The notes under the pieces were generated by a model, which saw nothing but the letters and a program-made list of their open reading frames with translations, did no database searches and had not been told where the DNA came from. Below are positions 1-64,000 of a stretch of 64,000 nt of DNA, piece after piece. Both the position numbers and the translations under genes were made by a program. Numbering within the stretch: the stretch's first letter is position 1; each line of letters opens with the position of its first letter. This DNA is from Eledone cirrhosa (lineage: Eukaryota). Where the stretch lies: assembly GCA_964016885.1 (NCBI GenBank), contig OZ024754.1, positions 9,362,001-9,426,000 on the forward strand, read 5' to 3'.

Positions 1-13309: not shown

Positions 13310-15195
13310 CGACACACCCCCCAGTAACCACACACACACCAGTAACCCTACACACACCAGTAACCCTAACACCAGCCACCACACATACCAGCAACCCCAC
13401 ACACCAGCAAACCACACACCAGCAAACCCCCACACCAGCAAACCCCCACACCAGCAACCTCGCACACCAGCAAACCCACACACCAGCAACCCACACACCA
13501 ACAAACCACAGACTAGCAACCCCACACACCAGCAAACCACACACCAACAACCCCACACACCAGCAAACCACACACCAGCAACCCCCCACACAAGCAACCC
13601 TACACAGCAGCAACCCACACACCAGCAACCCCACACACCAGCAACCCCACACACCAGCAACCCACACACCAGCAACCCCACTCACCAGCAACCCACACAC
13701 CAGCAAACCACACACCAGCAACCCACCACACCAGCAACCCACACACCAACAAACCACACACCAGCAAACCACACACCAGCAACCCCACACACCAGCAACC
13801 CACACACCAGCAACCCCACACACCAGCAACCCACACACCAACAAACCACACACCAGCAAACCACACACCAGCAACCCCACACACCAGCAAACCACACACC
13901 GGCAACCCCACACACCAGCAACCCACACACCAGCAAACCACACACCAGCAACCCACACACCAGCAACCCCACACACCAGCAACCCCCCACACCAGCAACC
14001 CACACACCAACAATCCCACACACCAGCAAACCACACACCAACAATCCCACACACCAGCAAACCACACACCAGCAACCCCACACACCAGCAAACCACACAC
14101 CAGCAACCCACACACCAACAAACCACACACCAGCAACCCACACACCAGCAACCCCCCACACCAGAAACCCCGCACACCAGCAACCCACACACACCAGCAA
14201 CCCACACACCACAACCCCACACACAAGCAACCCCCACACCAGCAACCCCCCACACACCAGCAACCCACACACCACAACCCCACACACCAGAAACCCACAC
14301 ACCAGCAAACCACACACCAGCAACCCACACACCAGCAAACCACACACCAGCAAACCACACACCAGCAACCCCACACACCAGCAACCCACACACCAGCAAC
14401 CCCACTCACCAGCAAACCACACACCAGCAACCCACACACCAGCAACCCCACTCACCAGCAAACCACACACCAGCAACCCACACACCAACAAACCACACAC
14501 CAGCAACCCACACACCAACAAACCACACACCAGCAAACCACACACCAGCAACCCAACACACCAGAAAACCACACACCAGCAACCCACACACCAGCAACCC
14601 ACACACCAGCAAACCACACACCAGCAACCCCACACACCAGCAACCCACACACCAGCAACCCCACACACCAGCAACCCACACACCAGCAACCCCACTCACC
14701 AGCAAACCACACACCAGCAACCCACACACCAGCAAACCACACACCAGCAAACCACACACCAGAAACCCACACACCAGCAACCCCCAACACCAACAACCCA
14801 CACACAAGCAAACCACACACCAGCAACCCACACACCTGCAACCCCACACACCAGCAACCCCCCCACACCAGCAACCCCCCACACCAGCAACCCCCCCACA
14901 CACACCAGCAACCACCCACACACCACAACCCGGCACACCAGCAACCTCCCACACCACAACCCCCACACCACAACCGCCCACACCAGCAACCCGCCACACA
15001 CTAGCAACCCCCCACACACCAGCAACCTCCCACACCACAACCCCCACACCACAACCGCCCACACCACAACCCCCACACCACAACCGCCCACACCAGCAAC
15101 CCCCCACACACCAGCAACCCCCCACACCAGCAACCCCCCACACACCAGCAACCTCCCACACACCAGCAACCCCCCACACACCACAACCCCACAAC
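13310..15195. repeat. 15-16-bp C/A-rich minisatellite
   Basis: Unit CCAGCAACCC(C)ACACA / CCAGCAAACCACACA. Confidence 0.95.
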
Positions 15196-15382
15196 AGTCA
15201 TTACATCCTAAGTGTCTCAGAAAATATCACTATCATCCATCAGAATTCAGGCTGTTTTTTTCCTATTTTCTTTTTTCGTGTTTTTTTTTTACGTTTTTTT
15301 CACTCATAACTTTGATCTCCAATAGGTACATAATATATATAGAGAGAGACGAAAGATGAAGTTGGAAATATATATGTATATA

Positions 15383-15467
<85 letters not shown>

Positions 15468-15475
15468 GTGTGTGT

Positions 15476-15531
<56 letters not shown>

Positions 15532-15598
15532 ATATATATATATATATATGCGTGTGTATATGTATATGTGTGTGTATATATATATAAGTGTGTGTATA

Positions 15599-15647
<49 letters not shown>

Positions 15648-15682
15648 ATATATATATATGTGTGTGTGTATATATATATATG

Positions 15683-15713
<31 letters not shown>

Positions 15714-15790
15714 GTGTGTATACATATATATATGTATATATATATATATGTGTGTATACATATATATATGTATATATATATATGTGTGTG

Positions 15791-15822
<32 letters not shown>

Positions 15823-15989
15823 GACATAAGGTCACACCTATATACTATATACATTATACCACAAACACCTACACACACATATATATATATATATATACAT
15901 ACCACATACACTTACAAAAAATATATGTGCATATATGCTTTTTTTATGAGTGGGTCTCTCTCTCTGTCTCTCTCTTTCTCTGTGTGTGC

Positions 15990-16062
<73 letters not shown>

Positions 16063-16099
16063 TGTATATCTATATATATAAATATATAATGAATACACA

Positions 16100-18280
16100 C
16101 ACACATATGTACACACACAGACACACACAGACACACACACATGTATACACACAAACATACATATGTTTACACACAGACACACACATGTACACACACAGAC
16201 ACACATATGTATACACACAGACACACACATGTACACATACAGATACACACACGTGTAGACACACAGACACACACATATGTACACACATATGTATACACAT
16301 AGACATACATATGTATACACACAGACACACACATGTAAACACACAGACACATACATATGTATACACACAGACACACACATGTACACATACAGACACACAC
16401 ATGTATACACAGACACATACATGTATACACACAGACACGCACATATGTACACACACAGACACACACATATGGACACACACATGTATACACAGACATACAT
16501 ATGTATACACACATGTATACACACAGACATACATATGTATACACACAGACACACACACATGTATATACACAGACACACATATATACACAGACACTCACCA
16601 CAGACACACACAGACACACACACAGATATGTACATACAGACACATACACAGATGTGTACACACACACAGACACACACACAGACACACACAGATATGTACA
16701 CACAGACACATACACAGATGTGTACACACACACACCACACAGACACACACACAGATATGTACATACAGACACACACACAGATATGTACACACACACACCA
16801 CACAGATATGTACACACAGACACATACACATATGTGTACACACACACACCACACAGACACACACACAGATATGTACACACACACACCACACAGACACACA
16901 CACAGATATGTACACACACACCACACAGACACACACACAGATATGTACACACACACCACACAGACACATACACAGATATGTACACACACACACACAGATA
17001 TGTACACACACACCACACAGACACATACACAGATATGTACACAGACACACACACAGATATGTACACACACACACCACACAGACACACACACAGATGCGTA
17101 CACACACACACACACCACACAGACACACACACAGATATGTACATACAGACACATATACAGATGTGTACACACACACACCACACACACACAGATATGTACA
17201 TACAGACACATACACAGATGCGTACACACACACAAACACACACACACAGATATGTACATACAGACACATTCACAGATGTGTACACACACACAGACACACA
17301 CACAGATATATACATACAGACACATACACAAATGTGTACACACACACACCACACACACACACAGATATGTACACACAGACACATACACAAATGTGTACAC
17401 ACACACACCACACACACACACACACACAGATATGTACACACAGACACATACACAAATGTGTACACACACACCACACAGACACACACACAGATATGTACAC
17501 ACAGACACATACACAAATGTGTACACACACACACCACACACACACACAGATATGTACACACAGACACATACACAAGTGTGTACACACACACACCACACAC
17601 ACAGATATGTACACACAGACACATACACAGATGTGTACACACACACACCACACAGACACACACACACAGATATGTACATACAGACACATACACAAATGTG
17701 TACACACACACACCACACACACCACACAGACACACACACAGATATGTACACACAGACACATACACAAATGTGTACACACACACACCACACACACACACAG
17801 ATATGTACACACAGACACATACACAAATGTGTACACACACACACCACACACAGACACACACACTGATATGTACACAAAGACACATACACAAATGTGTACA
17901 CACACAAACCACACACACACACACACACCACACACACACACAGATATGTACATACAGACACATACACATGTGTACACACACACACCACACACACACACAC
18001 ACACAGATATGTACATACAGACACATACACAGATGTGTACACGCACACACCACACAGATATGTACACACAGACACATACACAGATGTGTACACACAGACA
18101 CATTCACAGATGTGTACACACACACAGACACACACACATATGTACATACAGACACATACACAGATGTGTACACGCACACACCACACAGATATGTACACAC
18201 AGACACATACACAGATGTGTACACACACACAGACACACACACACATATGTACACACACACACATACACAGATGTGTACAC
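16100..18280. repeat. CA-based compound satellite
   Basis: Recurring ACAGATATGTACAC / AGACACATACACAGATGTGTAC cores in (CA)n. Confidence 0.9.
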
Positions 18281-18411
18281 AGTTTATTGGAATGATTCAC
18301 ACACCCCCCCCCCCTCTGCCCTTCTTTAGAGATGAAAGTATCATAAAGAGTAATTATAGCAGAACTGTGATACTCAAGACAAACTTTCCCCAGACACCAT
18401 TATCTTATTGT

Positions 18412-19940
18412 CCACTACTACACCACCACCACTACTACCATACCACCACCGCTATACCACCAGTACACCACCACCACTACTACCATACCACCACCACTAT
18501 ACCACCAGTACACCACCACCACTACTACCATACCACCACCAGTACACCACCACCACTACTACCATACCACCACCGCTATACCACCAGTACACCACCACCA
18601 CTACTACCATACCACCACCGCTATACCGCCACCACTATACCACCAGTACACCACCACCACTACTACCATACCACCACCACTATACCACCACTACTACCAT
18701 ACCACCACCAGTATACCACCACCACTATACCACCAGTACACCACCACCACTACTACCATATCACCACCACTATACCACCAGTACACCACCACCACTATAC
18801 CACCAGTACACCACCACCACTACTACCATACCACCACCAGTACACCACCACCACTACTACCATACCACCACCACTATACCACCAGTACACCACCACCACT
18901 ACTACCATACCACCACCACTATACCCCCAGTACACCACCACCACTACTAAACCACTACTACCATACCACCACCACTACACCAGTACACCACCACCACTAT
19001 ACCACCAGTACACCACCACCACTATACCACCACTACTACCATACCACCACCACTATACCACCACCACTATACCACCACTACTACCATACCACCACCACTA
19101 TACCACCAGTACACCACCATCACTACTAAACCACTACTACTACCATACCACCACCACTACTACCATACCACCACCACTATACCACCAGTATACCACCACC
19201 ACTACTACCATACCACCACCACTATACCACCAGTACACCACCATCAGTACACCACCACCACTACTAAACCACCACCACCACTATACCACCAGTACATCAC
19301 CACCACTACTAAACCACTACTACCATACCACCACCACTATACCACCAGTACACCACCACCACTACTAAACCACTACTACCATACCACCACCACTATACCA
19401 CCAGTACACCACCACCACTACCATACCACCACCAATAATACCACCACCACCACCACCCCCAACACCACAGTCACCACCACCAACACCACTAACAACAACA
19501 CCACCAACAGCAACACCACCAACACCAACACCACCAACAACAACACCAACAACACCACCAACAGCAGCAACACCCCCACCCCCAACACCAACACCACCAA
19601 TAATACCACTACCACCACCCCCAACACCACAGTCACCAACACCAACACCACCAATAAAACCACCACCACCACCACCACCACAGTCACCAACACCAACACC
19701 ACCAACAACAACACCAACACCACCATCACCACCACCACCACCACCACCACAGTCACCAACACCAACACCACCAACAACACCAATAATACCACCATCACCA
19801 CCACCACTACCAACACCACCACCACCACCACCACAGTCACCAACACCAACACCACCACCAACACCACCAATAATACCACCATCACCACCACCCCCAACAC
19901 CAACACCACCAACAACACCACCACCACCACCCCACTACCA
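18412..19940. repeat. (CCA)/(CTA)/(CAA) trinucleotide-derived satellite, two sub-arrays
   Basis: TACCACCAGTACACCACCACCACTAC units to about 19430, then CACCAACAC/CAGTCACC units. Confidence 0.9.
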
Positions 19941-20740
19941 AGAACACTAGTAAAAAAAAAAAAAAAATAGTCTTGTTGAGTTAGTGACTTTCAGTAATAT
20001 TATTATCAGAGCCCCCAATTCCACAGAGACCATAATATATAATATACTTGACAGTATAACCATGTGATATTCCTTTCATATCATAGCTTCCCAACACTTT
20101 TTATTAATCTTATTTGCTTTTATTTTATATCAGCTTTTTCCCCCTTCCTATTTCTATAACTTTAGGAGGAGTAGGGGGAGTAGGAGAAAGAGGAGGAGTA
20201 GGTGGATTGGGGTGGGTGGGTGGGTGAGGAGAAGGTGACCATCTTTGTGTTATGTAATTTAGCTGAAGTATCTACAATGCTACTACTATCTCTTTCTTTC
20301 TTTCTTTTATTTTTTTGGGGTGGGGGTGGGGGTGGGGGGGGAGAAGGAGTTTGCGGGGGGGGGGGGTTATGAGTATTTTCATTTTGTGTGTCCTGTTACC
20401 TCTTTATTCCTGTAGCTATTAACTATTTCTGTCATTCTTATCTCTCTCTCTATATATATATATATATATCATCATCATCATATATATAATGTATGTATGT
20501 ATATATGTATGTAAAAATAATAACAAAAATAACAAAACAAATGGCACAGTACATGGAAGAAATATATTAGTTTAACACTTGAAAAAGCAGAAAGAGAGTC
20601 TTGTTCGGACACTAGTCAGAAGATACAGTTTGAAATAAAAGATAAATAAAAAATAAATAAAAAGTAAAGAATGATGAGAGGAAGGAACTGGGGGAAATGA
20701 GTAAAAGATTGGTGAGGAAATAAAAAAACACACTCTTGGA

Positions 20741-20784
<44 letters not shown>

Positions 20785-21039
20785 GGTTAGCTTTCCCCTG
20801 TGTTGTTTACTTGTCTCACTTGCTTTACGGGTTTCAATTGTCCTAATAACTTATTTTAGTTATTATCGCACCAACGTGAGGTATATGATTTTTAATGCGA
20901 TGAAATACCAATGATGGTTGGCAAATCACTGATGAGGGACTCATTTTATAACATGTAATCCATGTGCAACCATGCAGTATTCTTCTCCCCATATTTTTCA
21001 TATATATATATATATGCATTCATGAGTTTTTTTATCAAA

Positions 21040-21190
21040 TAATTGTTTCCACTTTTGGCACAAGGCCAGTAATTACCCAGTACATTACTGGTACTTTATT
21101 TTATCGACCCCATAAGGATGAATGGTAAAGTTAACCCCGACGGGATTTGAACTCAGCATGGCGTCCAACCCTCTACCGATACTGTGAATT
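21040..21190 (-). mobile_element. SINE family B with internal deletion
   Basis: Reverse complement of the family B body; the segment between GAACTCAG and CATGGCGTCC is missing. Confidence 0.8.
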
Positions 21191-21322
21191 CACTGTTTGC
21201 AAGCAAACAGCCTCATGACACAATGTGTTTTAGAAGACTAATATCATGTTTTTGTTCCATTGGTAACAGAAAGAAGCAATTGACAATTGTGCTCTTCAGA
21301 TCTCAACCGGTTGCAGTTTCAA

Positions 21323-21906
21323 TCATCATCATCATCATTTCATTTTATGTCCGCTTTTTCCCTGCTTGCAAGGGTGGGACGGGAACTGATTCTGGCTTGA
21401 TTTCTACAGCTGGATGCCCTTCCTAACACCAACCTCATTTACAGTGAGTGATGGGTGCCTTTTTTGCCGTGGCACCTACACGTCCACTTTACAGTGTGGG
21501 CTGGGTGCCTTTTTGCCGTGGCACCTACACGTCCACTTTACAGTGTGGGCTGGGTGCCTTTTTGCCGTGGCACCTACACGTCCACTTTACAGTGTGGGCT
21601 GGGTGCTTTTTTGCTGTGGCACCTCCACGGCCACTTTACAGTGTGGGCTGGGTGCCTTTTTGCCGTGGCACCTACACGTCCACTTTACAGTGTGGGCTGG
21701 GTGCTTTTTTGCTGTGGCACCTCCACGACCACTTTGCAGTGGAATGATAGGGACCCCAGTCCCTATCATCTCATTTCTACAGCTGAGTAAACTGGAGCAA
21801 TGTGAAATAAAGTGTCTTGTTCAAGGAAACAACACATCACCCGGTCTGAGAATTGAACTCACAACCTTTCGATTGCAAGGCTCTAACCACTAAGCCATGT
21901 GCTTCC
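21323..21906 (-). mobile_element. Full-length SINE family A with five extra 49-bp internal units
   Basis: Reverse complement of 21922-22277; GGCACC recurs at 21471, 21520, 21569, 21618, 21667 and 21716. Confidence 0.9.
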
Positions 21907-21921
21907 AATATATGTATATAA

Positions 21922-22277
21922 GGAGGTACATGGCTTAGTGGTTAGAGCATTGGCCTTGCAATCGAAAGTTTGTGAGTTCAATTCTCAGCCCGGGTGATGT
22001 GTTGTTTCCTTGAGCAAGACACTTTATTTCACATTGCTCCAGTTTACTCAGCTGTAGAAATTAGATGATAGGGACTGGGGTCCATATCATTCCACTGCAA
22101 AGTGGTCGTGGAGGTGCCACGGCAAACAAGCACCCAGCACTCACTGTAAATGAGGTTGGTGTTAGGAAGGGCATCCAGCTGTAGAAATCAAGCCAGAATC
22201 AGTTCCCGTCCCACCCTTGCAAGCAGGGAAAAAGCGGACGTAAAACGATGATGATGATGATGATGATGATGATTGAT
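21922..22277 (+). mobile_element. Full-length SINE family A (tRNA head, CORE-like domain, RTE-like tail, (GAT)n)
   Basis: A box TGGCTTAGTGG, B box GTTCAATTC, TTGAGCAAGACACTT, tail CCCGTCCCACCCTTGCAAGCAGGGAAAAAGCGGACGTAAAACGATGATG. Confidence 0.9.
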
Positions 22278-22457
22278 GGGAAGAGATATATTAGATATAT
22301 TCGATATGTCTGATATGAAATAAAACAGCCAATTTTCCATGCAATACTTTTAGTTAGAACCCCGAACGCTTAATTAGGAATATACTCACTTATTTCCTAA
22401 TGTTTGTTGAGTGAGTTGGAATTTGGCCGGAGTATCGCTAAAAACCTTTCTCCGATA

Positions 22458-22493
<36 letters not shown>

Positions 22494-22636
22494 AAAGGCA
22501 GACAGTCAGTCAGACAAACAGACCATGATCAATGAATCTATTAAGTTTACATATTGATTGATTGACCTATCTAACTTACCAATTTTAATATTTTCCTTAT
22601 TTTAATAGTTCTTCAACTTTCATATTTATATATACA

Positions 22637-22713
<77 letters not shown>

Positions 22714-22746
22714 TATATATTATTATATTATATATATATATATTAT

Positions 22747-22801
<55 letters not shown>

Positions 22802-22980
22802 AATGTATGTATATGTATATATATATGTATGTATATGTATATATAAATGTATGTATATGAATATATATATATGTATATATATATATATATGTGTGTATAT
22901 ATATATGTATGTATATATATATATATGTGTATATATATATGTATGTGTATATATATGTATGTATATATATATGTGTGTAT

Positions 22981-23018
<38 letters not shown>

Positions 23019-23023
23019 TTATG

Positions 23024-23060
<37 letters not shown>

Positions 23061-23211
23061 ATTATATATATATATATATATAATATCTATGCAAGTGTAA
23101 GTATAGATATATATTCAAACAGTGTAAATACACTTATGTATATACACACATTTTTAGATTCATTGACACATACAAATATACTTTACATGCATACACGTAC
23201 CCACACACACG

Positions 23212-23244
<33 letters not shown>

Positions 23245-23457
23245 GCATACACACACACATATATATATATATGCATACACACACACACAGATACATATAT
23301 ATATGCACCAATGTAACATTACATATAATTACATCACTTCCAACAAACAAACATTATATATATATATATATATATATTTATGTGTGTTTCTGGATGTGTA
23401 CATTTCATTTTATATATGTTTCCATGCTGATGTATATGTCAACGTACATTGTATACA

Positions 23458-23490
<33 letters not shown>

Positions 23491-23617
23491 CACAGATACA
23501 TATATTTATACAAATATACACGCATACATATATTTATACAAATATACACACACACGCACACATATATATATATATACATAGATATATTTATACAAATATA
23601 CATATATATATACACAT

Positions 23618-23675
<58 letters not shown>

Positions 23676-23756
23676 ACATATAAATAAATATATATATATA
23701 TATATACATATATATACATATATATATATATTTATTTTTATGTACATATATATATG

Positions 23757-23801
<45 letters not shown>

Positions 23802-23927
23802 ATATATATTTATATATGTATGTATATATATATTTATTTATATGTACAGAAATGTATGTATGTATATATATATTTATATGTACAGATATATATGTATGTA
23901 TATATATATATTTATTTATATGTACAG

Positions 23928-23959
<32 letters not shown>

Positions 23960-24000
23960 GTGTATATATATATATGTATATTTGTATAAATATATCTATG

Positions 24001-24066
<66 letters not shown>

Positions 24067-24279
24067 CATATATACATATATATATATACACACACATATA
24101 TATATATATATTCATGCACTCGCACACACATATTCAAATATCTATAGCAGCCATTTACACATGCATACAGTTCCCACAAAAGCTTAACATCAACATCAAC
24201 ACACATTTGGTGAATATGGAAAGAAAGAAACAGCTAACAGCTAAAGTTCTGGTAATATCAATAACTAAATATTTATCAG

Positions 24280-24560
24280 AGACATCTATGGCGATGAGAT
24301 AAGAGAGATATCGGAATTTTATGGCTCCAGTCTTTAGAATTAGTCCAATTTACTTATTCAATAATTCTATCGACTACAACTCTGCGATATCCACAATAGA
24401 AGAGCGACTTTGTTTGCTTAAGACTGAAGTCAATAAAAGATTACAACTAACTGATTGATTTCAAAATATTGATCCCTAACATTGTTTATATAGGAGATGA
24501 TGAAACTGCTAAGGAAATATTTGTTTAAGGGACAGTCGATATTTTTGGAACAAATTAAAT
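24280..24560 (+). pseudogene. Possible degraded hAT (ZMYM1-like) transposase remnant
   Basis: Broken frames give [23 protein letters not shown] and EVNKRLQL, reminiscent of the region preceding the hAT dimerisation domain; recognised by eye only. Confidence 0.3.
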
Positions 24561-25544
24561 TGATAGCTGACTGTGATAATTCTTGGTTAAAAAAGACAAA
24601 CAAACACACACGAAAGTAACAAAATAAAAACATAGTAGTAACATAGCTAAGACATGGCTGTGTGTTGGTATGTTCAGAAGCTGTCAATAAGACTCTCTCT
24701 ACTTCAATAGAATCCTTTAAGATTCATGAATGAATGGCAAGAGATGGGGGGAGAGTGGAGAGTTGGTAAGAGTGGGAGGGAGTGTGGTGAGGGAATGGTG
24801 AGAGAGTGGAGGGGTGGCCAGAGATGGGGGGGGGGAGAGTGGAGAGATGGCAAGAGTTGGAGGGAGAATGGTGAGAGAGTGGAGGGGTGGCCAGAGTTGG
24901 ATGGAGAGTGAAGAGAGAGTGGAGGGAGAGTGGAGGTTTGGCCAGAGCTGGAGGGAGAGTGGTGGGAGAGTGGAGAGAGAGAGTGGAGAGAGAGAGAGTG
25001 GAGAGAGAGTGTGGTGGGTGAGTGGTGGGAAAACAAGATGGCCGTTGAAGTGGCCTTTGTGGATGAATCAATGTAATGTAAGATATGGTTATTGGTAAGA
25101 TGGCAGGGTAAGGAGTGACAGGGTGGTGGGGAGCGGGGGGGTGAGGAGTGACAGGGTGAGGAGTGACAGGGTAAGGGTTGTGGAAGGTGGCACATGGATT
25201 TATGTGTAATAAGCAAATCAAGATGAAGTGGAGGGGAAAGACATTTTGTAGTGACTATCATGATATGTAGGAGAGGCATGGTGATGTGGTTCTTTGAATT
25301 TGTGTATTCCTTGTTAAACTATTGATTGAATGGTGTAAAGCACCGTGATGGGTAAATGGTGGGATACATCAGTGGGTAAAACAACAACAAACAATAATAA
25401 ATATATATAAAATGTAAATTTGTTCAGTTTGTGAATCAGATTCGACATTCCTGCCTCTGTACTTCCTGGTTTACAAGGATGGCGTCACAAATTTAAACAA
25501 TTGGACTGGAACATGTCTCATCTTTTTGGGGTGTCAAACATACG

Positions 25545-26980
25545 TACATATACACACACATATACATACATATGTATTCATATACACATATATACACATA
25601 CATATACACACATATACATACATATGTATTCATATACACATATATACACATACATATACACACATATACATACATATGTATTCATATACACATATATACA
25701 CATACATATACACACACATTTACATACATATGTATTCATATACACATATATACACATACATATACACACATATACATACATATGTATTCATATACACATA
25801 TATACACATACATATACATACATATGTATTCATAAACACATATACACACATACATATACACACACATATACATACATATGTATTCATACACACATATACA
25901 CACATACATATACATACATATGTATTCATATACACATATATACACATACATATACACACACATTTACATACATATGTATTCATATATACATATACACACA
26001 TATACATACATATGTATTCATATACACATACATATACACACACATTTACATACACATGTATTCATATACACATATATACACATACATATACACACACATA
26101 TACATACATATGTATTCATATACACATATATACACACACATATACATACATATGTATTCATATACACATATATACACATACATATACACACACATATACA
26201 TACATATGTATTCATACACATATATACACACATACATATACATACATATGTATTCATATACACATATATACACATACATATACACACACATTTACATACA
26301 TATGTATTCATATATACATATACACACATATACATACATATGTATTCATATATACATATACACACATATACATACATATGTATTCATATACACATACATA
26401 TACACACACATTTACATACATATGTATTCATATACACATATATACACATACATATACACACATATACATACATATGTATTCATATACAAATATACACACA
26501 TACATATACACACACATATACATACATATGTATTCATATACACTTATACACACATACATATACACACACATATACATACATATGTATTCATATATACATA
26601 TATACACATACACACACATTTACATACATATGTATTCATATACACATATACACATATACACACATACATATACACACACATATACATACATATGTATTCA
26701 TATACACATATATACACATACATATACACACACATATACATACATATGTATTCATATACACATATACACACAGCCATATACACACACATATACATACATA
26801 TGTATTCAGATACACATATACACACATACATATACACACACATATACATACATATGTATTCATATACACACAAACAATTGTATACATAGATAGGCACATA
26901 TATACACACATATACATCATATATAGACACATACACATATATACACATACACATACATACATATGTATTCATATACACAT
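25545..26980. repeat. CATACATATGTATTCATATACAC-core satellite
   Basis: Core repeated many times with variable CA/TA linkers. Confidence 0.92.
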
Positions 26981-27145
26981 GTAAATGTGGTTGGTGTTAG
27001 GAAGGGCATCCAACTGTAGAAAACCTGCCAGACAGTCCTATGCGAGCAAGACAATCACTCTTGCCTCAAGTGGGACTACCCCCGTCCAAACCCATGCAAG
27101 CGTGGAACACGGACGTTAAACGTTGATGATGATGATGATGATGAT
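26978..27145 (+). mobile_element. 5'-truncated SINE/RTE-type tail ending in (GAT)n
   Basis: TGGTTGGTGTTAGGAAGGGCATCC...CCATGCAAGCGTGGAACACGGACGTTAAACG; near-identical at 48109-48237 and 51000-51170. Confidence 0.8.
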
Positions 27146-27336
27146 GTACAATCAATTGTATACATAGATACATATTCACATATATACACACACACGTATA
27201 CACTGTATATATACACATATATACACATACAAACACACATACATATATATTCATATACACACTTAGAATCAGTTGTATACATAGATACAAACACATATAT
27301 ACACATAGATACATACACACATATATACACACACAT

Positions 27337-27369
<33 letters not shown>

Positions 27370-27974
27370 CAAACACACATATACACTATATATATATATA
27401 TACAAACACACATATATAAATCATACACACACATGTCTTCATATACACACTTACAATCAATTATATACATAGATACATACACACATATACACACACATAT
27501 ACACATACACACATATATACGCATACACATACACACATACACATATATACACACGTATATACACATGCACACATATATACACATGCACACATATATATAT
27601 ACATATATACACACATACATGTGGAAAAATGGGCGTTAAACGGTGATAATGATATATACATAAACATATACACACATATACATATATATATATAACACAT
27701 ACATACATACACACATGCATCTTTCTGGGGTGTTAAACACATACACACACATGCATATACATTCACATACACACATACACACATACAATCAATTGTATAC
27801 ATAGATACGTACATACACACACACATATGCATATACATTCAAATACACAAAACATACACATATACATACATACACACATATACACACATACATACATACA
27901 CAAATATACATACAATGCTAGCATTGAAGAATAGACATAAAATGGTGCGATGATGATGATATACATATATACAC

Positions 27975-28018
<44 letters not shown>

Positions 28019-28164
28019 TTTGTTAGAAGTGCCTACTGACTGTAGGTTTCGCTTTGTACTTAGGCAAGGTGGGTCTTCTGTATGACTGTGTAGCGCCAAA
28101 TATATATATATATATATGTATACAATATATTAACAAATGGAAACTATATTTATAAAACCATATT

Positions 28165-28230
28165 TATTTCATTATACATATTTCAAGGGCCACCAGAGCA
28201 AACTATGGTGCATTTTCATCAGATGAAATA
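28165..28230 (-). ncRNA. Type I minimal hammerhead ribozyme motif
   Basis: Minus strand: UAUUUCAU-CUGAUGA-AAUGCACCAUAGUUUGCUCUGGUGGCCCUU-GAAA-UAUGUAUA-AUGAAAUA; perfect 8-bp stem I. Confidence 0.75.
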
Positions 28231-28324
28231 TAATATAGGTTAGTTTTATAAATAAATATTGACATACCCTTAAAAAATGCAACCATTCTGGTTGGAATCT
28301 TCTGGATAAAACTAACCTATAATA

Positions 28325-28390
28325 TATTTTATCTGATGAAAGTGCACCATAGTTTGCTCTGGTGGCCCTTGAAATATGTATAATGAAATA
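28325..28390 (+). ncRNA. Type I minimal hammerhead ribozyme motif
   Basis: UAUUUUAU-CUGAUGA(28333-39)-stem II-GAAA(28371-74)-UAUGUAUA-AUGAAAUA; stem I has one G-U pair. Confidence 0.75.
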
Positions 28391-28666
28391 AATATGGTTT
28401 TATAAATATAGTTTCCATTTGTTAATATATTGTATATATATATATATGTATATATATATATAAGCAAAGAGATATTTAATTTGTTGGTTATTCAACAAAT
28501 TTATTTATAACAGATTCAAAGCACTCTACAAGGTTCTTCTGGAGTATAATATCAATCATATTAATAAATGGAAACTATATTTATAAAACCATATTTATTC
28601 TATTATAAGAATGGTTGCATTTTTTAAGGGTATGTCAATATTTATTTATAAAACTAACCTATATTA

Positions 28667-28732
28667 TATTTTATCTGATGAAAGTGCACCATAGTTTGCT
28701 CTGGTGGCCCTTGAAATATGTATAATGAAATA
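28667..28732 (+). ncRNA. Type I minimal hammerhead ribozyme motif
   Basis: Identical to 28325-28390. Confidence 0.75.
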
Positions 28733-28861
28733 AATATGGTTTTATAAATATAGTTTCCATTTGTTAATATATTGTATATTTACTCCAATAATTTGTTGAG
28801 TGCTTTATATCAATTATAAAAATATTTTTAGCTTGTTGTATCCCAACAAATTAAATATAAC

Positions 28862-28894
<33 letters not shown>

Positions 28895-28896
<2 letters not shown>

Positions 28897-29085
28897 GGAA
28901 CAAGTAAGACCCCGACGGCTGAGCTCAAGCCGTTTCGACGGCTAATTCGCTGTCGAATTAGCCGTCGAAACGGCTTGAGCTCAGCCGTCGGGGTCTTACT
29001 TGTTCCTATTACCCACTCTACTACCCTAAGTATTGAGTACTTTGGTGCGTTATGGTCCACCTGGTTCCTTACCACATTTCCTTCG

Positions 29086-29121
<36 letters not shown>

Positions 29122-44236: not shown

Positions 44237-45021
44237 TTTCTTTATTGGCCACAAGGGCTGACATCAAGAAAAACATTACAGACGGTACAGGACGGTACGA
44301 TGTGGGTTTTGTGCGTGTAAATATTTTTATTATTTATATAAGAAAAGAAAGAAAAAAAGGTCATAGAAACATATATATATATAAACAATAAAAATAATAA
44401 TAATAATAATAATAGTAGTAGTAGTAGTAATAATAATGCTTTCTTTATTAATCACAAGGGTTGACACAAAGTATAACATTAAGGACAGCACAGGACAACA
44501 CAGGATGGGCATTTCTGCGTGTAAAAAAACAAAACAAAAAAACAGTAGTAGTAATAATAATAAAAAAATTTGCTATTATTATGGTATAGTAAGGGTTGTA
44601 GATTGGTAAAATTGTTAGAGCATGAGACAAAATGCTTTGCAGTATTTGTTATAACATCTGAGTTCAAATCTTGCCAAGGTCAACTTTGCCTTTTGTCCTT
44701 TCAAGGTTGGTAAAATAACGTACCAGTCACGTACTGCAGTTGATATAATTGATAGCCTTGTACCTAAATTAGAAACCATTATTGTGGTGTATTGACAGTA
44801 TCGTTAGTGTCGTACAACGTTCTTTGCAACATAAAGTTACAGCCCTTTATGTTCCGATTTCAAATCCTGCCAAAGTTAGCTTTGCCTTTCATCCTTACAG
44901 GGTTGGTAAAATAAAGTACCAGTAATGTACTGGTGTCAATTTAATTGACTTTCCCTTCTCCGAAAATTGCTAAAAAAGAAATTCCTTGAGTAAACCTAAC
45001 GAAGACCAAAGTTTTATTATT

Positions 45022-45572
45022 AGACAGACTAACAGAAAAGACAGACTAACAGAAAAGACAGACTAACAGAAAAGATAGACTAACAGAAAAGACAGATTAA
45101 CAGAAAAGACAGACTAACAGAAAAGACAGACTAACAGAAAAGACAGACTAACAGAAAAGACAGACTAACAGAAAAGACAGACTAACAGAAAAGACAGACT
45201 AACAGAAAAGACAGACTAACAGAAAAGACAGACTAACAGAAAAGACAGATTAACAGAAAAGACAGACTAACAGAAAAGACAGATTAACAGAAAAGACAGA
45301 CTAACAGAAAAGACAGACTAACAGAAAAGACAGACTAACAGAAAAGACAGATTAACAGAAAAGACAGACTAACAGAAAAGACAGATTAACAGAAAAGACA
45401 GACTAACAGAAAAACAGACTAACAGAAAAGACAGATTAACAGAAAAGACAGACTAACAGAAAAGACAGACTAACAGAAAAGACAGACTAACAGAAAAGAC
45501 AGACTAACAGAAAAGACAGACTAACAGAAAAGACAGACTAACAGAAAAGACAGACTAACAGAAAAGACAGAC
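45022..45572. repeat. 17-bp minisatellite, about 32 copies
   Basis: Unit ACAGACTAACAGAAAAG, highly homogeneous. Confidence 0.97.
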
Positions 45573-45827
45573 TTTGTATGTGGGAGATGCACAGTTTATA
45601 TAACCCCTTTACACACAAAATCCCACACTGTTTCGTCCTGTGCCTTCTTTAATGTTTTTTAAGGGCTAATAAAGTTTCCTATGTGGCTAATAAAGAAATT
45701 ATTGTTAGGGCAGTATCGAGGTATTGGTAGAGTGTCAGATAAAATACTTTATGGCATAGAGTAACGGCCCTGAGTTCAAATCCCACCAAAGTTAGCTTTA
45801 ATTTTCATCCTTATGGGGGTTGATAAT

Positions 45828-45995
45828 AAGGGCCTATGAGAGGGGGTGGGATCCAGCTGGTACTTTCTTCTGGGGCCCAAGAGCTAAGAAGGCCCCACAG
45901 CAACCATGCAACATCCTTTTTGAGAAAAATCTTTGCTTGCTTCGGACCCCAAAGGGGTCTTGTATCGCATAGCAAAATTTCTCTTGGAGACCCTG
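45828..45995. mobile_element. Putative hAT-type MITE inserted in a family B SINE
   Basis: Interrupts the SINE at GGGG-TCGATAAA; 8-bp imperfect TSD TTGATAAT/TCGATAAA; ends AAGGG...CCCTG. Confidence 0.6.
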
Positions 45996-46094
45996 TCGAT
46001 AAAATAAAGTACCAGTAATGTACTGAGGTGGATTTAATCAACTTTCCCCTTCACCAAAATTGCTGGCTTCATGCCTAAATCAAAATCCATTATT

Positions 46095-46392
46095 GCATCA
46101 GACACCCTGCTTCGCAGCATAGAGTTACGCCCCTTTATGTTCTGAGTTCAAATCCTGCCGAGGTTAACTTTGCCTTTCATGCTTACGGGGTCGATAAAAT
46201 AAAGTACCAGTAATGTACTGGTTAATTGCTGGCCTTGTGCCAAAATTAGAAACATTGTTACGGCCCTTGCCATTCCGAGTTCAAATCTCGCCGAGGTTAA
46301 CTTTGCCTTTCATCCTTACGGGGTCGATTAAATAGAGTACCAGTAATGTACTGGGTAATTGCTGGCCTTGTGGCAAAAGTAGAAACAGTTAT
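46095..46392 (+). mobile_element. Two tandem 5'-truncated SINE family B copies
   Basis: GAGTTCAAATC...GTACCAGTAATGTACTGG occurs twice. Confidence 0.8.
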
Positions 46393-46412
46393 TATTATTA
46401 TTATTATTATTA

Positions 46413-46745
46413 TTCCCAGCATTTTGTTGAAAGATGGGTGAGAGAAGCAAGTATGGCCCGAGTGAATGGGGCCTACTCTGAGTACGTATCTGTAAATTAA
46501 AGGTGGAAAACTGGGAGAGGGCACTTGCCCTAGTCCTCAGGGTCACTGTGGCCTTTTACTGGGCTTTCTCCACAAATGTCCCTCCGAAGTCTCCCCCCTA
46601 TTGGGGAATTTTTTCATTGTTATTTTTTTGTTACATCCTCTGTTTTTGTTTTTTTACACGCAGAAATGCCCATTTGTACCGTCCTGTATGTCCTGCACTG
46701 TCCTTAATGTCTACTTTATGTAAACCCTTGTGGTTAATAAATAAA

Positions 46746-46782
<37 letters not shown>
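46413..46782 (+). mobile_element. Tx1/L1-like LINE 3' end with (TTA)n tail
   Basis: Encodes FVERWVREASMARVNG, then a 3' UTR, AATAAA and (TTA)n; related 3' ends on the minus strand at about 44200-44330 and 44430-44530. Confidence 0.6.
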
Positions 46783-46783
<1 letters not shown>

Positions 46784-47175
46784 TTCAAAGGCTTTTAAGC
46801 TCTCAAATTATGGTATGTCATTTGATTTCTAGAAAAAGTAAAAGTCCAACCATGGCGTACTATATAAAGATAGAAACTCCAATGCTAGAGGTAGATTATA
46901 AGAGCAAAGATTCTTCAAACGATGAAGATTGCTCAAAGGAGATTTTTTCTAGATTAACAGTAACAATATTATCGTGACTGGAATATATAAATAGAGAAAT
47001 CCCATTTGTGTCTCTTAACATAGTCATGACTTGTCATATATGTACATACATTAAACTATACTCATATATTGATAAATAAATATATATATGTATATATATA
47101 TATATACACACACACACATATATATATATATATACACATATATACATATATACACACACACATATACATATATAT

Positions 47176-47232
<57 letters not shown>

Positions 47233-47255
47233 TATATACATACATACATATACAC

Positions 47256-47288
<33 letters not shown>

Positions 47289-47320
47289 CATATATACATA
47301 CACACATACACACATAAATA

Positions 47321-47352
<32 letters not shown>

Positions 47353-47487
47353 TATAAACAAATATACACACACACACATATATACATATATAAATATATA
47401 CACACATATATACACACACACACATATATAAATATATACACACATATATACACACACACATATATATATATATATATACACATATAT

Positions 47488-47520
<33 letters not shown>

Positions 47521-47565
47521 CACATATATACACACACACACATATATATATATATACACATATAT

Positions 47566-47598
<33 letters not shown>

Positions 47599-47607
47599 CA
47601 CATATAT

Positions 47608-47640
<33 letters not shown>

Positions 47641-47934
47641 CATATCAGGGACGAAGGGTCCATGCATGCAACACATGCAGTGCATGCGTTATAGAATCTT
47701 GAGTTGATCAATTGTGTTGGTTGAAGCAAGCAGAATTTTGGCTGCTTACTAAAACATATAGACACATAAAAAGATAACACATACACACACACACACACAC
47801 ACACACTAGATAATACTACATGCGGCTTTGACCGGGAGGGTCATTTAGAGGGAATTGGGGTGGGGGAGGGTGGGGTGGGGTGGGGGTGGGGTAAGGCTGC
47901 ACAGCCCTACTTTCCGCCATGCATTTCAGGTTAC

Positions 47935-47971
<37 letters not shown>

Positions 47972-48012
47972 CTATATATATATATATATGTATATATATA
48001 TGTATATATATG

Positions 48013-48043
<31 letters not shown>

Positions 48044-48044
48044 G

Positions 48045-48109
<65 letters not shown>

Positions 48110-48379
48110 AGAAAACCTGCCAGACAGTCCTATGCGAGCAAGACAATCACTCTTGCCTCAAGTGGGACTACCCCCGTCCAAACCCATGCAAGCGTGGAAC
48201 ACGGACGTTAAACGCTGATGATGATGATGATGATGATATATATATGTATATATATATATGTATATATATATGTATATATATATATATATATATATGTGTA
48301 TATGTATATATATATATATGTATATCTATATCTATATACATATATATATAGATATATACATATATACATATATATATAC

Positions 48380-48448
<69 letters not shown>

Positions 48449-48490
48449 CATATACATATGTATATATATATATATACATATATATATATG

Positions 48491-48565
<75 letters not shown>

Positions 48566-48863
48566 CAAGTAAGTATGTTTTGAAACTGAGCAGGTTTGAA
48601 AATAGAAAATAGAAGAGTTTTCACCGTATTTTTGACTAAAAAAATTTTAGCCTGATAATGGGGGTTTAGAACCCTCAGATAAATTGAAAAAGATGAGTAT
48701 TGACGTACATATATATATGTATATATACATATATATATACACACATATGTATATATACATATACATTTGTATATATATATCTACACATGTATATATATAT
48801 ACATACTCACATATATATATATATACACATGTATATATATATACATACACACATATATATATA

Positions 48864-48962
<99 letters not shown>

Positions 48963-49125
48963 GTGAGTGTATATATATATATATATATACATACACATAT
49001 ATATATATGTATGTATGTATATATATATACATACATATATGTGTATATATATATACATATATATATATGTGTATATATATATATACATATATATATATAT
49101 GTGTATATATATATACATATATATA

Positions 49126-49162
<37 letters not shown>

Positions 49163-49281
49163 GTGTATATATATATATACATATATATACATATACATAC
49201 ATATATATATACACATATATATATATTAATATGTGTATATATAAGATCAAAAGATGGTTAAAAGAGTTCCATGTGTTTATA

Positions 49282-49335
<54 letters not shown>

Positions 49336-49949
49336 TGTATATATATTTATATATACATACATATATATATATATGTGTGTGTGTCTTGATGTGAGTATTG
49401 TTCAGAAAACAGGAAGGTGTTATAGTTATATATTTTTTTATCAAGTTTTGTTGTTTTTCTTTTGAGTTTCTTTCAATTTTTTCAGAACAGTAATGTTCTA
49501 AAATCTAACATCGACTTTTCTAGGCTTTCATATTCTCATCTTCAGGATGGAGTGATAGTGGTGTGTGTTACAGCTGTTTTTTTAAATTTTTTATGTAGAT
49601 AAGGCACGCAGAAACATTATTACCAAAATGTTTATGTTTCACTGATCCAAGAGCAAGAAACTAGCTGAAGAGGAAGGCCTGAAAAGTGGTGAAACTTTAC
49701 TTTAGGGGCTCGAATCTCACAAATAAGATAACAAAAAACTTCAAAAAATTATGAGATGCTGGGCTGTAAAAGACTTGAAGTGGAATGTCTGAAAAGTGGT
49801 GAAACTTTATTTTAGGGGCTCGAATCTCACAAATAAGATAACAAAAAACTTCAACAAATTATGAGATGCTGGGCTGTAAAAGACTTGTCCAGTCTATGCA
49901 AGTATGGAAAAACCTATAATGATAATGATTTTTTTTTTTTTTTTTTTTT

Positions 49950-50276
49950 CCATTTTACATCCGCTTTCCCCTGCTTGCAAGGGTGGGACAGGAACTGATT
50001 CTGGCTTGATTTCTACAGCTGGATGCCCTTCCTAACACCAACCTCATTTACAGTGAGTGCTGGGTGCTTTTTTGCTGTGGCACCTCCCCGACCACTTTGC
50101 AGTGGAATGATAGGGATCCCCAGTACCTATCATCTCATTTCTACAGCTGAGTAAACTGGAGCAATGTGAAATAAAGTGTCTTGCTCAAGGAAACAACATA
50201 TCACCTGGTCTGAGAATTGAACTCACAACCTTTCGATTGCAAGGCCAATGGTCTAACCACTAAGCCATGTGCCTCC
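49950..50276 (-). mobile_element. Full-length SINE family A
   Basis: Reverse complement of 21922-22277. Confidence 0.9.
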
Positions 50277-50591
50277 AATGATGATGATAGAATATGTGTA
50301 TGTGTGCATATATCATCATCATCATCATTATCATCATCACTGTTTAAGGTCTATTTTCCATGCTTACATGTCTAAGATGGACATGTACTGAAGCTTGAAC
50401 GGTCAGGTGATCATGGTCAGGTGATCATGGTCAGGTGATCATGCCTTACTCATATGCTGTGGTTTTTACTTGGGTTATATAGTTGGATGCCTTTACTAAT
50501 GCCAATCACATTCCAGCATGCTTCCATCACATGACAGTCCACCATACCCATGTAAGCAGGGAAAATAGACCTTAACCAATGATGATGATGA

Positions 50592-50627
<36 letters not shown>

Positions 50628-51246
50628 ACTCAGTAATAGAGAAGACCCGCCTTACCTAAATACAAAGTAAAAACCTACTACAGTCAGTAGGCATCTCTAT
50701 CAAAACACACCCCCGTCCCACCACCTCCACCCCACCCACACCGCCCCTTTCAATGTAAAGTTATGTTGGTCCCACAACATCCAGGCCGAAACAAATGAGA
50801 TCGTGTAGGTGTCACGACAAAAAACACAGTCCACGCTGTAAATGTGGCCGTGTAGGCAACACGGTAAAAACCTCCCAGCCCCACACTGTAAATGTGGTTG
50901 GTGTTAGGAAGGGCATCCAGCTGTAGAAAACCCGCCAGACAGTCCACGCTGTAATGTGGCCGTGTAGGCAACACGGTAAAAACCTCCCAGCCCCACACTG
51001 TAAATGTGGTTGGTGTTAGGAAGGGCATCCAACTGTAGAAAACCCGCCAGACAGTCCTATGCGAGCAAGACAACCACTCTTGCCTCAAGTGGGAAAACCC
51101 CCGTCCAAACCCATGCAAGCGTGGAACACGGAACACGGACGCTAAACCTGATGATGATGATGATGATGATATATATATATAGTGGTAGAACACTGGAAGG
51201 TAATATCCGTAGTAGTAGAGCACTCAGTTCATGGGACGAGTTAGGT

Positions 51247-51378
51247 AGAAGTGGTTACACAACAGTTAGTTCATCATATATCGAGAACAATTGTTTCACC
51301 TTAGCGGATCCTCAGCTGAAGATCCGCTAAAGTGAAGCAATTGTTTTCGGTATGGTGAACTAACTATAACTAACCACT

Positions 51379-51381
<3 letters not shown>
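51247..51381. repeat. About 135-bp imperfect palindrome with back-to-back hammerhead-like cores
   Basis: Centre CAGCTG at 51313-18; the minus arm reads CUGAGGA-UCCGCUAAGGU-GAAA-CAAUUGUU. Confidence 0.7.
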
Positions 51382-51424
<43 letters not shown>

Positions 51425-51565
51425 TTTGACAATTGCCACAGACAGACAAATGCAAGAAAGTTCTCCAACCCAAGTTAACCAGGAATCTCTAAAATTCTTC
51501 CCACCGAAGTTAACAAAGAGCTTACTGGATCTACCAACTCATAATATTATAATATTATAAAATTT

Positions 51566-51745
51566 TGGCAGTGTCGGTAGAGGGTCGGACGCCATGCTTC
51601 GACGTATATAGTTACAGCCCTTGCCATTCTGAGTTCAAATCCCGCCGAGGTTAACTTTATCTTTCATCCTTACGGGGTCGATAAAATAAAGTACCAGTAA
51701 TGTACTGGGTAATTATTGGCCTTGTGCCAAAAGTAGAAACAATTA
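51566..51745 (+). mobile_element. SINE family B
   Basis: Matches the family consensus; AATTATAAAATT on both flanks. Confidence 0.85.
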
Positions 51746-52249
51746 TAAAATTAGATCAAAAATGTTTTAACACTACAAGCGAAGTCATTCTTTTCCTTTT
51801 TTTCAAATATACCTAACTGTACCAAGGATCTCATACATTTTCCAATATATATATATATATATATATATAGTAATAATAATTATGGGAACCAAAATCCAAA
51901 GAGTGCTCGATATAGATTGTACATATATGTATAATAAAAAATTATATATAAACCCGTACACCAAATATTTATTATTAGTACAGATTAAAGTTTAAGCAAA
52001 AAATTTCTGCTTTCACCCTATTACAGGATCTTCTGAAATAATTAAATGTTCTCTAAATATACATATATAATATGAATAAAGTTCTGGTTATCCTGTTTTG
52101 ATTATAGGGAATGCTATCTCAAGTTTGGGAGGTTAAAATCAGTAGCAATTGATTGAGTATTTCTGTCCTCACATTCAAACTTACATACACAAGTCTCCTA
52201 TCACATACAATATGGATAACACACACAAACTTTGATGCTTTACATAATA

Positions 52250-52782
52250 TACAGGGTGGTCCGAAAGTCTTGTCATCGCCTACCAAAAAGAAAATTATAT
52301 TATTATGATTAGAAAATTATATTATTATTATTATAAGGGCGGTGGATTGGCAGTATCGGTAGAGGGTCGGACGCCATGCTTTCCAGCATAGTTACGTCCC
52401 TTTACGATCTGAGTTCAAATCTCGCCGAGGTTGACTTGCCTTTCATCCTTATGGGGTCAATAAAATAAAGTACCAGTAATGCACTGGGTAATTGCTGGCC
52501 TTGTGCCTAAAGTAGAAATTATTATTATTATCATATATTATAATTAATTGTTTCTACTTTAGGCACAAGGCCAGCAATTATCCAGTACATTACTGGTACT
52601 TTATTTTATCGACCCCGTAAGGATGAAAAGCAAAGTTAACCTCGGCGGGATTTGAACTCAGACTGTAAAGGGACGTAACTATGCTAGAAAGCATGGCGTC
52701 CAACCCTACTATTAAAACAAAAAATAATGAAAGTTAAAACAATGTGTAACAAGGGGTGACAAGACTTTCGGACCACCCTGTA
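52250..52782. mobile_element. Tc1/mariner-type MITE containing two inverted family B SINEs
   Basis: TA-CAGGGTGGTCCGAAAGTCTTGTCA ... TGACAAGACTTTCGGACCACCCTG-TA; SINEs at about 52337-52520 (plus) and 52545-52710 (minus). Confidence 0.88.
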
Positions 52783-52803
52783 CTTAAAAAAAAACACACA
52801 TGT

Positions 52804-53032
52804 TTAACCCTTTAGTATTTATATTACTCTATATATACTATTGTATTTTCACAGTAAAGGTTTTATCTCAAATAATTATCTCACATAATATTGAATCTAT
52901 GAGGTTTTGATATTATTTATTTTGAGAATAATACCTTAACATCAGTATGAGTGGTCAGTTATGGCTGGTTTGAACAGAAATAGGTGAGAGAATTCTGGCC
53001 GGATATGGCTGATTTGAATGCTAAAGGGTTAA
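52804..53032 (-). mobile_element. piggyBac-like MITE
   Basis: TTAA-CCCTTTAG ... CTAAAGGG-TTAA. Confidence 0.88.
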
Positions 53033-54376
53033 ACATACACTTATACACAATATCCTCACTAACACTCACACACTTCACTTTGCGATCGAAAATCGTTACC
53101 AAGACTACCTAACGGTTTGTCTTGTTTATTCTCTTTATCTCCGTTTTTTTTTTTTTTTTTTACTTTACTTGGACTACCTTTTATTCTCTTTATCTATCCT
53201 TTGGGATCCTGTCTCTATTTTTGTACTTCTGAAGAAGGAATAAAACCCGATACGTCAAACTTTCTTTCCCCTTTTCCATATAAAGCGTGAAACTAAGACT
53301 TTCTGTACCTCTGTTTTGTTGTTTCCTTGAACTATATATATTAAGGTAAACTAAAGTGAGTAATGTGTTCTCTTAGCCATTTTCTTGCATGTATAGTGAT
53401 GCTATGCAGAGAAACTTGGTTTAGAACAGAACTTTTGAAATTAACGAGGAATACTTCCAACAATTCTTTGTCTATTTTTGTTGGATTTATTTTTTCCACT
53501 AAAGTTATTGTGTTGCTCAGAAGTGTTTTATATGTGAGTATATGTAATGTTGGAGTAGATGTACTTCTCCCCAGTTCTCTCTCTCTCTCTCTCTCTGTCT
53601 TTCTCATTCTATTTCTTTCTCTCTCTCACACTCTATTTTTTCTCTCTCTCTCTCCCATCTCTCTCTCATTCTATTTCTCTCCCTCTCTGCCCTTTCTCAT
53701 TCTATTTCTCTCCTCCCCCTGTCTTCCTATCCCCCCCCCCTCCCTCTATCTATCTCTTCAGGTACATGTAAAGGAATCAACTAAGCCAGTTTGTCTAATG
53801 TAGTCTATATTTAGTCGTTGGCTATATTCAGTCAATTGTCAACTATACATGAGAAGTTTTATATCATAATGGTTGTTTTTTTTATTATTATTATTGTTGT
53901 TTACTATTTTGCTAGTATCAGAGTTATTGTGTATAATAATTTCTATCTTTTTTTTATTTCATATTTTTTATTTCATAGTATATGAGTTGGAGTTAGTATT
54001 TGCAATTAATGCATAAAGCGTATTATTTTTTTAGAAGCCTTTGTAAGCTCTTTCATCTATTTTACAATCAGAGTGTGTTTGATTTATGTAAAACATTTTA
54101 CATAGAATAAGGAGGATTTTTACTATCCAAGATTTTAATAACGCTGTGAAAAAATATATCCCCTACAGCCATATAATATATTCCAGGCAAGAATTTCTCA
54201 ATATCTTACTCTTTGTTGAACCAAAATGTGTATTCTTTATTATTTTTGTATACCACATATGAAAAGATTATTTAATTTTCCACTAACAAACATTACTGTA
54301 TACAGAATTAATAGACTCAATCAGGCTTCAACAAACCATTATTTTTATATACCAGAACATTAGTATTATGGTATAT

Positions 54377-54604
54377 TTAACCCTTTAGCATTTAAACCGG
54401 TTGTATCCAGCCAGAATTCTCTCAATCTTTCTGTTCAAACTGGCTGTAACTGGTCGTTTATACTAACATTAAGTTATTGTTCTCAGAATAAATAATATCA
54501 AAATCTCATAGATTCGATATTTTGTGATATAATTATGTGAGGTAAAGTGTTGACCGTGAAAATATAATGATAAATATAGAGTAATATAAGTGCTAAAGGG
54601 TTAA
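54377..54604 (+). mobile_element. piggyBac-like MITE
   Basis: TTAA-CCCTTTAGCA ... TGCTAAAGGG-TTAA. Confidence 0.88.
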
Positions 54605-54865
54605 AAGTGAAAACCAGCAAAAGCACACTAAAAACTATCATCATCATCATTATCATCATTATCATCATTTTTGTGTGTTTTTCCATTGCTTGCATGGGTT
54701 GGACAAGTCCTCTCCAACAAAGCATCTCACATGTTGTGTTCCTTTGTTATGTTTGTGAGGTTCATCATCTTAAGATCTGCTTTCCCCACTTCTGTTCAAT
54801 TCTTCCTTCGTTTTCTCTTCCATGGCTTCATTCCACTTAAATCTCCTGACACCTCTTCACCCAGT

Positions 54866-55150
54866 AGAGGCATGAGGCCTAGTGGGAAGTGTGTTGGACA
54901 TATGATGATAATGTCATGAGGTTCAATTTCTGGACTGGGCTTGGGTTGTGTGTTGTGTTCTTGAACAAAACACTCCATTTCACATTGCTTCAGAATACTC
55001 AGCTGAAAATGAGTACCAACAGTAGTATCTGGGGATTTAACTCCGTAATGTACTGGTGTCCTGTCCAGGGGGAAGTCTTGTACTCTCAGTCACTTCACGC
55101 CATGAAAACTGTGATAAGTACTGGCCTAATGAGCCTCCAGGCTTGAAACA
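54866..55150 (+). mobile_element. Older diverged CORE-type SINE
   Basis: GGCCTAGTGG, GGTTCAATTTC, TGTGTTCTTGAACAAAACACT. Confidence 0.65.
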
Positions 55151-55614
55151 GACTTTAGACTTTTAGACATCTTTACCAAAATGTCGTCATTGATGTCCAA
55201 ACCAACACAATTTTCTCTCTTGCACATTAGATTGGATTCCTCCTATATAACTTTTCTCTGAATTCACTAGTGTTTTGTCATTTATGCTTCATGACATTTG
55301 AACATACTATGCATTTAAAACCTACCTTTACCCCCTATTTCCACCATAGTAGTTCTCACTCCCCAATCTCTGGCTTGTCAGTGCTAGCATTTGTAAAGCA
55401 TATGCCAGCCCAAAGCAGAAATATCATCATCTCTTCAATGGCAGGCTTAACAAAAGCAAAAACAAAATTTTATTTACAATTAAACACCTGTATGACAAAA
55501 TCATATCAGATAACTGTTACATAACTTTTTGATGTCTTTGAAATATACATAATGGATGTGATGTAATAAAATGAAATTGAATGTGACACCATAGCTCTTC
55601 CTTTTTTTTTATAT

Positions 55615-55676
<62 letters not shown>

Positions 55677-56201
55677 CAAGGAAATGACAAAGCAGTGATA
55701 CAACAAGTCTTATTAATTTCACGCTTTATATGGAAAAGAGGGAAAGAAAGACAGGATCACAAAGGATATATACAGAAAATAAAAGGTAGTCTAAGTAAAA
55801 CACCGAAAATTATGTGTGGATGTATAATATATATATATATCATCATCATATAATATATATATATATCATCATCATCGTTTTATGTCCATTCTTCCACACT
55901 AGCATGGGTTAGATGGGTTGTCCTGTTGTGGGCAATGTTAGGTTGGGTGACCTTGTCTTGCTCATAAGGGAACTGATTGTGGCTTGATTTCTACAGCTGG
56001 ATGCCCTTCCTAACACCAACCTCATTTACAGTGAGTGGTGGGTGCTTTTTTTCCGTTGCGCCTACACGACCACTTTACAGTGTGGGCTGAGTGCTATTTT
56101 GTTGTGACACCTACACGACCACTTTACAGTGTGGGCTGTGTTTTTTGTTGTGACACGTACATGACCACTTTTCAGTGGGAGAGGCAGGGGGGCATATTGT
56201 G

Positions 56202-56238
<37 letters not shown>

Positions 56239-56243
56239 CTATC

Positions 56244-56279
<36 letters not shown>

Positions 56280-56809
56280 CACCCACGCATATGTTGATAG
56301 CTTTTGGGTTTTGAGAAAATATATTAAGAAGCATTTTAAGATGTGAATTAAAGAAGCCATCAATAATGCAGAAATCATTTTTTATTTTCTTAGTTTAAAA
56401 TAAAAGAAGTTTAATTTAATGCATTGATATTTCAGGGCTCATAGCCCTGAGGTATAATGGTACAGAAATTAAGACAGAATCAATACATATTTCATATCCA
56501 TTTCCACCTCGGTTGACAAAAGTAATAAGGTAATATTAACATACAAACAGAGAATATAAAGCTATATACAATATCTTTATTGGCATCTATGTATAAGTTG
56601 AGGAAATATCTGTTCCATGCTTCATGTCTCTTGGAACAATTATCAGTAGCAGTCTGTCTGGACAAACAAATTCCTTAACAATTATTATGTTGAATCTTTT
56701 TCTATCTATTTCTTTGTTTGGTCATAACTGATATAATTTAGGTATGGTATTATGTAGACATAACAAGCTGATATGTGAGTGTATGTCCATGAAACATATA
56801 TCTATATAT

Positions 56810-57090
56810 ATACACCAGGTCCAAACTCAAAAGAACCAAACTCCAACTGCCCCTGCCTCCCCCACTCTCCCCATCTCTCATATACACCAGCTCCGAACAC
56901 AAAGGAACCAAACTCCCACTGTCACTGGCTCCATCTCTCATATACACCAGGTCCGAACACAAAGGAACCAAACACCCACTGTCACTGCCTCTGTCTCTCC
57001 CCATCTCTCATATACACCAGGTCTGAACACAAAGGAACCAAACTCCCACTGTCACTGCCTCCGTCTCTCCCGCTCTCCCCATCTTTCACT
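56810..57090. repeat. About 60-70-bp tandem repeat, 4 copies
   Basis: CATCTCTCATATACACCAGGTCCGAACACAAAGGAACCAAACTCCCACTGTCACTG. Confidence 0.9.
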
Positions 57091-57094
57091 GTTA

Positions 57095-57295
57095 CGAGCA
57101 AATGGAGGCCCACGCGCTGGCCATTTTTGCAGCCCCAGCAGACAGAATAGAGAAAATATTCCTCGGAGGATGGTAAAGAAGATGCGCTGGAAGAGCCATT
57201 CTAACTCGCGAGGCTCACACCTGCGGGTAGCCAACTCTGTGCCGATGGTGATTAATAGGGAGGTGGCTTTAGGGCCAAGGACACCAAAACTGCTT
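57095..57295 (-). pseudogene. CRE-like (restriction-like endonuclease) non-LTR retrotransposon C-terminal fragment
   Basis: FGVLGPKATSLLITIGTELATRRCEPRELEWLFQRIFFTILRG resembles the ETLG.WGP.A..FL..LG.RL....GDPR...FL.QR.S.AIQRGN tail of CRE-clade elements. Confidence 0.65.
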
Positions 57296-57409
57296 CTACT
57301 TTCAAATCCATTTCTTCTCCATTCTATTGTCATTGCTGTTGGTGGTGCTGTGAAATCTAATTAGTTTCTCATCATCATTGTAAGATATAATTGCGTTGAT
57401 ATTCATTGA

Positions 57410-57765
57410 TTTTGGAGATCCAGCTGGACCAATTGGAGACAGTTGCTTCTGATAGAACCCACTGGAAGAGTGCTTGAGGACTTTGTCCCCAAGACCCTCT
57501 CAGGAATAAGTGGGAGGAGGAGCTGGGAGAAGAAGGAGGAAGGGGAGGGGGAGAAGGAGAAGGAGAAGGATAAGAAGAAGGATAAGAAGGAGGAGGATAA
57601 GAAGGAGGAGGATAAGAAGGAGGAAGGGGAGGAGGAGAAGGAGAAGGAGAAGGAGAAGAAGGATAAGAAGAAGGAGAAGGAGGAGGAGGGTAAGAAGGAG
57701 GAAGGGGAGGAGGAGGAGAAGAAGAAGAAGAAGGAGAAGGAGGAGGAAGGGGAGGAGGAGGAGAA
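57410..57765 (+). mobile_element. RTE 3' end (same family as 42690-42840) with expanded GA-rich tail
   Basis: TTGGAGACAGTTGCTTCTGA...GAGGACT...ACCCTCTCAGGAATAAGTGG, followed by (GGA/GAA)n. Confidence 0.75.
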
Positions 57766-58364
57766 ACTTAGCCCATTCTGTCTTCTTTTTATAAGTGTTT
57801 TTGTTTGTTTCTTCTTTAAGAAGGTAGGATGTGATTTAAGGAAGATTTTGGCTCAAATATCCAATAAGAAGGTTCCTCACAGGCTCCTCTTAATTGTTGT
57901 TGCTAATGTTACTGTTGATTATCAATGAAATTCTAGATATCAAGTTAAATCAAGCTAATTGTAGCTCCCTGCCATTCTTCATTAATACAGTCCTTGTTAA
58001 TTCCGTCATTCAATACCCTTAGTCATATGGCTATTTGATCCTCTTACACTCACACCGTTATCTCATTAAGACAATCTACTTCAGTGGAATTCTGCTGACT
58101 TCTATGAATAATGAATCAAAACAACACTAAATTAAACATTACACCTGACATTACAAGGGTTTGGATTAGAGTGTTTCGACAAAAGACCCAAAGTATTTAA
58201 AATTACTAGAATTTTTTTTCAACACACTGGCTGACACGTATGTCTGTATGTGTGTGTGTACATGTATGTGTGTGTATGTCTGTGCATTTGCATACATTTA
58301 TATGTAAGAGTGTATAAATATAAACATGCAAACACAGACACACTTACAAAAATACACACTCACA

Positions 58365-58835
58365 GACATACATTCACACAAATACACATACATTCACACA
58401 AACATACATACATTCACACAAATACACATACATTCACACAAATACACATACATTCACACATACATTCACACAAATACACATACATTCACACAAATACACA
58501 TACATTCACACAAATACACATACATTCGCACAAACATACATACATTCACACATACATTTACACAAACACATACACATACATTCACACAAATACACATACA
58601 TTCACACAAATACACATACATTCGCACAAACATACATACATTCACACATACATTTACACAAACACATACACATACATTCACACAAATACACATACATTCA
58701 CACAAATACACATACATTCACACAAACATACATACATTCACACATACATTTACACAAACACACACATACATTCACACAAATACACATACATTCGCACAAA
58801 CAAACACACATACATTTACACAAACACATACACAC
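58365..58835. repeat. 20-bp minisatellite
   Basis: Unit CACAAATACACATACATTCA. Confidence 0.92.
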
Positions 58836-59068
58836 ACACACACTCACACAGCGTAGCAAATGGAACATCAGCTGCTGTTTTGCTATAGTTTTTTCACTAT
58901 CCCCCTTCCTTCCTATTACACACACATGCATTCACACATTGTGTGACGGATGTAAGTTGCTGAAATTTATATATAGATGATCATGTGTCGTTAGAAGATG
59001 GTGATTGTGATATGAAATTGGATTGAATTAGCAGCTTTCACCATATGTTTGACTACAGAAAAATTAGT

Positions 59069-59519
59069 TTAACCCTTTAGCATTTAAACTGGCCATATCC
59101 GGCCAGAATTCTCTCACCTCTTTCTGTTCAAACTGGCTGTAACTGGCCACTCATACTGATGTTAAGGTATCGTTCTCAAAATAAATAACACCGTGAGATA
59201 ATATGTGATGCGCATGAAAGATGACCACTGGGTAAAGAAGTGCCAAGAAATCCCAGTAGAAGGAAGATGCAGTAGAGGAAGACCACGAAAAACATGGGTG
59301 GAGGTGGTGAGAGCAGACCTCAGATTGCTGAAGCTCATGGAGGAGATGACGAAGGGCCGTGACAAGTGGAGAGATGCTGTGCTGAATAGGACCCGTCCCA
59401 TCCTTGTAAGCTGGGAAAAGTGGACGTAAAATGATGATGATGATGATGAGGAATTAAGTGAGATAAAGCCGTAAAAATACAATAGTATATAGAGAGTAAT
59501 GTAAATGCTAAAGGGTTAA
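59069..59519 (+). mobile_element. piggyBac-like MITE interrupted by an RTE fragment
   Basis: TTAA/CCCTTTAGCATTTA TIRs at both ends. Confidence 0.88.
59203..59450 (+). mobile_element. RTE LINE 3' fragment (ORF C-terminus plus (GAT)n tail)
   Basis: VMRMKDDHWVKKCQEIPVEGRCSRGRPRKTWVEVVRADLRLLKL...RDKWR. Confidence 0.9.
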
Positions 59520-59789
59520 TAATAGGGTGTATAAACCCCAGAATGGAAGAAAATGACTATTCATCAGACTGTAGCCCTGCAGTCTAGGACACAGGTAGCT
59601 CTTTTAATTACAGGTACAATTCATTTTTGCCAGTTGAGTGAACTGGAGCAATGTGAAATAAAGTGCCTTGCTCAAGGACAATGCGTGCTGCTGGGAATCG
59701 AACTCACAACCTTACGATCGTGAGCTGAATTCCCTAACTACAAAGTCACGCACTTTCACATGTGAAAAGGGGAACTATAGAGACACATA

Positions 59790-60465
59790 AATAATTGTTT
59801 CGACTTTTGGCACAAGGCCAGCAATTACACAATGCATTACTGGTACTTTATTTTATCGACCCCATAAGGATGAAAGGCAAAGTTAACCTCGGCGGGATTT
59901 GAACTCAGATCATACAGGGAGGTAACTCTATGCTTCAAAACATGGCGTCCGACCCTCTACCGATACTGCCAATCCACTGCCTTTCGAGACACATAAATAA
60001 TTGTTTCTACTTTTTGGCACAAGGCCAGCAATTACCCAGTACATTACTGGTACTTTATTTTATCGACCCCGTAAGGATGAAAGGCAAAGTTAACCTCGGC
60101 GGGATTTGAACTCAGAATGGCAAGGGCCGTAACTCTATGCGTCAAAGCATGGCGTCCGACCCTCTACCGATACTGCCAATCCAATGCCTTTAGAGACACA
60201 TAAATAATGATTTCTAGTATAGGCACTAGTACTGGTACTTTATTAGTAATGCACCTAGTATAGGCACAAGGGCAGTAATTTGGGAGGAGGTGAAAGTTGA
60301 TTAAATCAACCCCAGTATGTTACTGGTACTTTATTTTATCGACCCTGTAAGGATGAAAGGCAAAGTTAACCTCAGCAGGATTTAAACTCAGACTGTAAAG
60401 AGCCGTAACTCTATGCTGCAAAGCATGGTGTCTGGCTCTACCAATACTGCTAATCCACCGCGCCC
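59790..60465 (-). mobile_element. Three head-to-tail family B SINEs
   Basis: Copies at about 59790-59982, 59995-60190 and 60260-60465, delimited by GAGACACATAAATAAT. Confidence 0.85.
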
Positions 60466-61653
60466 CCTTATAGAGACACAAATTATGAGAACAATTATAT
60501 ATTTGGTTTCATTTTGTAAAGACAAAAATTAAAACTACAGGCAATGTTAAATCTTTTCACAAAGAAGTTAATATCATGTTTCTTGCCAAATTGACATTAT
60601 GGCGGCCATTATTTGCTTCATTATGCCTTTGTTTGTTTGCACGTATGTTTATATCAACATACATATACATAAATATAGGTAGAGAGATAAAGAAATATAT
60701 ACATATAGATAGGCTAATATACATAATTAGAGGAAGCTAGATAGATAAGCAGATATTAGTTTAGTTTTAGTATGTAATACATGAAATGCTGTATGTTTTA
60801 GAGATATAAAAATGATTTATCCATGAGCGTAACTGCTATAGACGAAAATAGTTGCAATAGTGTTATGTAAATGTACATGTAGTTACATATTAAAATATAC
60901 TGGGGAACAACACAATCTATTCTATAATATTATAAATAAAACTATTTATGGTTCCAAACATTCATTAGTGTTTTGTATGTCTAGTTAACTCATCAGTAGA
61001 GAAGAAATGATAGATGGCATTCATATGACTACTATCTATAGGAGTATTTAATAAAATATTAAGGTGCAGGACTAAGTAGTTAAGGGGTTGGGTTCATTAT
61101 TCTAAGTTCACGAGATCAATTCCCAGAAAAGCCAGCACATTGTTTCCTTGAGCAAGACACTTTATTTCACATTGCTACAGTTCACTCAGCTGGCAAAAAT
61201 GAATTTGTACCTGTAATTCAACTGGCCAGTTTTGTCACACATTGTGTCACACTGATTCATCATCATCATCATCATCATCACTGTTTTACGTCCATTCTTC
61301 CACACTAGCATGGGTTAGACGGGTTGTCCTGTTGTGGACAATGCCAGGTCAGGTGACCATGTCTCGCTCGTACAGAACTGTTTCTGGCAGGTTTTCTATG
61401 GCTGGATGCCCTTCCTAACACCAACCACATTTACAGTGTGGACTGGGAGCCTTTTAACCGTGTCTCCTACACGACCACTTTACAGTGAGGGCTGGGTGCT
61501 TTTTGTCGTGTCTCCCGACCAATCTTGCCTCAAGTAGGACAAAACCGTCCAACCCATGCTAGCAGCATGGATGATGGACGTTAAACAATGATAATGATGT
61601 TGATGATAAGCTAGGATCAATATATGTATATATTATATATATGTATATATATA

Positions 61654-61844
61654 TAACAAAGGAAATGTGGTAAGGAACCAGGTGGACCATAACGCACCAA
61701 AGTACTCAATACTTGGGGTAGTAGAGTGGGTAATAGGAACCAGTAAGACCCCGACAGCTGAGCTCAAGCCGTTTCGACGGCTAATTCAGTCCAGAATTAG
61801 CCGTCGAAACGGCTTGAGCTCAGCTGTCGGGGTCTTACTGGTTC

Positions 61845-61847
<3 letters not shown>
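61654..61847. mobile_element. Second copy of the 28.9-kb GC-rich palindromic element
   Basis: Perfect palindrome at about 61735-61847, plus the same flank as 29007-29090. Confidence 0.8.
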
Positions 61848-61923
<76 letters not shown>

Positions 61924-62253
61924 TTCATAAGGCTTAGTGGTTAGAGAATTTGATTCCCAATCCTGAGGTTGTGAGTTTGATTCCTGGACTGTGTGAGGCA
62001 TTATGTCATTGAGCAAGTCACTTTATTTCACATTGCTCTTTTTGCTAAGAGTTGCAAACAGTAAATATTATCACCAATGGAAAGACCATTGAAAAAATTG
62101 TATTCTTGGGTCAATTTGAAGAGTTCCACTCAGCTCAGTAATGAAATGAGGTCCAAGGTCTTGTTGATCGATTCAATCAATTGATGTAAAGCTAGATATA
62201 TGTATAGGTCTTTAGATATATACACTGATAGACTTTAAGCGAAAGAAGGTACA

Positions 62254-62484
62254 TACAGGATGGGCCAGAATTCATAACTCACTTGATTATTTATAGATCT
62301 ATTAACACAAAATGTTATGAAACAAGTTAAGGAATATAATACCATATACAGGCATAAGATCACGAACAAGATACGTTAAGCACACAAATGTACACATTTA
62401 ATTAATGCGCTGCTTAGTTAAATAGAATAAGCATGTTGAGAAATATAACTAAGAAGCGAGTCATGAATTCTGGCCCAACCTGTA
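62254..62484. mobile_element. Tc1/mariner-type MITE
   Basis: TA-CAGGATGGGCCAGAATTCATAACTC ... GAGTCATGAATTCTGGCCCAACCTG-TA. Confidence 0.85.
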
Positions 62485-62961
62485 GATTAAAAACAAGAAA
62501 GATATAGCATTAGATAATTCAATTCTTCCATTACTGTTCAGTTAAAACCAACATGATAAAAAAAAATAAATTGGTAGCAAAAGTATGAAAAAGCTTGATA
62601 CAGATACAATAATAGTAATGATTAGATAAAGACTGATAATAGCTCTTAGCAAGTTCAGCAACATAATCATTAGTATAACTAGTTCCCTTGTTCTTTAACC
62701 AGTTAACCTTTAGGCTATAACCACTCAATGACCGGATCTTGTTTGGAAACTAATGCAATAAATAGTAATGGAAACAGATGTACAGTTATCGCTACCATCT
62801 TATAAATCGCTATCACTATATACATACATAGATGTATATAAAAGTATATATATATATATATATATATATATAAGTATATATATAAGTATATATATATATA
62901 AGTATATATATAAGTATATATATATATAAGTATATATATATATAAGTATATATATATATAA

Positions 62962-62997
<36 letters not shown>

Positions 62998-63390
62998 ATA
63001 CTTGGGGAGGGTCATATTTTTGTAATATTGCCAGAATTAATAACAGAACACACTCACTGTTTGGTTGGTTTTCGCTTCTCGCTGTCTTTTATTATATCTG
63101 CGATCTAACTTAATCGGTCCTCAATGTTGCCATTGACTGCCGACGGTCAAAAAATAATACAGATACAATATAGACACAAACACATATATATAGTTTACAT
63201 AATTTACATAAATCTTTTGTTGTACATCTGCAACATCGTCAGTGGTGTTATATTTTTTCCTCCTGTTGTGTTGTATGTCTACGCCATTTTTTATTCAGTC
63301 TGTCTATATATTTATTTATTTATTTGCTTGTTTGTTTATTTTATTTTGTCTTCTTTGCGCATGCGCCGCTATATATATATATATATATAA

Positions 63391-63444
<54 letters not shown>

Positions 63445-63589
63445 TTTGAGTATATGTTGGTTGTATACCAACACCTCAGTATGCAGATTGGAGCACTCGA
63501 CGAAGTGCGCAGGTTGGTTTGGTTACTCCGGAGTAATGTAAAATAAAATAAAATAAATAAGTCAAATGTTTAAAATTTAGCTTCGTTTA

Positions 63590-63950
63590 TTACTGCTATA
63601 TATATTTCGGTGACAGCCATCTTTGGCTGTGACCTCTTTAGGCAGTCCGAATTAGTGTGGTAGAGACGAGTACACATGTTGTTGAGGTGTTTAACTTTGT
63701 CAATACTCTGATATGCCCAGTTCCTGGTTGGGTTGTTGTTTCACTGAGGAACTGGAATCATATCTCTTCCAATCATATATGATTCCAGTTCCTCAGTGAA
63801 ACAACAACCCAACAAGGAACTGGGCATATCAGAGTATTGACAAAGTTAAACACCTCAACAACATATGTACTTGTCTATACCACATTAATTCGGACTGCCT
63901 GAAGAGGTCACAGCCAAAGATGGCTGTCACCGAAATATATATAGCAGTAA
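63590..63950. repeat. About 360-bp inverted repeat (arms about 174 bp, loop about 13 nt); PLE-like inverted pseudo-LTR
   Basis: Arms are reverse complements with few mismatches; each outer end carries a hammerhead motif. Confidence 0.9.
63894..63948 (+). ncRNA. Type I minimal hammerhead ribozyme motif
   Basis: ACUGC-CUGAAGA-GGUCACAGCCA(AAGA)UGGCUGUCACC-GAAA-UAUAUAUA-GCAGU: 5-bp stem I, 10-bp stem II, palindromic stem III, AUA cleavage triplet. Confidence 0.8.
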
Positions 63951-64000
63951 AATATAGTATAAAATATATATATACATACATACATATATATATATACATA

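Follow-up and report, generated by a model that had tools for sequence, protein, structure and literature searches.

Four truncated, hammerhead-bearing arms in Eledone cirrhosa are likely 3′ ends of Penelope-like elements

Four truncated arms, all from a single high-copy repeat family, make up the hammerhead cluster described here; they form two head-to-head pairs set between (TA)n tracts and are likely to be the 3′ ends (pseudo-LTR region) of Penelope-like elements (PLEs), probably of the Hydra clade. We put the probability of this reading, including the insertion history proposed below, at roughly 0.8. Assignment to the Hydra clade is the favoured one, held with less confidence, and draws on non-coding features. 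The cluster lies in a stretch of 64,000 nucleotides of contig OZ024754.1 (hereafter the window), which is microsatellite-rich, animal-like DNA with zero N.

Results

The anatomy of the locus is given in Table 1. Arms A and B, and likewise arms D and C, abut by their truncated 5′ ends, and each 3′ end enters a microsatellite. Both A and B end at the position equivalent to 28779, and C and D are about 80 nt longer. Arm D, which lies between B and C and had escaped the initial annotation, matches C at 138 of 157 aligned letters. It starts 4 nt before the cleavage-site position; the idea that this start records a self-cleaved template was rejected, as only one of 16 arms starts there. Arm A has 16 nt more upstream sequence than C, and these match the upstream loose-end consensus of the family (place 28608).

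Table 1. Features of the locus, its neighbour and the dispersed repeats, in window coordinates
Feature	Position	Strand	Basis
(TA)n tract, 3′ end of arm A, likely insertion target	28100..28118	.	sequence
Arm A, 5′-truncated short arm; reaches TA before tail hairpin	28119..28305	-	sequence comparison
Hammerhead A, core from 28222, predicted cut after 28173; stem I C-G, one broken stem II pair	28165..28230	-	
64 nt identical, inverted, to 28608-28671; candidate crossover of inferred inversion	28226..28289	-	first difference at offset 64
Arm B, 5′-truncated short arm, head-to-head with A	28306..28432	+	
Hammerhead B, core 28333, predicted cut after 28382; 8-bp stem I	28325..28390	+	
Central (TA)n tract between B and D 3′ ends	28433..28462	.	
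Arm D, diverged long arm without catalytic core	28463..28607	-	
Tail hairpin of D: ACTC, 3-bp inner stem, 2-nt bulge, GAGTGCT	28520..28545	-	
Arm C, 5′-truncated long arm, head-to-head with D	28608..28860	+	
Hammerhead C, core 28675, predicted cut after 28724, identical to B	28667..28732	+	
Tail hairpin of C: ACTC, 3-bp inner stem, 2-nt bulge, GAGTGCT	28782..28804	+	
(CT)n(TA)n tract, 3′ end of C	28861..28896	.	sequence
Neighbouring four-arm cluster, second family, units U3 and U4	28897..29265	.	
SINE-like repeats (among others)	547-749, 1195-1412, 7922-8270, 21684-22270, 42152-42500, 52316-52707, 59778-60470		

A descriptor scan of the whole window found complete type I hammerheads at four of 26 CTGANGA sites, namely those of arms A, B and C and one at 63899 on the plus strand. 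The initial annotation had reported three near-identical 66-nt motifs, one on the minus strand and two on the plus strand 342 nt apart, and the scan confirmed their coordinates and spacing. All three carry CUGAUGA, GAAA and an AUA cut site, and thus the hammerhead core and a NUH triplet. The motif of A differs at two places from that of B and C. One difference lies in stem I, which has C-G where the other copies have U-G; the earlier statement that this C/U change preserves pairing holds, but the other difference, a G to A at 28213 that breaks one stem II pair, had gone unmentioned. Across copies a single pair of the 8-bp stem I varies as C-G, U-G and U-A. Stem III has 8 nt and no spacer loop, and the 10.1-11.1 pair is A-U. 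Hammerhead B has a long stem II and a near-palindromic A/U stem III. When the copies were folded in isolation, the pairing probability of the stem II core was 0.96-1.0.

The three type I hammerhead motifs are not chance occurrences. Block-wise dinucleotide shuffles of the window gave a mean of 0.06 descriptor matches, and none of 100 reached four. Since the three hammerheads are copies of one repeat they count as one motif in the chance test, and at least one descriptor match was found in two of 2000 shuffles of 28100-28880. Rfam gave no match at the gathering score, and a search of 28000-29400 to E=10 returned 73 matches, none of them to a hammerhead family; these weak matches are to hairpin or miRNA models on palindromes and TA. 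None of the 10 variant places in the 66-nt motif falls on the 13 core places (P=0.09), among the 40 of 116 variant rows listed. The hammerheads here are likely to be inactive or weak. Around hammerhead B, the A/U segments 28306-28312, 28326-28332, 28383-28389 and 28397-28403 could lengthen stem I or fold locally into two hairpins that preclude it, and these alternative pairings may be a folding switch or may be mere AT-richness.

The two plus-strand cores are 342 nt apart, and the interval 28383-28724 is of the same length. Arm B contributes 50 nt of it, the TA tract 30 nt, arm D 145 nt in antisense orientation and arm C 117 nt. Because it is a composite of these pieces the interval is not a repeat unit; B and C have only about 135 nt in common, and TRF found no head-to-tail array of monomers such as retrozymes have. 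In the predicted fold of the construct 28300-28760, stem I of C has a probability of about 0.4, but stem I of B one of 0.00, its 3′ strand being taken up by pairing with antisense D (predicted energy of the B-strand/D duplex, -58.4 kcal/mol). Over 28100-28890 both stems I are predicted at 0.00. A cis double-hammerhead fold is predicted to lie 21.7 kcal/mol above the minimum, or 9.1 kcal/mol if D is kept unpaired; a cross stem III joining B and C would be worth only -2.2 kcal/mol. These predictions do not favour a fold in which both hammerheads would cleave, as in a retrozyme; being equilibrium predictions, they are compatible with some slow co-transcriptional cleavage. The initial annotation had proposed that a plus-strand transcript could dimerise in cis and excise a retrozyme-like RNA of about 342 nt, and this proposal is not supported, given the composite interval and a predicted fold in which antisense D disfavours it. 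Short reads would not be diagnostic of the back-junction of 28724 to 28383 that would mark such an RNA, since ordinary genomic copies match it over 60 nt on its left side and 55 nt on its right.

The family is abundant. In a survey covering 4 of 11 sequencing runs, 28462-28862 was matched by 7,561 contigs of run X1 and by 30,777 of the 12.5 million reads of X9, and by 65 and 18 contigs in the runs of two other organisms. A recurring short end is seen in 70 X1 contigs that depart from the reference at 28779 into TA. At the loose ends the family extends upstream with the extra 16 nt of A, and the loose-end consensus lines have different stem II sequences in which pairing is kept, followed by the same GAAA. 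Listed variants include U-G to U-A in stem I at 28727 and, at 28720, a change of the stem III loop to a perfect palindrome. At 28658 and 28685, arms A, B and C share variants seldom seen in the rest of the family, as would be expected of one donor RNA or of local conversion. No contig among those matched spans 28462-28862, and the order of the arms is known from this assembly alone. Seven X1 ‘skip’ joints that resemble head-to-head junctions elsewhere were left uncounted, as their sides are just 20-25 nt and AT-rich. Seven metagenome matches from a pattern scan were judged to be chance, with no BLAST similarity beyond the pattern; the four of them that were checked lie in long protein ORFs.

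The window holds further units of the same build. Among the 30 segments lying between TA tracts, 7 contain a strong inverted pair, with scores of 68-318 where shuffles reached at most 27, and an eighth unit at 29121-29265, whose arms barely overlap, was added by hand. These eight units fall into five families, and six units (four other families) lie outside the locus described here. Each of the six has one short and one long arm, whereas the two pairs of our locus are short-short (A/B) and long-long (D/C). All 16 arms end in TA-rich tracts, C doing so through a short (CT)n run.

The neighbouring second family has head-to-head pairs with 3′-half hammerheads (GAAA, a 6-bp stem III and a GTC triplet, with no CTGANGA) and tail hairpins in its long arms; another of its units, at 61656-61847, likewise has only the 3′ half of a hammerhead. 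Five arms of this family start roughly 12 nt ahead of GAAA, and in two units the arms are identical, which suggests that the arms arose by fold-back at the stem II hairpin. Unit 63442-63963 contains the 63.9-kb hammerhead; its arms match at 168 of 174 letters, the core of its minus arm is mutated (CTAAAGA) and its long arm has the tail hairpin. Our family had been described as unrelated in sequence to this one, and BLAST indeed gave no match, but the two have in common a GAAA-TATRTA-TA stem III, the head-to-head build and the tail hairpin. In unit 51182-51382, two degenerate hammerheads with U at the cut site, like several Hydra elements, diverge from a CAGCTG centre, and the arms match at 65 of 76 letters. 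Unit 39200-39362 is truncated below any hammerhead, and its tail resembles those of C and D.

The tail hairpin consists of ACTC, a stem-loop, a bulge and GAGTRCT, and is present in all eight long arms and in none of the eight short arms. There are 21 GAGTRCT sites in the window, and the eight that have ACTC no more than 40 nt upstream are exactly those of the eight long arms. The hairpin lies 37-57 nt from the arm end, in tails of about 70-160 nt. In seven long arms the inner stem has 3-6 bp and forms only when the bulge is exactly 2 nt, no other bulge size giving any pairs; in the remaining long arm 2 bp form with a bulge of 1 nt. The shuffle chances for the inner stem in four arms were 0.10, 0.03, 0.02 and 0.03. 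A count of hairpin pairs agrees weakly with this, with 89% paired and 6 of 500 shuffles reaching the covariation score, in an analysis of seven of the eight arms in which the rows are related and C and U6 are misaligned. Whole-tail folding energies are unexceptional (z from -2.2 to +0.6), and MAFFT produced no alignment of the full tails across families. Separately, a TA-flanked piece at 51870-51940 has GAGTGCT 35 nt before a TA run and lacks the upstream ACTC; it is possibly a decayed tail.

Pfam found no reverse transcriptase or GIY-YIG domain in any of the 112 frames of the window, as expected of truncated ends, and no convincing endonuclease C-terminus was seen when the sequence upstream of the hammerheads was translated in six frames. 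The link to PLEs is therefore made through non-coding features. Elsewhere in the window, single C2H2 zinc-finger-like frames at 37917-38087(-) and 41275-41445(+) fall just below the Pfam cut-off and sit in a 300-nt inverted duplication of 94% identity. The frame at 43009-43452(-) has a Pfam UTRA match above the cut-off (E 1e-6); it is a 123-nt threefold tandem repeat, and the match is probably spurious. At least two abundant SINE-like dispersed repeat families are also present, several copies lying as inverted neighbours or partial tandems.

Discussion

According to the accessible text of Craig et al. 2021 (PMC8557442), PLE insertions carry at their 5′ end an inverted 5′-truncated copy, only one of their ends has a tail, the mechanism of both being called an open question, and Hydra clade PLEs combine (TA)n targets with hammerheads. 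In our locus 5′-truncated copies carry inverted truncated copies at their 5′ ends, a hammerhead lies in the terminal repeat and insertion is into (TA)n; the optional tail is at one end only in all six other units, and in the locus itself only once the inferred inversion is undone. The truncated inverted arms, one-sided tail, (TA)n tracts and hammerheads support the ‘PLE-like’ part of the earlier reading. Naiads and Neptunes likewise favour microsatellites.

Further likenesses to the Hydra clade, as far as PMC8557442 is accessible, are the (TA)n targets, the type I hammerhead near the 3′ end, the near-palindromic stem III and the use of A, U or C at the cut site; Penelope-13_HM is listed there with an inverted 5′-truncated copy, and the same tail hairpin is visible in the ends of Hydra-2_Amil and Hydra-2_Ajap. 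Unlike the Hydra elements of that source, the locus has no ORF and its 8-nt stem III has no spacer loop; by eye, as for all our comparisons with Hydra consensus sequences, there is no sequence match to Hydra-1_Obim, and the accessible text does not mention the tail hairpin. The tails here are also longer than the 30-40 bp of published PLEs. Compared with the minimal hammerheads of metazoan PLEs, in the accessible part of Cervera and De la Pena 2014 (PMC4209133), the motifs are alike in their large helix II, in a weak palindromic helix III that needs a dimer, in their thousands of dispersed variable copies and in opposite-strand pairs 100-700 bp apart. They differ in a helix I of 8 bp, against 4-5, and in an A-U pair at 10.1-11.1, where G-C is usual. 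Recently active Penelope-like families are recorded in an octopus in the accessible part of PMC13282606.

We propose that the element's GIY-YIG endonuclease would cut a (TA)n tract, and that reverse transcription from the 3′ region of the element RNA would then give a long arm with the tail and a short arm without it. Both arms would stop early and be joined at their 5′ ends, through one cDNA folding back or through two cDNAs being joined. A second insertion of the same family would have entered the neighbouring TA tract. At that stage both pairs would have been short-plus-long; the short-short and long-long pairs of today probably result from an inversion that crossed over within the 64 nt of inverted identity. 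The hammerheads would be passengers in these events; in the parent element they would process a tandem precursor RNA as dimers. A mechanism of this kind is offered by PAc, a Poseidon PLE of Anolis carolinensis, which in the accessible part of Frangieh et al. 2024 (PMC11167929) cleaves AT-rich DNA, extends both strands, has two reverse transcription start sites on the RNA that bound the optional tail, and inserts with its hammerhead dispensable. PAc belongs to a different clade, its tail is 30-40 nt and its start sites lie in an AC-rich stem-loop (PMC11167929, same part).

The same-strand orientation of B and C is best explained by two adjacent insertions, with one inversion probably following; that a single inversion took place in the 64-nt segment is, on the sequence, slightly better than an even bet. 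B differs from C at one place and from its present partner A at three, and an inversion between the 64 identical, inverted letters of A and C would restore a short and a long arm in both pairs, making B the partner of the 3′ part of C. It would also leave D paired with an arm only about 88% alike, which needs two templates or later gene conversion. A PLE origin in which no inversion occurred, the pairs having been made directly by two adjacent insertions or by one complex event with template switches, possibly homing beside an older resident D, seems to us rather unlikely. One donor RNA would fit the rare variants common to A, B and C, the adjacent four-arm cluster is likewise of one family, and the anole PLE targets its own pLTR (accessible part of PMC11167929); furthermore, at a different locus an X9 joint from 28779 to 28549, with one start site, has two short ends that face each other across TA. 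Direct assembly would however make our two pairs side-by-side exceptions to a rule that is true in all six other units, and would leave the match of B to C, instead of to A, unexplained. With an inversion or with none, two same-strand cores would arise simply from two adjacent pairs.

Readings outside this framework fare worse. A non-autonomous element of its own kind (MITE- or hairpin-like) that moves whole as a palindromic unit is improbable: the second-family units 28897-29086 and 61656-61847 do share a breakpoint and agree to 93% over 245 nt, but their central letters differ, the arms of our family begin at four different places, and the same build in five unrelated families argues for a common insertion mechanism and not a common unit. 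That the four-arm arrangement was produced by assembly or polishing around inverted repeats is highly improbable. Tandem and inverted PLE structures are described as hard to assemble (PMC8557442, accessible text) and no matched contig spans the stretch, yet the window is free of N, the copies have their own differences and distinct junctions, and the repeat family and its ends are present in independent reads. The least probable reading of all is a non-LTR retrozyme, in which the plus-strand double hammerhead of B and C frees a 342-nt RNA that circularises and spreads. Animal retrozymes, in the accessible parts of PMC7229834 and of Li et al. (bioRxiv 2026.07.22.740005), have type I hammerheads, AT-rich sequence, a spacing of a few hundred bases and PLE ancestry, being reported in the latter as derived from PLE pseudo-LTRs; the identical same-strand hammerheads of B and C fall inside the 150-450 nt monomer range of the former, with the low GC expected, and a double-hammerhead fold is geometrically possible. 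Retrozymes are however head-to-tail with a hammerhead per unit (same sources), and the spacer here is a one-off composite that holds a TA tract and an antisense copy. The predicted stem I probabilities and fold cost given above tell against it, and a head-to-tail monomer joint is seen in none of the 15 joints listed, of 34. True retrozyme dimers themselves cleaved in just one of nine tests (bioRxiv 2026.07.22.740005, accessible part).

Returning to the PLE reading, the tail hairpin is possibly the sole detail of the locus that is undescribed; searches of the literature and supplements, with subscription papers and Repbase/Dfam outside their range, found no earlier description of it. Among six new Hydra consensus ends in the accessible supplement of PMC8557442, inspected by eye, the hairpin is clear in two (Hydra-2_Amil and Hydra-2_Ajap), near in one (Crog, one mismatch), partial in one (Amil-1) and absent from two, which end soon after the hammerhead. 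The two clear cases have GCTC and GAGCACT, a compensatory G-C for the A-U first pair (PMC8557442, same material). We tentatively suggest, at somewhat less than even odds, that the tails of (TA)n-targeting PLEs carry a conserved structured signal (RCTC, a 3-6 bp stem-loop, a 2-nt bulge, GAGY and an unpaired RCT), common to five sequence-unrelated families of this genome and to coral and sea-cucumber Hydra elements, which would be recognised by the reverse transcriptase-endonuclease and would set the short and long arms.

The hammerhead cluster itself is ordinary, a set of PLE-derived motifs of the kind found in thousands of copies in animal genomes, and it carries a warning that a spacing of a few hundred bases between two same-strand hammerheads is no proof of a retrozyme. 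What is worth keeping concerns mechanism, namely the strict short-plus-long rule and the conserved tail hairpin across the families of the window, both of which are open to direct test in the existing in vitro PLE assay. If the proposed signal is real, PLE integration would have a definite RNA/DNA recognition element, together with a rule that can be tested.

Follow-up and report, generated by a model that had tools for sequence, protein, structure and literature searches.

Short palindromes at TA repeats in an Eledone cirrhosa contig resemble Penelope-like insertions and probably received both arms from one donor

Penelope-like elements (PLEs) leave insertions of a recognisable form: they are truncated at the 5' end, often carry there an inverted and truncated 5' copy, are extended on one side only by a tail of 30-40 bp, and are found in (TA)n targets (PMC8557442). 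Head-to-head palindromes are described as the most frequent PLE form (PMC3846280), and the formation of the inverted end is counted among the "still undefined features" of the transposition cycle (PMC8557442). In vitro work with a purified PLE protein has shown nicking and extension on both strands of AT-rich DNA, with reverse transcription starting at two sites that bound the tail (PMC11167929). Hammerhead motifs are absent from Naiad and Chlamys, and hence are no universal PLE trait. Penelope families are abundant in coleoids (PMC7943196, PMC8967140), 31 recently active Penelope-like families are reported from Octopus vulgaris (PMC13282606), and octopus PLE families with a preference for (TA)n have been listed (PMC8557442). 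The non-LTR retrozymes, a further group of repeats, are thought to be moved by PLE proteins (bioRxiv 10.64898/2026.07.22.740005). A search of literature titles and abstracts returned no comparison of PLE arms within palindromes with PLE arms between palindromes, which older Penelope structure papers may contain.

In this paper we analyse a stretch of 64,000 nucleotides from E. cirrhosa, referred to here as the window. Tandem repeats take up more than half of this animal-type DNA (34,447 of 64,000 bases are masked), and its repeats appear similar to those of octopus genomes. An earlier note on this DNA had pointed to two palindromes, here loci A and B, which lie 33 kb apart and differ from each other by substitutions that recur in mirror image. 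All positions were confirmed, and the letters are as it gave them: GGAAC[C]AG and CGAC[A]GC are each mirrored in the opposite arm. The two arms of locus A are exact reverse complements of each other (0 of 53 positions differ), as are those of locus B (0 of 53), and the same two of 53 positions differ in all four cross-locus pairs of arms. These are arm positions 32 and 47, both mirrored in the opposite arm, and the change at position 32 is a CpG transition. If each arm had acquired two changes independently, the full mirror would be expected with a chance of 8.1e-5 under uniform rates, or of 2.6e-3 with CpG and transition weighting, and passive descent of both loci from one palindrome with independent mutation is unlikely, as the note had supposed. 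A grouping of left arms with left arms across loci, which the note had named as contrary to its reading, was looked for, and the arms were found to group by locus in three of three copies.

Features of the palindromic copies and look-alike families, in window coordinates
Feature	Position	Strand	Remarks
Locus A tail-less inverted arm	28896..28948	-	
Locus A junction	28949..28954		GCTGTC
Locus A tail-bearing arm	28955..29007	+	
Locus A tail, 80 bp	29008..29087	+	followed by (TA)n, 29088-29119
Copy C tail	29120..29199	-	5 differences from A tail
Copy C tail-bearing arm stub (about 12 nt) and junction	29200..29213	-	
Copy C full tail-less inverted arm	29214..29266	+	6/53 differences from A
Degenerate TA run, left flank of B	about 61620-61654		
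Locus B one-sided tail, 80 bp	61655..61734	-	ends at TA run; compared with A tail, C as outgroup
Locus B tail-bearing arm	61735..61787	- (sense)	private alleles 61741 (arm position 47) and 61756 (arm position 32)
Locus B junction, 6 nt	61788..61793		AGTCCA on +, TGGACT in element sense
Locus B tail-less inverted arm	61794..61846	+	mirrored alleles 61825 (arm position 32) and 61840 (arm position 47)
Hammerhead 3' half in B	61805..61828	+	same motif at 61753-61776, minus strand
(TA)n run, right flank of B	61848..61924		
Family F2	28119..28860		inverted and direct arms, full hammerhead core, tails, TA runs; four pieces X1-X4
Family F4	51182..51381		66-69-bp arms, no loop, 65-bp tail on one side
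Family F3	63440..63950		arms of 174 bp, loop of 13 nt, full core, one-sided tail

A third copy, C (29120-29266), adjoins A, and the three copies, all within the 64-kb window, make up the family sample. Element orientation was read from a hammerhead half-motif, described below, and from the tail. In each copy the order is a TA run, a tail-less inverted arm, a junction, a direct arm, an 80-bp tail and a second TA run. The earlier note had recognised a real palindrome of 113 bp, but the common unit is about 190 bp and consists of the palindrome together with the tail, which had been missed and which lies on one side only. This one-sided 80-bp tail is present in three of three copies, and so are TA runs at both ends, where a target-site duplication is unreadable inside the microsatellite. 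A, B and C thereby show the head-to-head inverted copy at the 5' end, the one-sided tail and the (TA)n target of an insertion. The flanks of A and B have only TA repeats in common, and because nothing else is shared outside the unit the two are separate insertions and not a duplicated segment; segmental duplication was rejected as their origin on the same evidence.

A self-search places A and B in opposite orientation within the window. The loops do differ, as the note had stated, but its comparison of AGTCCA with GCTGTC was not like for like, since the two loci are oppositely oriented; read in the same sense, GCTGTC in A and TGGACT in B are identical at 0 of 6 positions, or at 1 of 6 with one loop inverted. 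Spacer inversion was rejected as the cause of the difference on account of that single match. The first and last bases of the A loop pair, which leaves a strict loop of 4 nt. The inner breakpoint, which the note had found to be the same in both palindromes, is indeed one inner end for A, B and C, common to five of their five long arms.

In copy C the tail-less arm is full, at 53 nt, and the tail-bearing arm has only about 12 nt, so that the comparison of C arms with each other is limited to this 12-nt stub. Both C-private alleles of that stretch also occur in the partner arm, and 1 position differs. The short arm could stem from a later deletion. A and C stand tail to tail across a TA run and form a second palindrome (29003-29204, 101-bp arms), which has 5 unmirrored mismatches in contrast to the mirrored arms within A and B; it is the product of two separate insertions into one microsatellite.

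The tails of A and B differ at 2 of 80 positions, both private to B when C is used as an outgroup, and the same holds for the 2 of 53 arm differences, so that all four are private to B. The density of B-private changes is similar in arm and tail, which fits changes accumulated in a donor lineage. With C as outgroup, the mirrored arm changes of B are C-to-T and T-to-G, and from these types of change it was reasoned that A-to-I editing is to be rejected as their cause.

The arm holds the 3' half of a type I hammerhead, namely C-GAAA, a 6-bp helix III whose loop is self-complementary, and the triplet GTC, and the C-to-T change of B turns one helix III pair into G-U. For this pattern, which was chosen after inspection of the sequence, 7 of 20,000 dinucleotide shuffles of the 133-nt unit of A gave a match, and 69 of 20,000 did so for a looser pattern without the preceding C. 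The self-duplex of helix III is predicted at -30.7 kcal/mol versus -7.1 kcal/mol for the hairpin; a duplex between two molecules is described as a trait of PLE hammerheads that act as dimers (PMC4209133). A, B and C begin downstream of the expected 5' hammerhead half. None of their five long arms contains CTGANGA, the first half of the core, and judged from its sequence no copy would therefore have a working ribozyme, the hammerhead being incomplete. The sole near match to CTGANGA, with one mismatch, overlaps the junction of A and has, by eye, no helix II behind it. Rfam returned no match at gathering score, and it gave no hammerhead either here or at the look-alike families F2 and F3 (see below). 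At Rfam E values up to 10 the list is headed by miRNA hairpin models, all below cut-off, and includes no hammerhead family; a miRNA reading was rejected as reflecting hairpin shape only. Arm and tail together fold no better than shuffled sequence (z 0.36).

The reverse complement of the A loop is predicted to be able to serve as the 5' strand in hammerhead helix II, a pairing that 19 of 4096 6-mers would form as well. Free folding of the helix II strand returns the A-loop hairpin, and the A loop is within one mismatch of a 6-mer present twice in the arm. The A loop thus looks non-random, and could be the parent's helix II strand or the trace of a jump onto a cleaved RNA end. The B loop fits neither account. 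Within the three copies the B junction is matched, at no more than one mismatch, only by a 6-mer of the tail, and such a match would easily arise by chance.

Among 150 of the 182 window ORFs of at least 45 aa there was no Pfam match to RT or GIY-YIG, no tyrosine recombinase match and no gene bearing on the palindromes. The 44-aa open frame of arm and tail had 0 matches among 1.84 billion representatives, and 0 of 58 candidates matched it, which by the method's own caveat is weak evidence. Since they have no ORF, the A, B and C copies are no autonomous PLE. No exact match to a 24-nt arm pattern was obtained from bacterial and archaeal genomes, nor any match to the 192-bp unit from phages or plasmids, and a 19-nt word of the family was not found in a literature text search. 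In the available part of the published PLE consensus set (PMC8557442 supplement), the octopus Naiad and Hydra consensus included, no short words of the family were found; a 10-mer of family F3 occurs there at two unrelated places and was set aside as a chance match. Octopus Naiad was rejected as parent, its ends and the arm having only an 8-nt word in common in the sequence available. The family may already be in the repeat library of PMC13282606. Descent from a PLE is likely on the strength of structure, the searches having found neither a parent nor a copy outside the window.

Three further families in the window, F2, F3 and F4, are distinct from the A/B/C unit in sequence and have the same layout of tail-less arm, junction, arm with tail, and TA. 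Each has a complete hammerhead core, and F2 and F3 are predicted also to form helix I, with 8 and 5 pairs; the fold of F3 has a z of -3.04. F2 contains three copies of a complete minimal hammerhead and four arm pieces. Its two longest arms have one inner end in common, and the tail of its inverted piece at about 28440-28600 is diverged and looks as though it came from a different subfamily; F2 is either two head-to-head pairs, one of them joining the arms of two subfamilies, or a set of nested insertions. In F3 one arm has a broken core base, and the tail is about 150 bp. In F4, which is an old head-to-head pair, the arms meet without a loop at the first base of the hammerhead core and helix I is missing; the spacing of the core resembles, by eye, the Hydra-clade rows of the PMC8557442 supplement. 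Tails in the window families measure 65-150 bp. Matches to the core pattern in the window fall inside F2, F3 or F4 structures in 5 of 8 cases, or in 3 of 6 with the F2 copies merged, the latter an enrichment with P between 2e-4 (whole window) and 2e-3 (unmasked part).

The arms of these look-alikes have decayed without mirroring. Those of F3 differ at 6 of 174 positions, unmirrored despite a 13-nt loop, and those of F4 have 10 mismatches in 66 paired columns plus 3 gap columns (69 in total), likewise unmirrored; the arms of the older palindromes of this layout in the window are not homogenised. This bears on an account in which a palindrome is inserted and its arms are afterwards equalised, by replication template switching or by arm-to-arm conversion. 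Template switching is reported to equalise the arms of inverted repeats and to invert the spacer (PMC8604942), and the short 6-nt spacer of A and B favours hairpins. The two tail changes of B also predict about 2.65 arm changes if these arose in place, about half of which would be expected to become fixed under conversion; the number observed is 2. Yet F3, with its 13-nt loop, and F4, with no loop, have many unmirrored differences, C has 1 unmirrored difference in 12, inversion of the spacer fails to convert one loop into the other (1 of 6), and the fixed tail boundary and the association with hammerheads are left without account. We regard later homogenisation as improbable. Arm-to-arm conversion, which the earlier note had offered as one of two possibilities, is compatible with A and B taken alone, but F3, F4 and C speak against its being general.

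The same features weigh on two further explanations. A mobile element of non-PLE type with a built-in palindrome, such as a MITE, a non-autonomous Helitron or a DIRS-type element with terminal inverted repeats, would share with the copies their TA flanks, short length, lack of an ORF and ends that are alike in all copies. A DNA transposon, however, copies its loop faithfully, which counts against such an element here. A DIRS-type element should have an internal complementary region and a tyrosine recombinase ORF between its inverted repeats, but only 6 nt separate the arms and no recombinase match was found; inverted terminal repeats as such are described for DIRS elements (PMC8969392). MITEs and other TIR transposons have inverted repeats at both termini, whereas here the inverted repeat fails to bracket the unit, 80 bp of which extend beyond it on one side. 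Further evidence against an origin of this non-PLE kind, which we consider very improbable, comes from the hammerhead half and from the three hammerhead-bearing families of the same layout. An artefact of assembly or polishing, in which fold-back chimeric reads or mis-mapping equalised the arms, would gain from the fact that palindromes are hard to sequence. It is extremely improbable, in that the same inner and outer ends recur at three loci, each of which has its own alleles, loop and flanks, and the longer arms of F3 were not equalised.

Other repeats were noted in the window besides these families. A palindrome with 40-bp arms and a 6-nt loop lies at 39196-39281, inside a long TA array. 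Inverted pairs of other repeats, 90-92% identical, are found at 52363-52707, where they stand tail to tail across a short AT-rich spacer, and at 21684-22150; both pairs look like SINE copies. Dispersed copies at 37813-38194 and 41149-41549, with one stretch inverted (94% over 302 bp), each have a single C2H2 zinc-finger match below the Pfam cut-off and are possibly the end of a LINE ORF. On the minus strand at 43009-43452, a 148-aa frame that lies in a tandem repeat of 123 bp scores above the Pfam cut-off for UTRA (E 1e-6), which is probably a repeat artefact. A two-copy tandem of 110 bp at 49665-49887, with a hammerhead-like core at the start of the first copy only, is possibly a decayed retrozyme-like repeat.

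The reading that we prefer, with a probability of roughly 0.6, is that A, B and C are separate insertions into (TA)n, likely of a PLE 3' end, whose arms likely came from one donor RNA. Taken singly, a PLE-type origin is highly probable, a template shared by both arms at insertion is very probable too, and, given both of these, synthesis of two cDNAs is the likelier route than fold-back. The anatomy of the copies, the identity of arms within a locus, the unrelated flanks and loops and the unmirrored decay of the look-alikes are the observations on which this reading builds, and its enzymatic steps are modelled on those of a different PLE in vitro. A PLE protein acting in trans would nick both strands of a TA run. 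One nick would prime cDNA at the outer start site, giving tail and arm, the opposite nick would prime at the inner start site and yield a tail-less arm, and both cDNAs would run to the same 5' stop inside hammerhead helix II. Head-to-head joining of their 3' ends would then bring in a few filler or overhang bases; these would form the loop and would be new at each insertion, and the arms would later drift apart like LTR pairs. The mirrored changes are likely present because both arms were copied from the same donor RNA.

Two cDNAs are favoured because the outer ends are fixed and offset by the precise length of the tail, the outcome expected of two RT start sites, because the tail-less arm of C is longer than its tail-bearing arm, and because the loops of A and B are unrelated while the copies are otherwise 97% identical, as though the junction were written at each event. 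Under the same PLE origin, a tail-bearing cDNA might instead snap back through a hairpin near helix II, copy itself and be cut at the boundary of arm and tail. Fold-back would directly explain the identical arms and the fixed inner end; self-priming was proposed for PLE palindromes in 2013 (PMC3846280), the tail has been ascribed to endonuclease resolution (PMC8557442), and the 13-nt junction of F3 has, by eye, a short self-complementary stretch that could prime. The loop should then be parent sequence, however, and those of A and B agree at none of six positions; nor can a copied arm outgrow its template, as the 53-nt tail-less arm of C would have outgrown the stub of about 12 nt, barring a later deletion. 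The tail, moreover, is accounted for in vitro by two RT start sites (PMC11167929). On this evidence fold-back is unlikely. The earlier note had proposed templating of one arm from the other at insertion, by fold-back synthesis at a fixed site; a shared template at insertion is the best-supported option, whereas fixed-site fold-back fits the arms of C and the loops less well.

Random 5' truncation does not predict a single inner end in five of five long arms. Any of three things would explain such an end: a short donor whose RNA has a fixed 5' end, an RT stop in helix II, or a palindromic donor clipped at its loop. The last of these leads to a more speculative reading, which we hold to be doubtful, of a palindromic retroelement that regenerates itself: a non-coding unit, about 135 nt long, which, having lost one half of its hammerhead, rebuilds a perfect palindrome at each jump. 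A palindromic copy would be transcribed as a hairpin and clipped at the loop, giving an RNA with one fixed 5' end; a Penelope-type enzyme would make two copies of this RNA, starting from opposite strands of the target, and would write a new loop on every occasion, and the near-palindromic helix III could hold two clipped RNAs together. If true, such a cycle would account for the fixed inner end and the unrelated loops together, and the genomic copies would be a natural record of how the inverted ends of PLEs are formed.

Returning to separate PLE-type insertions from one donor, A, B and C most likely represent a new family with the known PLE insertion layout. That layout is known for PLEs and mirrored changes are expected if both arms come from one donor, and the mirror itself would be no surprise to a PLE specialist. 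The copies are short, young and compact, and three of them lie with three look-alike families in 64 kb; since arm lengths, loops and the placement of tails are predicted to differ between the rival mechanisms, the formation of PLE inverted ends becomes directly testable. If the arms are identical at birth, the divergence between them would date each insertion, as it does for LTR pairs.

A comparable process is the 5' inversion of L1 by twin priming, where likewise two cDNAs are primed on opposite strands of the target and become joined head to head. The inverted piece of L1 comes from another part of the RNA, further upstream, whereas the two pieces of A, B and C copy the same part and so give a palindrome. 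In literature titles and abstracts, twin priming applied to PLEs was not found; older Penelope structure papers may apply it. Non-LTR retrozymes are, like the copies described here, short, non-coding and associated with hammerheads, but they are described as head-to-tail tandems with complete hammerheads (bioRxiv 10.64898/2026.07.22.740005), whereas A, B and C each consist of one head-to-head pair and have only half of the motif.

Among known systems, close counterparts are the endonuclease-bearing PLEs with inverted pseudo-LTRs (Penelope/Poseidon, Neptune, Hydra and Naiad; PMC8557442, PMC3846280). The copies agree with these, as they are described, in the head-to-head inverted copy at the 5' end, the one-sided extension, the (TA)n target and the strong 5' truncation, and with the Hydra clade in the position of the hammerhead motif, here a half, about 100 nt from the 3' end. 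They are unlike endonuclease-bearing PLEs in that they have no ORF, only the 3' half of the hammerhead and one inner end in the long arms. Their tail is 80 bp long versus 30-40 bp in the published PLEs (PMC8557442), and tails across the window families are two to four times the published length; helix III has 6 bp with a 7-nt loop, as against 3-4 bp and a loop of 1-3 nt in the Hydra rows available.

A further close counterpart is PAc, the Poseidon element of Anolis carolinensis (PMC11167929). PAc is a lizard element whose hammerhead overlaps the start of the ORF, whereas the open frame of A, B and C matches no protein, and the available text of its in vitro account describes no inverted junction. 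The likeness lies in the AT-rich target, of which both strands are nicked and extended, and the two RT start sites of PAc predict arms with and without a tail on opposite strands.

Follow-up and report, generated by a model that had tools for sequence, protein, structure and literature searches.

Near the right-hand end of a 64,000-nucleotide stretch of Eledone cirrhosa DNA (the window) lies a long hairpin that carries a hammerhead ribozyme motif at either end, one with an intact core and one with a mutated core. A sequence-only reading of the window had taken this structure for a non-autonomous palindromic retroelement that could cleave itself on one strand only. The locus raises the question of how such a palindrome arises and what its two motifs can still do. 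The analysis described here indicates that it is a known kind of insertion, namely a stub of a Hydra-type Penelope-like element (PLE) with two arms placed head to head, in which both hammerheads are predicted to be silent.

Anatomy of the inverted repeat

The two arms of the inverted repeat (63590-63763 and 63777-63950) are 174 nt long each, are 97% complementary with differences at six sites, and enclose a spacer of 13 nt. The RNA fold of the repeat is predicted at -316 kcal/mol (z = -39.5), and 0 of 100 shuffled sequences folded equally well. The near-perfect palindrome seen in the sequence-only reading stands for these arms, but the element does not stop at 63590, as its minus-strand copy extends about 149 bp further, to about 63441, where (TA)n begins (Table 1). 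This long arm, 63441..63763, matches a natural copy of the family (L013) at 97.9% and the 3' end of a full-length copy (L056) at 91.5%. The right arm ends at position 368 of the natural copy used as reference (ref), which is 7 nt past the cleavage site and about 50 nt short of the usual end at 415-422, probably owing to a later deletion in AT-rich sequence. The insertion flanks are (TA)n-like, a sequence in which a target-site duplication is indistinguishable, and (TA)n is also found in the 3' flanks of other arms of the family, in agreement with the (TA)n target proposed earlier.

Table 1. Features of the hairpin locus and its flanks, in window positions; ref denotes the reference copy.
Feature	Position	Strand	Basis
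(TA)n target array, left flank	63370..63440	.	sequence
Long arm: 5'-truncated PLE 3' end (pLTR), reaching the family's long end	63441..63763	-	alignment
One-sided tail (about 100 bp) separating the short 3' end of the family from the long one	63441..63542	-	sequence reading, boundaries approximate
ACTC-N32-GAGT-GC hairpin just past the short end	63493..63534	-	motif position, fold
Minimal type I hammerhead, G5A at 63639, predicted inactive	63592..63646	-	folding; published effect of G5A
13-nt junction spacer; the 5'-truncation points on either side of it both lie at the CATATG hot spot	63764..63776	.	
Short (inverted) arm: second 5'-truncated pLTR piece	63777..63950	+	ref 195-368
Minimal type I hammerhead, core intact, predicted cut 63943/63944, dimer needed	63894..63948	+	core, folding, covariation
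Right flank: AT-rich / (TA)n, (TACA)n	63951..64000	.	sequence

The junction and the G5A change are known from the assembly alone, as the family is repetitive in reads; coverage in public reads and contigs (four runs) is family-wide and not locus-specific, and repeat-rich parts were skipped. A fold-back artefact of the assembly was considered and rejected, since the arms differ at six sites, four of which are family polymorphisms, and since their ends differ as well.

The window holds several further elements of interest. An inverted pair belonging to a sister hammerhead family with a CTGATGA core lies between (TA)n arrays at 28030-28420 and 28570-28870, and a third copy, in direct orientation some 340 bp further downstream, places two same-strand motifs close together. 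Two stubs of another family (28897-29090 and about 61650-61847), flanked by (TA)n, each combine a short palindrome with a one-sided tail and an ACTC-N16-GAGTAC hairpin. Furthermore, a highly repeated non-coding element with very deep read coverage is found between (TA)n arrays at 62997-63286, and three tandem copies of a short coding-like piece lie on the minus strand at 43006-43452, which we take to resemble the C-terminus of a LINE ORF.

The hammerhead motifs and their predicted activity

On the plus strand every element of the intact type I hammerhead that the sequence-only reading had proposed can be read from the sequence. Stem I pairs ACUGC (63894-98) with GCAGU (63944-48), the core segments CUGAAGA (63899-63905) and GAAA (63932-35) are present together with the UH site and stems I and II, and stem III is formed by the palindromic AUAUAUAU. 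Stem II, first described as 10 bp long, is indeed there, but it consists of 3 bp, a C.C mismatch and 7 bp, closed by the loop AAGA. The minus-strand copy fails the minimal type I core at G5, as had been noticed, and the view that this change is inactivating agrees with a published hammerhead in which G5A is reported to abolish cleavage (PMC4027429). Each motif alone folds stems I and II at -18.7 kcal/mol (z about -3.4).

An Rfam search, which had been suggested as a check, returned no hammerhead family among 45 matches up to E = 10 in 60000-64000, and the motif call therefore depends on core sequence, folding and covariation. The miRNA families among the Rfam matches were rejected, being below their gathering scores and of a generic long-hairpin type. 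When a different letter is placed at position 7, the core pattern is matched 11,020 times, compared with 11 times for the reversed control, and the matches divide into at least four sister families; ORF-related fragments are also present in 6 of 30 sampled sister-family loci. In a small covariation set of seven hand-picked sequences from five families, with the structure taken from the window's copy, 13 of the 15 stem I and II pairs change on both sides, and 89.5% of the pairing cells pair in the alignment, where shuffles give 67.9% and slid controls no more than 53%. The only common variant of the motif within the family replaces the closing G-C pair of stem II by G-U. Since the stems covary across sister families, the hammerhead is likely a real ribozyme in the parent element, with cleavage as its predicted function, and the comparison of copies indicates that selection acts on the motif in the source elements. 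The core conservation and covariation by which the sequence-only reading was to be judged are thus both present.

The motif closely resembles the minimal type I hammerheads described for metazoan PLEs, which combine a short stem I, a long stem II and a palindromic stem III with dependence on dimers (Cervera and de la Pena 2014, PMC4209133). It differs from the hammerheads described there in its 8-nt, purely AU palindromic stem III and in the C.C mismatch of stem II, which is kept across the sister families.

Counts of the exact 22-mer core give 7,836 intact copies, 62 copies with G5A (0.8%) and 131 copies with a control G>A change in stem I, whose neighbouring bases differ from those at G5. 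As G5A is rarer than the control mutation, it looks like ordinary decay by a later mutation. A G5A subfamily was rejected on the same counts and because nine sampled G5A arms include long as well as short ones. One inverted pair elsewhere in the genome (L062, G000:C1:13255561-13256131) carries G5A on both arms, yet these arms are told apart by a two-base subfamily marker at a distance of 8 nt; this hints at conversion between arms.

Whether the locus could cleave at all was approached by folding. In a monomer the probability of stem III is about 0.005 in silico, whereas two copies of the motif cofold through the 8-bp palindromic stem III at -44.6 kcal/mol against 2 x -18.7 (-37.4) kcal/mol, so that the dimer is favoured by about 7 kcal/mol in the prediction, as expected for the dimer-type minimal hammerhead of the sequence-only reading. 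Minimal PLE hammerheads are reported to have no activity as monomers and low activity as dimers, and dimer action has been proposed for them (PMC4209133); the hammerhead of the parent element would likewise act as a dimer, probably with help from protein. In a transcript of the full hairpin, on either strand, the pairing probabilities of the hammerhead stems are 0.0, and enforcing the hammerhead fold costs 72 kcal/mol on the plus and 69 kcal/mol on the minus strand, compared with 2.7 kcal/mol in one arm alone. Moreover, read-through transcription in either direction makes the antisense arm ahead of the hammerhead. Both motifs are therefore predicted to be sequestered in the 174-bp duplex, with no cleavage on either strand, and the cost of about 70 kcal/mol renders the proposed one-strand cleavage unlikely; it would need a transcription start inside the hairpin and a partner motif.

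The same duplex, if transcribed, could suggest that the stub has been co-opted by the host as a source of long dsRNA (an editing substrate or a source of small RNAs) or to serve as a regulated ribozyme within a transcript of the host. Each 174-bp arm has a single private change, as under neutral decay, and no neighbouring gene was identified among the ORFs of at least 130 aa in 40000-64000, so that co-option appears very unlikely.

The parent family and its insertions

The right arm was searched against the 3.0-Gb genome, with 40 of 1,107 first-look candidates scored, and longer copies traced upstream led to reverse transcriptase (RT) and GIY-YIG fragments. With the endonuclease as query, 150 matches of 94-100% identity were scored, several of them in frames of 770-896 aa, and five endonuclease-containing regions were fetched from these matches. 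In two of these (L056 and L057), an unbroken ORF of about 892 aa is succeeded by a stretch of about 1.4 kb whose end is the pseudo-LTR (pLTR) of the locus (91.5% to the window); both copies have the hammerhead at their 3' ends and are also flanked by an inverted pLTR copy. L059 has a partial pLTR upstream of its ORF, and L058 is truncated and gave no pLTR match. The linkage of the arm to a PLE ORF with RT and GIY-YIG, which the sequence-only reading had suggested looking for, is thus found, and the proposed origin from a PLE pLTR is confirmed in that the same pLTR ends full-length copies. In the 64-kb window, tblastn found no remnant of the family's ORF.

The L056 element spans about 3304-7486 (4.2 kb) and has a single ORF (3419-6094, 892 aa) comprising an RT with a GIY-YIG endonuclease at the C-terminus. 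The ORF contains RWK (37), DKT (120), YRDD (351), the linker CNCRNPESC (752, CxCX5C) and, in the endonuclease, YIG (786), CKLC (850, CxxC) and CRH (878, CxH); a motif search gave no match to GxKF, one form of the GxKF/Y motif that the Hydra clade does not conserve. With Pfam, an ORF fragment matched GIY-YIG at E = 0.001, which is below the curated cut-off, and the whole 892-aa ORF matched neither RT nor GIY-YIG, while a protein search with the ORF returned 44 relatives, of which hardly any bears a name, and so yielded no clade name. Between RT and endonuclease, L056:3419-6094 contains low-complexity stretches rich in R, G, P and N, which by eye are apparently absent from the published Hydra rows.

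RWK, DKT in place of DKG, CxCX5C, CxxC, CxH, a C-terminal GIY-YIG, a pLTR hammerhead and a (TA)n target are features that the family has in common with the Hydra clade as described by Craig et al. (2021, PMC8557442), and by eye the 892-aa ORF follows the Hydra rows of the alignment given there. Hydra elements are characterised in that description as "generally short (<3 kb)", a typical and not a defining trait; the family of the locus is longer (about 4.2 kb and 892 aa), includes a low-complexity insert as well as a long 3' UTR, and has a tail of about 100 bp compared with the 30-40 bp given for the clade (PMC8557442). Hydra-1_Obim, presented in the same paper, is a different family whose hammerhead differs from that of the locus. 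Naiad PLEs, in contrast, have an N-terminal endonuclease and no canonical hammerhead, whereas the family of the locus combines a C-terminal endonuclease with a hammerhead. Judged by its motifs, the parent appears to be an abundant PLE with Hydra-clade protein motifs that has full-length copies in the genome.

Across this family, 176 aligned pieces from 102 loci were mapped onto the reference copy, and leaving out a tandem duplicate, locus-edge pieces and pieces not covering the hammerhead zone gave 116 arms. The 3' ends of these arms cluster at two positions separated by about 100 nt, 58 at the short and 54 at the long one, with the right arm of the window belonging to the four others, and 36 of 39 head-to-head pairs consist of one long and one short arm. 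Among the 5' ends inside the pLTR, 33 of 67 lie at ref 193-196, a palindromic CATATG; 30 loci came from a query starting at CATATG, and loci retrieved by pattern show the pile-up as well. None of the 176 arms begins or ends within 2-3 nt of the cleavage site, from which we infer that the templates were uncleaved RNA.

An ACTC...GAGY-RC-type hairpin lies just past the short end, with N32 at this locus and with N12 and N19 in two sister families, and the other stub family of the window has an N16 version. A GCTC-N11-GAGC-GC hairpin after the long end of L059 matches the motif but was rejected, its fold not being significant (z = 0.2). In sister families (L103-L132) the short 3' end lies about 50-55 nt past the cleavage site, and the intervening sequence differs.

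These copies bear directly on the idea of a non-autonomous element mobile as a palindromic unit with one-strand-only cleavage. Short palindromic stubs are common in the family and an identical hairpin exists 13,303 bp downstream, as such an element would have it. This second hairpin, the only identical one found, nevertheless belongs to a tandem block at least 10 kb long, whose copies repeat every 13,303 bp and are 99.9% identical, and the junction points and spacers of the 39 inverted pairs vary between loci, which argues that each palindrome forms at insertion instead of spreading as a unit. In addition, the same pLTR also ends full-length coding copies, the G5A core is rarer than the control mutation, and the duplex buries both motifs, so that the idea must be regarded as extremely improbable. 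The tandem duplication, which contains the locus, covers 58934-64000 of the window and continues on its contig (G000:C14) to at least 9444800; it may be real or an assembly duplicate.

Animal non-LTR retrozymes (10.64898/2026.07.22.740005) are, like the locus, non-coding, PLE-derived and equipped with a type I hammerhead. They consist of head-to-tail tandem units with hammerheads on the same strand, whereas the locus is one inverted pair, and tandem monomers were not found in 58000-64000.

Origin of the two arms

The locus is thus very probably a truncated PLE insertion, in which two hammerhead-bearing ends lie head to head in a TA repeat, probably through one target-primed event and likely followed by the G5A change. 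Inverted, 5'-truncated PLE copies with a tail have been published (PMC8557442; PMC3846280), as have pairs of opposite-strand hammerheads 100-700 bp apart (PMC4209133). The inverted pLTR insertions described for endonuclease-containing (EN+) PLEs (PMC3846280; PMC8557442, legend to Fig. 2) have head-to-head arms, a palindrome at the junction and a tail on one arm in common with the locus; in contrast to them, the ORF is wholly lost here and the arms carry different subfamily haplotypes.

A course of events can be proposed in which the endonuclease would nick (TA)n on both strands and reverse transcription would start internally on uncleaved RNA, at the long site for one strand and at the short site for the other. 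The palindromic CATATG would then serve as the microhomology for joining the two aborted cDNAs, with 13 bases added at this locus, G5A would arise on one arm after insertion, and any read-through RNA of the stub would form the 174-bp duplex that hides both motifs. Two primings and joining at CATATG would give the observed structure, although the atypical right-arm end at ref 368 speaks against this account insofar as a further step has to be assumed for it, for instance a later deletion. The purified protein of a Poseidon-clade PLE is reported to cleave and extend both target strands, to start at two internal sites of the RNA by which the tail is defined, to form a predicted dimer and to insert without hammerhead cleavage (PMC11167929). 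This in vitro mechanism must be transferred with caution, as it belongs to a Poseidon-clade element whereas the family of the locus has Hydra-clade motifs.

The haplotypes of the arms bear on how many templates were involved. Four of the six differences between the arms (63814, 63865, 63872 and 63877) switch at linked subfamily sites between the two commonest haplotypes of the group, C-G-C-C on the left and A-A-T-A on the right, with a rough upper bound of about 1e-3 for chance; the other two are private changes, G5A on the left arm and 63885 C>T on the right. The four linked differences are not explained by one template plus later mutation. In an older group of insertions, arms of the same locus are discordant at 31 of 381 segregating sites (8.1%), compared with 22.2% for random pairs of the same group, and have rare alleles in common about eight times more often, which supports a common source for the arms of a locus and fits fold-back and two-template models alike. 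The discordance at other sites is 2.4%, lower than the 8.1%, with CpG sites responsible for part of the excess, and at least three haplotype switches occur in 4 of 22 older pairs, all four from the search with this arm and hence from a biased sample. Such a mix could come from two RNAs, from two pLTRs in one RNA or from later gene conversion.

The same insertion could also have been made on a single template, by self-priming at a junction palindrome as in the published model of Arkhipova et al. (2013, PMC3846280), with the arm differences acquired by later mutation and gene conversion. The palindrome TCATATGA at the junction hot spot and the closeness of same-locus arms are in line with such fold-back, which would however require a later conversion tract to account for the four haplotype switches and would by itself leave the pattern of one long and one short end unexplained; we consider it possible, if somewhat doubtful. 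Equally tentative, and on balance still rather unlikely, is the proposal that a dimeric RT-endonuclease copies two RNAs or two pLTRs, one per nicked strand, starting beside the ACTC...GAGY-RC hairpin and without fold-back; if so, the two haplotypes of this locus would be a direct record of it. Among the titles and abstracts of the literature searched, a scope that most subscription papers fall outside, none addresses arm haplotypes of inverted PLE insertions.

Taken together, the locus itself matters little, since stubs of this known kind number in the thousands. The parent family is useful for its intact-looking ORFs, for a hammerhead core present in roughly 7,800 exact copies and for its two sharp 3' ends, all the more as the formation of tandem and inverted PLE structures is named as an open task by Craig et al. 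(PMC8557442). Where the two arms differ in their subfamily markers, genomes provide a test between one-template fold-back and two-template priming, and two-template priming, if true, would make the origin of PLE inverted repeats testable from genomes alone.
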